A DNA stretch of 56,166 nt from an uncultured Candidatus Saccharibacteria bacterium. Its GTDB lineage: Bacteria; Patescibacteriota; Minisyncoccia; Phycocordibacterales; UBA9973. How positions within the stretch are numbered: position 1 is the first letter of the stretch; the number at the start of each line of letters is the position of its first letter. Positions 1 to 56,166 of the stretch are shown here, piece after piece. The position numbers and the translations under genes are program-made. The notes beneath the pieces are model-generated. The model did no database searches. It was not told where the DNA came from and saw nothing but the letters and a program-made list of their open reading frames with translations. The stretch covers positions 300,410-356,575 of the forward strand of contig CAZGOI010000001.1 in assembly GCA_964527185.1 (NCBI GenBank), written 5' to 3'.

Positions 1-2
1 TT

Positions 3-308
3 CTCCTAATCTCTTCTTTTATTGAGCCAATTGATATGGATAATACAAAAAGTGATTTTAGAAAAATTGACAATTTTGTTATACCTGAAATTAATTTAGA
101 AAAAATAAAAAACATTCCAAATAAAGTTACATTGATACATGGCAAAAAAGACACAGTAGCTCCTTTTTCACACTCTGAAAAAATTTCGAGAATAATGAAT
201 GGTAAACTGATACTAATTCCCGAAGGTGATCATTTTAGCCAAAAGATAAAACCAATATGCTATCAACTTCCCGAAGCACTAGAAGCTTTAGAAGAAATGC
301 TTAAATAA
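3..308 (+). CDS. Alpha/beta hydrolase (RBBP9/YdeN-like), 5'-truncated by the window edge
   Basis: Frame is open from base 3. Motifs LIHGKKDTVAP and GDHF match the C-terminal Asp/His of alpha/beta hydrolases. Confidence 0.7.
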   Translation, partial: LLISSFIEPIDMDNTKSDFRKIDNFVIPEINLEKIKNIPNKVTLIHGKKDTVAPFSHSEKISRIMNGKLILIPEGDHFSQKIKPICYQLPEALEALEEMLK

Positions 309-309
309 C

Positions 310-894
310 ATGCACCACATTTATCACACCGAAGGTTTTATTTTGAGTTCGCGCAATCGGGGCGAGGCCAACAAAATGCTCACGATATATACGCGCGAGA
401 TGGGGCTCGTCCGGACTCTTGTCCAAGGAGTGCGGCAGAACAAATCAAAACTTCGTTTTGCCTTGCAAGATTTCTCTTATATCCGGGCCGATCTGGTCCG
501 TGGGCGGGAGATGTGGCGAGTAACTTCGGCCGCGAGCCTAAATTCGTTTCCATATGCCAGGGCTGACAAAGATTCACTTTTATTTCTAGCTCGAGCGAGC
601 AAGCTCATCGAGCGCACCTGCGATGGCGAAGAGGCCAACGCAATTATTTTCGACGATTTGATTCAAGCTCTCCATATCCTCGACGATATTTATGTAAAAA
701 AAGAAACAAAAGAAGCGCTCGAGCTCCACCTCGTCTTGCGCATCATGAACACACTCGGCTATATCGGCGAATCAAAATTGTTAGACGAATATCTCAGTGC
801 ACCTTTTGATAAGATCAAGATTGAAAAAATATTGGGTGAACGCAAATCGATAATTGCCCATATAAATAAGGCTATAAACGAGAGCCAATTGTAA
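310..894 (+). CDS. recO: DNA repair protein RecO
   Basis: N-terminal OB-fold pattern TEGFILSSRNRGEANKMLTIYTREMGLV is typical of RecO. Confidence 0.85.
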   Translation: MHHIYHTEGFILSSRNRGEANKMLTIYTREMGLVRTLVQGVRQNKSKLRFALQDFSYIRADLVRGREMWRVTSAASLNSFPYARADKDSLLFLARASKLIERTCDGEEANAIIFDDLIQALHILDDIYVKKETKEALELHLVLRIMNTLGYIGESKLLDEYLSAPFDKIKIEKILGERKSIIAHINKAINESQL

Positions 895-920
895 CGCCCT
901 CATGGTATAATAGAGCCCAT

Positions 921-2825
921 ATGGAAGAAGGTGAGCACAAGAATCGAATAGAAGATATCAAACGCCGGCTCTACGATCTGGAAGATTCGACAAGCAGTCG
1001 TCCACACGAGGGGGTGCTCCACCCAGTTTCTCACAAAGTTCCCTCGAGCTGGCAAAAAAACCTAGCCGAAGAACAAAACCAAGAAGCAAAAATTCCTCGC
1101 AAGCCGAAAATGTCTCCATTCAAGAAATTTTTCATCGGGGCAATTATCTTTTTCGTATGCGCGGTTGCATTTTCAATCTACATGTTTCTAAATGGCGGAG
1201 TTTCAGTCTCAAACGACAATATCGATATCAATGTCTTGGGCAACGCTTTCACCAAAGGTGGTGATGAATTGCCACTGCAAATAGAAATTGCAAATCACAA
1301 CAACGCCAGTCTAGAACTCGCCGATCTGATCATCGAATACCCGCGTGGCGCATCTGACGACCCGACCGACATGGTCCGCCTGCCTCGCCAATCTATAGGT
1401 AACATCGGCAAAAATTCAAGTGTGACAGAAAATGTCAAAGTCACTTTGTTTGGCGAAGAGCAATCAATACGCAACATCAAGGTCACGCTCGAATACCACC
1501 CCGAGGGATCAAATGCAATATTTACAAAGGAGAAAGACTACCCAGTGACCATAAGTTCTGCGCCGCTATCGCTCTCGATAGACGCGCCAGATGAAGTAAC
1601 ATCAGACCAAGATATTTCATTTAAAGTTACAGCAACTCTAAATACTGCATTGCCGCCAAATGGCACGACCATGCTCCAGATTTCTTATCCAAATAATTTT
1701 GTTTTCGATAGCGCTACACCCGCGCCGTCATACGGCAGTACTATCTGGAATCTTTCTGGTCTTACCCAGGCGACCCCAATCTCGATCGTGGTAAAGGGTC
1801 GCCTGATCGGCCAAGATGGCGACCAGCAAGTTTTCCATATCTACGCCGGCACGACCTCGCCAAAAGACCAATCTATTGTAAATGTGGTCTACAATTCGCT
1901 GCTTAAAACGATCACCATATCAAAACCATTTCTCGAGGCCCATATCCTTGTCAACGATCAAGACTTGCCGAGCTACACCGCTTCAGGTGGCGATACGGTC
2001 AATGCCTCGATCGCTTGGTCTAACAATCTTTCAAATAGAATCACAAATGGAAAAATAATAGTTAGCTTTTCGGGCAATGTTTTTGACAAAAATTCTGTTA
2101 ACCCGCTCGAAGGTTTCTATGATTCGGCCAATAGCCAAATTATCTGGGACAAAAATTCTATTCCCGAACTTGCTTCTATCGAACCGGGCGCCAGCGGGGA
2201 GATTAGTTTCAATTTTAAACCGCTCTCGCTCATCGGTCTCTCAAATATCAAAGACCCACAGATGCTTCTAAGTGTCAGCATCGAAGGGGAGCAACCTTCG
2301 CTCGGCGGGACTAGCGCTTCGGTAAATAATTTCACCAAGAAAGTTATAAAAATCATTTCCGATTTCCAACTAGCTTCTTCGGCAAGCTACCTGTCTGGCT
2401 CTCTGCCGCCAAAAGCTGAAACAGAAACTCAATACACAGTCGCTTGGTCACTTTCAAACTCGGCCAACAATATCACCGGGGCTGAAGCTCGCTCGGTCTT
2501 GCCTATATATGTTAAATGGGTTGGCTTGGCCCCAGGTAGCAATGAAAACGTGACATACGATGACCAAACTCGCGAAGTCATCTGGAACATTGGCCAAGTC
2601 AGGCCAAACACCGGTATCGATTCGAACCGCCAAGCGTCGTTTGTCATATCACTCACTCCGTCGCTCTCGCAAGTCGGTAGCGTGCCGCAACTTATGAAAG
2701 ATGTTATTTTAACCGGTAGCGACGTTTTCACCGGCACGTCGATCAGAAGTACTCGCAACCCTATCACCACGCTTCTTCTAAGCGACCCGACCTTTAAATC
2801 TGGCCAAGAACGTGTTATACAATAA
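921..2825 (+). CDS. Single-pass membrane protein with a large extracellular beta-sandwich (Ig-like) region
   Basis: One TM helix near aa 70-90, followed by repeated beta-rich segments. Function unknown. Confidence 0.6.
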   Translation: MEEGEHKNRIEDIKRRLYDLEDSTSSRPHEGVLHPVSHKVPSSWQKNLAEEQNQEAKIPRKPKMSPFKKFFIGAIIFFVCAVAFSIYMFLNGGVSVSNDNIDINVLGNAFTKGGDELPLQIEIANHNNASLELADLIIEYPRGASDDPTDMVRLPRQSIGNIGKNSSVTENVKVTLFGEEQSIRNIKVTLEYHPEGSNAIFTKEKDYPVTISSAPLSLSIDAPDEVTSDQDISFKVTATLNTALPPNGTTMLQISYPNNFVFDSATPAPSYGSTIWNLSGLTQATPISIVVKGRLIGQDGDQQVFHIYAGTTSPKDQSIVNVVYNSLLKTITISKPFLEAHILVNDQDLPSYTASGGDTVNASIAWSNNLSNRITNGKIIVSFSGNVFDKNSVNPLEGFYDSANSQIIWDKNSIPELASIEPGASGEISFNFKPLSLIGLSNIKDPQMLLSVSIEGEQPSLGGTSASVNNFTKKVIKIISDFQLASSASYLSGSLPPKAETETQYTVAWSLSNSANNITGAEARSVLPIYVKWVGLAPGSNENVTYDDQTREVIWNIGQVRPNTGIDSNRQASFVISLTPSLSQVGSVPQLMKDVILTGSDVFTGTSIRSTRNPITTLLLSDPTFKSGQERVIQ

Positions 2826-2827
2826 AT

Positions 2828-4180
2828 ATGAAAAAAGACGATGACAATCTGATGGACAAGATAACTTCACTCTGCAAACGACGAGGTTTCATCTACCAAG
2901 GTTCTGAAATCTATGGCGGTTTGGCTGGCACTTGGGATTATGGCCCGCTCGGAGTCACCCTCAAAAACAATATAAAAAATTTATGGTGGAAGATTTTTGT
3001 CGATTCGCGCGACGATATGTATGGCGTCGACGCAGCCATTCTTATGAACTCGGCAGTTTGGGAAGCTTCGGGGCACGTGGCTGGGTTTTCAGACCCTCTT
3101 GTAGAATGCTCCAAATGTGGGAGTAGATGGCGTACTGATGCGATAATTGAAAGTCAGCTTGCTGACAAAGATGGTAGATACTATTGTCCAAGAAGTGAAT
3201 GTCGAAATCTTTTAGGAACTTCGGAAGAAATGTATGCAAAAACTCGTCAATTCAATATGATGTTTGCTACTCAGATTGGTGCAATGGAGGACTCATCAGC
3301 CACAGTCTACTTGCGGCCAGAAACTGCCCAGGGGATGTTTGTGAATTTTAAAAATATTGTCGATTCGTTCCACCCGAAACTTCCTTTTGGCTTGGCCCAA
3401 GTCGGCAAAGCTTTTAGAAATGAGATTACTCCGCGTGATTTTGTTTTTCGAGTCCGCGAGTTCGAGCAAATGGAAATAGAATATTTCATTCGCGATAGTG
3501 ATTGGGAAAAATATTTTGAATATTGGCGCGAGGAAATGCTCGACTTCATAGAAACCATCGGTATCGACATGTCCCATGTCCACGAACTAGAAGTTCCGGT
3601 TTCTGACCGAGCCCACTATTCGAAACGGACGATTGATTTTGAATTCGATTTTCCTTTCGGCCGCAAGGAACTCTATGGTCTGGCCTATCGCACCGACTTT
3701 GACCTGAAAAACCACAAACTAGAATATATAGACGAGGAAGACAGCAAAAAAATCACCCCGCACGTCATTGAACCTTCGTTTGGGGTTGACCGCAGTGTTC
3801 TTGCATTACTCGTCTCATCCTACAAAGAAGATACGAGCGCCGAAGAGGTGCGACCATATCTGGCCCTAAAGCCGTCTATCGCGCCAATCATTTGCGCCGT
3901 CTCGCCACTGCTTAAAAACAAACCAGAACTTCGCGAACAAGCTCACATGCTCTATCGCAGTCTCAAAGACGAATTTGGCCGCGTCATGTGGGACGACAAT
4001 GGCAACATCGGCAAGCGCTACCGCCGACAAGATGAAATCGGTACCCCATTTTGCATCGTCGTTGATTTTGATACTCTAAAAGACGATACAGTCACCGTCC
4101 GCGACCGCGATACAGGTAAACAAGAGAGAATAAAAAAAGACGAACTAATTGAATATTTAAAAGACAAGATTTATTTATGA
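2828..4180 (+). CDS. glyQS: Glycine--tRNA ligase, alpha2 type
   Basis: LCKRRGFIYQGSEIYGG, LRPETAQG, FRNEITPR, HVIEPSFGVDR, and anticodon domain IGKRYRRQDEIGTP. Confidence 0.97.
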   Translation: MKKDDDNLMDKITSLCKRRGFIYQGSEIYGGLAGTWDYGPLGVTLKNNIKNLWWKIFVDSRDDMYGVDAAILMNSAVWEASGHVAGFSDPLVECSKCGSRWRTDAIIESQLADKDGRYYCPRSECRNLLGTSEEMYAKTRQFNMMFATQIGAMEDSSATVYLRPETAQGMFVNFKNIVDSFHPKLPFGLAQVGKAFRNEITPRDFVFRVREFEQMEIEYFIRDSDWEKYFEYWREEMLDFIETIGIDMSHVHELEVPVSDRAHYSKRTIDFEFDFPFGRKELYGLAYRTDFDLKNHKLEYIDEEDSKKITPHVIEPSFGVDRSVLALLVSSYKEDTSAEEVRPYLALKPSIAPIICAVSPLLKNKPELREQAHMLYRSLKDEFGRVMWDDNGNIGKRYRRQDEIGTPFCIVVDFDTLKDDTVTVRDRDTGKQERIKKDELIEYLKDKIYL

Positions 4181-4641
4181 AAATAGTTACTATAGCCTTC
4201 TTTTTTAGAGATGACAAAATTCTTCTTGCCAAGAAAAAAAGAGGGTTTGGTATCAATAAATGGAATGGATATGGGGGTAAATTAGAAGACGGGGAAACCC
4301 AACTTGATAATATTGAAAGAGAAGTAAAAGAAGAAAGTAATTTATCTATACCTAAAGAAAAATTTAAAGAAATAGGCGTAATAGATTTTTATTTTGATGA
4401 TAAACCCGAATGGAATCAAAGAGTTGTTATCTATAAAGTAGATAATTTTTCCGGTGAACCCGAAGAGACAGAAGAAATGTTGCCAAAATGGTTTTCAATT
4501 GATGAAATTCCATATCAGGAAATGTGGGCAGGGGACGACAAGTGGTTGCCCTATGTGATTGAAGAGAAGTATTTTAAAGCCCAAATGCATTTCAAAGCCA
4601 AAGACGATAGTTTGGTGAGTTGCATCATAGATGGAAAATAA
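4177..4641 (+). CDS. NUDIX hydrolase (MutT/MTH1-like 8-oxo-dGTPase)
   Basis: KKRGFGINKWNGYGGKLEDGET...REVKEE Nudix box; MWAGDDKWLP. Confidence 0.88.
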   Translation: MKIVTIAFFFRDDKILLAKKKRGFGINKWNGYGGKLEDGETQLDNIEREVKEESNLSIPKEKFKEIGVIDFYFDDKPEWNQRVVIYKVDNFSGEPEETEEMLPKWFSIDEIPYQEMWAGDDKWLPYVIEEKYFKAQMHFKAKDDSLVSCIIDGK

Positions 4642-4722
4642 TTTAAACCCCATTGACTATTTTAGGTAAATATTGTAATCTAGCGTTAAACACCAAATTA
4701 TTTCACATAAAAATTTATATTT

Positions 4723-5085
4723 ATGAGAAGAGCCTGTAAAATTTTAGGGACATTTAACTTTAGCCCCATCATTGGAGTTACCGATTTTAATCAAGAACAA
4801 CAAACCTATTTTTCTGGAAATTTTTCCTTAAAAGAAGATGGTACTTTTGTCGGAGAACTTGAAGATTGCTACGGCCCATCTTCAATCGAAGGTAAGTTTG
4901 AAACGAAATTTTTAACTTTTACGAAAAAATATTATCCATCAGCAAAATCCAAAGATCAAATCTACCTCTACCTTCTTGCAAGGAGAACATCAGATGCAGG
5001 TTATGCTGGTTCATGGAAACTTGTAAATGATCAAGATGGTCCGTATGAAGGAATGGCAGCATGTGCCGTATTTTTTACGGTTTAA
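4723..5085 (+). CDS. Hypothetical beta-rich protein
   Basis: 120-aa AT-rich ORF with its own promoter-like sequence upstream and a hairpin downstream. Confidence 0.6.
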   Translation: MRRACKILGTFNFSPIIGVTDFNQEQQTYFSGNFSLKEDGTFVGELEDCYGPSSIEGKFETKFLTFTKKYYPSAKSKDQIYLYLLARRTSDAGYAGSWKLVNDQDGPYEGMAACAVFFTV

Positions 5086-5109
5086 TTTATACGGTACAGT
5101 AGAATTTAA

Positions 5110-5141
5110 AATTTGGCCGACAAATCGAATCGGCCATTTTT
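5110..5141 (+). terminator. Hairpin TGGCCGA/TCGGCCA followed by a T-run
   Basis: 7-bp stem at 5114-5120/5130-5136, then TTTTT. Confidence 0.55.
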
Positions 5142-5220
5142 ATTTACTTTACAATACCGTATGTTATATTTTATTTATGAAATTTAGTAAGAAAACAATG
5201 AGCTGTGATATAAAATAAAT

Positions 5221-6492
5221 ATGCAGAAAGCTAAAAAGAAAATTCTAAAAAATGGTCTTCGGGTCATCACTGTGCCGATGAAAGATAACCCGACGGTCAC
5301 GGTGCTAGTGCTCGTCGGCACCGGGAGCGATTATGAAGAAAAGAAATTAAACGGCATTTCACATTTCCTCGAGCACATGTGTTTTAAAGGCACAAAGAAG
5401 CGCCCGAATGCCAAGGCCATATCACACGAGCTCGACGCCCTCGGGGCCCAATACAACGCATTCACCGACCACGAGATGACGGGCTACTATGCCAAAAGCG
5501 ACGCTAAGAATTTTAAAAAGATTTTTGAAATCATTTCAGATATCTATCTAAATTCAACATTCCCCGAAGCCGAGATCGAAAAAGAAAAAGGGGTCATAGT
5601 CGAGGAGATAAATATGTATGAAGACACGCCAATGCGCCACGTCCAAGATATTTTCGAACAAGTCCTCTACGGCGACCAGCCGGCTGGGCGAAACGTCGCC
5701 GGCACCAAGGAGACAGTTCGCGCCATGAAGCGTAATGATTTTATAAAATATAAAAGTAAGCACTACGCAGCCAAAAATACCGTCATCATTGTTTCCGGCA
5801 GCGTTGACAAAGGCGCTGTCGACAAGGAAGTTTTCAAACATTTCAAAAATATTAACACCCACCCAAAAAAATCAAAACCAAAGACAAAGATTTCACAAAA
5901 AACTCCAAAAATAATTTTGAAATGGAAAGAAACAGACCAGACACATCTGGTGCTCGGCGTTCGGACATTTAAAATAGGGGACAAGAGAAATGCAACACTC
6001 TCGGTTATCTCTGGTGTCTTGGGCGCTGGCATGAGCTCGAGGCTCTTCATCAAACTCCGCGAAGAACTCGGCGCGGCCTACTATGTGCGCTCATACAACG
6101 ACGCCGCACTCGACCACGGCAGTTTCCAAATATCTTCTGGCATAAACAACAAGCGCACAAAAGAAGTTTTGAAAGAAATCATCGAAGAATGTAAACTACT
6201 AACCAGAGAAAAAATTTCTGAAAGCGAACTCGCCAAAGTAAAATCATTTCTCGTCGGCAATATGAAGCTCTCGCTCGAAGCCACAGACGACATCGCCAAT
6301 TTTTATGGCGTTCAAGAAGTCTTGCGCGGCAAAATCGAAGATTTAAACCAAAAAATAAAAAATATTGAAAAGGTTACCGCAACCGATATCATGAAAGTCT
6401 CAAAAACAATTTTTAAAACAAACAATCTAAATCTTGCCATCATCGGCCCCTACAAAGATAAAGAGCATTTTAAAGAAATCCTTAAATTCTAG
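5221..6492 (+). CDS. M16 family zinc peptidase
   Basis: Inverted zincin motif HFLEH, NAFT, and MSSRLFIKLREELG. Confidence 0.95.
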   Translation: MQKAKKKILKNGLRVITVPMKDNPTVTVLVLVGTGSDYEEKKLNGISHFLEHMCFKGTKKRPNAKAISHELDALGAQYNAFTDHEMTGYYAKSDAKNFKKIFEIISDIYLNSTFPEAEIEKEKGVIVEEINMYEDTPMRHVQDIFEQVLYGDQPAGRNVAGTKETVRAMKRNDFIKYKSKHYAAKNTVIIVSGSVDKGAVDKEVFKHFKNINTHPKKSKPKTKISQKTPKIILKWKETDQTHLVLGVRTFKIGDKRNATLSVISGVLGAGMSSRLFIKLREELGAAYYVRSYNDAALDHGSFQISSGINNKRTKEVLKEIIEECKLLTREKISESELAKVKSFLVGNMKLSLEATDDIANFYGVQEVLRGKIEDLNQKIKNIEKVTATDIMKVSKTIFKTNNLNLAIIGPYKDKEHFKEILKF

Positions 6493-6524
6493 CGGCATCA
6501 TAGCCTCTGTGATATTATAGGTTT

Positions 6525-7577
6525 ATGGCTTATAACACCATAAATATCTCGACCAGCACACTAATCAGAATACTAGTCATTGGTTTTGTCGTCCTCGCCT
6601 TGATTAAGCTCATCAATATCGTCCTCATAGTCCTAACGGCCATCGTCATTGCGTCTTTTGTCGAGGGGGCTCTCAGAAAAGTCAAACGATATATAAAAAA
6701 CAGAACCCTAGCAGTCTTTTTGATCTACGTTTTTACCATCGTGATTTTTATAGGACTCGCTTCGGTCTTTGTGCCTGTGTTTATACAGGAAATGTCCCTA
6801 CTTGTGACTTCTCTCGGCCACTATATTCCAGATAACAGCATATTTAGTACCTTCCAACCAGACACAATCACTGGCGCTAAAGATGTGGTCAAAACCATTT
6901 CACACAACGGTTCACTGGCTGATGTCATTCAAAGTACCCAGAGCCTCGTTTCAAGCCTATCAGGTGGCTTCTTCGATATTTTCGGCCAGGCTTTCGGTGG
7001 GGCCCTCAACTTGACACTCATCATAGTCATTTCATTCTATCTCTCGATCCAAGAAAGAGGTGTCGAGAATTTTCTTCGCATTATCGTACCAAAAGACAGC
7101 GAAGAATATGTCGTCGATCTCTGGCGCAGGACAGAACGCAAAATCGGCCTTTGGGTTCAGGGGCAGATGCTCCTTGGGGTTATCATCGGTGTCCTTGCTT
7201 ATCTTGGTCTTACAATTTTAGGAGTAAAATATTCTTTCGTGCTTGCTCTCATCACAGGTTTTTGCGAGCTCGTACCATTTGGCATATACATCGCAGTTAT
7301 TCCGGCTACTGTTTTCAGTTATCTAAATGGTTCAATCACCACTTCGATACTGACGTTTTGTCTTTACCTTATCCTTCACCAATTTGAAAACTACCTCATA
7401 TACCCGCTCATTATAAAAAAAGTTATCGGCATCTCGCCGCTCGTTGTCATTTTATCAATACTGATCGGTGCAACACTCGTCGGATTCTGGGGAGTCATCC
7501 TTGCTATCCCGTGTGCAGTTTGCTTGCTTGAATTTTTGGGTGATGTAGAAAAGAAAAAAATAACACACCTCAGTTAA
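6525..7577 (+). CDS. AI-2E family transporter
   Basis: Multi-TM protein with ENYLIYPLIIKKVIGISPL and GFWGVILAIP. Confidence 0.9.
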   Translation: MAYNTINISTSTLIRILVIGFVVLALIKLINIVLIVLTAIVIASFVEGALRKVKRYIKNRTLAVFLIYVFTIVIFIGLASVFVPVFIQEMSLLVTSLGHYIPDNSIFSTFQPDTITGAKDVVKTISHNGSLADVIQSTQSLVSSLSGGFFDIFGQAFGGALNLTLIIVISFYLSIQERGVENFLRIIVPKDSEEYVVDLWRRTERKIGLWVQGQMLLGVIIGVLAYLGLTILGVKYSFVLALITGFCELVPFGIYIAVIPATVFSYLNGSITTSILTFCLYLILHQFENYLIYPLIIKKVIGISPLVVILSILIGATLVGFWGVILAIPCAVCLLEFLGDVEKKKITHLS

Positions 7578-7578
7578 T

Positions 7579-9033
7579 ATGAAAAAGACTTTCTATATCA
7601 CAACCACCTTGCCATATGTAAATGCGCCGCTGCACATGGGACATGCGCTCGAATTTGTGCGGGCTGATGCAATCGCGCGCTACAAGAAACTTTCGGGCTA
7701 TGATGTTTTTTTTAATTCTGGGACCGACGAGCACGGCATCAAAATTTTTGAGAAAGCAAAGGAGAATAATCTAGACCCACAAGAATTTGTCAATCAAGGC
7801 TTCGCGACTTTCAAAGAAAGTCTAAAAATATTCGGTATGAGCGAAGATATTCATTTTATCCGTACTACTGATGAAAACCACATCAAAGGAGCTCAGGAAT
7901 TTTGGAAAAGGGTTAGAGACAACGGCTACATTTATAAAAAAATATATCAAGCCAAGTATTGCAAAGGTTGTGAAAGTGAAAAAACTGATTCTGAAATCAA
8001 TGAGAAAGGTGAATGTTTAGAGCACCCGGGTGTGCCACTTGAAATTATCGAAGAAGAAAATTATTTTTTCAAATACAGCTCTTTTGGAGACAAACTTTTA
8101 GAATTCTATGAAAGAAACCCGACTTTTGTTGTTCCAGAATTTCGATTTCATGAAATAAAAAGCTTTGTCAAAAGTGGCTTGCAAGATTTCTCGATTTCGA
8201 GGCTAAAAAGCAAAATGCCGTGGGGCATAGAAGTACCAGACGACCCAGACCAAGTCATGTATGTATGGTTCGACGCGCTGACAAACTATATAAACACGCT
8301 CGGCTGGCCAGAGCGAGATGGGGATTTTGAAAAATACTGGGTAGGTGGCACACCGACGCAATATTGTGGCAAGGATAACACCCGCTTCCAAGCTTCCATG
8401 TGGCAGGCGATGCTCATGGCTGCCGGAGTCGAGAATTCGCATCAAATCGTCGTCAATGGCTTCATCGTTGGTGAGGGTGGTATCAAAATGTCTAAAAGCC
8501 TTGGCAATGTTGTTGACCCACGAGACATAGCCGAAGAATATGGAACAGAAGCCCTGAGGTATTTTTTACTGCGCGAGATTTCTTCGTTTGAGGACAGCCC
8601 TTTTACCTTAGAGCGATTTAAAGAAGCCTATAATAGTGGCCTTGCAAATGGACTGGGTAATTTGGTTTCAAGAATTATGACTATGACCGAAGCTAATATT
8701 TCAGAAAAAATTTCTGAAGATTTTGTTTTAGAAAAATCATCAGACTACCAAGAATTTAAACTTAACTTAGATAATTTTGAAATTAATAAAGCTGTCAATA
8801 TAATTTGGAAATTAATTGAAGAACTCGATTCTTATATTCAAATTAATCAACCATTCAAATTAATAAAAACAAAACCAGAAGAAGCCAAGCAACAAATTGT
8901 TTATTTAGTTATGGAATTAAAGCAAATTGCTTATATGTTAGCCCCAATACTTCCTAACACTTCAGAAAAAATACAAAAATTAATCAAAGAAAATAAAAAA
9001 CCAGAAACTCCATTATTTTTAAGAAAAGATTAA
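7579..9033 (+). CDS. metG: Methionine--tRNA ligase (short form)
   Basis: PYVNAPLHMGH (HIGH), YVWFDAL, KMSKS. Confidence 0.97.
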   Translation: MKKTFYITTTLPYVNAPLHMGHALEFVRADAIARYKKLSGYDVFFNSGTDEHGIKIFEKAKENNLDPQEFVNQGFATFKESLKIFGMSEDIHFIRTTDENHIKGAQEFWKRVRDNGYIYKKIYQAKYCKGCESEKTDSEINEKGECLEHPGVPLEIIEEENYFFKYSSFGDKLLEFYERNPTFVVPEFRFHEIKSFVKSGLQDFSISRLKSKMPWGIEVPDDPDQVMYVWFDALTNYINTLGWPERDGDFEKYWVGGTPTQYCGKDNTRFQASMWQAMLMAAGVENSHQIVVNGFIVGEGGIKMSKSLGNVVDPRDIAEEYGTEALRYFLLREISSFEDSPFTLERFKEAYNSGLANGLGNLVSRIMTMTEANISEKISEDFVLEKSSDYQEFKLNLDNFEINKAVNIIWKLIEELDSYIQINQPFKLIKTKPEEAKQQIVYLVMELKQIAYMLAPILPNTSEKIQKLIKENKKPETPLFLRKD

Positions 9034-9034
9034 G

Positions 9035-9892
9035 ATGGTTCCTAAATACATCGACATACACTCCCATGTAAATTTTAAAGCGTTTGATCTTGATCGAGAC
9101 GAGGTCATTGCCCGCGCGCTTGAAAATAATACTTGGGTCATAAATGTCGGTACGCAGGTAGATACTTCAAAAAAAGCAGTAGAGATGGCCGAAAAATATC
9201 AAGAAGGGGTCTATGCGATCGTCGGTCTCCACCCGATACACACCGGCGCTTCATTCCACGACGGAAAAGAATTGGGTCAAGGCGGCGCAGAATTCACTTC
9301 GCGCGGAGAAAATTTCGATAAAGAAAAATACCGAGAATTTTTAAAAAATAAAAAAGTCGTAGCAGTGGGGGAATGCGGCCTCGACTACTACAGGTGTACA
9401 GAGGAATCGATCGAAAAGCAAAAAAAAGCTTTTAGACAGCAAATCGAACTCGCCCTTGAATTTGGGAAACCGCTCATGCTGCACATCCGTAACAATCTCG
9501 ATGGTCTAACGACTGCCCATCCAAAGCCAAACGCATATAAAGACGCGATCGAAATCTTGCGCGAGTACAATGAGGTGCGTGGCGATGTGCATTTTTTTGC
9601 CGGGACCGTCGAAGACGCCAAGAATTTTATCGAGCTTGGATTCACACTATCTTTCACTGGCGTTATCACCTTCACCAAAGACTATGATGAAGTTATAAAA
9701 AATACCCCGATTGAAATGATCATGTCTGAGACCGATGCGCCGTATGTCAGCCCCGTTCCATACCGCGGCAAGCGCAATGAACCGATTTATGTTCGAGAAG
9801 TCGTTAAAAAAATCGCCGAGATCAAAGGTTTGGACGAAGAAAAAGTAGCAAAAACCATAATCGCAAACGCCAAAAGAGTTTTTGACATATAG
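9035..9892 (+). CDS. tatD: TatD family hydrolase
   Basis: DIHSH, AVGECGLDY, SETDAPY, RGKRNEP. Confidence 0.95.
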   Translation: MVPKYIDIHSHVNFKAFDLDRDEVIARALENNTWVINVGTQVDTSKKAVEMAEKYQEGVYAIVGLHPIHTGASFHDGKELGQGGAEFTSRGENFDKEKYREFLKNKKVVAVGECGLDYYRCTEESIEKQKKAFRQQIELALEFGKPLMLHIRNNLDGLTTAHPKPNAYKDAIEILREYNEVRGDVHFFAGTVEDAKNFIELGFTLSFTGVITFTKDYDEVIKNTPIEMIMSETDAPYVSPVPYRGKRNEPIYVREVVKKIAEIKGLDEEKVAKTIIANAKRVFDI

Positions 9893-9916
9893 GCCCTATT
9901 TTGCTACTATGGCCCT

Positions 9917-9995
9917 ACATCTTGCTTGTCCCGGCACTGAATCCGGTACACAATCCCTTCCTATTAGGATGGGCAAAGGTCCATAGTAAGATTGT
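9917..9995 (+). promoter_or_regulatory. Structured 5' leader of rpsF-ssb-rpsR (candidate S6:S18-type leader)
   Basis: TG-c-TACTAT -10 at 9902-9910. Closing stem 9919-9926/9985-9992 encloses two hairpins. Confidence 0.45.
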
Positions 9996-10032
9996 TATTA
10001 AAAGAAAATAATTGCGCGCAAGCGCTAGTTAA

Positions 10033-10527
10033 ATGAAGAAAACTAAAGAAGTCGCAGAAGAAGTGAACGACGAAAAAGAAGCCAAGCTCGGCGTCTATGA
10101 AGTCGGCTACCTAATGGTTCCTTCGATTGCCGAAGAGGGTCTCGGAGCTGAAGTCACGGTTTTTAAAGACTCGCTGACCGAGCACGGGGTAACATTTATA
10201 TCAGATGAATATCCCAAGATGATCGAACTTGCCTACGAGATGGCTCGCTCTATCGCTAATAAAAGGCAAAAATTCTCTTATGGTTATTTTGGTTGGGTCA
10301 AGTTTGAATGCAAACCCGAATCGGCCAAGGTCATAAAAGAAATGCTCGATAAAAATGAAAAGCTCATCCGCTACATCATCGTCAAGACTGTCCGCGAGAA
10401 TACAATGTCGCCAAAGCGACCATTCAAATCAGACACCATGAAGAAAAAATTCACTCCAAAGGTCGAAGAATCTGTACCGATCAACGAAGAAGTTATCGAC
10501 AAAGAGATCGATGCCCTTGTAGTATAA
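10033..10527 (+). CDS. rpsF: 30S ribosomal protein S6
   Basis: YEVGYL...LAYEM...GYFGW...LIRYIIVK; first gene of the rpsF-ssb-rpsR cluster. Confidence 0.9.
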   Translation: MKKTKEVAEEVNDEKEAKLGVYEVGYLMVPSIAEEGLGAEVTVFKDSLTEHGVTFISDEYPKMIELAYEMARSIANKRQKFSYGYFGWVKFECKPESAKVIKEMLDKNEKLIRYIIVKTVRENTMSPKRPFKSDTMKKKFTPKVEESVPINEEVIDKEIDALVV

Positions 10528-10556
10528 TAGGGTTACTAATAATAAATTAAAATTTT

Positions 10557-11012
10557 ATGTATCTAAACAAAGCATTCCTCATCGGCAATCTAACTCGTGA
10601 CCCAGAGCTCAAGGCCCTGCCATCTGGCATAAAGGTCTGTTCTTTCTCTATCGCTACAAATCGCGTTTGGAAAGATAAAAATGGCGCTCGCCAAGAAGCC
10701 GCAGACTACCACAACATCGTTGTCTTTGGTCGCCAAGCCGAAACTGTCGCCCAGTATATGAAGAAGGGTTCACAAGTTATGATCGAAGGTCGCATGCAAA
10801 CAAGGAGTTGGGATGATGCCGCATCTGGCACCAAGAAATACCGCACCGAAGTCATTGCCGATCGAGTTCAATTTGGTTCGTCAGGTGGTGGTGCAGGCGC
10901 TAGTGTCAAACCGCAAACGAGTCCTTCAAAAAAAGACGAAGAAGATGACAACGAACTCGATACTATCGAATACCCAGAAGAGCAAATCAACGCCGAAGAT
11001 ATACCATTTTAA
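10557..11012 (+). CDS. ssb: Single-stranded DNA-binding protein
   Basis: LNKAFLIGNLTRDPE, EGRMQTRSW, C-terminal DIPF. Confidence 0.98.
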   Translation: MYLNKAFLIGNLTRDPELKALPSGIKVCSFSIATNRVWKDKNGARQEAADYHNIVVFGRQAETVAQYMKKGSQVMIEGRMQTRSWDDAASGTKKYRTEVIADRVQFGSSGGGAGASVKPQTSPSKKDEEDDNELDTIEYPEEQINAEDIPF

Positions 11013-11036
11013 ATTTATCAATCAAATCTATAAAAA

Positions 11037-11237
11037 ATGAAACAAGATTATTTTTCATCAAACAATATTAAGCACATAGACTATAAAGACGTAGACTTGC
11101 TTCGCAAGTTTATCGCCCCAAGTGCCCGCATGATGAGTCGCCGCCGGACCGATGTCACGGCCAAGAATCAACGAAAACTCTCTCTGGCCATCAAACGTGC
11201 CCGCTTCATGGGCTTACTGCCTTATATTGCAAAGTAA
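11037..11237 (+). CDS. rpsR: 30S ribosomal protein S18
   Basis: [12 protein letters not shown]...[19 protein letters not shown]. Confidence 0.97.
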
Positions 11238-11269
11238 TTAAAATCCCTCGAATTTGAGGGATTTTAATT
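11236..11269. terminator. Bidirectional terminator between rpsR and the pseudouridine synthase
   Basis: Perfect 14-bp stem AATTAAAATCCCTC/GAGGGATTTTAATT. Confidence 0.8.
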
Positions 11270-11968
11270 TAAATTTAAAGATTTCAAAAATATTTTTAAT
11301 TCCCCTCCTTCTATTTCCCGATACTCGCCGAGCGGGGTTTTGTCGAGCTCGATATTCATTATTCGAATGCGCTCGAGGTCGGTGACGCTGTGGTGCAGGG
11401 CTTCACACATGCGACGAATCTGTCTTTTTTTGCCTTCGGTCAAAATGATATGAAAAGTATTTTTGTTTTTTCGCCAAGCTTTGCATTTTTTGCTGACATA
11501 TCTGTCAAAATGTACGCCATTTTGCAAAAGGCTTAGAAATTTGTCGGTGAAATTCGGCTCGACTGCGACGATATATTCTTTTTCGTGCTTGTATTTTGGC
11601 GACAGCAATCGATCTGTCACTCGACCATCGTTCGTCAGGATTATTAGGCCATGGGAATCTTTGTCGAGCCGACCGATCGGGAAAACTTTTGTCGGGAATT
11701 TGGTCGTCCCCAAAATATCCTTGGCCCCGGTTTCTTTGTTGGTCGATATGCCGACTGGCTTGTTATATGCATAATAAAAATATTTTTTTATAGGCGCGTT
11801 TTTTGTAACTATGATTTCATCCCTTTCATTTACTTTGTCTCCCAGTATGGCCTTACGACCATTGATCGTGACAAAACCCCCTTCGACGAGAGCATCGGCC
11901 CCCTTGCGAGTCGAGTAATTTTTCAGAGCCAGATATTTATTTATTCTGATAGGGTAATCTATTTTCAT
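11264..11968 (-). CDS. rRNA pseudouridine synthase (RsuA/RluB/RluF family)
   Basis: S4 domain, YNKPVG, IGRLDKDSHGL, LTEGKKRQIRRM. Confidence 0.95.
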   Translation of the reverse strand: MKIDYPIRINKYLALKNYSTRKGADALVEGGFVTINGRKAILGDKVNERDEIIVTKNAPIKKYFYYAYNKPVGISTNKETGAKDILGTTKFPTKVFPIGRLDKDSHGLIILTNDGRVTDRLLSPKYKHEKEYIVAVEPNFTDKFLSLLQNGVHFDRYVSKKCKAWRKNKNTFHIILTEGKKRQIRRMCEALHHSVTDLERIRIMNIELDKTPLGEYREIEGGELKIFLKSLNLN

Positions 11969-13130
11969 GATTGTGTTTAAGTTGCGGAATATAATATAGC
12001 CCAGAAAGCATTATGACTGACAGCACTATGAATAAGAATTTAAAAGGTAAAAATACAAAAGAGAAGGTAGCTATAAGCGGGGCAATGACATAAGAGAGTG
12101 GTGTCATATCACGAAAAACGCCAAGCAGGTAAGCTTCTTCTTCTTTTACATGAGTGAAAAAATATATTTCAGACGTAGTTTCTATGATACTTGCCCCAAC
12201 TCGAGTCATAAACAGTATCATAGCCCAGAGAGTGATATTTTTTACTGTTATAAAAGGTATAGAAGCCGTGAAACCGATGATGATGAGAAAGCCAATATAT
12301 AAAAGCGTTCTTTTTTTGATTCCATATTTATCGATCAGAAGTCCGGTCGGTAGACCAAATATAACAAAAGGAATAAGCATGACAGTAAATATAACCCCGA
12401 TTTGATCCCAACCAAAACCAATATGTTTATTTAAATAAATTGGTGTATAGACCACCATAAGAGCGAAGAAAAATTGCAAGATAAAATTTATAATTGTGAT
12501 TGCAAGGATGTGCTTGTTCTCTTTTAAATATCTATAAGTTTTCAAGAATGGGGTGCGTTTGTACTTTTTATCTTTAAAATCGCCAACCGATAAAAATAAC
12601 CCGAGCGTCATGACGATTACTGTGACAAGAGCGACGACGTAAACTGCGACATAGCCACCGTCTTCTGTTACAAGAAGGGCGGTTACAAGAGGCGACAATA
12701 CCCAAGCTAGATTTGTGATAGTTAGATAAAGCCCCCGAGTTCGACCAATTGTCTCGGGGTTGCCAAAGTGTTCGACGAATACATCAAGACAAAGTGATAT
12801 CAAAACGTTGGTGATCAGTATAAGAATAAATGATATTGCGGTTAACCACGGATTAAGCGATGTTATCAAGAAAGCCAAAGAAATCATGTTTATAAACAAA
12901 AGACCGGTGATGAGTTTTCTGTTACCGAAATGTTTCAAAATATTTGTACTAACAGAAAGAAAAATAATCGTGATTATCGCCGCAGTCGTGTAGAGTACAC
13001 CAACGTATTTTTCAGAAATTATTTTTGTCAGAAATGTCGAGTTGACGTAGGCCGAAAGAGATATATGCAACGTAAAAAGAAACGACAGTGCATACATTTT
13101 GTTTATTTTCGATAGCCTCATATTAGACAC
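11937..13130 (-). CDS. MFS transporter
   Basis: About 12 hydrophobic segments; GLLIDKYGIKKR loop motif. Confidence 0.85.
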   Translation of the reverse strand: MSNMRLSKINKMYALSFLFTLHISLSAYVNSTFLTKIISEKYVGVLYTTAAIITIIFLSVSTNILKHFGNRKLITGLLFINMISLAFLITSLNPWLTAISFILILITNVLISLCLDVFVEHFGNPETIGRTRGLYLTITNLAWVLSPLVTALLVTEDGGYVAVYVVALVTVIVMTLGLFLSVGDFKDKKYKRTPFLKTYRYLKENKHILAITIINFILQFFFALMVVYTPIYLNKHIGFGWDQIGVIFTVMLIPFVIFGLPTGLLIDKYGIKKRTLLYIGFLIIIGFTASIPFITVKNITLWAMILFMTRVGASIIETTSEIYFFTHVKEEEAYLLGVFRDMTPLSYVIAPLIATFSFVFLPFKFLFIVLSVIMLSGLYYIPQLKHNHENRLPYQNK

Positions 13131-15078
13131 TCAAAAGCACGGGGATGACGAGTGGTCGCTTGGCAGTCTTTTGATACAAGAATTTTGAGATATTGTCTCC
13201 CAAGTTAGTCTTGATAATGTCAAAGTTTATAGGGTTCATGCCACGAGCGCCGTCCTCGATAGTTTTCTTTATGATCAGTCGCACTTGGTGCAAGAGTTCC
13301 TGATTTTCTTTCAAATAAATAAAACCTCGTGAAATTATATCTGGCGACTTGCGGAGTTTGCCCGAGACCGAGTCGATGGTGGCGATGAGGACGAACATTC
13401 CGTCTTGGGCAAGCATTTGCCTGTCACGGATGACGACTTCTTGCTCATCGCCAACCGAGAATCCATCGACCATCATTGGTCCTGATGGAGCCTTTTCTTT
13501 TCTAACTGTGATTTTATTGCCGCTATCGACGATCTCGATTATCGAGCCGTTGTCTGGTACAACAATATTCTCCTCACTCATACCGAGCGACATAGCGAGT
13601 TCTTTGTGCGCGACCAGCATCGAATGCCAGCCATGGATAGGTATGAAAAATTTTGGATGAGTTTTTCGATGCAACCACTTTATATCTTCTTGGTTGCCGT
13701 GACCGGTGGCGTGGATATATTCCTCTGAAGTTCTATAACTTATAATCCGAACACCGTGGCGAGCCAGGTTGTCTTTCATGTGTTGAACAGACATTTCATT
13801 TCCTGGCACGATCGAAGCCGAGAGTATGATGGTGTCACCCTTTCTGATGGTAAATTTTTTGTGAGTTTTATTTGCGGCGCGATTGAGCGATGCAAATTCT
13901 TCACCTTGGGCGCCGGTCATGAGGATGATTAATTTATTTGGTGGATAGTTATCGACATCTTCGACGGGGATGATCGTGCCTTTTTTAGGTTTGAATAATC
14001 CAGCTTGCTCGCAAACTTCCATATTTGTTTTAAGTGACCTACCATCGAGCACAACTTTCTTTCCAAATCGTTCTGCGATCTCAACTATTTTAACAAGTCG
14101 AGTAATATGCGAAGCAAAAGCGGCGATGATGATTCGCCCGGTACCTTGCTTGATCAATTTCTCAAGGCCTTCATGGACTTTTATTTCAGGCAAAGCATAG
14201 CCTTCATTTTCGACGTTTGTCGAATCAGTCAAAAGGAGCAGAACTTTTTCTTTATCAAAAAATGCATACTCTTTTTCTTCAGCCTCTGTAACTTTTCCAT
14301 CAATCTGGTCGAGTTTGTAGTCACCCGGTGTAACAATGAGGCCGTATGGAGTCTCAATCACTATGCCCATCGAGTCTGGCACGGTGTGGGTCACGCCGAA
14401 AAATCTTATTTTCATATCACCGACATAAATGACGGAATCTTTTTCAACAATATGGACATCAAGCGGTGGCAGGTGGGGGAATTCTTCTTGACGTTTCTTC
14501 ATTAAAAGGACAGAAAGATTTCTGGAATAAAGCGGCGGATTGCCGATGCGGCTCATGACAAGCGGAATACCGCCGATGTGGTCAAGGTGGCCGTGGGTCA
14601 CGAACATGCCGCGGATTTTATCTTTGCGTTCCTCAAGGTATGTCGTATTCGGAATTATATAATCGATTCCAGGGGTATCTTCTGTTTTAAACTGCATACC
14701 AGCGTCTATGACTATGATATCGTTGCCGATCTCGATAGCGGTCATATTCTTACCGATTTCTTCAACTCCGCCGAGTGGTATAACGCGAATAACCCCCTTG
14801 TCAGGCGGAGGAATAAGATGTGTTTTCTTTACAGCCCTCGGGTTTTCGATTGGAGCTGTAAGTTTTGATTTACGAGATCCTTTGTTGTTGACGTATTGAT
14901 AACTACCTCGTGATTTTGCTTGGGGTCCTGATTGCTTGGTGTAAAAGCCAGATCTTTTAACTTGGCCCGGATGATTGGGCGAAGAAGGCTTGTGCAGGGT
15001 TCGTACCAAGTTTCTTTTACCGTGAAATCTGTTTCCACCTATTCGTTTTCTACTACTGTTGTGCTGTGGTTCATTCAT
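13123..15078 (-). CDS. rnj: Ribonuclease J with a basic, disordered N-terminal extension
   Basis: IPLGGVEEIGKNMT, THGHLDHIGG, HATGH, PIHG. Confidence 0.96.
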   Translation of the reverse strand: MNEPQHNSSRKRIGGNRFHGKRNLVRTLHKPSSPNHPGQVKRSGFYTKQSGPQAKSRGSYQYVNNKGSRKSKLTAPIENPRAVKKTHLIPPPDKGVIRVIPLGGVEEIGKNMTAIEIGNDIIVIDAGMQFKTEDTPGIDYIIPNTTYLEERKDKIRGMFVTHGHLDHIGGIPLVMSRIGNPPLYSRNLSVLLMKKRQEEFPHLPPLDVHIVEKDSVIYVGDMKIRFFGVTHTVPDSMGIVIETPYGLIVTPGDYKLDQIDGKVTEAEEKEYAFFDKEKVLLLLTDSTNVENEGYALPEIKVHEGLEKLIKQGTGRIIIAAFASHITRLVKIVEIAERFGKKVVLDGRSLKTNMEVCEQAGLFKPKKGTIIPVEDVDNYPPNKLIILMTGAQGEEFASLNRAANKTHKKFTIRKGDTIILSASIVPGNEMSVQHMKDNLARHGVRIISYRTSEEYIHATGHGNQEDIKWLHRKTHPKFFIPIHGWHSMLVAHKELAMSLGMSEENIVVPDNGSIIEIVDSGNKITVRKEKAPSGPMMVDGFSVGDEQEVVIRDRQMLAQDGMFVLIATIDSVSGKLRKSPDIISRGFIYLKENQELLHQVRLIIKKTIEDGARGMNPINFDIIKTNLGDNISKFLYQKTAKRPLVIPVLLSV

Positions 15079-15093
15079 ATATTATTTATTTTT

Positions 15094-16914
15094 TTATCTA
15101 GTAAATATTTTCCAGACCTGATCTTTTTCGCCGTACCAAGTATGGACTTGGGCAAAACGATCAGCCGGAGTTATTAATGTTTCTAATTTTATGTTTGCTA
15201 ATTTTGGTAGCGTAGCATAGAGATATTTTGGCGAGTAGATCAAGATAGCTGGAACATTTTTATTAAACTCACTTACAAAATCTTCATATTTTTTGTCTCT
15301 ATCATCTTGGTTTGGCATTTTCTGAACTGCTTCTAATATCGAGTCGACAAGTTTATCGTCATACATGGCGATGTTTAAGCCCGGATCCGCCCTCTGCGAC
15401 GAATGCCAAAATGTAAAAAGATCTGACTCGTGATTTATGTTCTGGCCATAAAAAACTGCTTCATAGCTGCGGTTGCGGATAGCCTCGGTCAGTGGCCCAG
15501 TCTCGTAGACTTTGACGTTGACTTCGATACCGATTTTCTCGAGCTGTTCTTTTACAAGCATGGCTGTATTTTGAAGCTCTGGCGTGTCGCCGGTACTCAA
15601 TGAGAAACTCAATCGAACGACGGGGCCATTGTTGACTGTAACTTTTTGAGTGACTGTTTTTTTGCCAACCTTTTTAGTTTTTGTAACAGTCGTTACTCCA
15701 CCCTTTGTTCTTATGCCGCCTGCGCCTTCTACCCAGCCGTCGCTCTCAAGCAGCGTCTTGGCATCTTCTATTTTTGCATTTTGATATGACGAAGCACCAT
15801 CGTCTTTTAAAATTGTTTCTGGTACTGGGCTGTGCACGATGCTCGCATAGCCATAGAGAATTTTATCTACAATCTCTTGCCGATCGACTGCCTCGTCTAT
15901 AGCATTGATAATCTTTTGGTCTGCCAAGATTTTATTATTTAAAGAGTTAAAGAATATTCCAAATATTCGCGGAAGGGTAGCAGTATGAATCGCATAGCCG
16001 GCCTTGTCGATATTGTTCGCATTCTCGCCCGAGAATCCGCTGGCCTGATCGATCGAATTTGAAAGCATGGCATCAACCAGAGATTTTTCGTTGTCATAGG
16101 AGGCAATATTTATGTACTTTATATGCGGTTCACCGAGAACAAAATCTGCAAACCGCTTGAGTTCGTATCGATCTGGCACACCCTCGCTGTTTTTTGATAC
16201 AGAATTTATCTGATATGGTCCCGAGCCGATAGCTTTGGTGTTGTTGTAAACAGACAAGGCAAATTCTTGGGGAGAAAAATTCTTCCATATATGCATTGGC
16301 AAGATGCCGATGTTTGTATTATCTAGAAACGAAATATATGGCTGCTTCAAAGTAAACACAACTGTGTAATCGTCGGTTTTACTGACGTCGATGCCGTCCC
16401 AGCCCAATTTGCGAGGGCTTTTAATCAAAGAATCTTTTATCTTTCCGATTGTAAATATAACATCGTCGGCTGTGACTTTGACTCCGTCTTGAAATTTTGC
16501 ATCCTTCCGCAAATTAAATGTATACATCATGCCATCGGGCGAAATAGTGTATGGATTTTTCGGGTCTGCCAAGTCTGGAACCAAGTCGCCATTTTCATCT
16601 TTGCGCATCAGGCCGCTATAGACGAGCGCAGACAGGTCTTTGTCTGCATCGGTCAGGGCAAGCACCGGGTTCACAAGAGTTGGCATGCCTATGATACCCT
16701 CGGTTATCGTTCCGCCGTCGGCCGGTACGGTCGTCATAAAAGAAGTGTTGACCCTCTCTAGGATTGCAAGCGCAGATACTAGCGCAACCACGATAACTAA
16801 AAACAAAAACCTAACTTGATTGGGAGAAAAAGAAGCTCGAGCTTCGGCGAGCTCGCTTTTTTTAGGAATTTTAAATTCTTTGATAAATGTGAGAAAGTTA
16901 CGCATACGATACAC
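15094..16914 (-). CDS. ABC transporter substrate-binding protein, family 5 (OppA/DppA-like)
   Basis: LVYSGLM...PDLA, YTFNLRKDAKFQDG, GSGPY; N-terminal TM anchor. Confidence 0.9.
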   Translation of the reverse strand: MYRMRNFLTFIKEFKIPKKSELAEARASFSPNQVRFLFLVIVVALVSALAILERVNTSFMTTVPADGGTITEGIIGMPTLVNPVLALTDADKDLSALVYSGLMRKDENGDLVPDLADPKNPYTISPDGMMYTFNLRKDAKFQDGVKVTADDVIFTIGKIKDSLIKSPRKLGWDGIDVSKTDDYTVVFTLKQPYISFLDNTNIGILPMHIWKNFSPQEFALSVYNNTKAIGSGPYQINSVSKNSEGVPDRYELKRFADFVLGEPHIKYINIASYDNEKSLVDAMLSNSIDQASGFSGENANNIDKAGYAIHTATLPRIFGIFFNSLNNKILADQKIINAIDEAVDRQEIVDKILYGYASIVHSPVPETILKDDGASSYQNAKIEDAKTLLESDGWVEGAGGIRTKGGVTTVTKTKKVGKKTVTQKVTVNNGPVVRLSFSLSTGDTPELQNTAMLVKEQLEKIGIEVNVKVYETGPLTEAIRNRSYEAVFYGQNINHESDLFTFWHSSQRADPGLNIAMYDDKLVDSILEAVQKMPNQDDRDKKYEDFVSEFNKNVPAILIYSPKYLYATLPKLANIKLETLITPADRFAQVHTWYGEKDQVWKIFTR

Positions 16915-16945
16915 GAAATAGCGAGAAGATTATTTTTATTTTTTA

Positions 16946-17179
16946 TTATTTAACAAGTATTGCCAAAAATGCTGAAACAGCAAAAAGTATTCCAACTATG
17001 ATTGTTGTCACAAAGAGAAATTTCTCAAATCCGCGTCTAGTATGATAGAGGCCTCCACTATCCCCGCCGCCGAGCGCCCCGCCTAGGCCTGCGCTAGATT
17101 GCTGCAATAGAATTGTACCAACCAAAATAATAGACAGCATAATCTGTATATATGGTAGTAGATTAGCAATAATCGTCAT
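16946..17179 (-). CDS. secG: Preprotein translocase subunit SecG
   Basis: ILLQQSSAGLGGALGGG...TRRGFEKFL. Start is probably the ATG at 17179 rather than 17215. Confidence 0.9.
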   Translation of the reverse strand: MTIIANLLPYIQIMLSIILVGTILLQQSSAGLGGALGGGDSGGLYHTRRGFEKFLFVTTIIVGILFAVSAFLAILVK

Positions 17180-17523
17180 GCCAAATATACTACTATAATT
17201 GGGCCTTTTTTGCAAATTTCGCGTGCTCTAATTCTAGCATTTGCGCGAACTTTTTTCGAGCGAAATCCCTAGCACATTCCGCTGGGCAAAGCCCTCATCC
17301 GCCAAAGACGTATGTTCTCGCAAGGCGAAAAAGCGGAAATGTACAAACGCGCTCCGCCACATATTTTCTGGGGATATAGAGGCGGAATGGTGGACTCACC
17401 CGTGCGCAGGAGGGGTCTGGGGAAGAATGCGCGCGGGCTTTGGCTTTTTGGTTTTTGGTGGGGCGGCATTGTAAAAAGAAAAAGCACACCCCGATAATTT
17501 TTAATCGTGCGTGCCTTATTTTT

Positions 17524-17557
17524 ATAGAAAAAGAGTTATGTCAAACTCTTTTTCTAT
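17524..17557. terminator. Perfect 14-bp inverted repeat
   Basis: ATAGAAAAAGAGTT-atgtca-AACTCTTTTTCTAT, downstream of the minus-strand ORF ending at 17609. Confidence 0.6.
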
Positions 17558-17608
17558 CCTGCTTCCATTTGAGATAAAACTCGGCTCTAAGAGTTTTTTT
17601 GTTTGCGC

Positions 17609-17938
17609 TTAATCTGTTACAGGATTTTCAGCAATTTCCTTTTTTGTTTTACCCCAAAACTCCACCTCATATATGAACCGGTCTTCTTCGCTGTTGCCAT
17701 GACCTTCGTAAAGAATTCTTGCGTACCTGCATCCTATACCAAGGTCTTTAAGATAATACTTAAGCGAAACAGACCAAAAATCTTTTTCCCCGAACAACGG
17801 AGAAAAACTTTTAAATGTTTTCTTTTGGCCTGTGCCCGGTGGGTATTTTTCCAAGGTTGCCTTTTCATATAAATATACAATCCAGTAGAAAATACTTAAT
17901 AAAAGTAAAACATCAATAATCGTTTTTATTGTTTGCAT
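17609..17938 (-). CDS. Hypothetical protein with an N-terminal TM helix
   Basis: 109-aa ORF preceded by AGGAGG and a TTGACA promoter-like sequence. Confidence 0.7.
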   Translation of the reverse strand: MQTIKTIIDVLLLLSIFYWIVYLYEKATLEKYPPGTGQKKTFKSFSPLFGEKDFWSVSLKYYLKDLGIGCRYARILYEGHGNSEEDRFIYEVEFWGKTKKEIAENPVTD

Positions 17939-18082
17939 TTTTTCCTCCTTTTTATTTTGTTTGAAATGTGAATTTTCTCAAGACAGTTTAGTAGTAAAAC
18001 TTGACTTTGTCAAGGTTTTCTCGTTCTCTCACGAAAGCCATACCAATGGCTTTCTCCCGCACAAACTCACTTTGTTCGTTTG

Positions 18083-18166
18083 TGCCGGGGAGAGGACTTG
18101 AACCTCCATGAGTGTAACCTCGCTTGCTCCTAAGGCAAGTGCGTCTGCCAATTTCGCCACCCCGGC
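18083..18166 (-). tRNA. tRNA-Leu(TAG)
   Basis: GCCGGGG acceptor stem, CTTGC-CT-TAG-GA-GCAAG anticodon arm, long variable arm, GGTTCAAGTCC. Confidence 0.95.
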
Positions 18167-18191
18167 ATTATTTAATTCCGACGCCTAGTTG

Positions 18192-18263
18192 AGGCGTGGG
18201 CGGGAATTGAACCCGCGTATGGCGGTTTTGCAGACCGCAGCGTTACCACTTCGCCACCACGCC
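18192..18263 (-). tRNA. tRNA-Cys(GCA)
   Basis: GGCGTGG acceptor stem, GCGGT-CT-GCA-AA-ACCGC, GGTTCAATTCC, U73. Confidence 0.95.
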
Positions 18264-18285
18264 ATATTTTAACAATTAACATCAT

Positions 18286-18338
18286 GACCGCAGCGTGGAC
18301 TCTATCCGCTTCTGGCGGAACTTCGCCACCACGCCATA
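18286..18338 (-). repeat. Duplicated 5' half of tRNA-Cys with the D-loop replaced by a 24-nt hairpin-containing insert
   Basis: GACCGCAGCGT and CTTCGCCACCACGCCATA are identical to the tRNA (+ strand); TACCA is replaced by GGACTCTATCCGCTTCTGGCGGAA. Confidence 0.85.
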
Positions 18339-18347
18339 ACCTGTATC

Positions 18348-18674
18348 CTAACTTTTCGGAAGCAATTCGTCAATTTTCTGCCGATTTTTTTCTCCTTCAT
18401 CTATCTCAACATCAAGATATGGAATCGGGTTTACCCGCAATCTCTCGCTTATATATTTTCGCATCTCGCCTAGGTTGCGTTTTATAAAACCAAATGCCGC
18501 AGCTTCTTTTTCTTCGGGCAAGACTGTCACCATGATTTTTGCTTTTTTGTTGTCACTTGAAAGCATTACCCGAGTGACGGTTATGAGGGCGCTTCGGCCA
18601 GCTTCGCGTTCTATGAATACGGCTGCGAGCTCCCTGATCTGGTTTGTAATTTTTTCATTTCTAAAGTCACCCAT
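18348..18674 (-). CDS. rbfA: Ribosome-binding factor A
   Basis: ITVTRVMLSSDNKKAKI...IPYLDVEIDEGEKN; downstream of infB. Confidence 0.88.
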   Translation of the reverse strand: MGDFRNEKITNQIRELAAVFIEREAGRSALITVTRVMLSSDNKKAKIMVTVLPEEKEAAAFGFIKRNLGEMRKYISERLRVNPIPYLDVEIDEGEKNRQKIDELLPKS

Positions 18675-18675
18675 G

Positions 18676-20187
18676 TTATTTGACTACCATTATAAAAGCT
18701 TCGAGGGTATCGCCACCGGCAATTTCTATTTTCGAATCGACGAGCGCCCCGCACTCGCTGTCTTCGAGTATTTCTTTGGTTTTGATCTTGTTCATCTGGA
18801 GACCGATAATCTTGCCACGGCCGATTTCATTTTCTCGCCTTATAATTCTAACATTGCTACCCTCGGCGATCTGCCCGGTGGTGACTTTACCGCCGATGAC
18901 CTGTTTGTCCTTGGTGGCACTGAAAATTTTTAAGACCTTCATGCTGCCTATAACTTCGACTTGCTCTTCTCTCGGTCGTCTTTCTTCAAAAACTTCTTTT
19001 AAAAAGTCTATCAGCTTATAAATAATATCGAAAAACTTAATATTGGCGCCGATTGTTTCATTCAAATCTTTCGCTCCATTTTCAATTTTAGTATTAAAAC
19101 CAAAAACTATTGTCTCACGGCTGACACTTGCCATTTTGAGGTCAGATTCATTGATAGCGCCGACGCCAGTATGGATTATTTTAAAAGACAGGTCAGTCGT
19201 ATTTAATTTTTCAATTTCTTTCTCGATCGCTTCGATCGTCCCAGAGACGTCGGTCTTCAATATAATCGGCACAATTTTTTTGGCTGAAATCACAATATTG
19301 GAATCTTTTTTATTTGAAAGTTTTTCTTCTTTTATGATGCGCACATATTCCTCTGCATCTTTTTTGTTTGTAAATGATTCAAATTCACTGCCGACATCTG
19401 GTAGGGAATCGAATCCGACAAGTTTTATCGGCGAAGAAAACATCGCCTCTTTGATTGGTTTGCCTGCAAAATTTTCAAGGACCCTGGTTGTGGTGATCGC
19501 TTCGCCGACAGCGACAAACATTCCAGACGCAAGCGAACCATCTTTGATAATGGCTGTTGCCGATACACCGCGTTTCGGGTCGCGATGGGCTTCGATGATT
19601 ATTCCGGTCGCGAGCCTATTTTTATCTCCATTAAAAGAATGCAGAGCCGCCACTAGTAGTATCATATCGAGCAGTTCATCTACCCCAGTGCCGATTTTTG
19701 CAGAAATTGGGACAAATGGAATGTCGCCGCCTAACCCCTCGAGGTAAATTCCTTTCTCGACCAAATCCATTTTTACTTTATCGATGTTTGCATTTGATTT
19801 ATCGATTTTATTTATAGCAACTATGTATGGAACATTGTTTTCGATAATGGTGTTATAGGCTTCGAGTGTCTGGGCTTTGACACTATCTTCAGCTGATAAA
19901 AGCAATATGGCGATATCAGCGGCCGAGGCTCCGCGGGCTCGCATTTTAGAAAAGGCTTCGTGGCCGGGTGTATCTAGAAATGTTATTTTCTTGTCACTGC
20001 CATGTTCGTCTTTATGCAAAACTTCATAGGCGCTGATCTGCTGGGTTATACCGCCGGCTTCATCGGCGACGACATTGGTCTTACGAATATAATCAAGCAA
20101 GGTCGACTTGCCATGGTCGACGTGTCCCATGACTACGACGACAGGGGGACGCTCGATAATATTCGGCTCTAATTTTTTTGTATTCAT
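18676..20187 (-). CDS. infB: Translation initiation factor IF-2 (lacking the N-terminal domain)
   Basis: [32 protein letters not shown]. Confidence 0.97.
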
Positions 20188-20200
20188 ATTGTCTAATAAA

Positions 20201-20644
20201 TTATTGCGACTTCTTTAGAACTTCCTTTTCTTCAATAGTCAGTTCAAATTCTGATTTACCGTGCTCGATCGGCTTGGCAAAAATGCTCATACGGTCGCGG
20301 GCATATAAACTCGACAGCACGACCCCATCGCCTTCGTCGTTTAAAAAAGATATGGCGAAACTTTGATTGCTACCACCGTCGGTAAAAGGGTTGAAGCGAA
20401 GTGTCTCAACCCGACGGATAGATTTATCGAGCCTCGCGTCGACAGTCACCAAGTGTTTGTTTATCTCAAGCTGAGTATTTTTTAGATTATCGACTTGCTT
20501 AAACGTGTCGTTGATACGAGTTTCGATACTTTTTCCATCACTGCCCTTGAAAAATTTTCTAAGACGATACTCGGTTATAGTTACCCAGACAAGCAGAAAA
20601 ATAATAATTCCAGAGAGTATATAGATTGTAAGAGTCCCACTCAT
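20201..20644 (-). CDS. DUF4446-like membrane-anchored protein
   Basis: TM plus coiled coil, then RFNPFTDGGSNQSFAISFLNDEGDGVVLSSL. Confidence 0.75.
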   Translation of the reverse strand: MSGTLTIYILSGIIIFLLVWVTITEYRLRKFFKGSDGKSIETRINDTFKQVDNLKNTQLEINKHLVTVDARLDKSIRRVETLRFNPFTDGGSNQSFAISFLNDEGDGVVLSSLYARDRMSIFAKPIEHGKSEFELTIEEKEVLKKSQ

Positions 20645-20712
20645 ATAGACCCGAGTATATATGAAATCTACCTTTTTTACAATGCTGTGCTATAGTGAAC
20701 CAGTATAAAAAT

Positions 20713-21924
20713 ATGCCTCAAAAATCTAGAAAATTAATATATCTTGATCACGCCAGTGCTACACCGATTGACCCAAAAGTTAGACAAGCCATGGCCACGG
20801 CGCAATCTCATTTTGCAAACCCGAGTTCGCTGCATACCGGCGGATTGCAAGCTAAGAAAATTCTCGAAGACTCACGCAAAAAAATCGCCGATCTGATTTT
20901 TGCCCACAGCGATGAGATAATTTTTACCGGCAGTGGCACCGAGAGCATAGCTCTTGCCATCATAGGAGCAGTCGTATCATACGATGGCCCCCAAAAACCA
21001 CACATCATCACAACTTCAATCGAACACCCAGCCGTCATTGAAAACTGTAAAATGCTTGACGAAAGAAAAGAAGCCGAGGTTACTTTTATCGCGCCAGATA
21101 AATATGGTTTCATTGACCCAAAGAACATAAAAGAAAAAATAAAGAAAAATACAATCCTCGTGTCTGTCATGTATGCCAACAACGAAATCGGTGCGATCGA
21201 ACCAATAAGAGAAATTGCAAAAGAGATAAGACACTATAGAAAAAATAATAATTCAAAATTTCCACTCTTTCATACCGATGCTTGCCAAGCGATTAATTAT
21301 CTTGAAACAGAAAATATAGAACGGCTCGGCGTCGACCTGATGTCTTTTAACAGTTCAAAGATCTATGGCCCGAAAGGTATCGCCGCGCTCTATAAAAAAA
21401 GAGGAATCAAACTCTCACCAGTTTATTCAGGTGGCGGGCAAGAATTTGGTCTCAGATCGGGCACAGAAAATATTACGCTCGCGCTAGGCTTTGCCAAAGC
21501 ATTTGAAGAAACAGCTAAAATAAAAATAAAAGAATCAAAAAGGTTGAGCATCATGCGCGACTATGCGATAGAAAAATTGCTTTCGATGCAAAAAAATTCT
21601 GGCTATGAAATAATTTTAAATGGCGACAGAGCCAATCGTTTGCCAAACAATATAAATATTTCGATCGTCGGCATTTCAAGCGAGTTGATATTAATCGAGC
21701 TCGACGCCCGCGAGGTAGAGGTTTCTTCAAAGAGCGCTTGCAAGAGCGATGATAAAGAAGAGTCGCACGTCATAAAAGCTCTAAGAAAAGTTGAAAATAA
21801 AAAAACAAATACAACCGAAGGTTCCATCAGAATATCTCTGGGCAGGTCGACGACGAAAAAAGATATCGATTATTTCTTAAAATCACTCGAGCAGATTCTT
21901 TCCAAGTACAGGGCTTTTAAATAG
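20713..21924 (+). CDS. iscS: Cysteine desulfurase (IscS/NifS type)
   Basis: IYLDHASATP, MYANNEIG, HTDACQ, KIYGPKG, RSGTEN, SSKSAC. A GTG at 20695 is an alternative start. Confidence 0.92.
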   Translation: MPQKSRKLIYLDHASATPIDPKVRQAMATAQSHFANPSSLHTGGLQAKKILEDSRKKIADLIFAHSDEIIFTGSGTESIALAIIGAVVSYDGPQKPHIITTSIEHPAVIENCKMLDERKEAEVTFIAPDKYGFIDPKNIKEKIKKNTILVSVMYANNEIGAIEPIREIAKEIRHYRKNNNSKFPLFHTDACQAINYLETENIERLGVDLMSFNSSKIYGPKGIAALYKKRGIKLSPVYSGGGQEFGLRSGTENITLALGFAKAFEETAKIKIKESKRLSIMRDYAIEKLLSMQKNSGYEIILNGDRANRLPNNINISIVGISSELILIELDAREVEVSSKSACKSDDKEESHVIKALRKVENKKTNTTEGSIRISLGRSTTKKDIDYFLKSLEQILSKYRAFK

Positions 21925-21951
21925 CCTTGACCGGCATGATATAATAGCCCT

Positions 21952-22608
21952 ATGGATATCAAAGAGTTAAATAAAACACAGCTAATACTTCTAACCCTGC
22001 TTATTACATTTGTTGTTTCGATCGCTACAGGCATAATCACTGTCTCTATAATGCAACAGATGCCAAAAAGCGTTCCCCAGACTATAAACAATGTAATCCA
22101 GCGGACGATAGAAAAAGTCACAACCGCTCCAACAGTTACGACCCCAACACCGACAACCCAAACAGGCAACAAAGATGAATTTTCTTCCTTGGGTGACGGT
22201 GATGCTGTCGTCTCTATATATCCAAGCGATGGCACAAAACAACCAGCAGAAACAACACCAAGTACTTCCCCTGGAACTGTGACCACACAAACTGGTAGCA
22301 CCACACCACCTGCTTCAGACACAACTCCAACAAAAACAACCGAAGCGCCAAAAGCTTTGGGTGAAGGTATAATTATTTCCGACATCGGACTTATTTTAGT
22401 AGATTCAGATATTCTAAATGATGCAAAGGTATACAAAGTCACTCTAAATCAGATAGATTTTGACGCGACGATATTAAAGAAATTCTCAGGTGGCTTTACC
22501 ATCCTTAAACTAACCCCCAAAAAACAAACAGAAGGCCAAACAAATACAATCAAAACTCCAGCTGCAGCAGCAAGTGCCCCGAGCACCGAGGTTGACAAAA
22601 AACCATAA
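21952..22608 (+). CDS. Membrane-anchored protein with a Thr/Pro-rich linker and a degenerate trypsin-like (HtrA-like) fragment
   Basis: TM helix, AVVSIY, GIIISDIGLILVD, FTILKL. No catalytic His or Ser motif is visible. Confidence 0.5.
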   Translation: MDIKELNKTQLILLTLLITFVVSIATGIITVSIMQQMPKSVPQTINNVIQRTIEKVTTAPTVTTPTPTTQTGNKDEFSSLGDGDAVVSIYPSDGTKQPAETTPSTSPGTVTTQTGSTTPPASDTTPTKTTEAPKALGEGIIISDIGLILVDSDILNDAKVYKVTLNQIDFDATILKKFSGGFTILKLTPKKQTEGQTNTIKTPAAAASAPSTEVDKKP

Positions 22609-22626
22609 CCATTTTAATTTAATATC

Positions 22627-25323
22627 ATGCCTCCATTCAATCATTTCACAACTAAAGCCAAAGAAGCCATCCGTAAAGCCCACGAGCTCGCCATCGAGCG
22701 CGGGCAAAACCACGTCAACGCCCTACATCTTTTAACCGCGCTACTAACCCAAGAAGATTCGTTGGTCATTTCAATCTTAGACAAGATGGATGTCGATACT
22801 ATGTTGCTGACAGATAATCTAATCGAAATGATTGAGTCGCCAGAGAATCGCAACACAATCTCGCCATCATATCAGATATATCTAACTCCCGACCTCGCCC
22901 AAGCCATAGAGAACTCGAGCAAGGTTGCCAGCAATTTGAAAGACGAATTTGTTTCGACCGAGCATTTGTTTGTCTCACTTCTCGAAACGCCAGGCGAAGC
23001 TCGCGAACTTTTGGGAAAATTTAAAATAGAAAAAGACCAAGTCCTCCGCGTCCTTGAACTTTTGCGAAACGAGAAGGTAACAGAAACTGGCTCTTCGAAA
23101 AAACCAAAACTTTTGACAAAATTTACCCGCAACCTAACCGACCTGGCCCGCAATGACAAGCTCGATCCGGTCATTGGCCGCGATACTGAAATCATGCGCA
23201 TGATGCAGATCCTTTCCCGCCGAACAAAAAATAACCCAATACTCATTGGCGAGGCTGGTACCGGCAAGACAGCTGTCGCTGAAGCGCTCGCCACCCGTAT
23301 CGCCCGCAGTGATGTGCCAGAGAGTCTGCGCGACAAAGAAGTCGTCTCGCTTGATCTCGGGCTTCTTCTCTCTGGTACAAAATACCGTGGTGAATTCGAA
23401 GAACGACTCCGCGGCATTATGAAAGAAATTGAAAAATCAGATGGAAAAATTATTTTATTTATCGATGAAATCCACACCATCGTTGGCGCAGGTAGTGCCG
23501 AAGGATCGCTCGATGCTTCAAATATGTTGAAACCGGCTCTGGCTCGCGGGGAACTTCGAGCCATCGGCGCGACAACCTTAAAAGAATATCAAAAGCATAT
23601 AGAAAAAGACCCAGCCCTGGCCCGCAGATTTCAACCTATATTTATCGACGAGCCGACGACAGATGATGCGATTGCGATACTGCGCGGCCTCAAAGAAAAA
23701 TATGAACTCTTTCATGGAGTGCGCATAACCGACGATGCGATTATTTCGGCTGTCAATCTAAGCACTAGATACATTACAAACAGGTATTTACCAGATAAAG
23801 CAGTCGATCTTATCGACGAGGCCGCCTCTGCCTTGCGTATATCGCTTGAGAATAAGCCGCAGGCTCTCGAAGACGCCCACAGAAAGATAATGCGCTTTGA
23901 GATCGAGAAAGAAGCGCTCCAAAAAGAAATCGCTCGTGTTTCTTCAAAATCAGGCGAGCAAAAAGATACCAAAGCTAGAGTCAAAGACATCGACAAGGAA
24001 ATCAGTAACCTAAAAGAAAAAACTCATGAACTTGAACTCAAGTGGAAAAATGAAAAAGAAACCGTTTCGGGAATCCGCTCGATCAAAAAAGAACTCGAAT
24101 CGCTTCGCCTCGAGGGTGACAATGCCGAGATGCGCGTCGACCTAGCCAAAGCAGCCGAGATCCGTTACGGTAAAATACCCGAACTGCAAAATAAATTAGA
24201 ATCAAAACTAGCTCGCCTTAAAAAACTCCAGCGCTCACGAAGAATTTTGAAAGAAGACATAACAGCCGAAGATATCGCCGAGGTTGTTTCGCGCTGGACG
24301 GGCATCCCACTTGCCAAGATGCTCGAAGAAGAGCGAGAAAAGTTGGTGAACATGGAAGCCGAACTCAAAAAGCGAGTGCTCGGCCAAGATGAAGCGATTG
24401 AAAAGATTTCAAATGTCGTTCGCCGCTCACGGGCTGGTATTGCCGACCCCAACAAGCCGATCGGTTCATTTATTTTCTTGGGACCGACAGGCGTCGGCAA
24501 GACTGAATTGACCAAAGCCCTCGCCTCTTTTATGTTTAACGACGACAAGGCTCTCATCCGCGTTGATATGAGCGAGTATATGGAACGCCATAGTATTTCA
24601 AAATTGATTGGTTCACCGCCGGGCTATGTTGGCTATGATGAGTCTGGCAATCTTACTGAATCGGTTCGCCACCGCCCGTACTCAGTTGTTTTATTCGACG
24701 AGATTGAAAAAGCCCACCCAGAAGTTTTCAATATCCTGTTGCAAGTGCTCGACGATGGCAGGTTGACCGACGCCAAGGGCCGATTTGTCAATTTCAAAAA
24801 CACGATCATAATACTAACTTCAAATATCGGTTCAAATTTTATTGAAAAAATGGAATCGCTCGGATTTACAAATAATTCCAAGAAAGACGAATACGCGGCG
24901 ACCAAAGAAAAAGTTCTGGCCGCGCTCAAGGACCATTTCCGCCCAGAATTTTTAAATCGCCTCGACGAGACCATCGTCTTTGATATTCTTTCGCCAGAAA
25001 CTATCAGGCACATCGTCGACCTCAAGATCGACATCATACGCAAGCGATTGCTTGAAAAAAATATCGAACTTGAAATTAGCGATGAGGCGCTCGCCTACCT
25101 TGCCCGCGAGGGTTACAACCCGCACTACGGCGCCAGACCGCTCGGCCGGCTGATTCAAAATAAAATCCTAAACCCAGTTGCATCGTTCATCATTTCTCGT
25201 GGCGTCAAAAAAGGGGACACAGTGGTTGTTGCTATCAAAGACAGCGATTTGTTGATCGACATGAAAAGAAGAAAGATAAAATCCACAGTCCGAGTCGCCA
25301 AACCATCTCCATATAATAAATAA
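22627..25323 (+). CDS. clpB: Clp/Hsp100 ATPase with a ClpB-type middle domain
   Basis: Clp N domain, two AAA+ modules (GEAGTGKT, GPTGVGKT), long coiled-coil M domain. Confidence 0.92.
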   Translation: MPPFNHFTTKAKEAIRKAHELAIERGQNHVNALHLLTALLTQEDSLVISILDKMDVDTMLLTDNLIEMIESPENRNTISPSYQIYLTPDLAQAIENSSKVASNLKDEFVSTEHLFVSLLETPGEARELLGKFKIEKDQVLRVLELLRNEKVTETGSSKKPKLLTKFTRNLTDLARNDKLDPVIGRDTEIMRMMQILSRRTKNNPILIGEAGTGKTAVAEALATRIARSDVPESLRDKEVVSLDLGLLLSGTKYRGEFEERLRGIMKEIEKSDGKIILFIDEIHTIVGAGSAEGSLDASNMLKPALARGELRAIGATTLKEYQKHIEKDPALARRFQPIFIDEPTTDDAIAILRGLKEKYELFHGVRITDDAIISAVNLSTRYITNRYLPDKAVDLIDEAASALRISLENKPQALEDAHRKIMRFEIEKEALQKEIARVSSKSGEQKDTKARVKDIDKEISNLKEKTHELELKWKNEKETVSGIRSIKKELESLRLEGDNAEMRVDLAKAAEIRYGKIPELQNKLESKLARLKKLQRSRRILKEDITAEDIAEVVSRWTGIPLAKMLEEEREKLVNMEAELKKRVLGQDEAIEKISNVVRRSRAGIADPNKPIGSFIFLGPTGVGKTELTKALASFMFNDDKALIRVDMSEYMERHSISKLIGSPPGYVGYDESGNLTESVRHRPYSVVLFDEIEKAHPEVFNILLQVLDDGRLTDAKGRFVNFKNTIIILTSNIGSNFIEKMESLGFTNNSKKDEYAATKEKVLAALKDHFRPEFLNRLDETIVFDILSPETIRHIVDLKIDIIRKRLLEKNIELEISDEALAYLAREGYNPHYGARPLGRLIQNKILNPVASFIISRGVKKGDTVVVAIKDSDLLIDMKRRKIKSTVRVAKPSPYNK

Positions 25324-25324
25324 A

Positions 25325-25355
25325 AAAAGCCCGGCTATCACTAGCGCGGGCTTTT
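25325..25355. terminator. Bidirectional terminator
   Basis: AAAAGCCCG-GCTA-tcac-TAGC-g-CGGGCTTTT between convergent genes. Confidence 0.75.
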
Positions 25356-25374
25356 ACTTATTGCTCCATCAAAA

Positions 25375-26058
25375 TTAATGCGTTCCTCCATGCGGATCAA
25401 CCGGCGGGGTTTGAGTGTTGGTGTTTCCTATATTCACCTCTATTGGGCCACTGTTGTCGCCCTCAATTTGAATATTTACCAATGGAGCCGGAGCTGGCGG
25501 AATCACGCAGGCGATGAATCTTTCTTCCGATGATTCAGTCTCGCTTTTTCCACTCGTGCTGCTGCTTCCGTTCCCGTGGCCTTTTGTTGTCTGGCGAGGG
25601 CTATTTATCATAGCCGATATAATTTTCCACAACAACCAAATTGTTGCAGCTATCGCTGCAACAATAATAATCAGCCAAAATAGCGACCGGAAGAATTTCT
25701 GAAGCCAGTCCGGAATCCAGTCTAAACTGGATTTTTTATTGCCAACTCCTCCGCCGTTCTGACGGATGATGGATTGCAGGCTATCCTCAGAAACCTGAGA
25801 ACCCTGCTGACGGATCGTATGGTAATTCATTTGGAAGCCGGCAGGCTGCCAGCTTTTTCCAGAAACTGTATTTCCGCAGGAATTTTTTCCTGTCCATTCC
25901 TTCTGCACGAATGACTGACAGGAGTCGAACACAGTTGTGTCCTTGCCTGCATAGTACATATCCGGAAGGTTAACTCTGGGGGAGCTGGAATTATCACAGC
26001 TCGTAAAAGACATGCCGGCCAATGCCATCATAATGATGGCCAGAAAGAAATTTTTCAT
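25375..26058 (-). CDS. Hypothetical lipoprotein-like protein with an internal TM helix
   Basis: Signal peptide ending FTSC; hydrophobic stretch LFWLIIIVAAIAATIWLLW. Confidence 0.6.
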   Translation of the reverse strand: MKNFFLAIIMMALAGMSFTSCDNSSSPRVNLPDMYYAGKDTTVFDSCQSFVQKEWTGKNSCGNTVSGKSWQPAGFQMNYHTIRQQGSQVSEDSLQSIIRQNGGGVGNKKSSLDWIPDWLQKFFRSLFWLIIIVAAIAATIWLLWKIISAMINSPRQTTKGHGNGSSSTSGKSETESSEERFIACVIPPAPAPLVNIQIEGDNSGPIEVNIGNTNTQTPPVDPHGGTH

Positions 26059-26202
26059 AACAATTAATTTTTTGATGAAGAAATATTTTTAAAGAACTAC
26101 GCTTATAGTAGCATATTTAAACACATTTGTCAAGTTTAAAATAATCCTTATTTTAAAGGGTGATTGATAAATTTAGGTAAACAGGGTATACTCACATCTA
26201 TC

Positions 26203-26286
26203 GCGTCGGTGGCAGAGTGGTCAATTGCAATTGACTGTAAATCAATCGCCCTTGCGGCTACGTAGGTTCGAATCCTACCCGGCGCA
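26203..26286 (+). tRNA. tRNA-Tyr(GTA)
   Basis: GCGTCGG/CCGGCGC acceptor stem, ATTGA-CT-GTA-AA-TCAAT, long variable arm, GGTTCGAATCC. Confidence 0.95.
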
Positions 26287-26326
26287 CAGCAAAGAATTTT
26301 AAATAAAATTGTGATAAAATATTCCT

Positions 26327-27331
26327 ATGTCACAGCTATATAGCAATTCAATTTTTTGGGTTGATGCAGACAAGATCAAGCCCAACCCATTTCAGCCACG
26401 TCGAGAATTTGACGAAGAGAGATTAAAAGATCTGGCCGATTCGATTCGCCAGTATGGCATGCTCCAGCCGCTGACCGTTTCGCGCACCGAAGTTTTGAAA
26501 GAAGACGGCGGTATCGGGGTTGAATATGAACTGATCGCCGGCGAGCGTCGTCTTCGGGCTTCAAAAATTGCCGGCCTTGATCAAGTACCGGTCATCATTC
26601 GTGTGGGTGATGACAACATGGCCAAACTCGAGCTTGCTATCATAGAGAATCTGCAGCGCGAAGACTTAAATCCTGTCGAGCGGGCAAGGGCCTTCATGCG
26701 ATTGGTTGAGGAATTTGATTTTACCCACGCTCAAATTGGTGGCAAGGTTGGCAAAAGCCGGGAACACGTTTCAAATACTCTGCGCTTGCTTGCCCTGCCA
26801 CAAGAGATGCTCGATGCACTATCTCAAGGCAAAATTACCGAAGGTCACACTCGGCCGATACTCATGCTCTCTAACAGACCCGAAGAACAAACAGTACTCT
26901 TTAAAGAAATAATGTTCAAAAAAATGACCGTCCGCGATGCCGAGCGAGTAGCCCGCAAGATAGCCTATGATCGTGTACGTAAAAAGGAATACATGCCAGA
27001 CCCAGAGCTCGCAGAACTTGAAAATAAATTGCAAGAAACGCTCGGTACCAGGGTGCACATCGATCGCAGAGACAACGGCGGGCAGATCATGATAGACTTT
27101 TTTTCAAACGACGACCTGCGGATGATTCTTGACCTGATGAAATCAAATGAAATGAAAAATCCAAACTCGATGCTCGAGAATTTTATATCAGGCCAAAATA
27201 TCGATATGAGTATGGCAGAGAATACAACGCCGATTGAAGATATCGAACGACTTGACGATAGAGACAAAGCAGAAATCAAAGAAGACGAAGGCGATATAGA
27301 CCTCTATAATATTAAAAATTTTTCAATCTAG
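26327..27331 (+). CDS. parB: ParB/Spo0J family partition protein
   Basis: IKPNPFQPRREF, ELIAGERRLRA, IENLQREDLNPVE, HTH. Confidence 0.95.
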   Translation: MSQLYSNSIFWVDADKIKPNPFQPRREFDEERLKDLADSIRQYGMLQPLTVSRTEVLKEDGGIGVEYELIAGERRLRASKIAGLDQVPVIIRVGDDNMAKLELAIIENLQREDLNPVERARAFMRLVEEFDFTHAQIGGKVGKSREHVSNTLRLLALPQEMLDALSQGKITEGHTRPILMLSNRPEEQTVLFKEIMFKKMTVRDAERVARKIAYDRVRKKEYMPDPELAELENKLQETLGTRVHIDRRDNGGQIMIDFFSNDDLRMILDLMKSNEMKNPNSMLENFISGQNIDMSMAENTTPIEDIERLDDRDKAEIKEDEGDIDLYNIKNFSI

Positions 27332-28809
27332 TTTTTTCCAAACGATAAGAATCTCGACAGCAGGCTGTGCGATTTTAGATATGTATTTATATGCTTGCGG
27401 GCCAGCCCAGTCTTTGCGTGGTCGAGCCATTTTGATGACGGATTTGTATTTTTGTTTACATGGATTTCAACAATGTCATTTGTTTTAAGTTTGCTGTGGA
27501 GCGCCGCATTTTTACCATTTATTTTTGCGGCCTGGGCGTGGTTGCCGATGTCGGTGTGGATAGCGTAAGCAAAATCGATAGCCGTTGCGTCTTCCGGCAA
27601 GTCTATGATGTCGCCTTTTGGAGTGAAAACAAAAACCCTATCTTTAAAAAAGTCCATCTTGATACTTTTTAAATAAGCTTCCGGTTTTTCTGTTTCTTTT
27701 TCAAGCACACTACTTAGGTGGCGAAGCTTGTTGACCCATTCAATTTGATCAAGGTCAATATTGCTCGCTCTTGTTTCTCTTTTCTCTTTATAAGCAAAGT
27801 GGGCAGCCAGACCGTATTCGGCCTGATAGTGCATTTCATATGTTCTGATCTGGATCTCGACAATTCCACCGGTGCCAGTGAATATTGTCGTGTGCAGACT
27901 TCGGTAACCATTTATTTTCGGTGTGGCTATATAGTCTTTGAATCTATTTGGCAAAGGAGTCCAAGTGCCGTGGATGAGCCCAAGTATGTGATAACAGTCA
28001 GCGACCGTGTCAACCATGACTCGCAAAGCCAATATGTCATAGACTTTACCAATGTCCATCTCATGTTTTTTTAATTTTCGCCAGAGCGAGTATAGATGCT
28101 TTTGCCTGAAATCTACATGATAATTTTTTATACCGTCCTTTTTTAACTTCTTCAAGAGTTCTTCTTTGACTTCTTGTAAATACTTTTCCTCGGTATCCTT
28201 CCGGGCTATTAAAAGTTTTTTAACATTTTCATACTCTTCTGGATAGGCAAATTTGAATGCTGCGTCTTCGAGTCGGCCGCGCAGACGACCCATCGACAGC
28301 CGGTGGGCAAGCGGGGCATAGACTTCGAGCGTCTCGAGGGCAATGCGCTTTTGCTTGTCGGGTCGGACGTATTCGAGTGTTTCAATATTGTGTAGTCTAT
28401 CGGCGAGTTTTATAACCAGCACGCGAATATCTTCGGTCATCGAAACAAAAAATCGACGCAAGTTTTCAACATTGCGCTCGACACCTTTGTATCTGACCGT
28501 ACCAAGTTTTGTTACGCCCTTGACGAGCGAAACAATCTCTTTATTGAATTCTTTTGTCAGCTCTGTTTCGGTGGTTTTTGTATCTTCGAGAACGTCGTGC
28601 AGAAAACCAGCAGTAATGACCGTCGGTCCCATGCCGAGGTCGGCGAGGTTTTTGGCAGTTTTAAAAACGTGCAAAAAATATGGTTCGCCACTTTTTCGCA
28701 ATTGGCCTTCGTGGGCGTGCTTGGCAAAGTCATAAGCCTTCTCGACAAGCATTTTCCCTTTGAGGCTGATGTTTGGAATCAGGTCAAATATTTCTTTTAA
28801 ATCGGGCAT
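27328..28809 (-). CDS. rel: RelA/SpoT family (p)ppGpp synthetase/hydrolase (HD, synthetase and TGS domains)
   Basis: RKSGEPY, HDVLEDT, KLADRLHN, NGYRSLHT, EIQIRT, VFTPKG. Confidence 0.95.
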   Translation of the reverse strand: MPDLKEIFDLIPNISLKGKMLVEKAYDFAKHAHEGQLRKSGEPYFLHVFKTAKNLADLGMGPTVITAGFLHDVLEDTKTTETELTKEFNKEIVSLVKGVTKLGTVRYKGVERNVENLRRFFVSMTEDIRVLVIKLADRLHNIETLEYVRPDKQKRIALETLEVYAPLAHRLSMGRLRGRLEDAAFKFAYPEEYENVKKLLIARKDTEEKYLQEVKEELLKKLKKDGIKNYHVDFRQKHLYSLWRKLKKHEMDIGKVYDILALRVMVDTVADCYHILGLIHGTWTPLPNRFKDYIATPKINGYRSLHTTIFTGTGGIVEIQIRTYEMHYQAEYGLAAHFAYKEKRETRASNIDLDQIEWVNKLRHLSSVLEKETEKPEAYLKSIKMDFFKDRVFVFTPKGDIIDLPEDATAIDFAYAIHTDIGNHAQAAKINGKNAALHSKLKTNDIVEIHVNKNTNPSSKWLDHAKTGLARKHINTYLKSHSLLSRFLSFGKN

Positions 28810-28852
28810 ACTTTAATTATATATCAAAGAATAGACTAACTTCAAAGCCAGT

Positions 28853-31078
28853 CTATTTTTTCTTCTTTATATTTTCACCGAGTTTGTGAGGATTGTGATT
28901 ACGGCAATTTCTGTTCGAGCATCTCTCGGGTATTGTTTTTGTTCCTTCCATCATGAGCGAGCCACACAGTTCGCAGATACGACCGGTCGGTTTGGCCTTG
29001 ATAGCATTTTTACAGTCTGGGTAGTTTGAGCACGAATAAAAAATTCCAAACCTGCCTCGGCGTTCCATCATCTTTCCTTTACCACAGACTGGGCAAGTCA
29101 CATCGGTCATTTTTCTTTTTATTTCTTCTTCATCTTGTTTTATAAATTTACACTTTGGGTATCGCGAGCAAGATATGAATGTTCCACTCCCGTCGCGTCG
29201 TTCGCGGATGACGAGCTTGCCGCCACCAGATTTGCCTTTCTTATCTCCGCAAAGCGGGCACATCTCGCCGGTTTCCTTTGGTCCTTCGAGTACATTGCCG
29301 TCGATCGTCCGGGCACCATCGCAATCTGGGTATTTCGAGCACGAATAAAATTTCCCAGCCCGTGATAGTTTGACAATCATCGACGAACCGCATTTTGGGC
29401 ACTTTATATCGCTCGGTGCTTCGCCCATGTTTGTGGCTTTGGCCAGTTTATCTTTTTCTTTCAATTCTTTTTGAAATGGCAAGTAAAAATCCTTGAGTGT
29501 TTTTTCATATTCGCGTTCGCCGCGAGAAATCTCGTCGAGCTCGTCTTCCATCTCGGCAGTAAATGTATCGCTGATGTATTCACTGAAATTTTTTTCAAGA
29601 AAACTCGAGACGACATCGCCAGTATCTGTAGGGAAAAGGGTTCGACCCTCTTTGGTCACATAGCCGCGTTCCTCGATAGTTTTCATGATCGATGCATAGG
29701 TGCTCGGCCTGCCGATGCCGCGAGCCTCGAGCTCTTTGATAAGGCCGGCCTCGGTATATCGCGATGGCGGGGTGGTAAGTTTTTCTGTACTCGTTAGATC
29801 TATCAATTTCAATTCTTCACCGATCGCTATTTTTGGCAACTCTATGTCTTCACCTCGGGCATCACCGTCGCAAGAAAGCCAACCAAGGAAGAGAACCTGC
29901 GAACCATTTGCCACAAAGTCTGGGATTTTTCCGCTTTCTATATTTGCTATGACTTTTGTTTTGAGTAATTTTGCATCAGCCATTTGCGAAGAGACTGTTC
30001 GTTCCCAAATCAGCCTATAGAGTCTTTTTTGTTCTTCGGTTCCGCCAGAATTTAGACTATCTATATGGGTCGGGCGGATAGCCTCGTGGGCCTCTTGAGC
30101 ATTTTTTGATTTTGTCTTGTATATATGAGCTTCGGCGTATTCCTTGCCGTATTTTTTTTCAACCATGCCAAGTATCTGGCCTTGGGCCTGGGAGCTCAAG
30201 TTCGTGCTATCTGTTCTCATATACGTTATGTGCCCAGCCTCATATAATTTTTGGGCGACTTGCATGGTCCGCGAAGGCGAAAACCCCAATCGGGAGCTCG
30301 CCGTTTGCTGAAGGGTCGAAGTTGTAAATGGCGCACGCGGCGCGCGTTTTTGTTCACTTGTTTTTAAGTCTGTTACGATCCACTTTTCTTTCTTGCCAAG
30401 GGAAATAATTCTATCGACTTCTTTTTCATCTCGCGGTTCTTCGCTACAGGCAAGCGATATATCCTTATTATTTTTTGTTTTAAACAATCCTTCGAGTGTA
30501 AAATATTTTTCTGGCACAAAAGCTCGAATCTCACGCTCACGCTCCATGATGATGCGTAGCGCCGGAGATTGTACCCGACCAGCCGACAAGCCGTAACGAA
30601 CCTTTTTCCAAATTATCCCCGATAGATCATACCCGACCAGCCGGTCGAGCACCCGCCTGGCTTCTTGGGCTTTGACCAAATTTGTATCTATATCCCTCGG
30701 TGAGCCGAGAGCCTCCTCGACTGCCTCTTTGGTTATCTCGTTGAATGTTACCCTTTTGATTTTTGCTTTTATTTTTTTATCATCATCGAGTAGGGTTTTT
30801 AGGTGCCAAGAAATAGCCTCGCCCTCGCGGTCTGGGTCGGTGGCAAGCATGACTTCACTTGCCCCCTCAGCTAAATGTTTTAATTCATTGACGACCTTGT
30901 CTTTGCCTTTAGAAATTTCATAGTGGGGGGTGAAGCCGGCTTCTATATCGATCGCTTGCTTGTTTGATTTTGGTAAATCGCGCACGTGGCCGATCGAAGC
31001 GCGTACAGTAAAAGCGCCATCTAAGTATTTCTCGATAGTTTTTGCTTTTGATGGCGATTCGACTATTAAAAGTTTCAT
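28853..31078 (-). CDS. topA: DNA topoisomerase I with C-terminal zinc ribbons
   Basis: LLIVESPSKAKTI, DREGEAI, GRVQSPAL, ITYMRTDS, GIGRPSTY. Confidence 0.98.
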   Translation of the reverse strand: MKLLIVESPSKAKTIEKYLDGAFTVRASIGHVRDLPKSNKQAIDIEAGFTPHYEISKGKDKVVNELKHLAEGASEVMLATDPDREGEAISWHLKTLLDDDKKIKAKIKRVTFNEITKEAVEEALGSPRDIDTNLVKAQEARRVLDRLVGYDLSGIIWKKVRYGLSAGRVQSPALRIIMEREREIRAFVPEKYFTLEGLFKTKNNKDISLACSEEPRDEKEVDRIISLGKKEKWIVTDLKTSEQKRAPRAPFTTSTLQQTASSRLGFSPSRTMQVAQKLYEAGHITYMRTDSTNLSSQAQGQILGMVEKKYGKEYAEAHIYKTKSKNAQEAHEAIRPTHIDSLNSGGTEEQKRLYRLIWERTVSSQMADAKLLKTKVIANIESGKIPDFVANGSQVLFLGWLSCDGDARGEDIELPKIAIGEELKLIDLTSTEKLTTPPSRYTEAGLIKELEARGIGRPSTYASIMKTIEERGYVTKEGRTLFPTDTGDVVSSFLEKNFSEYISDTFTAEMEDELDEISRGEREYEKTLKDFYLPFQKELKEKDKLAKATNMGEAPSDIKCPKCGSSMIVKLSRAGKFYSCSKYPDCDGARTIDGNVLEGPKETGEMCPLCGDKKGKSGGGKLVIRERRDGSGTFISCSRYPKCKFIKQDEEEIKRKMTDVTCPVCGKGKMMERRGRFGIFYSCSNYPDCKNAIKAKPTGRICELCGSLMMEGTKTIPERCSNRNCRNHNPHKLGENIKKKK

Positions 31079-31135
31079 GCAAGATAGTATTACACGAAAG
31101 ATAATTTTTTTGCAAATCCTCAGAAAAAACTTTCT

Positions 31136-31999
31136 CTAAATTTTTCTTATTTCACCAAACTCTTCTTTGATTAATTCTTTTATCTCCATGATCGATAAAA
31201 TGGCATTTGCTTTACCAATATCGATATGTGATAGGCGAATAAGTTCATCGCGTTCTATCGGTTCGGATAGCAATTCGATTATCCTTAGTTCTTCTTTAGA
31301 ACAATCAGCATATTTTTCCTTTTCTGTTTTTTCATTCACTTCGACTTCAAACCCAAGCGTTTCGAGCAACTCTTGGCTCGTCGTTATCGGTACGGCCCCT
31401 GATCTTATGAGCTTATTTGTTCCCGTTGATGTATTTGAAAATATTGAACCTGGTACTGCCAAAACATCGCGATTGTAATCTAACGCTAATCTAGCGGTGA
31501 TGAGCGTCCCAGATTTGTCAGCGGCCTCGACGATGAGTGTTGCTTTTGAAATCCCAGCCATCAATCTATTCCTCTGGGGAAATGTATAAAGCTCGGCCTT
31601 CATTTCTGGTGGAAATTCAGAAAGTATGCAACCATTGTTCCTGACTATGTCACTAGCCAAATTGGCATTGCTTCTGGGGTAGAGGGCTTTGCTGCTTATC
31701 CCAGATCCTGGCATCGCTAAAGTTAAAAGCCCTGCAGACAGCGCAGCTCGGTGGGCGATAGAATCTATACCAAGGGCCAAGCCCGAAACGATGACGATAG
31801 GGTAACCCTTCAAACCCCTTATTAATTTTTCACAGGCATCTTTCCCGTAAGAAGTATTTTTCCGCGAGCCGACGACTGCCAGATATATATAGTCACTCGG
31901 TGGTAAGACCCCTCGGACATAGAGTTCTTTGGGTGGTTGCGGTATTTCGAGTAATGGTTTTGGAAATTCTTCAAGCTTCAATTTTCTGATTTCGTCCAT
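31136..31999 (-). CDS. dprA: DNA processing protein DprA
   Basis: AVVGSRK, VSGLALGIDSIAH, FPQRNRLMAG, SGTLITA. Confidence 0.96.
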   Translation of the reverse strand: MDEIRKLKLEEFPKPLLEIPQPPKELYVRGVLPPSDYIYLAVVGSRKNTSYGKDACEKLIRGLKGYPIVIVSGLALGIDSIAHRAALSAGLLTLAMPGSGISSKALYPRSNANLASDIVRNNGCILSEFPPEMKAELYTFPQRNRLMAGISKATLIVEAADKSGTLITARLALDYNRDVLAVPGSIFSNTSTGTNKLIRSGAVPITTSQELLETLGFEVEVNEKTEKEKYADCSKEELRIIELLSEPIERDELIRLSHIDIGKANAILSIMEIKELIKEEFGEIRKI

Positions 32000-32034
32000 T
32001 TGTTTATTCTAACATTTTTTTATATACTCTTATT

Positions 32035-33297
32035 ATGCTTGATATTAAATTTATCCGAGAACATAAAGACATAATCGCCTCGGGTGCAAAAAGAAAAAAT
32101 ATCGAAGTCGACCTCGACCTCTTGCTTGAGATAGATGATAAACGTTTAAAAATACTCTCTGAAGTCGAAGAACTTAGAGCCGAGCAAAATAAAGCGAGCG
32201 CTTCGCTAGGTGGCAACATAAAAGAAGAAGCCCGGGCCCAAATACTGCGCGAAATGAAAACGGTCAAAGATGACCTCAAGAATAAAGAAGATGAACTCCG
32301 CGAACTGATGAAAGAGTGGCAGACGCTCATGCTCTTGGTTCCAAATATTCCCGACCCGACAACACCTGATGGTGAAACCGAAGACGACAACGTCGAAATT
32401 CGAACTTGGGGAGAAAAACCTAATTTTTCTTTCGAACCAAAAGATCATATTGAAATCATGACTTCACTCAGGATGCTCGATATCGAGCGGGGGACAAAAA
32501 TCCACGGCTTCAGAGGCTATTTTTTAACTGGTGACGGGGTTAGACTCTGTTTTGCTATTTGGAATTACGCGCTCGAATTTTGGTCAAAACGAGGGTTCGA
32601 CCCAGTCATACCGCCGATCAATACTCGTCGTGAGCCGCTGCTTGGTTGCGCGTTTATTCCGCAAGGCGAAGCAGATATTTACAAAGCTCAAGACGATAGT
32701 TATTTTGTCGGAACTTCAGAAGTGCCACTCATGGGCATGTATATGGATGAAATATTAAATAAAAATGATTTACCAAAAAAATTACTCGGCTTTTCACCGT
32801 GCTACAGACTGGAAGCTGGAAATCATGCCAAAGATGTCAAAGGCCTCATCCGTGTGCACGAATTTTATAAATTTGAACAAGTCGTACTTTGCGAAGGTTC
32901 ACACGAAGAATCACTCAAGTACCACGAAGAGGTCCAGAAAAATGTCGAAGACTTTATCCAGACACTTCAAATTCCATATCAAATTGTCGATGTCTGCACT
33001 GGTGACATGGGTTTTGCAAAAGTCAGGATGTACGATACCAACCTCTGGGTACCAAAAGAAAATAAATATAGAGAAATATCTTCAGCCTCGTATTTCCACG
33101 ATTTTCAAACTCGTCGATTGGGGATTCGCTATCGAGATGCAGAGGGCAAAGTCCACTACGCCCACTCGCTCAACTGTACCGCCATACCGACGCCGCGAAT
33201 TTTGGTTTCTCTGGTTGAGAATTTTCAGCAAGAAGACGGAAGTATAAAGATCCCCGAAGTTCTGCAAAAATATTTTGGCAAAGATTTAATTAAATAA
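32035..33297 (+). CDS. serS: Serine--tRNA ligase
   Basis: MLDIKFIRE, GTSEVP, GLIRVHEFYK, REISSAS, HSLNCT. Confidence 0.97.
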   Translation: MLDIKFIREHKDIIASGAKRKNIEVDLDLLLEIDDKRLKILSEVEELRAEQNKASASLGGNIKEEARAQILREMKTVKDDLKNKEDELRELMKEWQTLMLLVPNIPDPTTPDGETEDDNVEIRTWGEKPNFSFEPKDHIEIMTSLRMLDIERGTKIHGFRGYFLTGDGVRLCFAIWNYALEFWSKRGFDPVIPPINTRREPLLGCAFIPQGEADIYKAQDDSYFVGTSEVPLMGMYMDEILNKNDLPKKLLGFSPCYRLEAGNHAKDVKGLIRVHEFYKFEQVVLCEGSHEESLKYHEEVQKNVEDFIQTLQIPYQIVDVCTGDMGFAKVRMYDTNLWVPKENKYREISSASYFHDFQTRRLGIRYRDAEGKVHYAHSLNCTAIPTPRILVSLVENFQQEDGSIKIPEVLQKYFGKDLIK

Positions 33298-33305
33298 AAT
33301 AGAAT

Positions 33306-34172
33306 ATGAAAGATATTCTCACATCGCCGCGCATGGAAATCTTGAAGCGTCGTCGTCGGGCGCGACGAACTAGACTCTCGATACTCCTCGTCGTTTTTTT
33401 TGCTGTGCTCACTTATGCCCTAGGATATTTTTCTTCAAACCCCAAAGTTACAATTCATAAAATAAATGTTACAGGTAACAGAATTATAAACCAAAGCGAT
33501 ATCGAAGATTTTGTTAAACAAAAACTTTCTGGAAAATATTTTCATCTTTTCTCGAGAAGCAATACATTCATCTATCCCAAAGATTCAATCTATGAAGGGC
33601 TCATCAATGCTTTTCCGCGTATTGAAAATCTAGCAGTTTATCGTGATGATTGGAACACTGTCCACATAGATATACTCGAGCGCTCTGGCTCGTCGCTTTA
33701 TTGTGGAACAAAAGTTCCAGATATGCCATCAGACGTAGGGGAGAATTGTTATTTTATAAACAACGATGGATATATTTTCGACAAAGCCCCATACTTCTCT
33801 GGTAATATTTATTTTAAATACTATAGTAAATTAGATGTAAGGAGTGACTCACCACTCGGCCAACAGCTTTTTCCACCAGAGATTTTTCATAATTATGTGC
33901 GGTTTATCGATGGTATAACTGCGCTCGGTTTTAAGCCGCTCTATTTTGTTCTAACCGACTCTGGCGACAGCTATCTCTATCTCGACCATGGTCCCTCTGA
34001 TACTGCCCCAGAAATTATTTTCAAAAACGATGCCGATCTGTCGAGCGTGCTTAGTGACCTAACGCTTTCAATGAAAAAACCTGAATTTGCAACTGATATA
34101 AAATCAAAGTATACTACGCTGCTGTATATAGATTTGCGTTTTAAAAATAAAATCTTATACAAATTCGAATAA
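33306..34172 (+). CDS. FtsQ/DivIB-like cell division protein
   Basis: Basic N-terminus, TM helix, POTRA-like INVTGNRII, C-terminal YIDLRFKNKILYK. Confidence 0.75.
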   Translation: MKDILTSPRMEILKRRRRARRTRLSILLVVFFAVLTYALGYFSSNPKVTIHKINVTGNRIINQSDIEDFVKQKLSGKYFHLFSRSNTFIYPKDSIYEGLINAFPRIENLAVYRDDWNTVHIDILERSGSSLYCGTKVPDMPSDVGENCYFINNDGYIFDKAPYFSGNIYFKYYSKLDVRSDSPLGQQLFPPEIFHNYVRFIDGITALGFKPLYFVLTDSGDSYLYLDHGPSDTAPEIIFKNDADLSSVLSDLTLSMKKPEFATDIKSKYTTLLYIDLRFKNKILYKFE

Positions 34173-35225
34173 ATGAATTTCTGGGAAAAATTACCAAAAC
34201 CCTTTTTCGCGCTTGCTCCGATGGCCGATGTGACCGATGCGGCTTTTCGTCGTATTATTGCCAAATATGGCAAGCCAGATCTGATGTGGACAGAATTTGT
34301 CTCGGCCGATGGCCTAGCTAGCCCCGGACGAGAAGTTTTAAAAAACGACCTTATTTACACCGAGGCCGAACGACCGATTGTTGCCCAGCTTTTTTCTGGT
34401 CATCCGGATAAGATGCGCGAGGCGGCCAAGATTTGTGCCCTGCTTGGTTTTGATGGTATCGATATCAATATGGGCTGCCCAGATCGTTCGATCGAAAAGC
34501 AAGGCGCCGGCGCGGCGATGATCAAAAATAAAGATAACGCCAAAAAAATAATCGAAGCAGCTAAAGATGGCATCAAAGACGCTCAGAAAAATATTCCAGT
34601 GTCTGTTAAAACGCGGGTTGGTTACAACAAGGTGGAGATCGACGAATGGATTCCATTTCTTCTCTCTCAAAATATCGCCGCACTGACTATCCACGCTCGT
34701 ACCCGCAAAGATATGTCCCTTGTGCCCGCCAGATGGGAACACGTCATGGAAGCTGTAGAGATTCGTGACAAAATGGGTGTCAAAACAAAAATAATCGGTA
34801 ACGGCGACGTCAGAGACATAGAACACGCAAAAATTCTTGCGAAGGAGACAGGTTGCGACGGTGTCATGCTTGGCCGCGCTATATTCGGCAATCCATTCTT
34901 GTTTTCTTCTTTACATTCTGAAAACAAGAATGTCCTGAGTGAAAACGAATGCCAGAAATCATCTGATTTTTCTCTTCCATCACTTCGCGAGAAACTTAAA
35001 ATAATGATCGAACACACGAAACTTTTTGAGGAATTGCTCGGTAAATATAAAAATTTTGCAATTATGAAAAAGCACTATAAGGCCTATGTCAATAAAGCTT
35101 TTGATACTTGTCGGAATGACCGTAAGGTCGGGCGGAGCGCCAAAGAATTACGCCTGAAGCTGATGGAGGCAAACAATGCACTCGAAGTAGAAAGCATTGT
35201 GGATAACTTTTTGGCAAGCCAATAA
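34173..35225 (+). CDS. dus: tRNA-dihydrouridine synthase
   Basis: LAPMADVTD, DINMGCP, SVKTRVG, IHART, GNGD, GVMLGR. Confidence 0.96.
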   Translation: MNFWEKLPKPFFALAPMADVTDAAFRRIIAKYGKPDLMWTEFVSADGLASPGREVLKNDLIYTEAERPIVAQLFSGHPDKMREAAKICALLGFDGIDINMGCPDRSIEKQGAGAAMIKNKDNAKKIIEAAKDGIKDAQKNIPVSVKTRVGYNKVEIDEWIPFLLSQNIAALTIHARTRKDMSLVPARWEHVMEAVEIRDKMGVKTKIIGNGDVRDIEHAKILAKETGCDGVMLGRAIFGNPFLFSSLHSENKNVLSENECQKSSDFSLPSLREKLKIMIEHTKLFEELLGKYKNFAIMKKHYKAYVNKAFDTCRNDRKVGRSAKELRLKLMEANNALEVESIVDNFLASQ

Positions 35226-35378
35226 CTCGTGCTATAATTTCCCCGATGCATAAAGAAAGATTAAAGTTTAGAGAAAAGTCGAAATTTCTATTCTCTGTCT
35301 TTTTTGAGAACTCCGTAATGGAGTTTTTATTTTGCCCCACATCTGTCGGTCTGGGGCTTTTATTATATTTAAAATTTT

Positions 35379-36206
35379 ATGTATAAAGGTATAGAAGATA
35401 TAAAAGCGTTTAGTATCGTCATAAATAAATTAAGAAAGTTTTTTCTAGACAAAGGTTTCATCGAAGTCCATACCCAAGATCGCCTGTCGATACTCGCGGC
35501 TTGCGAAGATCCAGATACCGTAGCCACATACACCTATAGCGGATTAGTTTGGCCACTGCCACAGACGGGGCAGATGTGGCTCGAGTATGAACTTCTGCAC
35601 CACGATGATATTCCCGGTGTCTTTTGTGTCTCGACGAGTTATCGAAACGAACCAAACCCGATACCAGGTCGGCATAAAATTATTTTTCCAATGTTTGAAT
35701 TCGAATCACGCGGGACTATAGATGATTTGAAAAAACTTGAAGAAGAGCTCGTAACATATATAGGATACAACAAAGAAAAAATATTCCATAAATTATATGA
35801 CGAACTTGCAAAATACTACTCTGTCCACGAATTGTCGCACAAAGAAGAAAGTAAAATGTACGAAGAATTTGGCCCAGTAATTTTTCTAGAAAATTTTCCG
35901 ATCTACACTTCGCCATTTTGGAATATGAAAAAGTTGGGTGACCATGCAAATAAAATTGATGTAATACTCTCTGGCAACGAAACTATCGGTTCGGCCGAGC
36001 GCAGCACAGACGCCCAAACGATGAGAGAGCAATTCCACACTATAAGCGAGGGCAAATATGCCGAAAAACTCTATGATCTTTTCGGCAAAGACAGGGTAGA
36101 GGGCGAGCTCGAAGAATTTCTATCATATAAATTTTTCCCTAGATACGGCGGTGGCATCGGGGTTAGCAGGTTAATTGATTCAATGAAAAAAGAAGGCCTC
36201 TTATAA
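35379..36206 (+). CDS. Stand-alone class IIb aaRS-like catalytic domain (asparagine synthetase/AsnRS-paralog-like)
   Basis: Motif 2 YRNEPNPIPGRH, ETIGSAER, motif 3 GGGIGVSRL. No OB anticodon domain; 275 aa. Confidence 0.75.
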   Translation: MYKGIEDIKAFSIVINKLRKFFLDKGFIEVHTQDRLSILAACEDPDTVATYTYSGLVWPLPQTGQMWLEYELLHHDDIPGVFCVSTSYRNEPNPIPGRHKIIFPMFEFESRGTIDDLKKLEEELVTYIGYNKEKIFHKLYDELAKYYSVHELSHKEESKMYEEFGPVIFLENFPIYTSPFWNMKKLGDHANKIDVILSGNETIGSAERSTDAQTMREQFHTISEGKYAEKLYDLFGKDRVEGELEEFLSYKFFPRYGGGIGVSRLIDSMKKEGLL

Positions 36207-36235
36207 TAGCTAGTTTTATCTGGTATAATCTCGGC

Positions 36236-37273
36236 ATGTCAGATTCTAATATTGCCTTATATCGAAAATATCGCCCGACAAAATTCTCTGAAGTCATCGG
36301 CCAAGACCATATCGTAAAAGCTATACAAGGCGCCCTATCGTCTTCAAAAGTTGCCCACGCCTACCTATTGTGTGGCCCACGGGGTACGGGCAAGACGACT
36401 ATTGCGAGGATCATTGCTCACGAGCTTGGTTCATCGCAAAATGATATTTACGAGATGGACGCTGCTAGCAATCGCGGTATCGATGATGTGCGAGATATCC
36501 GCGACAGCGTGCAAACTTTGCCTTTTGATTCAAAATACAAGATCTACATTCTTGATGAAGTTCACATGTTCACAAAAGATGCTTGGAATGCACTCCTTAA
36601 AACAATCGAGGAGCCACCAGAGTACGTCATATTTATTTTGGCGACAACTGAACTTGAAAAAATTCCCGAGACAATTGTTTCTCGTTGCCAAACTTTTATT
36701 TTCAAAAAACCAACTGACGCAATTCTTGCCCGAGTCATCTCAACCGTTGCCGTTGCCGAGGGTTATACCTTAGAAGAGGGTGGGGCCGAGCTCATAGCTC
36801 TTCTTGCCGATGGGGCGTTTCGCGATGCACTCGGGACACTACAGAAAATTATTTCATTTTCAAAAAATAAAAAAATAAGCTTGGCAGATATCGAAAGCGT
36901 AACTGGCGCGCCAAATACAATTTTAGTCAACGATTTTCTAAAAGCTCTTACCACAAGCGATATCGAGGCCGGCTATGGCACCTTGCGAAAGGCAAGTGAG
37001 AAGAATATCGATATGAATGTCTATCTCAAGATGATTCTTTCAAAACTTCGTTTTGCTCTCATGCTCCGCTATGCACCGAGCACCAAGAAATCCATAACCA
37101 ATTCACTGTCAGAAAAAGAAATAGAGTTTCTAGAATCTCTTGTCGTGAACAAACCCGAACACATATCTTCAAATTCTCTTTCAATACTTCTTGAATCTTA
37201 TCAAGCACAAAAAACTGCGAGTATCAGTGAACTGCCACTCGAACTAGCGCTTGTAAAAATTCTAGGAAACTAA
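36236..37273 (+). CDS. dnaX: DNA polymerase III subunit gamma/tau
   Basis: LYRKYRP, GPRGTGKTT, DAASNRG, ILDEVHM, TIVSRC. Confidence 0.97.
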   Translation: MSDSNIALYRKYRPTKFSEVIGQDHIVKAIQGALSSSKVAHAYLLCGPRGTGKTTIARIIAHELGSSQNDIYEMDAASNRGIDDVRDIRDSVQTLPFDSKYKIYILDEVHMFTKDAWNALLKTIEEPPEYVIFILATTELEKIPETIVSRCQTFIFKKPTDAILARVISTVAVAEGYTLEEGGAELIALLADGAFRDALGTLQKIISFSKNKKISLADIESVTGAPNTILVNDFLKALTTSDIEAGYGTLRKASEKNIDMNVYLKMILSKLRFALMLRYAPSTKKSITNSLSEKEIEFLESLVVNKPEHISSNSLSILLESYQAQKTASISELPLELALVKILGN

Positions 37274-38289
37274 TTTGCCTTGATTTCTTTTCTATAAATA
37301 GAAATGAGGCTATAGAGCAGACTCAAGACGAGCGGGCCGATCAAAACACCGACTGGCCCGAGAAGCGATATGCCACCCAAGATTGAAAACAAGATGAAGA
37401 GAGATGGTATTTCTGTATTTTTTGCGACAAAATATGGCACAAGGGTGTTGTCAATAACGCCGACCAAGAGAATCGACCACAAGAGTAGCCCAAGGGCTTG
37501 CAAGTGCATCCCATTTACATATAGATAGATCATTGCTGGCACCGACACTAGAGATGTCCCAACAGTTGGAACAAAAGATGCTACCCCAGCCATCATGCCC
37601 CAGAGCACGCCATTTGGAACGCCGAAGATAGTCAGCCCGATGCCGACGAGTATTCCCTGTGTGATTGCAAGCAAAAATGAACTTTTCAAAATGCGATTTA
37701 TGGCACTCCCAAGCTTGCTGAGTATTTCTTCGACATTCTCTTCAGATAGGGGTAGCAGGGTGATGAGATTTTTCTTCCACCTCGCCCCATCTTTTAATAG
37801 GTAGAATATTGTTAGTATCATGACGATAAATAAAAGTAGAGATTGAAAAGTCGAAGCAAAAAATCCACCAATATTATTAGACAAGAAAACCCCGACGCCG
37901 CTAATTTTCGATGCCGTATCAAACGTAATGCCGTGCGGCATGAGCTTGTTGACCGCCAAGTCGATTTTGTGTACAAACGCGGCATTGTTGCCCTGACCGG
38001 TGAGCGCACTATAAGCGTTTTCGGCTTGGTTAAATACGACTGTGCCAATAAAGAAAATTGGTACGCATAAAACGATCAGAAACAAAATAACTGTGACGAG
38101 CGAAGACAGCCAGGCTATACCACCGGTAATATGTTTTTTAATCCAAAGATAGATCGGTGTCAGGATGACGGCAAAGGCTCCGGCCAAAACGATCGTCGTT
38201 ATGAATGGGTAGAAAATCATCAAGGCCAAGATAAAAACAACAGCGATCAGACCAAACAAGAAATATTTCTCAATTGCCGATATGTGCAT
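37270..38289 (-). CDS. AI-2E family transporter
   Basis: Multi-TM protein with IDNTLVPY and GPVGVLIGP. Confidence 0.9.
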   Translation of the reverse strand: MHISAIEKYFLFGLIAVVFILALMIFYPFITTIVLAGAFAVILTPIYLWIKKHITGGIAWLSSLVTVILFLIVLCVPIFFIGTVVFNQAENAYSALTGQGNNAAFVHKIDLAVNKLMPHGITFDTASKISGVGVFLSNNIGGFFASTFQSLLLFIVMILTIFYLLKDGARWKKNLITLLPLSEENVEEILSKLGSAINRILKSSFLLAITQGILVGIGLTIFGVPNGVLWGMMAGVASFVPTVGTSLVSVPAMIYLYVNGMHLQALGLLLWSILLVGVIDNTLVPYFVAKNTEIPSLFILFSILGGISLLGPVGVLIGPLVLSLLYSLISIYRKEIKAN

Positions 38290-38309
38290 ATGACTATTGT
38301 AGCATAAAT

Positions 38310-39335
38310 CTATAATACTGGTTCCCGTCTATTTTTTTTGTAGAGATGGTGAAAGACGGTAAATTCGTCATAGCCGTGCAAAAACAAAACTATATTTGTA
38401 CCTAAAAGCACGATATGCGGCCAGACAACCTCGCCGAAAAAACACAAAGACAGGGTTAGAAATGCAAGAAATACGAAAGATATGAAACGAATCTCAAACC
38501 CAAGCAATATGAAAAGCCCGATAGAAAACTCTATCAAAAATGCTCCGAGGACTATAAACGCTGGAGAAAAATGAAAATAATTTGTCAGGTGATAGGTGTT
38601 CACAGTATCAAAAGCAAGCGAGCCGTGCAAAAGTTTTGCATAGATTGCAGCATAGAGTATCGAAACACTGAAGCATGCCCTGACAATGAAAAATTTTCTC
38701 CTATCTAAATATTTTTTTATTTTGTTGTTTAAAAACTCAAATTTATTTTTTACCAGAGAATATCCACCGCCAAATAAAAATATGACAAACGCTTCGCCAA
38801 GATAAACCAGATAGCTGGCCAAATACCCGCCGACCGATGATAGGGCAGATAGATATATGATTATGGCGAGCAATCCGCCCAACCTCTCGTATACACCAAA
38901 GAGTATAGAAAAACTGGCTACATAAAGTAAAAAAGTAACAACAAAGGTCGAAGCGCCAAAAACATTTGCAAAAGGTAGCTCGGTTCCAAACAGCGCGCCA
39001 TAGTAGGCCGAGGCAAGGAGCGCCAGGCCGAGCGTCACTTGGGCGACGTGACCGGCGTATGGTTTTATTTTAAATAAAAATGGGTCGATCTTTTTTTCGA
39101 CTTTTCTTGAGATCGATATTCCAAGCACCAAAAATATTATTAGAGCGCCGATGATAGACCAGAGGATGAACTGCCCGCCACTTTCTTCGGCGATTTGGAA
39201 CAAGTTCACAGCCGGTTGGGCAAGGTCGTGCACTATCTGGTCGTGGCCGAGCACATAAACTTCGTGGGCAAAAGTTCTAGCCGGCAAGAGTGCCACAAAG
39301 ACCAAAACTACGACCAAATATTTTTTAAATTTCAT
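38310..39335 (-). CDS. DoxX-like multi-pass membrane protein
   Basis: Signal peptide with AHEVYV; C-terminal IEFSIGLFILLGFEIR (DoxX-like). Confidence 0.65.
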   Translation of the reverse strand: MKFKKYLVVVLVFVALLPARTFAHEVYVLGHDQIVHDLAQPAVNLFQIAEESGGQFILWSIIGALIIFLVLGISISRKVEKKIDPFLFKIKPYAGHVAQVTLGLALLASAYYGALFGTELPFANVFGASTFVVTFLLYVASFSILFGVYERLGGLLAIIIYLSALSSVGGYLASYLVYLGEAFVIFLFGGGYSLVKNKFEFLNNKIKKYLDRRKFFIVRACFSVSILYAAIYAKLLHGSLAFDTVNTYHLTNYFHFSPAFIVLGAFLIEFSIGLFILLGFEIRFISFVFLAFLTLSLCFFGEVVWPHIVLLGTNIVLFLHGYDEFTVFHHLYKKNRREPVL

Positions 39336-39356
39336 GATTGTATTATAGCAAAAGTT

Positions 39357-40112
39357 CTAGTCCCTCTTTACTTTCAATTTTGCTTCGATTTCATCTTCGA
39401 GGTTGAAGAATTCGCTCGACCGTCTTTGCCGAGGGCGGGGCAGGGTGTTTGCAAAGACGTGGTCGATTTTGGCTGGCCGAGAAGATATGACCGCGATACG
39501 GTCGCCGAGCTCGATAGCCTCTTCGATATTGTGGGTGACCATGATGATGGTCGGCTTCTGCGATTGCCAGATTTGCAAAAATTCGCCGCGCAGAGCGTTC
39601 GCTGTGAATGAATCGAGCGCCGAGAACGGCTCGTCCATAAATATGACTTTTGGTTCGATGGCAAAGGCTCTGGCCAGCCCGACCCGTTGCCGCATGCCAC
39701 CAGAGAGTTCACGAGGGTAGGAGAGTTCAAATTGCGAGAGGCCAAATCGCTTGAGCTCGCGCTCGACCCGAGACCTGCGCTCGGCGTCGCTTAGATTTTT
39801 TGCAAGAAGCCCAAGCTCGATATTTTCATAAACTGTCAGCCACGGCATGAGCGCAAAACCTTGGAAGACGAACGCCATTTCGCTCCTATCTATTTTTTCT
39901 TTGAATGTAAAACTGCCGTGGTCTTCTTTATCGAGTCCAGAGAGTATGCGCAAGAGAGTTGACTTGCCGCAGCCCGACGGCCCGACGATGACAAAAAATT
40001 CTCCTTGGTCGATCGACAGGTTGATGTGGTCGAGCACGAGCAGTCGCTTGCCGAGGCCGCCTTCACGAAAAGATTTTGTCAGGTTATCAATTGTAATTAA
40101 TGCTTTTGCCAT
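39357..40112 (-). CDS. ABC transporter ATP-binding protein (nitrate/sulfonate type)
   Basis: GPSGCGKST, LSGGMRQR, MDEPFSALD, VTHNIEEA. Confidence 0.95.
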   Translation of the reverse strand: MAKALITIDNLTKSFREGGLGKRLLVLDHINLSIDQGEFFVIVGPSGCGKSTLLRILSGLDKEDHGSFTFKEKIDRSEMAFVFQGFALMPWLTVYENIELGLLAKNLSDAERRSRVERELKRFGLSQFELSYPRELSGGMRQRVGLARAFAIEPKVIFMDEPFSALDSFTANALRGEFLQIWQSQKPTIIMVTHNIEEAIELGDRIAVISSRPAKIDHVFANTLPRPRQRRSSEFFNLEDEIEAKLKVKRD

Positions 40113-40113
40113 A

Positions 40114-40845
40114 TTATTCTTCGATCATTTTGTGGCTCCACTCGAGCAGTGGTAGCCAGATGAGCTTGTTGATGCTAAATATGATAATTAAAAATCCAAG
40201 CACGCCAAAAATTGTGACATTGACATCGTGAGAATACGAATTGAAAAATGTCCCAAGCCCAGTGTGAATGCCGGCGATGATCTCGGTCGCGACCAGCGCT
40301 TCCCAGCCGTCGCCCAAGCCGACGATCGTACCGGTGATCAGGCCGGGGACAGAAACTGGTATCAAAAATTTTTTCAAATAGGCCAAACCTTTCAAATTAT
40401 AAATCTGCGCTGCTTCTTCCCATTCGCTGCGCATCAGCTTCAGGCCACTGATGATTGAAAATAGTATCGGCCAGATTATTGTGATGACAAGGAAAAAAAT
40501 TACTGTAAAATTAGACCCGCCCCAAAAATATGTGACCAGTGGCAGAGCAGCAAAGGTCGGAAAACTCTGCAAGACATCAAAGACCGGCAGTGCGATATCG
40601 GCCCGCTTGCCTCGAAAGAAATAAACGGCGAGCGCCCAGCCCAAAATTGCAGATATTATGTAGGCCACGAGCAATCGCCAGAGTGACGCGCCGAGGTCAG
40701 AGAAAAGCACGCCAGTGTTTAGCTTGCCGATATCGGCAAAAACTATGATGAAGACAAATGGCACGACTATGACGCCGAGGGTCACGAGCACGTGACCCCA
40801 CGAGCGGTAGATCAGACTTCTTCTCTTGTGGTGATTGTATGCCAC
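40114..40845 (-). CDS. ABC transporter permease (nitrate/sulfonate type)
   Basis: SLWRLLVAY, EAA loop EEAAQIYNL, WEALVATE. Confidence 0.9.
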   Translation of the reverse strand: MAYNHHKRRSLIYRSWGHVLVTLGVIVVPFVFIIVFADIGKLNTGVLFSDLGASLWRLLVAYIISAILGWALAVYFFRGKRADIALPVFDVLQSFPTFAALPLVTYFWGGSNFTVIFFLVITIIWPILFSIISGLKLMRSEWEEAAQIYNLKGLAYLKKFLIPVSVPGLITGTIVGLGDGWEALVATEIIAGIHTGLGTFFNSYSHDVNVTIFGVLGFLIIIFSINKLIWLPLLEWSHKMIEE

Positions 40846-40854
40846 GAAATAATT

Positions 40855-41277
40855 TTATTGCGAAATCGGCTGTAAAATGCTGACGCGATTGTTCTCGGTA
40901 TCTTGAAACGATATCCAGAGCCCGACGCCGGGAATCATTACTGGTTCCATGCTAATCTCGCCTTTTTCATTCATGGCGCCCAAGATCTTGCCGCCATTTG
41001 TTTTGATCGCTTCGATCGCGCCCTTGATATCATGGACCGAGATGACGACCGACGGTGCGTGCGACAGGGGATTCTCGGTTTTTTTATAGAAGCCGCCGTT
41101 GATAGTGCCTGGGGTTTTGACCATGCCCCCTTCGTCGGTCTCGGCAGTTTGGGCCACGACATAGCCGCCCATGTCGGGCCCCATCTCTTTCATATTCCAA
41201 TTAAAAGTTTCCCGATAAAATTTCTCTGCCCTATCCTTATCAAAATATCCCATTTCAAAATGTATAACTGGATTCAT
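40855..41277 (-). CDS. VOC/glyoxalase family protein
   Basis: VIHFEM, INGGF, IPGVGLWISFQDTENNRVSILQ. Confidence 0.88.
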   Translation of the reverse strand: MNPVIHFEMGYFDKDRAEKFYRETFNWNMKEMGPDMGGYVVAQTAETDEGGMVKTPGTINGGFYKKTENPLSHAPSVVISVHDIKGAIEAIKTNGGKILGAMNEKGEISMEPVMIPGVGLWISFQDTENNRVSILQPISQ

Positions 41278-41322
41278 ATTATTTTTTTTGTTTTTATTGT
41301 TAATGAATCTATTATATCAAGT

Positions 41323-41592
41323 TTAAGATTTTTTAGCAGATGGTTTTATTTTTTTATTTAACTTGTCAAAATCAGTGATTTTATACACTTTTCCTTTTTG
41401 ATCGTATGTCGTCCACTTTCCTGTTTGTTTATTGTTGATGAAATACCCTGATCTGAGTTTGGTGCCATCTTTGCGAAACCAAAGCCAATAACCATCTAGT
41501 TTTCCATTCTTGAAAGTACCTTTAGCTCGTATTCCACCATCCTTAAAATATTCTGTATGGTTTTTCTTTTTTGTATTTTTACTATTTGACAT
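41323..41592 (-). CDS. Small MORN-variant-repeat-like protein
   Basis: Repeats of G.F.NGKLDGYW.W / G.F..NKQTGKWTTY. Confidence 0.7.
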   Translation of the reverse strand: MSNSKNTKKKNHTEYFKDGGIRAKGTFKNGKLDGYWLWFRKDGTKLRSGYFINNKQTGKWTTYDQKGKVYKITDFDKLNKKIKPSAKKS

Positions 41593-41715
41593 AAAGAAGA
41601 GATTGTTAATGCTGGCTGTCTCGAGCTAGAACCTTTCTCGGTCAAGCCTTGTAAGGTTATTTTAACACTTTTTTGGATTCATTTCTGGCGCGTCTTGAGT
41701 AGAGTACTGTATATG

Positions 41716-42123
41716 TTATTTCCCTATTAACTCACATAGCTTCTCTCTGGCTTCTTCGACTGTCGAGACAACAAAACCAGTTTTCTTAACAAATTCGATA
41801 GACCATCTAGGATTACGAGCTTCTTGCCAAACGATGATTAAGTTTTTTGCTGTGCCTCCTGGTTTTTCAGTATTATTTGCTAGAAAATACCCGATTTCAA
41901 TCCAAGTAGCTTCCGAAGGAGCAACACCAGGATTAGCAACCAGATATTCAGCAGATTTTATTCCTCTTAAATCATCAGGGAAAAATGTGTTGGGAGAAGT
42001 TTGGTCTGAATCAAATTCCCAGTCATGGAATTCACATTCGGAAATATCTTTGAAAATTTCCTTCCAATTATTATCATGTTCGTTTGATTGTCCTGCCAAA
42101 TATACCTTGATCTTTTTTCTCAT
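41716..42123 (-). CDS. Nucleoside 2-deoxyribosyltransferase-like protein
   Basis: KVYLAG, DLRGIKSA, ATWIEIGY. Start probably at 42123. Confidence 0.75.
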   Translation of the reverse strand: MRKKIKVYLAGQSNEHDNNWKEIFKDISECEFHDWEFDSDQTSPNTFFPDDLRGIKSAEYLVANPGVAPSEATWIEIGYFLANNTEKPGGTAKNLIIVWQEARNPRWSIEFVKKTGFVVSTVEEAREKLCELIGK

Positions 42124-42155
42124 ATTGTTATTTTGATGCTCCTCAAACCTCAAAG

Positions 42156-42404
42156 CTATATCAAACCACTAATCAATCCTAACTTCTTTTCTCTTCTCCA
42201 TCCCTTGATCTCGCTTTCTCGATGTCTAGCTTCTTTTAATGTCGAAAAACTCTCGGAATATTTTAAAATTACAGGTCTACGAGTTTTAGTATAGTGGGCT
42301 CCCCATTTTGAATTATTGTGTTGTTTTAATCTACGTTCTAGATCATTTGTACAACCCACATAAAAAGATTTATCGGCGCATTCGAGGATATAAACAAAAT
42401 GCAT
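42156..42404 (-). CDS. Small GIY-YIG nuclease (YhbQ/UPF0213-like)
   Basis: FVYIL...FYVG.T.DLERRLKQHN...EARHRE. Confidence 0.92.
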   Translation of the reverse strand: MHFVYILECADKSFYVGCTNDLERRLKQHNNSKWGAHYTKTRRPVILKYSESFSTLKEARHRESEIKGWRREKKLGLISGLI

Positions 42405-42512
42405 AAATTAATTCTACCTCGTCGTCCTTACTTTGTCAGGACTCGCTTGGTATCTTCGTCGCAAATAAAAACAATATGGGCCGAAGGCTCTGAGGAGCAG
42501 AGCGACGAAGAG

Positions 42513-42583
42513 CTGGGGGATAGGGACTCGAACCCCAATTTACGGGACCAAAACCCGGCGTCCTACCATTAGACGATCCCCCA
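42513..42583 (-). tRNA. tRNA-Gln(TTG)
   Basis: TGGGGGA/TCCCCCA acceptor stem, CGGG-TT-TTG-GT-CCCG, GGTTCGAGTCC. Confidence 0.95.
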
Positions 42584-42592
42584 AAATGTTTT

Positions 42593-42835
42593 TTAATTAT
42601 TGAATATTGTTTTCAAAAACTTTCTACCTGATCCTGATTTTAAGTACTTTTCTCTTTTTCTGGCTTCTTCCCTAGTTCCATACATCTCTTTATGGATAAT
42701 TTCCCAAGGAAAGTAGTTTTTTGTAAAAAAAGATTTACCTGAATTATGTTCTCTTAAACGACGTTCAATGTTATCTGTCATACCTACATAGGATTTCTTG
42801 GCGACTTTGCTTTTCAGTATGTATACAAAATACAT
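42593..42835 (-). CDS. Small GIY-YIG nuclease
   Basis: FVYIL...SYVGMTDNIERRLREHN...EARKREKYLKSGSGR. Confidence 0.92.
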   Translation of the reverse strand: MYFVYILKSKVAKKSYVGMTDNIERRLREHNSGKSFFTKNYFPWEIIHKEMYGTREEARKREKYLKSGSGRKFLKTIFNN

Positions 42836-42849
42836 TGTGTAATTATAAC

Positions 42850-42928
42850 ACCAAAACCTGGCGTCCTACCCGCCTCGCATCGACAAGCTCTGCGAGTCGA
42901 GGCGGGCCATTAGACGATCCCCCAAAAT
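42850..42928 (-). repeat. Duplicated 5' half of tRNA-Gln with a 38-nt palindrome inserted in the D-loop
   Basis: Matches the tRNA from its leader through the anticodon loop (one substitution). Insert CCCGCCTCG...CGAGGCGGG at 42869-42906. Confidence 0.9.
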
Positions 42929-42971
42929 TACAATAACGCTAGTATACGCATTTTATGTTATAATTTCAACC

Positions 42972-43241
42972 ATGAAGCAAATCTGGTTCATAAAAAAACG
43001 ATATGGCTGGGGGTGGATGCCGGTCACTTGGCAGGGATGGGTCATCATGTTTGTCTATCTCATTCTCATGGTTAGCACGTTCATCCGCGTAGACAATCAT
43101 TCGCACTCGGTTTCAGACACGCTCATCGCGTTTGCTCTGCCTTTTATTTTTTTCACTTCGATTCTCATCGTCATCTGCTATAAAAAAGGCGAAAAGCCAA
43201 AATGGCAGTGGGGGAGGCCAAGAGTTGACAAAACTAAATAA
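42972..43241 (+). CDS. Small two-TM membrane protein
   Basis: WFIKKRYGWGWMPVTWQGW, two TM helices, GEKPKWQWG. Confidence 0.75.
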   Translation: MKQIWFIKKRYGWGWMPVTWQGWVIMFVYLILMVSTFIRVDNHSHSVSDTLIAFALPFIFFTSILIVICYKKGEKPKWQWGRPRVDKTK

Positions 43242-43259
43242 AAATTATATAATGCCCGC

Positions 43260-43697
43260 ATGAAAAAAACTTTTGCAATATTTACATTATTTATAGTTTT
43301 CCTTGGAGTTGGTTTTGCTATGGCCCCTGCCAAATCTGAAGCTGGCTTTGGTCTGTCTATTAGTTTTGGCCTCGGTAACAATTATGGCTATGGAAATGGC
43401 TATAGTAACTACGGCTATGGCTACCCATATTCTGGTTACGGCTACAATAATTATGGTGGCTATAACAATAATTATTATTCAAACTATAGCGGCTACAATA
43501 ACAATTACTACAACAATGGCTATTCTAACTATGGTTACAACAATTACTATAATCCAGGCTATAGCTACTACACTGGTGGCGATATATCTCCAACAGGTGG
43601 TTACTACAATACTGGCTACACATACTATCCGTCATATTCTGGTTATCAGTACGGTTATGGATACGAATATGTAAACTGCTGGACAAATGCTTGCTAA
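43260..43697 (+). CDS. Secreted Tyr/Asn/Gly-rich low-complexity protein
   Basis: Signal peptide ending AKSEA; TTGACA-17-TATAAT promoter; own terminator. Confidence 0.75.
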   Translation: MKKTFAIFTLFIVFLGVGFAMAPAKSEAGFGLSISFGLGNNYGYGNGYSNYGYGYPYSGYGYNNYGGYNNNYYSNYSGYNNNYYNNGYSNYGYNNYYNPGYSYYTGGDISPTGGYYNTGYTYYPSYSGYQYGYGYEYVNCWTNAC

Positions 43698-43710
43698 ATA
43701 AAAAAATCTA

Positions 43711-43748
43711 AGGCAAAAAAACACCCTATATGGGGTGTTTTTTTGCCT
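43711..43748 (+). terminator. Rho-independent terminator
   Basis: 16-bp stem AGGCAAAAAAACACCC/GGGTGTTTTTTTGCCT. Confidence 0.8.
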
Positions 43749-43759
43749 AAAGCTAGGTA

Positions 43760-43788
43760 TTGACTTCTACTTTTTTTTGTGATATAAG
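43760..43788 (+). promoter_or_regulatory. Sigma70-type promoter for the 449-aa gene
   Basis: TTGACT-N17-TATAAG with a TG extension. Confidence 0.65.
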
Positions 43789-43810
43789 ATAGCAAAATGT
43801 CAGGATTATA

Positions 43811-43860
43811 ATTATTGTTTGCCTCCAGAATCTTATTGGGTTTTGAAGGCAAACAATAAT
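43811..43860 (+). promoter_or_regulatory. ~22-bp 5'UTR hairpin
   Basis: ATTATTGTTTGCCT/AGGCAAACAATAAT (14 bp perfect), one C-A mismatch, then CAGAATC/GGTTTTG with G-U pairs. Confidence 0.75.
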
Positions 43861-43882
43861 ACTTAAATTTAAATCCTTTAAA

Positions 43883-45232
43883 ATGCAAGCAAATACCACA
43901 ACAACCAAAAGAACTCCTAGTATTCAGGAGTACAACGAAATTGCTGAAAATCTAATACATGAATTAAAAGATTTTTGGCATCTGGAAACCGGAATAAAAA
44001 ATGTCATCGTTAAGTCGATGAACAAACAAGAACTTCTTGTGCCAATGGTAGATTTTCACCATCGGAACAATACGGATAAATTTATTAAAAGGCTATCCGA
44101 GTTCGGTTTTCCAGCCCCAAGTATTTCAGAAGTCAATGCAGCATTCCTCGATGTAGTAAAATCTCGTCGCATAACACTGCAAAAAGACCACCAGGGTAAA
44201 CTACTCGACAACCTCGGTAGTCTGTCCGAGGTGTATGACGCCCTTAAATATCATTTTAACGAAAAGGGTATCAAGAACCTGGTTCGCTTAGGGCATGGAT
44301 TTGTCCGTGTCCAAAACAAACAGATGGCAAGAAGGGCAACAAACTTTTTAAAAGTAAAATACCCCTGCTATAAATTTATCTGTAGTGGTGAAGATATTCT
44401 TATCTACACTAAGCAAGCAACGCCCGGTATTACACCCGCCTCATATGCCGACTATCTTCGGGCAATAATTGTGACCATTTTTAAAATCGAAATCTTTGAT
44501 AACCCTTCCATCTCAGAAAATGGAATAATCGTAGGTTTTGATTCTGAGACTGTTACGCGTGATGCCCAACTGTATTGTGAATATTTTGGGATATCGTCAT
44601 CCGCAAGAGGTACGACATTGGTTTTCCCTATAGAAAAACCTCATTTCAGTATTGAACATATTAAAAATGAGTTCAGTAAAAACATCTCCGAAATCAGAGA
44701 AACAACCACTACTGAAATCATCAAAGAAACAATATCTATATCGGCCAGTGGAAAAATGAGCAATGAAGATTTTAAACGTTCTGTATGTCGTTATGTAAAG
44801 GAAAAGGGTTATAAAAAAATCAACAATTCATCTCAAAGAGAAATAAGAGCCTACACCTACAGTATGGGGCTCAAGGGAGATTTAAACCAAATAGTAGATC
44901 AGGCTAAAATAGATCACCCCGAATGGATTGTTGTAATCAAAAAATCTGGTAAATATATTGATTTCACCCTAAATCAGGAATACTCCCAGAAAACCAGCAA
45001 CTCACCTTTGCAATCACATCAAGCAAGTACGGATGTTAAATTCGAAGAATCGAAAAGATCAAGCGGCGATCCAATGATCGATGTAGAGATTTCAATCCCG
45101 CTTTCATCTATCGAAAAGAAAGTACTGAAAGATGTATCAGATGAATCCCTGATAAAAGAAATGAAAAGAAGAGGACCGGATTTTGCCAAGAAAGTATTTA
45201 CTAGGATACTTTCTGTGTGGCAGAAATCATGA
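43883..45232 (+). CDS. Hypothetical 449-aa protein
   Basis: Long AT-rich ORF with promoter and terminator. No family recognised. Confidence 0.8.
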   Translation: MQANTTTTKRTPSIQEYNEIAENLIHELKDFWHLETGIKNVIVKSMNKQELLVPMVDFHHRNNTDKFIKRLSEFGFPAPSISEVNAAFLDVVKSRRITLQKDHQGKLLDNLGSLSEVYDALKYHFNEKGIKNLVRLGHGFVRVQNKQMARRATNFLKVKYPCYKFICSGEDILIYTKQATPGITPASYADYLRAIIVTIFKIEIFDNPSISENGIIVGFDSETVTRDAQLYCEYFGISSSARGTTLVFPIEKPHFSIEHIKNEFSKNISEIRETTTTEIIKETISISASGKMSNEDFKRSVCRYVKEKGYKKINNSSQREIRAYTYSMGLKGDLNQIVDQAKIDHPEWIVVIKKSGKYIDFTLNQEYSQKTSNSPLQSHQASTDVKFEESKRSSGDPMIDVEISIPLSSIEKKVLKDVSDESLIKEMKRRGPDFAKKVFTRILSVWQKS

Positions 45233-45258
45233 TTGGTAGGTATTGCATCAAAATCAAG

Positions 45259-45284
45259 AAACCCCCTATATATACAGGGGGTTT
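45259..45284. terminator. Shared bidirectional terminator
   Basis: AAACCCCCT-atatatac-AGGGGGTTT between the convergent island genes. Confidence 0.75.
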
Positions 45285-45305
45285 ATAATTTCCATGACAA
45301 CATCA

Positions 45306-48300
45306 TCAATTTATAGCCTGTCCACCGACATGCTGAGATAATTCTTCATACGCCAAACCAGCTGCCCTTTGAATCGCATGCTCAGGTGTAATACCCAAAG
45401 CACTTGTTTCCCAGCCAAGGACTTTAATCCGTCCCTTGTAAAGTACATTGTTTTTGTGTTTTACTTCAGTAGTAGATTTTTTTATCTCCCCAAATCTGGC
45501 TTTTTCACACAAATTCTCAAGCATAGCCATCGGCTTTTTGCTGACATTAGTGTCCGCGCACCGAGAGAAGCTCGGCAAAGAATATGTCAGCTGTAGGGCA
45601 AGTGTTACTCGGGCAAATTTTTTAGCTTCATCAACATTCTGGTGGAATGCTGGCTTACCAGAAAATTTTATTCCCTTGAATTTCTCGACATAAGCCACTA
45701 CGACCGAAAGGTTATTTCTCTCTGTTATTGTGTATATTACTTCCTGATACTGGTTTTCATATACCATCAATTCCAGAGCCTTCAGTAAGTTATTGAAGCG
45801 TTTGCTCCCAACATAGACAGTAATCTCCCCGCTAACCATTTTAGCATCAATAATTTTCTGAAATTCCACGGCTGCAGCTTTTTCTGCTACTTCTTTACTT
45901 ACACTTGAAACTATAGGGCTTGAATACTTTAAACCCTCAGGTAATTCAAGGTGAGCTTGAGCAATGTACTTTGGTTCCTGTTTGTACAGGTCCCTTGGGT
46001 GCGACGTTATGTCTGGCTCAACACCGAAAAATTTCCGGCATGTAAAGTTGAGTGTTTCAATGGGGAATTCGTTTCCAACCAAACCTATGCCTGTCTTTTT
46101 TTCTATAACACCGAAACCAATCTTCTTTTTAGACGGAATAACTTTATTCTCAATCCTCTTCTTTGGCTGATTGAAACCACTTTGTGTAGATGCGTATTTA
46201 TTCACACGAGGGTCATGGAAAGATCTTCTCTCTTGCAAACCGGCTCTCCTCATTAATTCTATAAAGGAAGTCATGTTTGAAGAAGTAAGGGAAGTTTTGT
46301 TTTCATTGAGGTTTAGATTAACCATGATTAAACCGTTCCTAAATTTATCAAACCTCCTTTTAGCAAATGAGTGCAACGAACTCTGCCTCACACTCATCAA
46401 TGCGTCGATCGAGTCAAAACCTTCTTTTATAAGAATTTCCGAGGTGTATTTAAGCATCTCCTCTTTGTTACCCAAAGATAATGCTAAACGCAACTCTTCT
46501 TGTTCTATAAAATTGATTTCGCCAAGTCGAAACATATTTGATGTGATAACATTCACATTGTCCTCAGACTGAGGGCCGGTTAGTGAACGAGTTTGTTCTT
46601 CATACATCTTTTGTTCGATGAAAGGGAAGGCTCGTCTCTCCTCGGTATTGAGCAGGTTCCAAATTTCAGTCCAGCTCTTTCCTTTACGAAGAAGTTCAAA
46701 AACTTTCTTTTCAATTTCGTACGCAGTTCCCCAACCGGCAATAAGGCCGCCTGAGATAATTGTACTTCTGCCAAATATACCAAGGACACTTGCAAGCAGA
46801 TGTTTGTCTGAGACAAACACTAGGTCAAGAATAACCAGGTCATCCAAGGGGCTATCTTTATCAATTCTTATACCACGACCTAGATTCTGAACTAGTTTCC
46901 ATTGTGATCCAAGTCCGAGTGGTCGTAGTAGAATTATCATGTTCACAAAGGGCAGGTCAATACCTTCGCCAACTTTTTCAGCCGAGAAGATTAGTGTGAT
47001 CTCACCTTTGCGAAATTTTTCAATAACTACGTTATACTCACCCTCGCTCATTCGGCCATCAACATACGCTGCACGAAAATGCACATCCTTGCCGTATTTT
47101 TCTTTTATTTTTTCGGCTAGAATTTTATTACATTCTTCTGCACAAAGCTTAGCTGTATTTATCCGATCAACAAAAACAATACCCCGCCTTTGATAAATGG
47201 GTTTTGAATCCGCAAGTCTTAAACCGGGATGATCTCCAATGTAGGCTTCGGCCACGACTTCGGCTGCAATGGTAGGGTTCTTTGAAAGAATCCTTGCTAC
47301 AGAGTCGTCGTTTAGGACATCATATGTGCCATGTCCACTTTTTGTTTTAGCCTCTGAAATATCTATTTTAACACCATTGATTTTTATCAACCTAACTTGT
47401 TTCAGTTCTTGGTAAAGAATCATTTCACTGATGCTTTTGTGATAATTCAGGAATCCCACATAGTCATTCTTTTGTTTAGCTTCAGAAAGTTCAGGGCGGT
47501 AAATTTTTTCAAAGAAAAAAAATGGGTCGCGATCCGGTCCAATAACCGTAGCGCTTAACCCAAAAACTAATGTTTTCATTTCCTCAAGTAAAACCGCTAT
47601 TCGCTCTGTTACGCGGTGGCTTTCATCACATATCGTCATGAAAACCGGCTTTCTGAACTGGTCAGTAATCCTTTGAGCACGAAGCCCTTGATATGTACTG
47701 ATTGTTAATATGGAATCCTTGGCCAACTCTTTTTTCTGGCCACTTTGATTACCAGCCAGAACACGAATTTTATCATCACTAATGTCTGGTATCCATATTC
47801 TTACATCACCCTTCCTGCCTATTTCGAGCGGGATATCTTCTGCTTCTTCTTTTGGTAACTCTTCCTCAATCAACTGACCTGCAATAGCAACTCGGGATGT
47901 TAGAATATGAATTTCATAATCTAAACCAAGCTCCCGCATTGTATCAATTGCAGCCCTGACTAGTGCACCAATATGCATAGATTTTCCGCTACCCGTTGGT
48001 ACTTCAGATAGTGGTCTGACATAACCCCGCGAAAGTGTTTGTAATGTTGCAAGCAAGAGTTCTTTTTGAGTCACTCTCCAATTGCGGCTTATACCGAAAT
48101 GAAGTGGGACTAAGGTTTTCTCGAGATGCTTAATAAAGACATCTACCACGTTTTTATGTTTGAGCAAGGCATTATTCAGTGATTTATGCAGAAAAGAATT
48201 TCCCATGATCACATCTTTTGCCACTTCTCTTATTACATGACTCCTCTCCAAAGAGAAGCCATACTTTTCAATTACATGGATTAAATTACACCCATGAGTA

Positions 48301-48365
48301 ATGTGATCTTCCAACCCTTGTTGGTCAAACACAGAGGTTTTCTTTTGGAAAGTTGTTGTTGTCAT
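45306..48365 (-). CDS. SF2 DExH helicase (ResIII/Irc3-like core) with three C-terminal dsRBD-like domains
   Basis: WRVTQ, PTGSGKS, DESH, LSAT, EGIDLP, QNLGRGIR. C-terminal repeats end in SKEVAEKAAA, EAKKFAR and HAIQRAAGLA. Confidence 0.8.
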   Translation of the reverse strand: MTTTTFQKKTSVFDQQGLEDHITHGCNLIHVIEKYGFSLERSHVIREVAKDVIMGNSFLHKSLNNALLKHKNVVDVFIKHLEKTLVPLHFGISRNWRVTQKELLLATLQTLSRGYVRPLSEVPTGSGKSMHIGALVRAAIDTMRELGLDYEIHILTSRVAIAGQLIEEELPKEEAEDIPLEIGRKGDVRIWIPDISDDKIRVLAGNQSGQKKELAKDSILTISTYQGLRAQRITDQFRKPVFMTICDESHRVTERIAVLLEEMKTLVFGLSATVIGPDRDPFFFFEKIYRPELSEAKQKNDYVGFLNYHKSISEMILYQELKQVRLIKINGVKIDISEAKTKSGHGTYDVLNDDSVARILSKNPTIAAEVVAEAYIGDHPGLRLADSKPIYQRRGIVFVDRINTAKLCAEECNKILAEKIKEKYGKDVHFRAAYVDGRMSEGEYNVVIEKFRKGEITLIFSAEKVGEGIDLPFVNMIILLRPLGLGSQWKLVQNLGRGIRIDKDSPLDDLVILDLVFVSDKHLLASVLGIFGRSTIISGGLIAGWGTAYEIEKKVFELLRKGKSWTEIWNLLNTEERRAFPFIEQKMYEEQTRSLTGPQSEDNVNVITSNMFRLGEINFIEQEELRLALSLGNKEEMLKYTSEILIKEGFDSIDALMSVRQSSLHSFAKRRFDKFRNGLIMVNLNLNENKTSLTSSNMTSFIELMRRAGLQERRSFHDPRVNKYASTQSGFNQPKKRIENKVIPSKKKIGFGVIEKKTGIGLVGNEFPIETLNFTCRKFFGVEPDITSHPRDLYKQEPKYIAQAHLELPEGLKYSSPIVSSVSKEVAEKAAAVEFQKIIDAKMVSGEITVYVGSKRFNNLLKALELMVYENQYQEVIYTITERNNLSVVVAYVEKFKGIKFSGKPAFHQNVDEAKKFARVTLALQLTYSLPSFSRCADTNVSKKPMAMLENLCEKARFGEIKKSTTEVKHKNNVLYKGRIKVLGWETSALGITPEHAIQRAAGLAYEELSQHVGGQAIN

Positions 48366-48390
48366 ATTAAAGGTTTTTTGTTATTAAAAA

Positions 48391-48439
48391 TTTGTTAGGT
48401 TATTTTAAGGCTCACCGAGCTCTAAAATAACCCAACAAA
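48391..48439 (-). promoter_or_regulatory. ~23-bp 5'UTR hairpin
   Basis: On the minus (mRNA) strand the stem has 20 Watson-Crick pairs, 2 G-U pairs, 1 mismatch and a 3-nt loop. Confidence 0.75.
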
Positions 48440-48480
48440 ATAAAAACAAAACCTTCTTTTTAAGGTTCATATTCACGCAC

Positions 48481-48509
48481 ATAATACTATTAAAATTAAA
48501 TTATGTCAA
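48481..48509 (-). promoter_or_regulatory. Sigma70-type promoter for the helicase
   Basis: TTGACA-N17-TATTAT on the minus strand. Confidence 0.65.
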
Positions 48510-48511
48510 AT

Positions 48512-49573
48512 TTATTCTTCTGTCTGTGGTTTGTCGAGGGTCATCGTCTCGATGTCGATTGCCTGGCCGGTGATGCGCATAACATCCTTGTCTATTTTTC
48601 TAAATTCATGATTTGATTTGTTGAATTGGTTGACAGTCGTCTCGAGCGATTTGCCGAGCTTGGCATGAATGTCTTCGTATGTCCGCAAATGGCTACCGAG
48701 TTCGCCAACCCGCTTGATGATGTCCTTGGCACTTTCCTCGATTTGTAACGCTTTGAGTCCCTGGAGGACAGTTTGCAGATAGGCCAGGAATGAAGTGGGG
48801 GAGACAATAATGACTTTATACTTAGAAGCGGCGCGCTGGATCAAATTGTCCGCTTCATCATCGCCACCACCGATTTTATTTACGAGCAAATCATAATATA
48901 TTGCCTCGTGGGGGATAAACATAAAAGCAAAATCCATAGTCCCTTGCTCTGGCTGTATATATTTTGATGTTTCGACAATTCTATTTTTTAGATCATTTAT
49001 AAATATCTTTTCTAATCGTTCTTTTTCACCCTTGTCGTTTGTTTCCGAAATACGATTGTAATTCTCGAGTGAGAATTTCGAATCAATAGGTATTATCTTA
49101 TCTTTTACCTTGACGATAGCATCTGGAATTAAATCTCTCCCTTCTTCATCTTTTCCTAATCGATATTGTACTTCATACGTTCCTGGTGGCATGACATTCT
49201 TGAGCAATGTCTCTAGATAATATTCACCGAGGATTCCTCGTTGTTTTGGATTCTTCAAAATATCTTGCAAGTTCCGCAACTGGTCGGCAAAAGACACCAC
49301 TTGTTTGTTGGTCTCGTCGAGCCGGGTGATTTTTTCAGTGATGTCGGCAATGATGCGCGATGTCTCGCTCGATTGATATCGCATGCTCTGGTTGATTTCT
49401 TTTTGCGATTCCCCGAGCTTGGCATCGATTGTACGAGAGAGTTCATTGATCTGGGTGAGTAAAAGTTGTACAGATTTATCGGTTCCATTTGAACCTTGTT
49501 TTTTTTGAGAGAAAAACCAACCTATCGCTAAGCCAAAAACAATTCCAATCATTACAATAAAAGTCATACCCAT
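48512..49573 (-). CDS. rmuC: DNA recombination protein RmuC
   Basis: TM plus coiled coil, LKNPKQRGILGEYYLE, PDAIV, IDSKF, FAFMFIPHE, SPT. Confidence 0.93.
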   Translation of the reverse strand: MGMTFIVMIGIVFGLAIGWFFSQKKQGSNGTDKSVQLLLTQINELSRTIDAKLGESQKEINQSMRYQSSETSRIIADITEKITRLDETNKQVVSFADQLRNLQDILKNPKQRGILGEYYLETLLKNVMPPGTYEVQYRLGKDEEGRDLIPDAIVKVKDKIIPIDSKFSLENYNRISETNDKGEKERLEKIFINDLKNRIVETSKYIQPEQGTMDFAFMFIPHEAIYYDLLVNKIGGGDDEADNLIQRAASKYKVIIVSPTSFLAYLQTVLQGLKALQIEESAKDIIKRVGELGSHLRTYEDIHAKLGKSLETTVNQFNKSNHEFRKIDKDVMRITGQAIDIETMTLDKPQTEE

Positions 49574-49610
49574 AGAATAATTTTAACACAATATATAAAA
49601 AGATTCCCAC

Positions 49611-50099
49611 CTATACGAAGGCGGGAATCTGATTATTACTGATGAAAAAATTTTTGCCAAGAGGATGCTCCATATTTATTAGAGTATTCTGATCGGCAAT
49701 CTCGTAGACTTTTTTTAATTTTATTTTAAGCTTTTGGGCGAATATCTCAAATATTTGCCTTTCTGCCCAGAAAAGATCGGCCGGACTTAAATCTTCATCT
49801 TCAGATTTAGCCCTATGAAGCAATGCAATTGCTTCCTTATAACCGAACCTGATATGACACGACAAAAATATGGGTATAGCTGCAGAATGAACTTCCCTAT
49901 ATGCAATGCCGACGAACTTGAGCCCACTCTCTTGCATTGCATTTATCATTCTTGTTGCTGCTATCAATTCACCACCATTTGTGTCAAAAACCATGTATAC
50001 ATAATCAGTCATTCCTTTTATTTTCCTCAAAAAGCTTAAAAATTGGCCTAAAAGATTCAAATCAATCCTTCGATTGATTCGGAAAAACCTGTTGTACAT
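49611..50099 (-). CDS. Divergent ClpP/crotonase-fold protease-like protein
   Basis: DTNGG resembles NSPGG; VHSAA resembles AASMG; LLH resembles IMIH. Confidence 0.55.
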   Translation of the reverse strand: MYNRFFRINRRIDLNLLGQFLSFLRKIKGMTDYVYMVFDTNGGELIAATRMINAMQESGLKFVGIAYREVHSAAIPIFLSCHIRFGYKEAIALLHRAKSEDEDLSPADLFWAERQIFEIFAQKLKIKLKKVYEIADQNTLINMEHPLGKNFFISNNQIPAFV

Positions 50100-50175
50100 A
50101 TAGGATGAGTTTTTGTTGACTTTTTAATAATTTACCGTTATAATGCATCATTATAATTAAAAAGTCAAGTAAAAT

Positions 50176-50406
50176 ATGGATGAAGGATATAAACCAAAAA
50201 TAACAGATAAAGTAGAGCGTGAACTATATGAAAAGTGTCATGCTAAAAATAATTTGATAACCGAAAAAGATTGGATGGAGTTACGCAGAATTGCACTTTC
50301 TGCACACACTCCTGGTGTTAAAAAATTCTTTGAGGTTGCAGGTGTTGTTATGGAAAATAAACCTGATACCGATACTATTAACCAACTGAAAGATAAAGTT
50401 GTCTAA
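50176..50406 (+). CDS. Hypothetical small protein
   Basis: 76-aa ORF behind TTGACT-17-TATAAT and followed by a long inverted repeat. Confidence 0.6.
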   Translation: MDEGYKPKITDKVERELYEKCHAKNNLITEKDWMELRRIALSAHTPGVKKFFEVAGVVMENKPDTDTINQLKDKVV

Positions 50407-50454
50407 ACTATAAAAAGAAAAACACATTAAACTGTGTTTTTCTTTTTATAGTTT
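50405..50454. terminator. Perfect 22-bp inverted repeat between convergent genes
   Basis: AAACTATAAAAAGAAAAACACA-ttaaac-TGTGTTTTTCTTTTTATAGTTT. Confidence 0.75.
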
Positions 50455-51168
50455 TCCTAAATAATATTTAAGCGTATAAATCCAATCTTCTTCGTTGTCT
50501 GGGTTTTGTTCTTTCTGGCCGAGCATCCATTCGAGGTAGCCTCGATCCATGGCACAGACTTCTTCGACAGTCTTGCCATTGTATTTTCCAAAAGAAAAGC
50601 TGTTCATGAGTGACGGGTGAGACGAGATCTCGATCATCCTCTCTATGGCTTCATCTTTTTTTAAATTTTCACTCTCCATAATTTTTAGAAGTAAACGTTC
50701 AAAAAGTTTTTCAAGCACCAGCACGTCGCCCAGGGCATCGTGGGCCTCTGCTTTTACATCGAGGTCGAGATAATATCGCAAATACTGCAATTTGTATTGA
50801 GGAATAATATTTTTTGCATCAAGCGCCCGGGCAACACGCAGTGTATCGATAGAATTTTCGATAAAAATATCTTCGTTGCGCATGATTGCAATATCGAACT
50901 TGGCGTTGTGGGCCACGATAACCGACATCGGGTCCTCGAGCAAAATTTTAATAGCTCCATACTTGTCGCTTTCCTTAAAAGCTTTCTTGTCGGCGACGGT
51001 TTTATTCGTAATGTGGGTCACGGCGCTCGCCTCTGGCGGTATTGGTATCGGCGGTTTAAAAATCTCGCAAAAAGTTTCCTCTGTTGTTTTATAGGCCAGT
51101 TGGCAAAGAAAATCCTTCGCCGGTTCATTGCCGGTTGTCTCCGTATCCAGAAAAATAATCTTTTTCAT
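50446..51168 (-). CDS. DEDDh 3'-5' exonuclease (ExoX-like) with a C-terminal FGKY domain
   Basis: FLDTETTG, AHNAKFD, AHDALGDV, FSFGKYNG. Confidence 0.9.
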   Translation of the reverse strand: MKKIIFLDTETTGNEPAKDFLCQLAYKTTEETFCEIFKPPIPIPPEASAVTHITNKTVADKKAFKESDKYGAIKILLEDPMSVIVAHNAKFDIAIMRNEDIFIENSIDTLRVARALDAKNIIPQYKLQYLRYYLDLDVKAEAHDALGDVLVLEKLFERLLLKIMESENLKKDEAIERMIEISSHPSLMNSFSFGKYNGKTVEEVCAMDRGYLEWMLGQKEQNPDNEEDWIYTLKYYLGKL

Positions 51169-51251
51169 GCTGACATTCTAGCATTTTAAACACAAAAAAG
51201 CAGAATTCATATAGAATCCCGCTTTTTCTAAATCTTTTTCACTTTTATCTT

Positions 51252-51653
51252 TTACAAAGACCTTCGAAACACCAACATTGAAGTCGTGCCCATACCACAT
51301 ATCGCCAGGAAGTCCATAGGCTTCACCGTGTACTGGTATGAATTGTTCAACACTTCAACAAAGTTGAACTTTACCGTTACCCTGGCGCCAATCGCTGGTG
51401 CGTCTTTGGTGTAAGAAACACCAACGGTAATACCGGCATCTGTCCTGACATTAATATAGTTATCAGCCGGAATAGGTGCGGGGTTTGTCCATTGCAATGG
51501 ACCGGAAATGGCAGTAGCCATCATCGGGTCGATCTGATGTGTCGTACAAAGATCCTTTGAAGTATTTGATTCAGTAATGTTTGTTACCTCTTCTTTTTTA
51601 CATGAGGCAACAAGAATCAACAACAAAAAAATGGATAAAAAGTACTTTTTCAT
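51252..51653 (-). CDS. Hypothetical lipoprotein
   Basis: MKKYFLSIFLLLILVASCKKEE lipoprotein signal. Confidence 0.65.
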   Translation of the reverse strand: MKKYFLSIFLLLILVASCKKEEVTNITESNTSKDLCTTHQIDPMMATAISGPLQWTNPAPIPADNYINVRTDAGITVGVSYTKDAPAIGARVTVKFNFVEVLNNSYQYTVKPMDFLAICGMGTTSMLVFRRSL

Positions 51654-51774
51654 AAAAACGTAATTTTAAGGTTATGAGATGATTTCCGCCTATTATATCA
51701 TAAAATATATAATAGTCAAGGAGATATTTTTTCTAAAGTAGGCTTAAATTTGAAAAATCTGTTATAATACCCTT

Positions 51775-52227
51775 ATGTTGCAAGAAGATATAAAGAAGAA
51801 TATTAAGGAAGCGATGATGAAGAAAGACGCCATCGTGCTTGAAGTCATGCGCGGCCTGACGACCGCTTTTACAAATGAACTCGTCGCCACTGGTCGCAAG
51901 CCACAAGACGTCTTGACCGACGAGCAGGCCATCGCCGTCATTACCCGTCTTTCAAAACAGCGCAAAGATTCTATCGAACAATTCACAAAAGGCGGTCGCA
52001 TGGATCTTGTTGAAAAAGAGCAGGCCGAACTGGCCATACTCGAGAAGTATTTGCCGAAGATGATGGAGGCAAGCGAAGTCGAAAAAATTGCCCGCGCCAA
52101 AAAAGCCGAGCTCGGGATAGAAGATAAATCAAAATCAGGCATGCTAATGTCAGCCATCATGAAAGATTTGAAAGGCAAAGCCGACGGCAATGTCGTTAAA
52201 CAAGTAGTAGATTCACTTTTTGCATAA
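51775..52227 (+). CDS. GatB/YqeY domain protein
   Basis: EAMMKKD, KQRKDSIEQFTKGGRMDLVEKEQAE, GKADG. Confidence 0.93.
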   Translation: MLQEDIKKNIKEAMMKKDAIVLEVMRGLTTAFTNELVATGRKPQDVLTDEQAIAVITRLSKQRKDSIEQFTKGGRMDLVEKEQAELAILEKYLPKMMEASEVEKIARAKKAELGIEDKSKSGMLMSAIMKDLKGKADGNVVKQVVDSLFA

Positions 52228-52230
52228 TTT

Positions 52231-52572
52231 ATGAAGATTATTTTACATTGGTTAGTGCTCTCGGTTGCCGTCTGGGCAACGACACAGATAGTCTCTGGCA
52301 TTTCGATCAACCCGCTTCCGGTCGCGCTCATCGTCGGCGCCTGCCTAACACTTTTCAATATGTTCATAAAGCCAATCATCAATATCCTAACCCTGCCGAT
52401 CAACATCGTTACCCTCGGGCTCTTCTCGCTCGTCGTCAACGGCTTTCTATTTTGGTTTCTTGGCAGCGTTGTTCGCGGTTTTGCCGTCACCAATTTCACT
52501 GCTGCATTTGTCGGGGCTATAGTTGTCTCGGTCATCAACTGGCTCATCACCAAGGTTCTCAAGCTCGATTAG
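52231..52572 (+). CDS. Phage-holin-family (YvlD/DUF360-like) membrane protein
   Basis: IKPIINILTLPINIVTLGLFSLVVNG. Confidence 0.9.
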   Translation: MKIILHWLVLSVAVWATTQIVSGISINPLPVALIVGACLTLFNMFIKPIINILTLPINIVTLGLFSLVVNGFLFWFLGSVVRGFAVTNFTAAFVGAIVVSVINWLITKVLKLD

Positions 52573-52578
52573 TTTTCT

Positions 52579-53190
52579 ATGCTAACCCTCAGCCACATTA
52601 GGCATTTTGTCGAGTTGCATGCAGATATTGCCTACCTCTTGATAGTCCTCGGCGTCATCATCGAGGGTGAGATCGTTGTCATCATCGCTGGCATATTTGC
52701 CAACCTTGGCTCGCTCAATATTTTTGTCGCATTTATCATGACGATGATCGGTGGTGCATCAAAATCGATCATAGGCTATAGTTTCGGCTATTATTTACAA
52801 AGAAAGCATTCAGAAAATTCTATCGTCAAATATTCCGAGCGTCGGGTCGGTTATTTCTTGCCTCGATTTGGCGAGCGACCATTTTTTTCAGTCTTTGCTT
52901 CGAGGTTTTTGATACTCGGCCTGCACTGGTTCACGCTCGTTTTCTCTGGTTACAAAAAGATCAAGCTTCGGACATTTGCCGAGGCCGAGCTTGCCTCCCT
53001 CATGCTCTGGTCGACCTTGGTACTTGCGCTCGGTTACTTTTTCAGCTACACTGCGCTGTCGATTAGTCGAGACGTGCGCAGGTTCATCGGCATCATATTC
53101 CTATTCTTTATAGCATTTTTCATCCTCGAGAAGATCATAGCCTTTATCATAGAGGTCACCACGACCAAGAATAAAAAATACCAAGAATAA
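52579..53190 (+). CDS. DedA family membrane protein
   Basis: IIEGEIVVIIAG, GYSFGYY, SRF. Confidence 0.82.
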   Translation: MLTLSHIRHFVELHADIAYLLIVLGVIIEGEIVVIIAGIFANLGSLNIFVAFIMTMIGGASKSIIGYSFGYYLQRKHSENSIVKYSERRVGYFLPRFGERPFFSVFASRFLILGLHWFTLVFSGYKKIKLRTFAEAELASLMLWSTLVLALGYFFSYTALSISRDVRRFIGIIFLFFIAFFILEKIIAFIIEVTTTKNKKYQE

Positions 53191-53192
53191 TT

Positions 53193-54083
53193 ATGTCACT
53201 ATTTAATAAAAAGAAAATATTGGTTACACACAATGGAACCTTTCATACCGACGAGATTTTTGCAACGGCTGCGCTCTCGATACTTTTTAATGGAAATATA
53301 AAAGTTATTCGCACCCGCGATCCAAAATGGTTTGAAAAAGCCGATTTTCTATACGATCTCGGTGGAGAGTATAACCCATCACGTAATCGTTTTGATCACC
53401 ATCAGCCCGGAGGTGCCGGCAAGCGGGAAAATGGTATTCCGTATGCAACTTTCGGTCTAATATGGAAAACTTACGGCGAAAAAATTTGTGGATCTAAAGA
53501 AATCGCTGAACACATTGACCAAAGTTTAGTCCAATCAATCGATGCGCCAGATAATGGTTTAGATACTTTTAAAGTTACTACAGAGGCCGGCGGTCCCTAT
53601 ACTATAGACGATGTTGTAAATGCATTTCGCCCTAGCTGGAAGGAAGATGAAGAATCGGATGAACCATTTTTCAAATTAGTTGATTGGGCCAAAGAATTTC
53701 TTTTGCGAAAGATTTCCAAAAATAAAGATCGAATTGAAGGAGAAAAATTTGTAAAGCAAGCTTACGACCAAGCAACCGATAAAAGACTGATAGTTCTGCC
53801 AGACTATTATCCTTGGCGCAATTTATTTCTGAAATATCCCGAGCCTCTATATGTTGTCGTTCCCAGAATGAATAAATGGAATGTCTATGCCACCCAGAAA
53901 GAAAAAGGATCATTTGAAAACCGAAAATCGCTTCCAAAAGAATGGGCAGGCTTGCGAGACGAGGCCCTCGCCAAAGCCTCTGGTGTAGCAGATGCTACTT
54001 TTTGCCACAACGCGCTTTTTCTAGCTGTCGCTAAATCAAAAGAAGGGGCCATAGAACTTGCCAAGAAGGCACTCGAATCATAA
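53193..54083 (+). CDS. MYG1 family exonuclease
   Basis: THNGTFHTDE, RTRD, FDHHQ, FCHNALF. Confidence 0.93.
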   Translation: MSLFNKKKILVTHNGTFHTDEIFATAALSILFNGNIKVIRTRDPKWFEKADFLYDLGGEYNPSRNRFDHHQPGGAGKRENGIPYATFGLIWKTYGEKICGSKEIAEHIDQSLVQSIDAPDNGLDTFKVTTEAGGPYTIDDVVNAFRPSWKEDEESDEPFFKLVDWAKEFLLRKISKNKDRIEGEKFVKQAYDQATDKRLIVLPDYYPWRNLFLKYPEPLYVVVPRMNKWNVYATQKEKGSFENRKSLPKEWAGLRDEALAKASGVADATFCHNALFLAVAKSKEGAIELAKKALES

Positions 54084-54086
54084 TCT

Positions 54087-55049
54087 ATGTTTATAGACGA
54101 AATAAAATTTCATGCATGGGCAGGTCGCGGGGGCGATGGAGTTGTTCGCTGGCGCCGAGAAAAATTTATCGACAAGGGTGGTCCCAACGGTGGCGACGGT
54201 GGTCGAGGGGGCAGTATCTATGCGGTCGCCGTTCACGATATTCACTTGCTCGCCAAGTATAAACACAAAAAAGAATTTGAAGCCGAAAATGGCGATGACG
54301 GCGCTGGCGGTTCGCGGCACGGCAGAGATGGCGAAGATTTAATAATCGAATTGCCGATCGGTTCGATCATCACAAATATAGAATCCGAAGTATCCGTCTC
54401 GCTTGAAACAATCGGCCAAAAGGAATTGTTGCTCAAAGGTGGCGCTGGTGGCTATGGCAACGAGCAATTTAAAACTTCGACAAATACCACTCCAAAGCAT
54501 GCAACGAGCGGCAAAAGGGGCGAGGAGGGAAATTTTAAAGTCGAACTCGAACTTTTTGCCGACCTAGGCCTCGTTGGTTTGCCAAACGCTGGCAAATCTT
54601 CGCTCTTAAATAATATTACAAATGCCGAAGCCAAAGTCGGCAGCTACCAATTCACGACACTCGACCCAAACCTCGGTGATTTCTATGGCTACATCGTTGC
54701 CGACATTCCCGGGCTTATCGAAGGGGCGAGCAGTGGCAAAGGGCTCGGTATAAAATTTTTAAAGCACATCAAACGCACCGAGATGCTCGCCCACCTAGTC
54801 TCTTTTGAAAACGAAGACATGATGAAATCATATAAAGAGATTCGCAAAGAGCTCGCCGCCTATGATAAATCGCTTCTCGATAAAAAAGAAGTGATCGTTT
54901 TAACAAAGACAGATGTCGTCGATCAGAAAACAGTTGATAAAATAGTAAAAAAATTTGAAAAATTAGAAAAACCAGTGCTAACGCTCTCGCTCTATGACAA
55001 TAAATCTATAAAAGAATTTTCAAAACAACTTGCAAAGTTATTGAAATAG
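54087..55049 (+). CDS. obg: GTPase Obg/CgtA (short form)
   Basis: GGDGGRGG, GLPNAGKSS, YQFTTLDPNLG, DIPGLIEGA. Confidence 0.96.
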   Translation: MFIDEIKFHAWAGRGGDGVVRWRREKFIDKGGPNGGDGGRGGSIYAVAVHDIHLLAKYKHKKEFEAENGDDGAGGSRHGRDGEDLIIELPIGSIITNIESEVSVSLETIGQKELLLKGGAGGYGNEQFKTSTNTTPKHATSGKRGEEGNFKVELELFADLGLVGLPNAGKSSLLNNITNAEAKVGSYQFTTLDPNLGDFYGYIVADIPGLIEGASSGKGLGIKFLKHIKRTEMLAHLVSFENEDMMKSYKEIRKELAAYDKSLLDKKEVIVLTKTDVVDQKTVDKIVKKFEKLEKPVLTLSLYDNKSIKEFSKQLAKLLK

Positions 55050-55102
55050 ATTGACAAAAATTTTATAAAAAAGTAGCATAAAAGCAATCAAAACTTTATA
55101 CT

Positions 55103-55456
55103 ATGAAATTGCTCTTTATTCTAAATGAAGGTGATGCCGGTAAGGTTGTATCTGCTTTAAAGATTGCTAAGGTAAACATCATGACGGTTATGTTATACAA
55201 TGCGCTTCATACAGAAAAATTAGAAAATTTTTTAAGAGAAAACCGACCCAGACTGGTCTTTATAGATGGCACACTTGAAGATAACCCAAAACATTTTTCT
55301 GCTCTATATGCTTGTGTAATCAATACAATCAATAGAAATGATATGCATTGTGGTGTTTATACCTATAATAAGGATCCTGAGATAAAACTCATAGGAAGAA
55401 CAAGCCACATTGATAATTTTCAAGAAATTACAGCTCTACAAAAAAATCTTAAATGA
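55103..55456 (+). CDS. Hypothetical protein, possibly a degenerate receiver domain
   Basis: RPRLVFIDGTL resembles the receiver-domain PDLILLD strand. Confidence 0.45.
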   Translation: MKLLFILNEGDAGKVVSALKIAKVNIMTVMLYNALHTEKLENFLRENRPRLVFIDGTLEDNPKHFSALYACVINTINRNDMHCGVYTYNKDPEIKLIGRTSHIDNFQEITALQKNLK

Positions 55457-55460
55457 ATTG

Positions 55461-55490
55461 AAAAAAGAAACTCAACCAGTTTCTTTTTTT
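55461..55490. terminator. Inverted repeat between the hypothetical gene and tRNA-Lys
   Basis: AAAAAAGAAACT...AGTTTCTTTTTT. Confidence 0.6.
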
Positions 55491-55492
55491 TG

Positions 55493-55565
55493 TGCCCCGT
55501 GAGGGAATCGAACCCCCGACCATCTCCTTAAGAGGGAGCTGCTCTACCAGCTGAGCTAACAGGGC
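55493..55565 (-). tRNA. tRNA-Lys(CTT)
   Basis: GCCCTGT acceptor stem, CT-CTT-AA anticodon loop, GGTTCGATTCC. Confidence 0.93.
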
Positions 55566-55643
55566 AAGAAAACTACCCACACTATAATACTTATCTATTA
55601 TTTTTACAATCCCAGCCTTATTTCATAAGGATCTTTCTCTGGC

Positions 55644-55671
55644 TTGACTTCTTTTTTTATATGTATATAAT
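55644..55671 (+). promoter_or_regulatory. rRNA promoter
   Basis: TTGACT-N16-TATAAT about 190 nt upstream of the 16S start. Confidence 0.6.
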
Positions 55672-55863
55672 ATAGCCCACAGTCAGGTAACTCCGGCTGT
55701 TTTAATTTCCTTGAAATTTTAATAGGTAATGCATTAAGTAAGTAAAGTTTATCTTAATATTGCTCGCCGAGAGCTAATCACAATTGGCGAGACAAGTCAG
55801 TTTGCCCTCCAGGGATGGATGGGCGCTGGAACAAAATATTTTTTCTTTTGTTCCGTTCTATTT

Positions 55864-56166
55864 TTTAAGTAGAGTTTGATCCTAGCTCAGGATGAACGCT
55901 GGCGGCGTGGATAAGGCATGCAAGTCGAACGAACTTTTTATGTTCCGAGATTGAGATTACATCAAGATTAAAGATTTTAAAAAGTTAGTGGCGAACGAGG
56001 TAGTAATACATAGGAATCTCCCCCTAAGTCATGAACAACACATCGAAAGGTGTGCTAATACATGATGGTCCCTCCGGGGTAAAGTTTTAACGCTTAGGGA
56101 AGAGCCTGTGAAGTATCAGCTAGTTGGTAGGGTAATGGCCTACCAAGGCTATGACGCTTAGGGGAG
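55864..56166 (+). rRNA. rrs: 16S rRNA 5' portion (truncated by the window end)
   Basis: AGAGTTTGATCCTAGCTCAGGATGAACGCTGGCGGCG, CATGCAAGTCGAAC, CTAGTTGGT-like helix, GCCTACCAAGGC. Confidence 0.97.

Follow-up and report, generated by a model that had tools for sequence, protein, structure and literature searches.

In the 56,166-nt stretch of DNA analyzed here (the window), an intact tRNA-Cys gene is preceded by a copy of its own 5' part in which a hairpin-bearing insert takes the place of the D-loop. We propose, with a probability of roughly 0.5, that this remnant is the former front of the tRNA-Cys gene, now dead, and that the intact gene was rebuilt 72 nt downstream. The chances that it arose by the same process as a nuclease-bearing cassette at tRNA-Gln, 24 kb away in the same genome, appear about even. 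The remnant probably has no function of its own.

Anatomy, authenticity, and ancestral context of the tRNA-Cys half-copy

The features of the two tRNA loci are collected in Table 1. An earlier note on this DNA had described, about 22 nt upstream of tRNA-Cys, a cargo-less copy running from the leader to the edge of the anticodon loop, with a TCCGC/GCGGA hairpin in place of the D-loop, and each part of that description was borne out. The copy lies exactly 72 nt upstream of the intact gene, begins at leader position -3, and ends in the anticodon loop, so that the 3' half is lacking. Block B comprises the 3' strand of the D-stem, position 26, the 5' strand of the anticodon stem, and the first base of the anticodon loop. 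The inserted segment, X23, contains a 15-nt hairpin with a 5-bp GC stem; as single-stranded DNA, X23 folds at -5.0 kcal/mol (z = -4.5), and none of 200 shuffles was equally stable. Neither a GIY-YIG ORF nor any other ORF lies in the 22 nt between remnant and gene, no integrase was found near the locus, and X23 is unique in the window even when up to 3 mismatches are allowed. The 5' half of the intact gene is identical to that of tRNA-Cys in a relative (L085).

Table 1. Features of the tRNA-Cys and tRNA-Gln loci in the window
Feature	Position	Strand	Description
RNase J gene	13123-15078		Encoded near tRNA-Cys
tRNA-Cys(GCA), intact	18191/18192-18263	-	Called by ARAGORN and Rfam (Rfam tRNA, 67.3 bits)
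Spacer, remnant to intact gene	18285-18264	-	22 nt, AT-rich, ATGATGTTAATTGTTAAAATAT; last 3 nt (TAT) are the repeated leader
Block B of remnant	18296-18286	-	ACGCTGCGGTC; raw positions 21-31 (also given as 22 to 32); 11/11 identical to 18233-18243
Insert X23	18319-18297	-	TCCGCCAGAAGCGGATAGAGTCC, 23 nt; takes the place of D-loop bases GGTA
Stem of X23 hairpin	18319-18315 / 18309-18305	-	TCCGC / GCGGA
Block A of remnant	18338-18320	-	TATGGCGTGGTGGCGAAGT; 3-nt leader TAT and tRNA-Cys positions 1-16; 19/19 identical to 18248-18266 (BLAST E = 1.5e-5 within the window)
Ancestral rbfA-to-tRNA spacer	18336..18347	-	GATACAGGTTAT; last 3 nt shared with block A
Promoter-like element	18345..18373	-	TTGACG, 17-nt gap, TAGGAT (promoter scan); overlaps rbfA stop codon
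rbfA	18348..18674	-	Pfam PF02033; synteny anchor
tRNA-Gln(TTG), intact	42512..42583	-	Called by ARAGORN and Rfam
GIY-YIG nuclease gene 1	42593..42835	-	80 aa, single domain; Pfam GIY-YIG E = 2e-17
tRNA-Gln 5' pseudo-copy	42850..42928	-	Spans leader -4 through raw position 37; interrupted by palindrome
Gln block B	42870-42850	-	20/21 identical
Gln palindrome	42906-42869	-	38 nt, 34 nt upstream of the GIY-YIG ORF; -14.2 kcal/mol, z = -4.5
Gln block A	42928-42907	-	22/22 identical

Several other identities for the structure were considered and rejected. A tandem duplicate of the whole gene was suggested by the 72-nt period, which equals the length of the tRNA, but similarity in an ungapped comparison stops at position 16. 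A group I intron, a T-box, or a split tRNA does not fit, as the space is too small for an intron core, the 3' half is missing, and Rfam gave no hit; an intron of either the group I or the archaeal bulge-helix-bulge (BHB) type needs both halves of the tRNA, and the remnant has the 5' part only. Even at a permissive threshold (E <= 5), Rfam reported no intron and no extra tRNA at the remnant. Within the spacer, TGTTAAAAT resembles an extended -10 element; however, transcription from it would begin within the tRNA, and it was not among the promoters called by the scan.

That the half-copy is real and no assembly artifact was confirmed with Logan unitigs from the sole run containing the sequence of this locus, a DNA run, which are independent of the assembly of the window. 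One unitig of 8,057 nt (depth, 15.8) covers rbfA, the half-copy, the spacer, and positions 1-35 of the intact tRNA; its neighbor has a depth of 16.1, and no alternative joint was seen. The window and L001 carry identical sequence here. The half-copy also exceeds chance expectation: in a scan of the 1 kb upstream of each of 56 tRNAs, covering the window and roughly 1.5 Mb of fetched sequence, self-copies of at least 11 nt of the tRNA 5' part were confined to tRNA-Cys and tRNA-Gln of the window and to one further locus (L100), itself a GIY-YIG locus. Two of the five tRNAs in the window thus share a rare geometry, whereas of the other 51 tRNAs scanned, L100 alone showed an upstream copy of this length. 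Among 241 million metagenome records, no other tRNA-Cys of the same sequence had a D-loop insert, and X23 was not found a second time; the single match to GGCGTGGTGGCGAAGT-N(8-38)-ACGCTGCGG was a chance match within a GC-rich coding region.

Comparison with relatives indicates which of the two copies stands where the gene used to be. In six related lineages (RbfA 75-82% identical, with a Taylorbacteria genome in addition), rbfA is followed by a spacer of 8-84 nt and then by an intact tRNA-Cys; none has the half-copy. A scan of genome contigs with IF-2 yielded matches dominated by the universal GTPase motif and a single useful relative, L002. Several of the fetched contigs stop at or shortly past tRNA-Cys. 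The spacer after the rbfA stop codon in the window is homologous in position and in its start (GAT...) to those of L082, L083, L085, L110, and L111, and both promoter hexamers, including the noncoding GAT past the stop, are kept in all six close relatives. Judged by this synteny, the remnant occupies the ancestral position of the tRNA-Cys gene, behind the conserved promoter, and the intact gene appears to have been displaced 72 nt downstream. The earlier note had the relation the other way around, as an extra copy placed upstream. The remnant is also young and looks lineage specific, because all 30 copied bases are identical between remnant and intact gene and because the structure is missing at RbfA identities of 75-82%.

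The tRNA-Gln cassette and a recurrent architecture

The tRNA-Gln locus of the same genome provides the complete example. Here the 5' pseudo-copy and the intact tRNA flank a gene for a single-domain GIY-YIG nuclease, and the genome has a second GIY-YIG unit, its protein encoded at 42156-42404; a hairpin lies at 42454-42510. The two proteins match the Pfam GIY-YIG family at E = 2e-17 and 7e-19, and the residues Y5, Y16, R26, H30, and E62, invariant in an alignment of 33 sequences, are retained in the first. Their closest sequences in the PDB are the UPF0213 proteins BH0048 and EF2693 (E = 7e-6) and SLX1. The second unit occurs in two copies in the sample: depth is 29.3 for its 345-nt unitig, against 14.4 and 14.9 for the flanks, and an alternative junction was seen. 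A scan of viral contigs for the Gln palindrome gave no matches, and among 50,697 phage records tblastn detected no homologue of the nuclease at E <= 1e-6.

Related single-domain GIY-YIG proteins are numerous (10,167 cluster representatives at E <= 1e-10 in a profile search), and a recurrent architecture emerged at the loci of homologues in Patescibacteria, Bacteroidota, and uncharacterized metagenomic contigs. A gene for a single-domain Ssn-like GIY-YIG nuclease abuts an intact tRNA (Gln, Arg, Lys, or Leu/Ser), and an adjoining pseudo-copy of the tRNA, partial or full, is pierced by conserved GC-rich palindromes. All 12 homologue loci, from nine lineages that include one Bacteroidota genome and IMG/VR contigs, are adjacent to a tRNA or pseudo-tRNA; a palindrome-pierced pseudo-copy is present in 11 of them. 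At L109, neither a tRNA nor a pseudo-copy was found. A partial 5' copy stands beside the intact gene of the same tRNA at the Gln locus of the window and in L096, L099, L100, L104, L106, and L107, as it does at tRNA-Cys. In the arrangement taken to define the cassette, the nuclease ORF lies between pseudo-copy and tRNA, ending 0-16 nt before the latter; in L102 and L108, the pseudo-copy is downstream of the intact tRNA or of the nuclease gene. Pierced copies, which are truncated or degenerate, always have an intact gene beside them.

The earlier note had inferred a recurrent mechanism that targets the D-loop and would have abandoned it if no other half-tRNAs carried D-loop inserts and relatives pointed to an unrelated origin of this copy. 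Such inserts are present in the pseudo-copies of L102, L104, L105, L107, and L108, and recurrence is upheld by the 12 loci in nine lineages; specificity for the D-loop is not. Insertions were mapped to 5|6, 7|8, 9|10, 10|11 (twice), 19|20 (twice), 21|22 (three times), and the T-loop, and they concentrate in the D-arm and T-loop. Wherever junctions were mapped or aligned (the Gln locus of the window, L096, L099, L100, L104, and L105), the cassette palindromes are pure insertions. Their conserved families, CCCGCCTCGACTCGC...GCGAGGCGGG and CCTGCCTGCCGGCAGGCAGG, have stems of 8-9 bp; the third insert of L105, in the T-loop, is a hairpin outside these families. Perfect 20-nt palindromes also occur, and in one case (L100) a palindrome is in flipped orientation; together, these point to an element that acts at the DNA level. 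Furthermore, over-called N and C termini of other family members proved to be translated palindromes (LPAGRQ, ACRQAG, and RPASTR) and tRNA sequence. No description of GIY-YIG genes with palindrome-pierced tRNA copies was found in the literature searched, coverage of which was incomplete and does not prove novelty; the architecture is apparently undescribed.

Origin of the tRNA-Cys remnant

The series of events that we envisage would begin with the entry of a GC-rich hairpin into the 5' part of a tRNA gene, as a rule accompanied by the gene for a small single-domain Ssn-like GIY-YIG nuclease. The incoming DNA would bring its own copy of the tRNA leader and 5' part, so that an intact tRNA would be restored downstream, and the resident 5' part would remain upstream with the hairpin splitting it. 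At tRNA-Cys, the nuclease ORF may have been deleted, or it may never have been present, with a nuclease encoded elsewhere acting in trans. Transcription is predicted by the promoter scan to start at about the first base of the remnant, which would today make up the initial ~72 nt of the primary transcript of tRNA-Cys and would be cut off by RNase P.

We favor a common origin with the cassettes because the geometry of the Cys remnant matches theirs. The copy starts at leader position -3 (tRNA-Gln of the window, -4; L104, -3; L096, -6); X23 has its right junction at 21|22, where insertions also occur in L104 (Arg), L105 (Arg), and L107 (Lys); and the copy extends to the anticodon loop, as at tRNA-Gln of the window and in L107, the intact tRNA then following. 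The parallel with tRNA-Gln drawn in the earlier note (a copy that begins 3-4 nt ahead of the tRNA, a D-loop hairpin, an end in the anticodon loop, and an intact gene downstream) stands. A common origin is also favored because a complete example lies 24 kb away and a second GIY-YIG unit is present in the same genome, because the architecture recurs at 12 homologue loci elsewhere, because the background rate of 5' copies at tRNAs is very low, and because the remnant is young and at the ancestral position.

Against this, the Cys hairpin differs from those of the cassettes in several respects. Its stem has 5 bp rather than 8-9 bp, X23 substitutes for four bases whereas cassette palindromes are purely inserted, and deletion of a former 240-nt ORF down to a 22-nt gap would have needed nearly exact ends. 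Of the traits that mark a cassette, the partial 5' copy is present at tRNA-Cys, and a family palindrome as a pure insertion and an intervening ORF are absent. X23 matches no palindrome family, and local alignment of X23 and the spacer with the whole Gln locus and all fetched loci gave scores within the range of shuffles. A hairpin of no family nonetheless has a precedent in the third insert of L105. A GIY-YIG gene beside tRNA-Cys was found nowhere, no Cys-derived peptide occurs among 239 family members, and X23 is unrepeated in the metagenome records. Direct support is thus missing for the suggestion that the half-copy is a scar left by loss of the nuclease: the six related lineages have no GIY-YIG gene at tRNA-Cys, where a check for one had been proposed, and X23 resembles neither the Gln cassette nor the palindrome families. 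The spacer is equivocal. It starts with ATGATG, as does the GIY-YIG ORF after the tRNA-Lys copy in L107, and it has a TAA 5 nt before tRNA-Cys, as might be left of a collapsed GIY-YIG ORF, although these likenesses involve fewer than 10 AT-rich bases. It also contains GATGTT, as in the native post-rbfA spacers of L085 and L111 (again fewer than 10 AT-rich bases), which fits a duplication or recombination without cargo.

Alternatively, the half-copy may have arisen by a local accident independent of any nuclease, an explanation that we consider unlikely but the most serious of the competitors. Template switching during replication, or recombination of an illegitimate or homeologous kind (for instance with DNA acquired from a related strain), would have produced a second promoter-proximal part of tRNA-Cys; this redundant copy would have had its D-loop scrambled with sequence from the anticodon stem, variable loop, and T-stem of the tRNA itself; and the likeness to tRNA-Gln would be coincidental. 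This would account for the lack of an ORF and of any similarity to cassette palindromes, and the spacer between rbfA and tRNA-Cys does vary from 8 to 84 nt in relatives. Within X23, CCGCCAGAAGCGG agrees with tRNA-Cys positions 39-51 (CCGCCATACGCGG) at 11 of 13 bases, and the second spacer contains GATGTTAAT, comparable to the native GATGTTTAAT of L111 and GATGT... of L085. However, the first agreement is not significant (shuffle p = 0.06), so that derivation of X23 from the tRNA's own sequence is suggestive only, and the second comprises 9-10 AT-rich bases. An accident also leaves two features to coincidence, namely the occurrence of the rare geometry at two of the five window tRNAs, when among the other 51 an upstream copy of at least 11 nt is seen only at a GIY-YIG locus (L100), and the right junction of X23 at the recurrent cassette site 21|22.

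A selected RNA element appears improbable. The half-tRNA and hairpin would then serve as a functional 5' leader of the tRNA-Cys transcript or as a small RNA, for instance a stabilizer against RNase J, a modulator of processing or RNase P, or a decoy for a tRNA-binding factor. The conserved promoter does set the predicted start at the first bases of the remnant, an RNase J gene is nearby, and the predicted fold, with an outer GCGUGG/CCACGC helix and an inner hairpin, has an energy of -23.5 kcal/mol. That fold is unexceptional, however (z = -1.5; 14 of 200 shuffles fold equally well). The element is missing from all six related lineages, in which the ancestral state functions without it, and thus has no support from conservation or covariation; nor did Rfam give a match, even at the permissive threshold.

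Duplication of an attachment site by an integrase-type element, a phage or ICE later lost from tRNA-Cys, is effectively refuted. Integrating elements often leave one complete and one partial tRNA copy, but in the cited examples an integrated element of about 9-23 kb has one of them at each end (10.1101/2022.07.05.498093), whereas at tRNA-Cys it is the 5' part that is duplicated, 22 nt separate the copies, no integrase is nearby, and a hairpin interrupts the copy. An assembly or chimeric-read artifact, conceivable in that the unitigs break in the tRNA-Cys core (depth, 75), which is common to other organisms of the sample, deserves almost no credence given the single independent unitig that joins rbfA to the intact gene, the even depth on both sides, and the identity of the window with L001.

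Relation to known systems and implications

The nearest known counterparts are the Ssn proteins, single-domain GIY-YIG nucleases of about 80-94 aa associated with NTS/SRM hairpin repeats (Chenal et al., Nat Commun 2025, PMC11893778) and defined by their authors as CDD clade cd10448. The Ssn nuclease binds the hairpin of single-stranded DNA, cleaving on the upstream side of the hairpin; it is strand specific and inactive on double-stranded DNA or RNA (PMC11893778). The same authors compare the NTS-ssnA-NTS arrangement to an insertion sequence, draw the analogy to IS200/IS605 and REP/RAYT, and state that the biological role outside Neisseria is still to be elucidated (PMC11893778). The Gln-locus nucleases fit the description of a single GIY-YIG domain of about 80-100 aa, and the 38-nt palindrome upstream of the ORF may correspond to the hairpin inverted repeats of 20-50 nt that flank Ssn genes. 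The palindromes reported here differ in lying inside tRNA pseudo-copies next to an intact tRNA, and the word "tRNA" is absent from the text of PMC11893778. The Cys locus differs further in having no nuclease gene and a hairpin of just 15 nt. The SRM motif HGTCWYN(0-2)YYVSBRHN(0-5)WNVSBRGN(0-2)RNCYNB had no match on either strand of the window and 10 GIY-YIG loci (38.7 kb).

Other systems share single features with these loci. Integrating phages and ICEs use a tyrosine or serine integrase and duplicate or replace the 3' part of a tRNA. Their elements are kilobases long and flanked by uninterrupted copies (10.1101/2022.07.05.498093). The inserts seen here, by contrast, measure 22 nt (Cys) or about 0.3 kb (Gln), come with no integrase, and replace the 5' part, and a palindrome interrupts the copy left behind. 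Free-standing GIY-YIG homing endonucleases of the Seg type have a separate DNA-binding domain, whereas the proteins here consist of an 80-aa catalytic domain alone. According to the abstract of PMC2330249, which names no palindrome or tRNA pseudo-copy, the GIY-YIG gene of T4 SegB lies among tRNA genes, and SegB favors inheritance of its own tRNA region. IS200/IS605 and REP/RAYT elements likewise pair a small nuclease or transposase with imperfect palindromes, subterminal or dispersed, that are recognized as single-stranded DNA hairpins. Their catalytic fold, however, is HUH Y1 rather than GIY-YIG, the terminal hairpin pair and fixed target tetranucleotide of IS608/RAYT are not seen here, and to our knowledge such elements never rebuild their target. 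Noncanonical BHB introns of archaeal tRNA genes are short hairpin inserts at D-arm and T-loop positions, sometimes several per gene, that sit in the sole functional gene and are spliced out. The pierced copies described here stand beside an intact gene in bacterial hosts, and no splicing endonuclease is implied.

More broadly, and rather doubtfully on present evidence, the GIY-YIG nucleases and their palindromes may constitute a natural "break-and-replace" selfish element specialized on tRNA genes. Palindromes would enter the conserved, loop-forming D-arm and T-loop, probably while the gene is single stranded, and thereby disable the resident tRNA copy. The element would supply a replacement, either the 5' part or the whole tRNA, and its nuclease gene would come to sit inside a strong tRNA transcription unit; the host would then be unable to lose the element safely, since loss would endanger an essential single-copy tRNA. 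At tRNA-Cys, the attack would have come in trans from a nuclease encoded elsewhere, or from a cassette that has since decayed.

We know of no explanation so far for the spread of Ssn hairpins. At this locus and its relatives, one large branch of GIY-YIG nucleases is seen to live in tRNA transcription units, beside pseudo-copies with cognate-looking palindromes at recurrent positions of the D-arm and T-loop. They offer a concrete natural target and lead to the prediction that the single-stranded DNA of tRNA genes is the substrate or insertion site. In addition, they suggest a route by which an element may invade an essential single-copy gene while the host survives, and such remnants mislead tRNA annotation and fragment metagenome assemblies. 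The Cys remnant, if confirmed, may be an "empty" footprint, which would mean that the process could act or decay leaving no nuclease gene. If the break-and-replace model holds, the Ssn-like family would gain both a biological role and a mechanism by which its hairpins spread.

The tRNA-Cys locus

Between rbfA and the intact tRNA-Cys(GCA) lies a broken copy of the front of that tRNA (the remnant), in the order infB, rbfA, remnant, tRNA-Cys(GCA), tRNA-Leu(TAG), all on the - strand. The earlier note's description of this half-copy proved correct throughout: both copied blocks match exactly and are collinear (19/19 and 11/11), and the D-loop bases GGTA are replaced by a 23-nt insert whose hairpin, TCCGC-CAGAA-GCGGA, reaches -5.0 kcal/mol when folded as DNA (z = -4.5).

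Features around tRNA-Cys and the Gln cassette, in window positions
Feature	Position	Strand	Detail
infB	18676-20187	-	
rbfA	18348-18674	-	stop codon TAG at 18350-18348
Promoter-like element	18345-18373	-	TTGACG, 17-nt gap, TA(G/A)GAT
Remnant	18286-18338	-	
Post-rbfA segment 1		-	GATACAGGT then TAT
Post-rbfA segment 2		-	GGCGTGGTGGCGAAGT, tRNA-Cys positions 1-16
Post-rbfA segment 3		-	TCCGCCAGAAGCGGATAGAGTCC, 23-nt insert
Post-rbfA segment 4		-	ACGCTGCGGTC, D-stem 3' strand to first anticodon-loop base
Post-rbfA segment 5		-	ATGATGTTAATTGTTAAAA then TAT, then intact tRNA-Cys
tRNA-Cys(GCA), intact	18263-18191	-	
tRNA-Leu(TAG)	18166-18082	-	
Hairpin 3' of tRNA-Leu	18050-18094		arms CTTTCTCCCGCACAAAC / GTTTGTGCCGGGGAGAG
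109-aa ORF	17609-17938		unannotated
DUF805b motif match	17606-17641	-	29.7 bits, E = 2e-4
345-nt unitig	42171-42515	-	
GIY-YIG #2 ORF	42156-42404		on 345-nt unitig
Hairpin after tRNA-Gln(TTG)	42454-42510	-	
145-aa ORF	43260-43697	+	adjoins Gln cassette

The sequence was found in one public run only, a rock metagenome, in which a single 8,057-nt unitig (depth 15.8; adjoining unitig, 16.1) runs from rbfA across the remnant and spacer and 35 nt into the intact tRNA-Cys; no joint bypassing the 72 nt was seen among the run's unitigs. As a control, 56 tRNAs from the window and about 1.5 Mb of fetched loci were screened; only tRNA-Cys and tRNA-Gln of the window and one further GIY-YIG locus had 11 nt or more of the tRNA's 5' part repeated upstream. 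Since a permissive Rfam scan revealed no further tRNA-like fragments in the window, two of its five tRNAs bear the structure. No other tRNA-Cys of the same sequence with an 8-38-nt D-loop insert turned up when 241 million metagenome records were scanned by pattern.

Relatives were traced through RbfA homologues 75-82% identical (L082, L083/84, L085-L094, L110, L111), with a Candidatus Taylorbacteria genome (L002; IF-2 55% identical) added. All six related lineages have rbfA, an 8-84-nt spacer and an intact tRNA-Cys; the earlier note had raised the prospect of a GIY-YIG gene at this position in relatives, and none of the six has an ORF or half-copy there. A GAT directly after the rbfA stop opens the spacer in the five RbfA-traced lineages and the first spacer of the window, so that the remnant sits where the tRNA-Cys gene was ancestrally placed, with the intact gene 72 nt beyond it. 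Absence from all relatives, together with 30/30 identity of the copied bases in a stretch under no obvious constraint, argues for a recent event. The rbfA/tRNA-Cys spacer of L111 (1623-1706) has grown to 84 AT-rich nt, versus 8-26 nt elsewhere, and the junction is therefore an insertion hot spot even without a tRNA copy.

The promoter-like element straddles the rbfA stop: its -35 lies within the coding sequence, and its -10 is formed by the stop codon together with the GAT that follows. It is kept in five to six related lineages, and the predicted transcription start falls on the first bases of the remnant; primary tRNA-Cys transcripts would now carry the remnant as a 5' leader, which RNase P would cut off.

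Several other features were observed here and in relatives. One arm of the hairpin 3' of tRNA-Leu is the tRNA's own 3' acceptor strand, a design that recurs in relatives (L085, about 10560-10620). The DUF805b RNA motif match, below its gathering score of 35.6, overlaps the 3' end of the 109-aa ORF. In one relative (L087, 4050-5390), a reverse transcriptase (RVT_1) beside a bAvd gene, absent at that site in other strains, looks like a diversity-generating retroelement.

GIY-YIG genes at pierced tRNA copies

The tRNA-Gln locus, 24 kb away, had also been correctly described: blocks of 22/22 and 20/21 surround a 38-nt palindrome, followed by an 80-aa GIY-YIG ORF and tRNA-Gln. Tracing homologues of this nuclease (39-68% identity) led to 12 loci from 9 lineages; 11 of these loci adjoin a tRNA or pseudo-tRNA, and the exception, L109, has neither a tRNA nor a tRNA copy. 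Partial tRNA copies elsewhere, for which the earlier note had proposed a search, were found at GIY-YIG loci, and tRNA pseudo-copies with D-loop inserts occur as well (L102, L104, L105, L107 and L108).

Architecture of comparison loci (n|n+1, insertion between tRNA positions)
Locus	tRNA	Arrangement
L096-98	Gln(CTG)	pierced 5' copy upstream of nuclease gene, split after position 5
L099	Gln(TTG)	pierced 5' copy upstream of nuclease gene, split at 7|8
L100/101	Gln(CTG)	upstream 5' copy split after position 10; palindrome flipped
L104, Dokdonia (Bacteroidota)	Arg(TCG)	upstream copy, position 1 to 21|22, then perfect 20-nt palindrome CCTGCCTGCCGGCAGGCAGG
L106	Arg(ACG)	pierced 5' copy upstream of nuclease gene, split after position 9
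L107	Lys(TTT)	upstream copy split at 21|22, reaching anticodon loop, then directly ATGATG, the ORF start
L102	Gln	GIY-YIG, intact tRNA, then pseudo-tRNA-Gln with palindromes in D-loop and T-loop
L105	Arg(CCT)	intact tRNA, GIY-YIG, then full-length diverged pseudo-tRNA-Arg; three pure insertions (10|11, 21|22, T-loop)
L108		GIY-YIG, then class-II pseudo-tRNA pierced by one palindrome in the D-loop and two in the T-loop

L102, L105 and L108 share a pattern in which a longer pierced pseudo-tRNA lies opposite an intact tRNA. Pierced copies co-vary with the local tRNA, and the GIY-YIG ORF ends 0-16 nt before a tRNA or pseudo-tRNA. One conserved palindrome family (CCCGCCTCGACTCGC...GTCGAYGCGAGGCGGG) occurs mostly at tRNA-Gln loci, most of those in Patescibacteria-type contexts; L105 carries both this and a second conserved family (CCTGCCTRCCGGCAGGCAGG). 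The proposed D-loop targeting holds as a tendency, with insertions clustering in the D-arm (9|10, 10|11 twice, 19|20 twice, 21|22 three times) and also the T-loop, but is not a rule, as 5|6 and 7|8 were used as well.

The nuclease family is a large one, comprising 10,167 representatives at E <= 1e-10, and all 33 sequences of an alignment share the conserved Y5, Y16, R26, H30 and E62. Over-called N- and C-termini of further members encode palindromes (LPAGRQ, ACRQAG, RPASTR...EAGR) fused to tRNA-derived peptides (PEWRN..., VAQLDRATVS), and a palindrome-coded motif is present in 18 of the 64 members whose N-terminal heads are long. Four proteins (P0241, P0243, P0250 and P0254) contain two tandem GIY-YIG domains, each after the same tRNA-derived peptide (e.g., ...RDPRFESLHPS-MYFVYVL... 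twice), which implies tandem arrays of a unit of tRNA piece plus nuclease. The tRNA-Lys(TTT) 3' of the L107 nuclease gene (795-875) has its anticodon loop broken by a long insert (GTGCCGAGGGCAAAGCCCGAGG...) that may be a group I intron; ARAGORN made no call.

Within the window, the 345-nt unitig with GIY-YIG #2 and the hairpin upstream of it reaches a depth of 29.3, versus 14.4 and 14.9 in its flanks, and a second junction at its 3' side to a different 4,484-nt contig (depth 17.2); an identical second copy of the segment, with another C-terminus or continuation, is therefore present in the sample. The hairpin directly after tRNA-Gln(TTG) is conserved in two lineages (the window and L099, 3333-3395; CTTCGTCGC...CTCCTCAG.GCCTTCGGCCC...GCGACGAAG), with a 10-bp outer stem and one compensatory change. 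It precedes GIY-YIG #2 in the window, and no nuclease follows it in L099. Possibly it represents a second kind of hairpin associated with the nucleases. The 145-aa ORF has a signal-peptide-like N-terminus, the rest being almost all Gly/Tyr/Asn repeats (GYGYNNYGGYNNNYY...).

Origin of the Cys remnant

The reading we hold most likely, at about even odds (roughly 0.5), is that the Cys remnant is a recent footprint of a process combining a tRNA-invading hairpin with a small nuclease, and that it persists as inert 5' leader sequence behind the conserved tRNA-Cys promoter. The geometry on which the earlier note based a common process for Cys and Gln does agree: the left boundary (-3), the right insert junction (21|22), the polarity and the extent as far as the anticodon loop correspond to bona fide cassettes, L107 and the window tRNA-Gln coming closest. 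Furthermore, the same genome holds what appear from assembly depth and junctions to be active units (the 345-nt segment), and the nuclease-associated pseudo-tRNA of L105 also holds a hairpin outside the palindrome families. Other features speak against a common origin. The Cys insert resembles neither palindrome family nor anything in the Gln locus, its stem is short, and bases were replaced; the space an ORF would have filled is just 22 nt, and this spacer is at least as like the native post-rbfA spacer (GATGTT...) as an ORF stump (ATGATG...). In addition, no GIY-YIG gene was seen beside any tRNA-Cys, and positions 39-51 of the same tRNA-Cys may have supplied part of the insert (11/13, p = 0.06). 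The main rival is a nuclease-independent duplication or template switch, which we consider doubtful; a selected RNA function is unlikely. Within the footprint reading, loss of a nuclease gene once present is rated no higher than its never having been there, the event then having been cargo-less or the work of a nuclease acting in trans.

Relation to known systems

The closest described system is Ssn, whose single-domain GIY-YIG enzymes of ~94 aa bind a hairpin repeat in ssDNA and cut upstream of the hairpin; the genes are typically flanked by hairpin repeats in an arrangement likened to an insertion sequence, and their role outside Neisseria was left open (PMC11893778). The window nucleases share the size and the domain, and at the Gln locus a 38-nt palindrome lies 34 nt upstream of the ORF, whereas the published degenerate repeat motif was not found in the window or at 10 GIY-YIG loci, and the cassettes here are nested at tRNAs, a word appearing nowhere in that text (PMC11893778). 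Among solved structures, UPF0213 proteins and SLX1 come closest. Integrase-type elements replace the 3' part of the tRNA. They, too, leave an intact and a partial copy of the tRNA, but in the published examples uninterrupted copies flank an element of ~9-23 kb (10.1101/2022.07.05.498093). In full-text literature searches of incomplete coverage, no paper was found to describe tRNA duplications that house a GIY-YIG gene and have pseudo-copies pierced by palindromes. The larger result of this analysis lies beyond the Cys remnant, in its tRNA-Gln comparison case: the window tRNA-Gln exemplifies a lifestyle of Ssn-like GIY-YIG genes that is widespread and, apparently, undescribed.

Follow-up and report, generated by a model that had tools for sequence, protein, structure and literature searches.

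Minimal GIY-YIG nuclease genes on both sides of a tRNA-Gln gene: candidate selfish cassettes associated with partial tRNA duplications and palindromes

The tRNA-Gln locus

The window analysed here, a stretch of 56,166 nucleotides of DNA, contains an intact tRNA-Gln gene with a small GIY-YIG open reading frame (ORF) on either side and an interrupted, partial duplicate of the same tRNA gene nearby. Read along the minus strand, the order is a promoter-like site, tRNA-Gln nucleotides 1–18, a 38-nt palindrome, tRNA-Gln nucleotides 19–37, the GIY-YIG-1 ORF, the intact tRNA-Gln, a structured spacer of 107 nt and the 82-amino acid GIY-YIG-2 ORF. The flanks of the locus are made up of cellular housekeeping genes. 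Coordinates below refer to the minus strand of the window unless stated otherwise.

The intact tRNA-Gln between the two nuclease genes (42512..42583; anticodon UUG, no encoded CCA), proposed in a preliminary description of this DNA, is recognised by both ARAGORN and Rfam (57 bits), tRNA being the sole Rfam family matched in the region; the palindrome has no Rfam match. The half tRNA that had been read from leader to anticodon loop, with a palindrome in its D-loop, is borne out base for base. Its first block (42907..42928) comprises ATTT and tRNA-Gln 1–18 and is identical to 42587..42566 at 22 of 22 positions; its second (42850..42868) covers 19–37, ends in the anticodon loop and matches at 18 of 19. 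About 17 nt 5′ of the half tRNA lies a promoter-like TTGAAA-17-TATACT (42941..42969), identified by consensus scan only, which is probably the native tRNA-Gln promoter, now driving the half copy, ORF1 and the tRNA.

The GC-rich 38-nt palindrome, H38 (CCCGCCTCGACTCGCAGAGCTTGTCGATGCGAGGCGGG; 42869..42906, no strand assigned), separates the two blocks; it interrupts the spare copy's D-loop after G18 and has given rise to no target duplication. Its outer stem is 9 bp long and its predicted DNA fold has an energy of −14.2 kcal/mol (z = −4.5), with none of 200 shuffled sequences as good. H38 is a member of a family of CCYGCCT...AGGCRGG hairpins, and the 56-kb window has a single occurrence of the motif, where 0.015 would be expected.

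GIY-YIG-1 (42593..42835; Pfam GIY-YIG 2e-17) is an 80-amino acid protein of the Slx1/UPF0213 type and belongs to a clade whose ORFs stand before tRNA-Gln; its stop codon lies 9 nt 5′ of tRNA-Gln position 1. TG-n-TATAAT, which together with the 6 nt between it and the ATG (42835) spans 42836..42850, could serve as an extended −10 box for a leaderless mRNA. The putative leaderless promoter reported earlier is present before ORF1 but is absent from the ORF1 relatives examined, a leaderless −10 box being conserved in the second clade only.

On the other side of the tRNA, the palindromes and second GIY-YIG gene of the preliminary description correspond to the structured spacer and GIY-YIG-2 (42156..42404; 82 amino acids; Pfam GIY-YIG 6.5e-19), which falls in a clade distinct from that of GIY-YIG-1. 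The hairpin-rich spacer (42405..42511) starts flush with the tRNA 3′ end, and its conservation across the GIY-YIG-2 clade includes compensatory changes. It includes a long-range stem in which TCTTCGTCGC (42511..42502) pairs with GCGACGAAGA (42462..42453), enclosing the hairpin GCCTTCGGC. A promoter-like CTGACA-17-TAGAAT (42411..42439; consensus scan) ends 6 nt before the GIY-YIG-2 ATG. Within the leader of GIY-YIG-2, CTGAGGAG...CGAAG was considered as a hammerhead-like element and dropped for want of Rfam support, and no significant tRNA fragment was detected 3′ of GIY-YIG-2 in the window (p = 0.14).

No GIY-YIG copy is found at the other tRNA genes of the window. Before tRNA-Cys (intact gene at 18263..18191), however, there is an ORF-less footprint (18264..18335) in which tRNA-Cys 1–16 is followed by the hairpin TCCGCCAGAAGCGGA and 8 nt, nucleotides 21–31 and a 22-nt spacer, and then by the intact gene.

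The Logan assembly of SRR12313479 carries 45835..42486, a stretch spanning the half copy, palindrome, ORF1 and tRNA, at 100% identity; Logan contigs stop at 42486 and at 42200. Dozens of unrelated assemblies show this layout as well, so that, for practical purposes, an assembly artefact is excluded. Several searches bore on empty versions of the site. The loci of GIY-YIG-1 relatives have no flanking genes in common with the window, there is no synteny around relatives of a neighbouring 135-amino acid protein (32 loci), an exact search of metagenomes with the window’s upstream flank gave no match, and identical-protein look-ups returned one sample only.

The GIY-YIG proteins

The two window proteins are 45% identical and differ in clade, junctions and associated hairpins. 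Their scores against Pfam PF01541 (68.4 and 63.6 bits) lie well above the cut-off of 22.6, and the catalytic motif residues (the GIY tyrosine, the YIG Tyr-x-Gly, Arg, His/Asn and Glu) are all present. Among 88 aligned sequences, including both window proteins, Y5, Y16, G18, R26, H30, E62 and K66 are invariant or at least 99% conserved. The window proteins thus belong to the GIY-YIG superfamily, with predicted nuclease activity.

The nearest solved structures are those of the UPF0213 proteins 1ZG2 (7.4e-6) and 1YWL (3.2e-5), followed by SLX1 (0.009–0.17), and a group I intron endonuclease model gives only a weak, sub-threshold match at the N-terminus. On sequence comparison, the window nucleases belong to the stand-alone Slx1/UPF0213 branch, to which they are closer than to UvrC or I-TevI. 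At 80–82 amino acids in total they consist of a catalytic domain only, with no accessory or DNA-binding module. A phage origin for the nuclease was considered and rejected: tblastn gave no match in 50,697 phage records at E ≤ 1e-6.

Homologues at other tRNA genes

The association with tRNA genes extends well beyond the window. In 62 of 80 GIY-YIG-1 homologue loci there is a same-strand tRNA within 150 nt, with none on the opposite strand. Rfam adds tRNAs with group I introns (L012, L035), tmRNA (L068, L069) and a hairpin-bearing tRNA-Glu (L056), and, of the loci lacking a tRNA call, some six break off at a contig edge just beyond the ORF. The homologues are patchily distributed and involve around 15 tRNA isotypes as well as tmRNA. 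Individual clades are isotype-specific, with nuclease clade, tRNA isotype, geometry and palindrome variant all varying together. Like the window, L239, L245 and L269 have two distinct GIY-YIG copies flanking one tRNA.

Two geometries are seen: where the ORF lies 5′ of the tRNA, a 5′ tRNA fragment is found upstream of it, and where it lies 3′ of the tRNA, a 3′ fragment is found downstream. Taking as a fragment a collinear exact match of at least 12 nt to the local tRNA, with a tRNA of another isotype as control, 37 of 41 loci of the upstream type have a 5′ fragment of the local tRNA, compared to 1% of controls. GIY-YIG homologues are therefore massively enriched beside tRNA genes and, in the upstream type, beside tRNA 5′ duplications, so that the refuting condition set in the preliminary description does not hold. 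The proposal of a unit that duplicates the 5′ half holds for these loci but not for the downstream type, in which the 3′ part is duplicated with the trailer, 3′ of the ORF. In the upstream type, the native leader and promoter stay with the 5′ fragment. The end of the ORF falls at tRNA position +1 (range −19 to +37 nt), and tRNA bases 8–10 or 21–23 often provide the stop codon.

The fragments match the host’s own tRNA down to lineage-specific acceptor stems (TGGGGGA in the window, TCCGAGG in L004, TGCCGGA in L019, TGGGAGA in L001). It is the spare copy that is split by a GC-rich palindrome, never the working tRNA. Block 1 has no mismatch in 20 of 28 loci; the asymmetry in mismatches between blocks 1 and 2 is uninformative between models, since block 2 simply ends early.

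A similar picture emerges for the second clade. Its members are found 75–250 nt 3′ of tRNA-Gln in many Patescibacteria. Thirty-two of 80 GIY-YIG-2 relatives are located 58–247 nt 3′ of a same-strand tRNA-Gln, and in the majority of the other close relatives (at least 70% identity) a tRNA-Gln 3′-end remnant still stands before the spacer. Amino acid identity in this clade is 75–86% across Patescibacteria lineages, the leader hairpin stem covaries within the clade and a TATAAT-like box recurs 6–7 nt 5′ of the ATG.

Tandem arrays (L048, L011, L016), frameshifted nuclease copies and ORF-less footprints (the window tRNA-Cys, L118, L144, L348, L385) also occur. At L025, at least three inserted fragment–palindrome units are missing from the 93–94% identical L034 and L027, and the native leader remains with the first fragment. 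L025 and L034 form the one clear filled/empty pair, its units being without an ORF and including a masked stretch; no such pair at the level of the ORF was found among the loci compared.

Palindromes inside and outside tRNA genes

The 80 homologue loci contain 87 matches to the palindrome motif, nearly all of them in the tRNA fragment beside the ORF. The expectation of D-loop inserts was well founded, in that the 5′ fragment nearly always holds a related palindrome in the D-arm region. The H38 variant is common to the nearest ORF1 relatives (L004, L012, L019, L035). Neither an HUH (Y1) transposase nor any adjoining ORF other than GIY-YIG was found beside the hairpins.

Palindromes are also found alone. 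H38 was detected at 77 metagenome sites, at only 11 of which is the ORF present, and an exact 20-mer at upwards of 120 sites spread over at least eight phyla. Of 125 sites of the 20-mer, only six have a GIY-YIG gene within 400 nt and 16 have a tRNA nearby, whilst 107 are far from either. As most copies are so placed, the link between palindrome and nuclease could be indirect. The earlier suggestion that the palindromes are tied to the nuclease unit is thus upheld in one respect, the palindrome variant going with the nuclease clade, but has to be qualified by this dispersal, mostly outside tRNA genes. Some insertions into tRNA sequence are precise: the tRNA sequence is continuous after palindrome removal at 17 of 77 and 8 of 123 sites, against 1.3% and 0.3% of controls, giving a 17–23-fold enrichment of insertion inside tRNA sequence, at D- or T-loop positions. 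Target duplication around solo palindromes was considered and rejected, the weak excess being explained by local tandem repeats.

A proposed selfish cassette and its alternatives

Recurrence at many tRNA genes in distant phyla suggests that a selfish DNA cassette, apparently not described before, is widespread; we found no description of this layout, the palindrome itself included, in the literature. For the window, we favour a reading in which tRNA-Gln is occupied on both sides by two different members of an extensive family of minimal selfish cassettes of the Slx1/UPF0213 GIY-YIG type that target tRNA genes, each coding for nothing but a nuclease of about 80 amino acids, with a probability that we put a little above one half (about 0.55).

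Such a nuclease, too small for reading a long sequence, would cut tRNA-gene DNA in a structure-dependent manner, the cuts falling in the D-arm, in the T-arm or at the base of the acceptor stem. The break would then be repaired from a cassette-bearing copy, with tRNA sequence providing homology on both sides, or staggered cuts might instead be filled in; either route would insert the ORF and leave one intact tRNA and one partial duplicate. The palindrome in the spare copy would remove the second target and divide the direct repeat into pieces of less than about 25 nt, so that the ORF would be protected from recombinational loss. Palindromes may spread alone too, possibly mobilised in trans by GIY-YIG nucleases. 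Transcription of the ORF would start from the tRNA promoter or, in the second clade, from its own leaderless promoter, with RNase P or 3′ processing separating mRNA from tRNA. As in the preliminary description, it is from sequence that we infer cleavage and mobility, with nuclease and palindromes as the mobilising parts.

Two aspects fit less comfortably. Isotype specificity is left without explanation by an 80-amino acid catalytic domain that has no DNA-binding module, and under a simple homing model the intact tRNA, in which the target persists, ought to be cut again. Homing across lineages would be expected to give chimeric acceptor stems; none was seen among the fragments, which favours a mechanism that duplicates the recipient’s own sequence.

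A more ambitious reading, which we hold tentatively and at rather less than even odds, is that of a new two-partner minimal mobile system in which nuclease cassettes of approximately 330 bp are accompanied by palindromes moved in trans. The cassettes would invade tRNA and tmRNA genes at the mature ends, partial duplication regenerating the intact gene, whilst the palindromes would insert precisely and without target duplication, preferring the D-/T-loop DNA of tRNA genes. If true, the system would be common to Patescibacteria, Bacteroidota and Ignavibacteriota, with palindromes in at least five further phyla, and clade-cognate palindromes, some no longer than 20 bp, would rank as the smallest known mobile DNAs.

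The palindromes could instead be the mobile agents, MITE-like and moved by some other enzyme or by repair or replication, with the GIY-YIG genes as independent residents. Palindromes would then accumulate in dispensable tRNA fragments as one of few neutral sites, a ‘safe harbour’. The wide dispersal of the 20-mer with few copies near GIY-YIG or tRNA genes, and the rarity of the ORF at 38-mer sites, are in keeping with this, as are the occurrence of the asymmetric 38-mer in both orientations and a difference in H38 copy number (one versus two) between otherwise 100% identical contigs with no ORF nearby. We nevertheless consider it unlikely: it leaves unexplained both the ORFs that abut tRNA ends and the partial tRNA duplication, and it sits poorly with a palindrome variant that follows nuclease clade, with a motif almost confined to the ORF-side fragment in the 80 loci and with the enrichment of insertions at D- and T-loops.

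The proteins might also have a host function at tRNA genes or tRNAs, such as structure resolution or RNA processing, the genes being kept in tRNA operons for co-expression and the fragments and palindromes being by-products of nuclease-induced rearrangement. The invariant active-site residues would suit a host enzyme, the strict same-strand order is compatible with co-transcription, and the stand-alone bacterial Slx1-like group has been proposed to descend vertically and is regarded as housekeeping, with a fusion to the tRNA G18 methyltransferase TrmH noted (PMC1564403). What makes this decidedly unlikely is the patchy distribution over some 15 isotypes and tmRNA, the presence of two distinct copies around one tRNA at four loci including the window, the tandem arrays, frameshifted copies and ORF-less footprints, the high identity of the second clade across Patescibacteria lineages and the lack of a copy at the window’s other tRNAs.

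That the palindrome acts at the level of RNA, as an intron-like D-loop insert or as a 5′ stabiliser or processing signal of the nuclease mRNA, is highly improbable. Junctions do fall at the ends of the mature tRNA, themselves set at the RNA level, the leader stem of the second clade covaries, and full-length tRNA copies differing only by a hairpin exist in L009, L002, L332 and L056. However, most hairpin-bearing copies are truncated, so that no tRNA is possible, the hairpin lies 3′ of the ORF in the downstream geometry, most palindromes are outside any tRNA and there is no Rfam match. Finally, although tRNA and tmRNA genes are classical integration sites, we reject the half tRNA as the attachment-site scar of an integrase-driven island, or as a mis-assembly, because, as had been observed at the outset, no tyrosine or serine integrase or recombinase lies within about 7 kb of the locus, the repeats flank only a 243-bp ORF, it is the 5′ and not the 3′ part that is duplicated, and the independent Logan assembly is identical, with the layout recurring in assemblies from different technologies.

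Should the selfish-cassette reading prove correct, the thousands of Patescibacteria and Bacteroidota genes that bear the annotation ‘GIY-YIG nuclease family protein’ would be selfish rather than housekeeping, and would represent a selfish element living in tRNA genes, the most conserved landing sites of any genome. It would account for many truncated tRNA genes and GC-rich hairpins and for some contig breaks at tRNAs, a matter of relevance to annotation since tRNA finders miss hairpin-bearing and intron-bearing copies. It would also provide a structure-dependent nuclease of very small size whose natural target is defined, and it would pose a question open to testing, namely how the sequence of a 20-bp palindrome is kept identical from phylum to phylum.

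Comparison with known systems

Slx1 is a structure-specific nuclease that acts on branched DNA and stem-loops, which fits a target consisting of tRNA-gene or palindrome hairpins. The window proteins share the same minimal domain with Slx1/UPF0213 proteins (YhbQ, BH0048, EF2693), their best matches of solved structure. Unlike the UPF0213 group as described (PMC1564403), those studied here are nested in tRNA genes with duplication and palindromes.

Elements using tyrosine integrases also settle in tRNA and tmRNA genes, which offer them conserved landing sites, and restore the intact gene by duplication. These, however, need an integrase, duplicate the 3′ end as att and carry kilobases of cargo, whereas here there is no integrase, the duplicated part is either the 5′ or the 3′ one, and a single 240-bp ORF makes up the cargo.

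The REP/RAYT and IS200/IS605 systems employ HUH (Y1) transposases and have hairpins at element ends. In common with them, the family described here combines short, GC-rich palindromes dispersed in many copies with few small-nuclease copies beside cognate hairpins and no target duplication, but the enzyme is a GIY-YIG hydrolase and the hairpin, down to 20 nt, lies inside a duplicated tRNA fragment. Fungal mitochondrial GC clusters and double-hairpin elements are likewise mobile-looking GC-rich palindromes in AT-rich genomes, frequently close to tRNA genes and to free-standing GIY-YIG or LAGLIDADG ORFs, and double hairpins are seen here as well (L062, L070, L071, L078). The fungal elements differ in being organellar and of other sequences, and we know of no partial tRNA duplication with a nested ORF described for them.

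Free-standing homing endonuclease genes resemble the window family in lying in or beside a conserved gene that is the presumed target. Unlike them, the window proteins lack a DNA-binding module for a long target. Cleavage of the empty allele with immunity of the occupied one would be hard to square with the sequences, the intact tRNA copy being unchanged at occupied loci.

There is a further parallel in layout with T4/T6 SegB and other free-standing GIY-YIG homing endonuclease genes (seg and mob), where a GIY-YIG gene is likewise found among or beside tRNA genes. SegB is much larger than 80 amino acids and is of the UvrC/I-TevI lineage with DNA-binding modules; the window proteins, by contrast, are bare Slx1/UPF0213 catalytic domains in cellular genomes, and their ORFs are flush with tRNA ends, in a partial tRNA duplication and with a cognate palindrome. 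Phage SegB makes its cuts within clusters of tRNA genes and causes tRNA–segB units to be amplified in tandem by a recombination-dependent process that relies on microhomology of the tRNA 5′ end with the nuclease 3′ end (PMC2330249; PMC13096335). It cuts tRNA gene sequence and is inherited with its flanks by recombinational repair, whereas cutting by the nucleases described here is a prediction. The tandem tRNA–nuclease units of SegB are comparable to the arrays in L048, L011 and L025. If our favoured reading is correct, the cassettes would constitute a cellular counterpart of SegB-driven tRNA amplification in phage.

A nuclease gene between a broken and an intact tRNA-Gln

The arrangement set out in the preliminary description, in which a GIY-YIG gene lies between a palindrome-broken 5' half of tRNA-Gln and the intact gene, matches the sequence exactly. 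On the minus strand, a promoter-like site (TTGAAA-17-TATACT, 42969..42941) stands upstream of the half tRNA, which begins with ATTT and tRNA-Gln positions 1-18 (42928..42907; 22/22 identical to the intact gene), is interrupted by a 38-nt palindrome, CCCGCCTCGACTCGCAGAGCTTGTCGATGCGAGGCGGG (42906..42869), and resumes with positions 19-37 (42868..42850; one mismatch). Directly after this comes TGtTATAAT, set six bases ahead of the ATG of GIY-YIG-1, an 80-amino-acid ORF (42835..42593; Pfam GIY-YIG, E 2e-17); the intact tRNA-Gln(UUG) (42583..42512) starts nine bases past its stop codon. A hairpin-rich spacer of 107 nt leads to GIY-YIG-2 (82 amino acids, 42404..42156; Pfam GIY-YIG, E 6.5e-19), which is 45% identical to GIY-YIG-1. 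The palindrome folds far better than shuffled sequences (z = -4.5), and the window has one copy of its motif where 0.015 would be expected.

The genes in the 14 kb around the locus encode housekeeping proteins and include no recombinase, in keeping with the initial view that no integrase is present. Nor is the duplication at all likely to be an assembly artefact: an independent Logan assembly (run SRR12313479) reproduces 45835..42486 at 100% identity. Two contigs of that run end at 42200-42486, one in the post-tRNA spacer and one within GIY-YIG-2, perhaps because strains differ or coverage is low there. Nearby, the plus strand (43260-43697) encodes a predicted secreted protein of 145 amino acids that consists almost wholly of Tyr, Gly and Asn repeats and matches no Pfam family. 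GIY-YIG-2 is followed by a 135-amino-acid protein (41716-42123, minus) with a weak nucleoside 2-deoxyribosyltransferase-like match, homologues of which also lie directly 3' of tRNA genes of various isotypes in other Patescibacteria (comparison loci L085, L093, L100 and L103).

Relatives at tRNA genes

Among 80 loci with GIY-YIG-1 relatives, drawn from bacterial assemblies with one genome per species, a tRNA gene lies no more than 150 nt from the ORF in 62, on the same strand every time; about 15 isotypes are involved. The ORF reaches or enters the tRNA 5' end in 46 of the 62 and lies 6-127 nt past the 3' end in the other 16. Fifteen loci had no tRNA call, about six of which stop at a contig edge right after the ORF. 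Rfam searches of loci without an initial call revealed a group I intron-bearing tRNA in two, an ORF placed after a tmRNA gene in two and a tRNA-Glu with a T-loop hairpin in one. The introns (L012:3181-3499 and L035:3267-3490; RF00028, 73 and 51 bits) interrupt the tRNA right after the GIY-YIG gene, which is why ARAGORN missed these tRNAs, and patescibacterial tRNA genes thus host both intron and nuclease cassette. L035 also matches the type III hammerhead ribozyme weakly (5628-5685; 31.6 bits, below the gathering score of 48.5; E = 0.007). In one nuclease clade it is a tmRNA gene rather than a tRNA that the nuclease gene follows, at a distance of about 160 nt (L068:2439-2843, L069:2409-2831).

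The proposal that such genes are enriched beside duplicated tRNA 5' parts was borne out. A collinear exact match of at least 12 nt to the locus's own tRNA was present within 130 nt 5' of the ATG in 37 of 41 ORF-before-tRNA loci, against 1% when a tRNA of another isotype was used as control. These fragments start within a few bases of tRNA position +1, end anywhere from position 23 to 74, mostly inside the anticodon arm, and leave 0-20 nt before the ATG. Acceptor stems peculiar to a lineage appear in the fragments just as in the tRNA beside them, which means that the fragments come from the host gene and were not brought in. Where the tRNA precedes the ORF the geometry is the mirror image, with the tRNA 3' part, trailer and terminator copied after the ORF.

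GIY-YIG-2 falls in a clade of its own, whose members reach up to 86% amino-acid identity across many lineages of Patescibacteria. A same-strand tRNA-Gln lies 58-247 nt upstream in 32/80 relatives, and most of the remaining close relatives retain a tRNA-Gln 3'-end remnant before the spacer. The spacer begins flush with the tRNA 3' end and contains a GCCTTCGGC hairpin and a long-range stem, CTTCGTCGC...GCGACGAAG, in which variants compensate for one another; a TATAAT-like box precedes the ATG by 6-7 nt in this clade. A short stretch of the tRNA 3' part (10-16 nt) is repeated after the ORF in 8/37 clade members, and no such repeat was found after GIY-YIG-2 in the window. The sandwich of two ORFs around tRNA-Gln recurs in three other loci (L239, L245 and L269).

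Palindromes within and outside tRNA copies

In nearly all loci a GC-rich palindrome interrupts the spare tRNA copy, with no target duplication, and the working tRNA is never interrupted. When the proteins are clustered, nuclease clade, tRNA isotype, geometry and palindrome variant all go together. Palindromes of the GIY-YIG-1 clade are CCCGCCT(C/T)GAC...AGGCGGG variants of 21-38 nt, the window 38-mer being almost unchanged in L004, L012, L019 and L035; a perfect 20-mer, CCTGCCTGCCGGCAGGCAGG, is common to many Bacteroidota and Patescibacteria, and other nuclease clades have double hairpins.

The exact 20-mer turned up at over 120 sites, spread across at least eight phyla; a tRNA is near only 16 of 125 and a GIY-YIG gene near only 6. 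In metagenomes the 38-mer pattern occurs at 77 sites, some in each orientation, and 11 of these have the ORF. With the palindrome removed, the tRNA sequence reads on without a break at 17/77 and 8/123 sites, compared with 1.3% and 0.3% of control positions. Palindromes are therefore strongly enriched inside tRNA sequence, and the restored continuity shows that their insertion is precise. No consistent flanking duplication was seen at solo palindrome sites.

One 20-nt palindrome lies within an apparent protein-coding frame, near the N-terminus (..NLPAGRQG.., L057:5552-5571), so palindromes are not limited to intergenic DNA. Many solo 20-mers lie in unusual low-complexity stretches of intergenic DNA in which short words recur, such as ATTCGTGACA / TTCGTCACA and GAACCCAGGAA (L116, L119, L123, L149, L159, L164 and L172).

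Arrays, footprints and copy-number differences

Several loci bear marks of turnover. Tandem arrays, each unit comprising tRNA positions 1-x, palindrome, positions x+1 to y and ORF, are found in L048, L011 and L016; the L048 array has three units, with ORFs about 95% identical and the last one frameshifted. At L025, at least three ORF-less units precede tRNA-Arg, all of them lacking from L034 and L027, its relatives at 93-94% identity. The native L025 leader remains attached to the first fragment, and the intact tRNA-Arg now has AAAAACATT in front, resembling the window's own junction. Further ORF-less footprints occur in L118, L144, L348 and L385, and before the window's tRNA-Cys (18191-18263), where a half-tRNA-Cys duplication (18264-18335, minus) runs positions 1-16, hairpin TCCGCCAGAAGCGGA plus 8 nt, positions 21-31 and a 22-nt spacer, ATGATGTTAATTGTTAAAATAT, to the intact tRNA. 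This half copy has the look of a footprint left by a lost cassette.

Copy number also differs at the palindrome itself, with one 38-nt copy in L325 (1643-1680) versus two in tandem, separated by a single G, in L386 (3513-3589), on contigs otherwise 100% identical. In L051:2914-3535 and L056:2881-3480, 3' fragments of tRNA-Glu form arrays of 64-nt units, and hairpin TCCCRAAGGGACTCCTTTGGAGG interrupts the T-loop of every fragment; the tRNA-Glu copy that adjoins the native leader in L056 is the disrupted one.

The nuclease and a possible mechanism

Residues Y5, Y16, G18, R26, H30, E62 and K66 are invariant or nearly so (≥99%) among 88 sequences. The nearest solved structures are the UPF0213 proteins BH0048 (1ZG2) and EF2693 (1YWL), followed by SLX1, and the proteins contain no accessory domain. 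In a 2006 survey of the GIY-YIG superfamily, this bacterial group figures as a minimal Slx1-like nuclease passed on by vertical descent, and nesting at tRNA genes is not mentioned (PMC1564403).

Taken together, these arrangements fit a putative selfish cassette with tRNA and tmRNA genes as its targets, which it would keep functional through partial duplication, and with a cognate palindrome in the spare copy. We infer that these proteins cleave DNA. The nuclease may recognise DNA structure, with tRNA-gene hairpins (an acceptor-stem foot at +1 and 73) and palindromes as candidates; this is favoured because the protein is the bare catalytic domain of the structure-specific Slx1 branch, and it would account for junctions falling at mature tRNA ends. 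The duplication could arise by recombinational repair from a cassette-bearing copy, the tRNA sequence serving as homology, which would explain the arrays and parallels SegB. Staggered cuts followed by fill-in would better account for the constant match between each fragment and the recipient's own tRNA. The palindrome may take away a second target and may also split the direct repeat into pieces shorter than about 25 nt, so that the ORF would be shielded from deletion. The nuclease may also be what moves the palindromes.

Comparison with known systems

We found no published description of this layout, or of the palindrome sequence, in full-text literature outside subscription journals, so an earlier description is possible. 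Among known systems, phage SegB (PMC2330249, PMC13096335) comes closest, and the present cassettes differ from it in lineage, size, host and architecture; a search for phage relatives of the proteins found none at E≤1e-6. We file them with a known kind of element, the free-standing GIY-YIG selfish genes at tRNA genes, here combined with palindromic repeats.

Follow-up and report, generated by a model that had tools for sequence, protein, structure and literature searches.

Drosha/DGCR8 cuts hairpins within the 5' UTR of the DGCR8 mRNA, and Suv3-Dss1, the yeast mitochondrial degradosome, joins a helicase to an RNase II/R-type exoribonuclease. RNase III, PNPase, and the helicase DeaD exert feedback on their own leaders (PMC5371410, PMC7430678), and DHX9/Maleless is a DExH helicase with two dsRBDs that bind roX2 stem-loops (PMC6486548). 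The locus described here lies in a 56,166-nt stretch of DNA from an uncultured Candidatus Saccharibacteria bacterium (hereafter the window) and is a rare two-gene module of the CPR/Patescibacteria, consisting of an SF2 DExH-type helicase and a family-specific partner protein (Table 1). The rnc, pnp, and DeaD/CsdA leaders offer a likeness in which an RNA enzyme has a long structured leader that mimics its substrate and provides feedback (PMC5371410, PMC7430678), an arrangement that we propose here, and the hairpins of the module match RNase III-type operators in their stem of about two helical turns. Unlike in those leaders, two separately transcribed genes bear homologous copies of the putative operator, a helicase with three predicted dsRBD folds takes the place of RNase III as the candidate reader, and a conserved G·U step marks the element, which belongs to no Rfam family. 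DHX9/MLE is likewise an SF2 DExH helicase fused to tandem dsRBDs, and MLE is among our Foldseek matches (5ztm, E 7e-6), but its two dsRBDs are N-terminal whereas the three predicted here are C-terminal, and the core in our module is of the ResIII type and the organism bacterial (CPR).

Table 1. Features of the two-gene module, with positions counted from the first nucleotide of the window.
Feature	Position	Strand	Evidence or remarks
Partner promoter, TTGACT-17-TATAAG	43760..43788	+	10/12 match
Partner 5' leader, inferred, ~88 nt	43795..43882	+	TSS inferred from -10 position
Partner outer stem, AGGAUU/AAUCCU	43802-43807 / 43872-43877	+	MFE structure; closes hairpin domain 5 nt from AUG
Partner leader hairpin, 22 pairs	43811..43860	+	Fold, inverted-repeat scan, CM R1
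Partner gene, 449 aa	43883..45232	+	Family alignment
Bidirectional terminator, G+C-rich palindrome between the convergent genes	45259..45284	.	11 pairs, 5 G-C
Helicase gene, 1019 aa	45306..48365	-	SF2 core, helical middle region, three C-terminal dsRBD folds (predicted)
dsRBD-fold module 3, ~aa 944-1014	45324..45536	-	AlphaFold2 model, Foldseek, sequence profile
dsRBD-fold module 2, ~aa 855-929	45579..45803	-	AlphaFold2 model, Foldseek
dsRBD-fold module 1, ~aa 768-844	45834..46064	-	AlphaFold2 model, Foldseek
Helicase core, ~aa 96-520 (ResIII N-lobe + Helicase_C)	46806..48080	-	PF04851 E 2.4e-8; PF00271 E 1.7e-11
Helicase 5' leader, inferred, ~109 nt	48366..48474	-	TSS inferred
Helicase leader hairpin, 22 pairs	48391..48439	-	Fold, inverted-repeat scan, CM R1
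Helicase promoter, TTGACA-17-TATTAT	48481..48509	-	11/12 match

The expectation that the two genes would occur together was borne out, with helicase and partner adjacent in 9/9 lineages whose contigs permit a check (genomic context, tblastn). The sites occupied by the module differ among lineages, and some lie in the interior of the S10 ribosomal-protein operon, an unusual place for an insertion. No transposase or recombinase was found beside the pair in any locus carrying both genes, nor was a defence-island context found for the module, and in PADLOC-DB 2.0 the partner had 0 matches and the helicase matched over short stretches of its core alone, at E 1e-8 or weaker. A scan of GTDB genomes returned only two MAGs, both already found, and scans of metagenome and viral collections gave zero matches. 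The island had been described as AT-rich, but its AT excess is slight (GC 0.37-0.40) and the flanks are similar.

The partner, called an orphan in the earlier note, has homologues at 24-34% identity, recovered via genomic context, tblastn, and an exhaustive HMMER search that found 13 representatives of the family in 1.84 billion proteins; in word-indexed searches, the single sequence returned only itself and a 7-sequence profile only P0012. Members of the family have in common an N-terminal region of ~370 aa, made up of repeating helix/beta-hairpin units, and a C-terminal helix motif, SDExL..E.KRRGpdF. Among the conserved residues of the partner are R142, Q144, E170, and D171. The partner matched nothing in Pfam, NCBIfam, PADLOC, or the PDB, and these comparisons revealed no nuclease motif. 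A structural model built from two sequences was poor (pLDDT 49.6), and its Foldseek matches, ArgR (best E 0.02) and LAGLIDADG (probability <0.2), were not significant, so we assign it no fold. A 90-aa protein of lineage L005 was rejected as a homologue of a partner domain (hhalign probability 0.3%).

For the helicase, the SF2 motifs PTGSGKS, CDESHR, SATV, and QNLGRGIRI are conserved in 10/10 members, and ResIII and Helicase_C both score above the Pfam cut-offs in the window protein; besides these and DEAD, no Pfam family was found in any member at E ≤0.001. Searches of PDB, NCBIfam, and PADLOC with the helicase returned generic SF2-core matches alone, and by sequence the core lies no nearer to DEAH/RHA than to RadD, Hef, or eIF4A. 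A DEAH/RHA assignment finds no HA2/OB-fold matches in Pfam and has the dsRBD folds at the C-terminus, and for a Dicer/RIG-I-like assignment the RNase III, PAZ, and CARD/CTD domains were undetected in the helicase with Pfam and NCBIfam.

The earlier note had named this protein a dsRBD helicase, a description that predicted structure upholds and Pfam does not. The AlphaFold2 model of aa 540-1019 is made up of helices and dsRBD folds and nothing else, with three alpha1-beta1-beta2-beta3-alpha2 modules at pLDDT ~90 (module 1, also at pLDDT ~90, comprises H229-241, E246-252, E260-268, E274-276, and H285-305 in model numbering). In a Foldseek search of the PDB, each of the top 29 matches was either a dsRBD protein or a complex bearing a dsRBD (best E 2e-11), and the matches included TARBP2 (2e-11), Loqs-PB (7e-10), R2D2, NF90, DRB4, MLE, DGCR8, ADAR2, and RNase III. 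The Pfam domain dsrm (PF00035), by comparison, was found neither in the window helicase (E up to 10) nor in any of 10 family members (E up to 1). Compared with the PDB, the module 3 profile gave 11 weak matches (E 0.1-7), 11/11 of them to dsRBD proteins. Module 3 retains P...L.E..C.K in helix 1 and G.GI(S/T)..HA..(K/R)AA at helix 2; on inspection of the family alignment, its KKxAK lysines are replaced by PEHA(R/I) (KK by PE), and GPxH is absent. At module 1, S.SKEVAEKAAA is found in the window and an acidic stretch in relatives. Most of the canonical KKxAK lysines are thus exchanged, and dsRNA binding may be absent from some or all of the modules, or these may serve in protein interaction, as dsRBD3 of TRBP does. 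The Thr-rich N-termini remarked on for both proteins are not conserved in either family.

The best structural matches have three tandem dsRBDs (7zpk_C 2e-11, 8dfv_K 7e-10, 7v6c_B), as in TRBP/Loquacious/R2D2, and the likeness extends to the RNA: the leader hairpins have dimensions similar to those of pre-miRNAs, and the hairpins in the 5' UTR of the DGCR8 mRNA, the basis of Microprocessor feedback, are comparable to the leaders of our module. In Rfam 15 no family reached its gathering threshold at either leader, and in E-value mode the only matches, all to pre-miRNA models, were far sub-threshold. The module differs, however, in having no RNase III, PAZ, or Argonaute partner, and the sequence identity is 12-17%; we regard the TRBP/Microprocessor likeness as an analogy in a possible mode of action and not as family membership. 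Among bacterial proteins, to our knowledge, hardly any but RNase III are known to have dsRBDs. With its three predicted tandem dsRBD folds closest to those of TRBP/Loquacious, the helicase would broaden the bacterial dsRNA toolkit and would be relevant to questions about the origin of eukaryotic dsRNA pathways.

As had been noted from the window itself, each gene has its own promoter, a strong one of the sigma-70 kind and close to consensus, and the positions of these promoters predict leaders of ~110 nt (helicase) and ~88 nt (partner), in line with the ~90-110 nt given before. The TG-extended -10 context of the partner promoter, TGTGATATAAG, is similar to TGTTATATAA in relatives, and a TTGACT-16/17-TATAA(T/G/A) promoter also lies 5' of the partner gene in L003, L005, L008, and L011, and by eye in L001. 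The inferred partner leader has the 5' segment UGUCAGGAUU and the 3' segment AAUCCUUUAAA, the latter immediately 5' of the AUG, while the helicase leader runs from a conserved 5' box, GAACCUUAAAAAG, through an outer imperfect stem and the long hairpin to an A-rich spacer. The module leaders measure 90-120 nt, whereas many neighbouring genes are leaderless. In at least 13/52 genes of the window, a -10 hexamer ends 6-7 nt upstream of the ATG, which agrees with the remark that many are leaderless, and many of the genes without a leader also have no Shine-Dalgarno sequence. The terminator said to serve both genes was found between them, with a T-run on the - strand and TTTATAATTT following on the + strand. 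A conserved uORF in the helicase leader (48470-48405, 21 codons) was considered and discarded, the relatives having none or 3-6 codons.

Strong predicted promoters lie upstream of every hairpin, and the hairpins are therefore transcribed. Between promoter and hairpin lie 39-44 nt in the 6 helicase leaders whose promoter was measured, and 17-24 nt in 5/6 partner leaders; hairpin-to-ATG distances range over 21-34 nt across lineages and are 22-25 nt in the window.

The 22-23-bp hairpins previously pointed out in both leaders are present, and those of partner and helicase rank 3rd and 7th among the longest close inverted repeats in the window, where terminators and palindromic promoter regions make up the rest of the top repeats. 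As sense RNA, the partner leader has a folding energy of -31.0 kcal/mol (z -5.3) and the helicase leader one of -33.8 kcal/mol (z -4.4), and 0/200 shuffles fold as well in either case. Both hairpins have a lower stem and an apical stem. Between the two stems lie a C-G/A-U/G·U step and a C·A mismatch in the partner hairpin, which is capped by a 4-nt loop, and an A-U/G·U step and an A·C mismatch in the helicase hairpin, whose loop measures 3 nt. The imperfections of the hairpins are 2 G·U pairs and a 1x1 A·C mismatch in one and 3 G·U pairs and a 1x1 C·A mismatch in the other, so the claim that most imperfect positions read as G-U holds. The short outer stems also reported (AGGATT/AATCCT for the partner; AAGGTT.../...AACCTT for the helicase) both appear in the MFE structures, and the partner-type stem is kept in 4/6 partner leaders, among them L008 (GGGUU/AACCC), L001 (GGUU/AACC), and L005 (GGA(C)UU/AAUCC). 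The lower stem of the helicase hairpin, UUGGGUUAU/AUAACC(U)AA, is conserved in sequence between lineages. With the CM R1, the partner hairpin scores 50.5 bits in sense and 33.4 in antisense, and the helicase hairpin 52.3 and 40.7. As intrinsic terminators or attenuators the hairpins fit poorly, with A/U-rich stems (GC 0.24-0.42) absent from the terminator scan and no U-run 3' of the partner hairpin. The lower-stem motif TTGGGTTAT was also considered as a copy of another site and rejected, with 22 window matches (≤1 mismatch) against 14.5 +/- 3.7 expected and no copies in the rRNA leader.

Comparison across lineages revealed the hairpin in 7/8 helicase leaders and 7/8 partner leaders. The common form (22-25 bp) has a ~17-bp lower stem, a near-invariant A-U/G·U step, a mismatch, and a short apical stem, and the helicase and partner classes fit one model, a shared design that implies one reader. 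In a set of 14-15 hairpins from ~8 lineages, which is below R-scape-grade size, RNAalifold found compensatory double changes at 13/22 and 14/20 pairs. The G·U and A·C counts given below for sense rows were made on a CM-fitted alignment, since MAFFT sets some of the 3' arms one column off. In the both-strand alignment A9, with its antisense rows added, pairing holds in 89.5% of the cells against 69.4% when shuffled, a type of test that kinship among the sequences inflates, and ≤49% when the partner arm is slid. A model made from 13 hairpins recognised an unseen partner leader in L017 (46 bits, E 4e-10). In 146 kb, CM R1 had one match outside the known hairpins, and this was a third leader, in L005.

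The same data bear on whether the palindromes act as DNA, that is, as operators of dimeric repressors, as cruciforms, or as ends or recombination sites of a mobile cassette. The convergent pair does have a palindrome close to each of its outer ends, and the pair is found at different sites, including inside the S10 operon. In sense rows, however, G·U outnumbers A·C by 33 to 7, a ratio mirrored in antisense rows (6 vs 28), the sense fold is the more stable in 11/13 hairpins, and sense scores exceed antisense by 10-20 bits. One G·U position is near-invariant (13/14 hairpins, both genes), which is a conserved asymmetry in a palindrome, and both sides vary at 20/22 pairs of A9 while the sequence is only partly conserved, a poor fit to protein-DNA recognition. 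With the hairpins downstream of the predicted promoters and transposases and recombinases absent beside every locus with both genes, a DNA-level role is extremely improbable. The pairing is thus retained across lineages with many compensatory changes and an RNA-type strand bias, as the earlier idea of pairing at the RNA level had supposed. The element is a probable cis-regulatory RNA new to Rfam with unusually clean covariation; no family in Rfam, Pfam, or PADLOC covers the leader RNA or the partner.

One exception is informative. In L006 both genes and the dsRBD region are kept, both hairpins are missing, and the leaders are short and plain, so the hairpins are dispensable for the core function of the module. 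L006 also bears on the possibility that the hairpins have no specific reader and are 5' stabilisers against decay, or spacers or enhancers aiding leadered mRNAs among leaderless ones. It is well established that 5' stem-loops stabilise bacterial mRNAs, and such a role would suit a window in which many genes are leaderless and lack Shine-Dalgarno sequences, as well as the open AUG region. But the short plain leaders of L006 occur on both genes, the hairpins start ~15-40 nt into the predicted transcript and not at its 5' end, and a passive stabiliser needs no near-invariant G·U, conserved lower stem, or fixed distance to the AUG; on balance we find a readerless hairpin quite unlikely. The AUG region of the leaders is mostly unpaired, and the hairpin therefore looks like a platform and not a simple occluder.

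Co-occurrence, conserved pairing, position relative to the promoters, and predicted dsRBD folds all agree, and based on these data we concluded that co-regulation of the gene pair through a dsRNA element is well supported. Our reading of how this works, to which we would give about an even chance, is that the hairpins serve as cis-regulatory RNA and that the dsRBD helicase encoded in the module is their reader, a feedback on both genes through mimicry of the substrate. The leader hairpins would be RNA operators that mimic a dsRNA substrate of the helicase, and free helicase, alone or with the partner, would bind them through its dsRBDs and make both mRNAs less well translated and/or less stable. 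Real substrates, by engaging the protein, would release both genes from repression jointly, which would keep helicase and partner in balance. Within this scheme, the helicase as reader, the direction of control, and dsRNA as the substrate of the module are each put forward as presumptive.

Housekeeping RNase III of the host could instead cut the ~22-bp stems and thereby set mRNA stability or activate translation for both genes, much as happens in the rnc and pnp leaders, the module proteins not being readers at all. A stem of ≥22 bp that contains an internal mismatch is a classic substrate of RNase III (PMC5371410), and stem length and mismatch architecture here are compatible with RNase III leaders. 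The evidence for conservation at the RNA level fits this enzyme equally well, and with their degenerate KKxAK motifs the helicase dsRBDs are less convincing as binders. A general enzyme, however, leaves unexplained why the design is restricted to this module in 146 kb, and it accounts neither for the conserved lower stem UUGGGUUAU/AUAACCCAA and fixed G·U nor for a hairpin design that moves with the module across genomic contexts. We consider control by RNase III unlikely, though it deserves serious attention.

The recurrence of the hairpin on separately transcribed genes, two in the module and three in one genome, makes it a small post-transcriptional regulon, which stands out in organisms that otherwise favour leaderless mRNAs. 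Although the CPR hosts are uncultured, every part of the module is open to study in E. coli or in vitro. A bolder extension, which we think improbable, is that the module is a bacterial dsRNA-surveillance device in which helicase and partner patrol, the leader decoys hold the genes off, and foreign dsRNA induces the genes by titrating the protein; if true, it would be a prokaryotic functional counterpart of the RIG-I, Dicer-TRBP, and DHX9 sensors. Conceivable targets of such a device are long dsRNA from phage replication intermediates and convergent or antisense transcripts.

The nearest outgroup of the helicase family, P0011 (35% identity), belongs to a sister branch in which the helicase gene is followed by that of an RNB-domain exoribonuclease with a dsrm domain. 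This pairing resembles Suv3-Dss1, although the neighbour in the module studied here is the partner protein and not an RNB enzyme, and because of it the sister branch points to the degradation of structured RNA as the ancestral business of the helicase family.

Inverted-repeat searching and RNA folding located a long hairpin in the leader of each gene of the convergent pair, encoding a 1019-aa SF2 helicase and its 449-aa partner, where the earlier note had placed them. In the window-wide search the helicase and partner hairpins ranked 3rd and 7th among close inverted repeats, the remaining long ones being terminators or palindromic promoter regions. Folded as sense RNA, the helicase leader reached -33.8 kcal/mol (z-score -4.4) and the partner leader -31.0 kcal/mol (z-score -5.3), and none of 200 dinucleotide shuffles folded as well as either real leader. 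The short outer stems named earlier were present within both minimum-energy structures, and the claimed promoters and bidirectional terminator were also recovered (see table). From the promoter positions we infer leaders of about 110 nt (helicase) and 88 nt (partner). Such lengths are unusual for this genome because many genes in the window look leaderless, as had been remarked: at least 13 of 52 were judged so, having no Shine-Dalgarno sequence but a -10-like hexamer that ends 6-7 nt ahead of the start codon. Leaderless mRNAs appear common in this organism. The helicase leader also holds a 21-codon upstream ORF that begins close to the predicted 5' end and stops within the 3' arm of the hairpin; it is probably non-functional, since in relatives it is missing or has just 3-6 codons. 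Helicase leaders carry a conserved single-stranded box close to their 5' end, and partner leaders have a very similar one (AAUCCUUUAAAA / UAACCAUUAAAA) between hairpin and AUG.

Positions of features in the window and in homologous loci (L numbers)
Feature	Position (strand)	Description
Partner promoter	43760-43788	TTGACT-17-TATAAG, near-consensus, upstream of hairpin
Partner hairpin	43811-43860
Common terminator	45259-45284	G+C-rich, between the convergent genes
Helicase hairpin	48391-48439
Helicase-leader uORF	48405-48470 (-)	21 codons
Helicase-leader box	48455-48467 (-)	(A/U)(A/U)CCUU(U)AAAAA; equivalent site in L001-L011
Helicase promoter	48509-48481	TTGACA-17-TATTAT, near-consensus, upstream of hairpin
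Leaderless-looking starts (examples)	43225-43262, 42972, 42593-42835 (-), 42156-42404 (-), 38310-39335 (-), 32035, 31136-31999 (-), 27328-28809 (-), 21952, 22627
tRNA-Gln	42512-42583 (-)	about 1.3 kb upstream of the pair
Two small ORFs	42156-42404 (-), 42593-42835 (-)	flank tRNA-Gln
145-aa protein gene	43260-43697 (+)	Gly/Tyr/Asn-rich
Divergent promoter region	50110-50174	palindromic
Inverted repeat	50405-50454	perfect, 22 bp
Third hairpin	L005:3711-3765 (+)	28.5 bits with R1
90-aa ORF	L005:3792-4064
RNB-dsrm gene	L009:5863-7632; L010:4495-6177	in the partner's place, P0011-type outgroup loci
Pair with diacylglycerol-kinase gene	L001:2554-7381; L003:6001-10895; L002:6001-9048	inside S10 operon, between rplB (L2) and rpsS (S19)
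Tandem pair	L006 (= L007):4084-9003	partner upstream of helicase; consensus promoters for both genes

RNAfold gave a 19-26-bp hairpin core in all 12 leaders first folded (both genes, six loci), and L002 supplied a seventh helicase hairpin. Covariation of the leaders, which the earlier note had put forward as a check, was evident in MAFFT alignments analysed with RNAalifold, with compensatory double changes at 13 of 22 pairs in helicase leaders and 14 of 20 in partner leaders. The two hairpin classes could be aligned to each other, and a covariance model (R1) trained on 13 hairpins of both genes returned, from 146 kb of sequence in the window and loci, those 13 and only one new match, in L005, with sense-strand scores always 10-20 bits above antisense. 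R1 also found the hairpin of L017, a leader outside the training set, 29 nt before the partner ATG (46.1 bits, E 4e-10). In the model-fitted alignment, which includes matches from both strands, 20 of 22 pairs varied on both sides and 89.5% of cells were paired, compared with 69.4% in column shuffles and at most 49% with a slid partner. Sense rows alone contained 249 Watson-Crick, 33 G·U, 7 A·C and 14 other combinations, and antisense rows were the mirror image (6 G·U, 28 A·C). These pairing and strand results argue against DNA palindromes, and the strand bias contradicts any action of the hairpins at the DNA level, a reading we find barely credible.

The hairpins also share a detailed design. 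Of 14 hairpins, 13 have G·U at one particular stem position, some 17 bp up from the base, and the remaining hairpin has G-C there; an A-U pair precedes it, and a mismatch and short apical stem usually follow. The lower-stem sequence UUGGGUUAU/AUAACCCAA is kept among helicase hairpins, with proteins merely 43-51% identical. Leader geometry is fixed: the -10 box lies 39-44 nt from the hairpin in all but one of seven helicase leaders and 17-24 nt from it in all but one of six partner leaders (for the exception in each class the script selected another promoter, with the equivalent one recognised by eye only), and 21-34 nt separate hairpin and ATG. The AUG region is mostly unpaired in partner leaders and partly closed by variable outer stems in helicase leaders. 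A passive stabiliser or translation aid would leave the invariant G·U and the fixed spacing unexplained, and we consider this role quite unlikely. Together, the results make a strong case for a transcribed RNA element that is strand-specific and has a common reader. The leaders matched no Rfam family, and sub-threshold matches were to pre-miRNA models only, because of hairpin shape alone.

Among 5.8 billion proteins, nine are relatives of the helicase, at 35-51% identity, and the partner appeared as an orphan by word-indexed search. That designation, also made in the earlier note, did not survive inspection of genomic context. In L001, L003/L004, L005, L008 and L011 the gene after the helicase relative is convergent and has no Pfam domain, and these neighbours proved to be partner homologues (27-34% identity; E 5e-42, 3e-52 and 6e-33). 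L006/L007 have the homologue upstream, in the same orientation as the helicase, and in L017 and L018 two further partner genes are followed by convergent helicase fragments. The proposed co-occurrence is thus borne out by adjacency in nine of nine lineages whose contig permits checking; only 13 partner-family members turned up when 1.84 billion representatives were searched exhaustively with HMMER. The pair sits between a small secreted-protein gene and rmuC in the window, between miaA and ychF in L005 and L008, and inside the S10 ribosomal-protein operon in L001, L003/L004 and also L002, whose contig stops after the helicase. This operon is highly conserved, and accessory genes are rare within it. 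The window genome is CPR/Patescibacteria, and the sole relatives in genome databases were MAGs labelled Candidatus Saccharibacteria and Candidatus Paceibacterota; a search of viral contigs found no pair. Both hairpins are missing from L006/L007, which have plain 35-46-nt leaders, and the helicase there keeps its C-terminal dsRBD region despite their absence.

The helicase carries SF2 motifs (PTGSGKS, DESH, SAT, QxxGRGxR) and Pfam ResIII and Helicase_C domains, and searches of PDB sequences, NCBIfam and PADLOC gave generic core matches only (RadD, eIF4A, Mfd, RecG, UvrB, Hef). AlphaFold2 modelling of residues 540-1019 from the family alignment (pLDDT 75 overall, about 90 for the last 250 residues) produced three alpha-beta-beta-beta-alpha modules preceded by a helical region. 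Foldseek against PDB matched this C-terminus to tandem-dsRBD proteins, including TARBP2 in the Dicer complex (E 2e-11), Loquacious-PB (E 7e-10), R2D2, TRBP dsRBD1-2, NF90, DRB4, MLE, DGCR8, ADAR2 and bacterial RNase III, and the module 3 sequence profile gave weak PDB matches, 11 of 11 to dsRBD proteins. Because of the model and these matches, the label "dsRBD helicase" in the earlier note is correct for the predicted fold. Pfam recognised a dsRBD in none of ten family members, and the canonical KKxAK lysines are largely absent, so that RNA binding by these folds is putative. Directly after the nearest outgroup helicase, P0011 (35% identity, extra C-terminal extension), comes a same-strand RNB exoribonuclease with a Pfam dsrm domain, and this adjacency places the family in structured-RNA metabolism. 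The P0011 leader has only an imperfect long hairpin, with no R1 match.

The most economical reading of the module is substrate-mimic feedback, on which we are evenly divided. A single type of operator would be present in both leaders, and in three in L005: a rod some two helical turns long that bears the G·U/mismatch as landmark. Its candidate reader would be the module's own helicase, with three predicted dsRBD folds the only obvious one that the module encodes; we infer this central mechanistic link with no more confidence than doubt. A protein bound 21-34 nt ahead of an otherwise open start could impede 30S loading or change decay, and with the identical operator on each mRNA, helicase and partner levels would stay in step. 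In animals, feedback of this kind is exerted by the Microprocessor on DGCR8 mRNA. For bacterial RNase III, PNPase and DeaD, leader feedback is an established principle (PMC5371410, PMC7430678). Host RNase III as reader of the hairpins would fit the RNA evidence equally well but leave the module-specific, sequence-conserved design unexplained, and we rate it rather unlikely. Foreign dsRNA as an on-switch, suggested in the earlier note, is compatible but unsupported, and seems to us improbable. Autoregulatory leaders of RNA enzymes possibly resemble the module in mode of action, as may MLE/DHX9, dsRBD-helicases that bind roX2 stem-loops (PMC6486548), although the module helicase lacks HA2/OB domains, and triple-dsRBD Dicer partners, although the module lacks RNase III and PAZ domains. 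It falls outside all these families: Pfam gave no dsrm match, and PADLOC no system. The module brings together a new cis-regulatory RNA motif, a helicase domain architecture absent from the libraries searched and an uncharacterised partner family. The predicted triple-dsRBD helicase would be unexpected in a bacterium, the structural evidence is clean and the system is testable in vitro; the family is very rare and its hosts are uncultured.

The third hairpin in L005 has the same design (UUGUUGG lower stem, A-U/G·U step, apical stem) and precedes by 26 nt a 90-aa ORF that has a TTGACT promoter of its own; the distance to the helicase is about 2 kb. That genome therefore has a three-gene hairpin "regulon". 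The 90-aa protein had no Pfam match and was rejected as a partner relative (no detectable kinship; hhalign probability 0.3%). Pfam, NCBIfam, PADLOC and PDB sequences contained no match to the partner itself, and its structure model was poor, with no significant Foldseek matches. In its alignment, about 370 N-terminal aa form a conserved region of repeated helix/beta-hairpin units, an insert of about 100 aa is optional, and the C-terminus carries the motif SDExL..E.KRRGxxF once or twice.

Several other features of the window were observed. The 145-aa protein, without a Pfam match, has a signal-peptide-like N-terminus, extreme Gly/Tyr/Asn-rich repeats, a perfect 12/12 promoter and an apparently leaderless mRNA. 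By eye only, both ORFs flanking tRNA-Gln have GIY-YIG-like N-termini (MxFVYIL...Y(V)G.T.(D/N)(L/I)ERRL..H). The palindromic divergent promoter region has TTGACT boxes in both directions, and the perfect inverted repeat, between convergent genes, is likely a bidirectional terminator.
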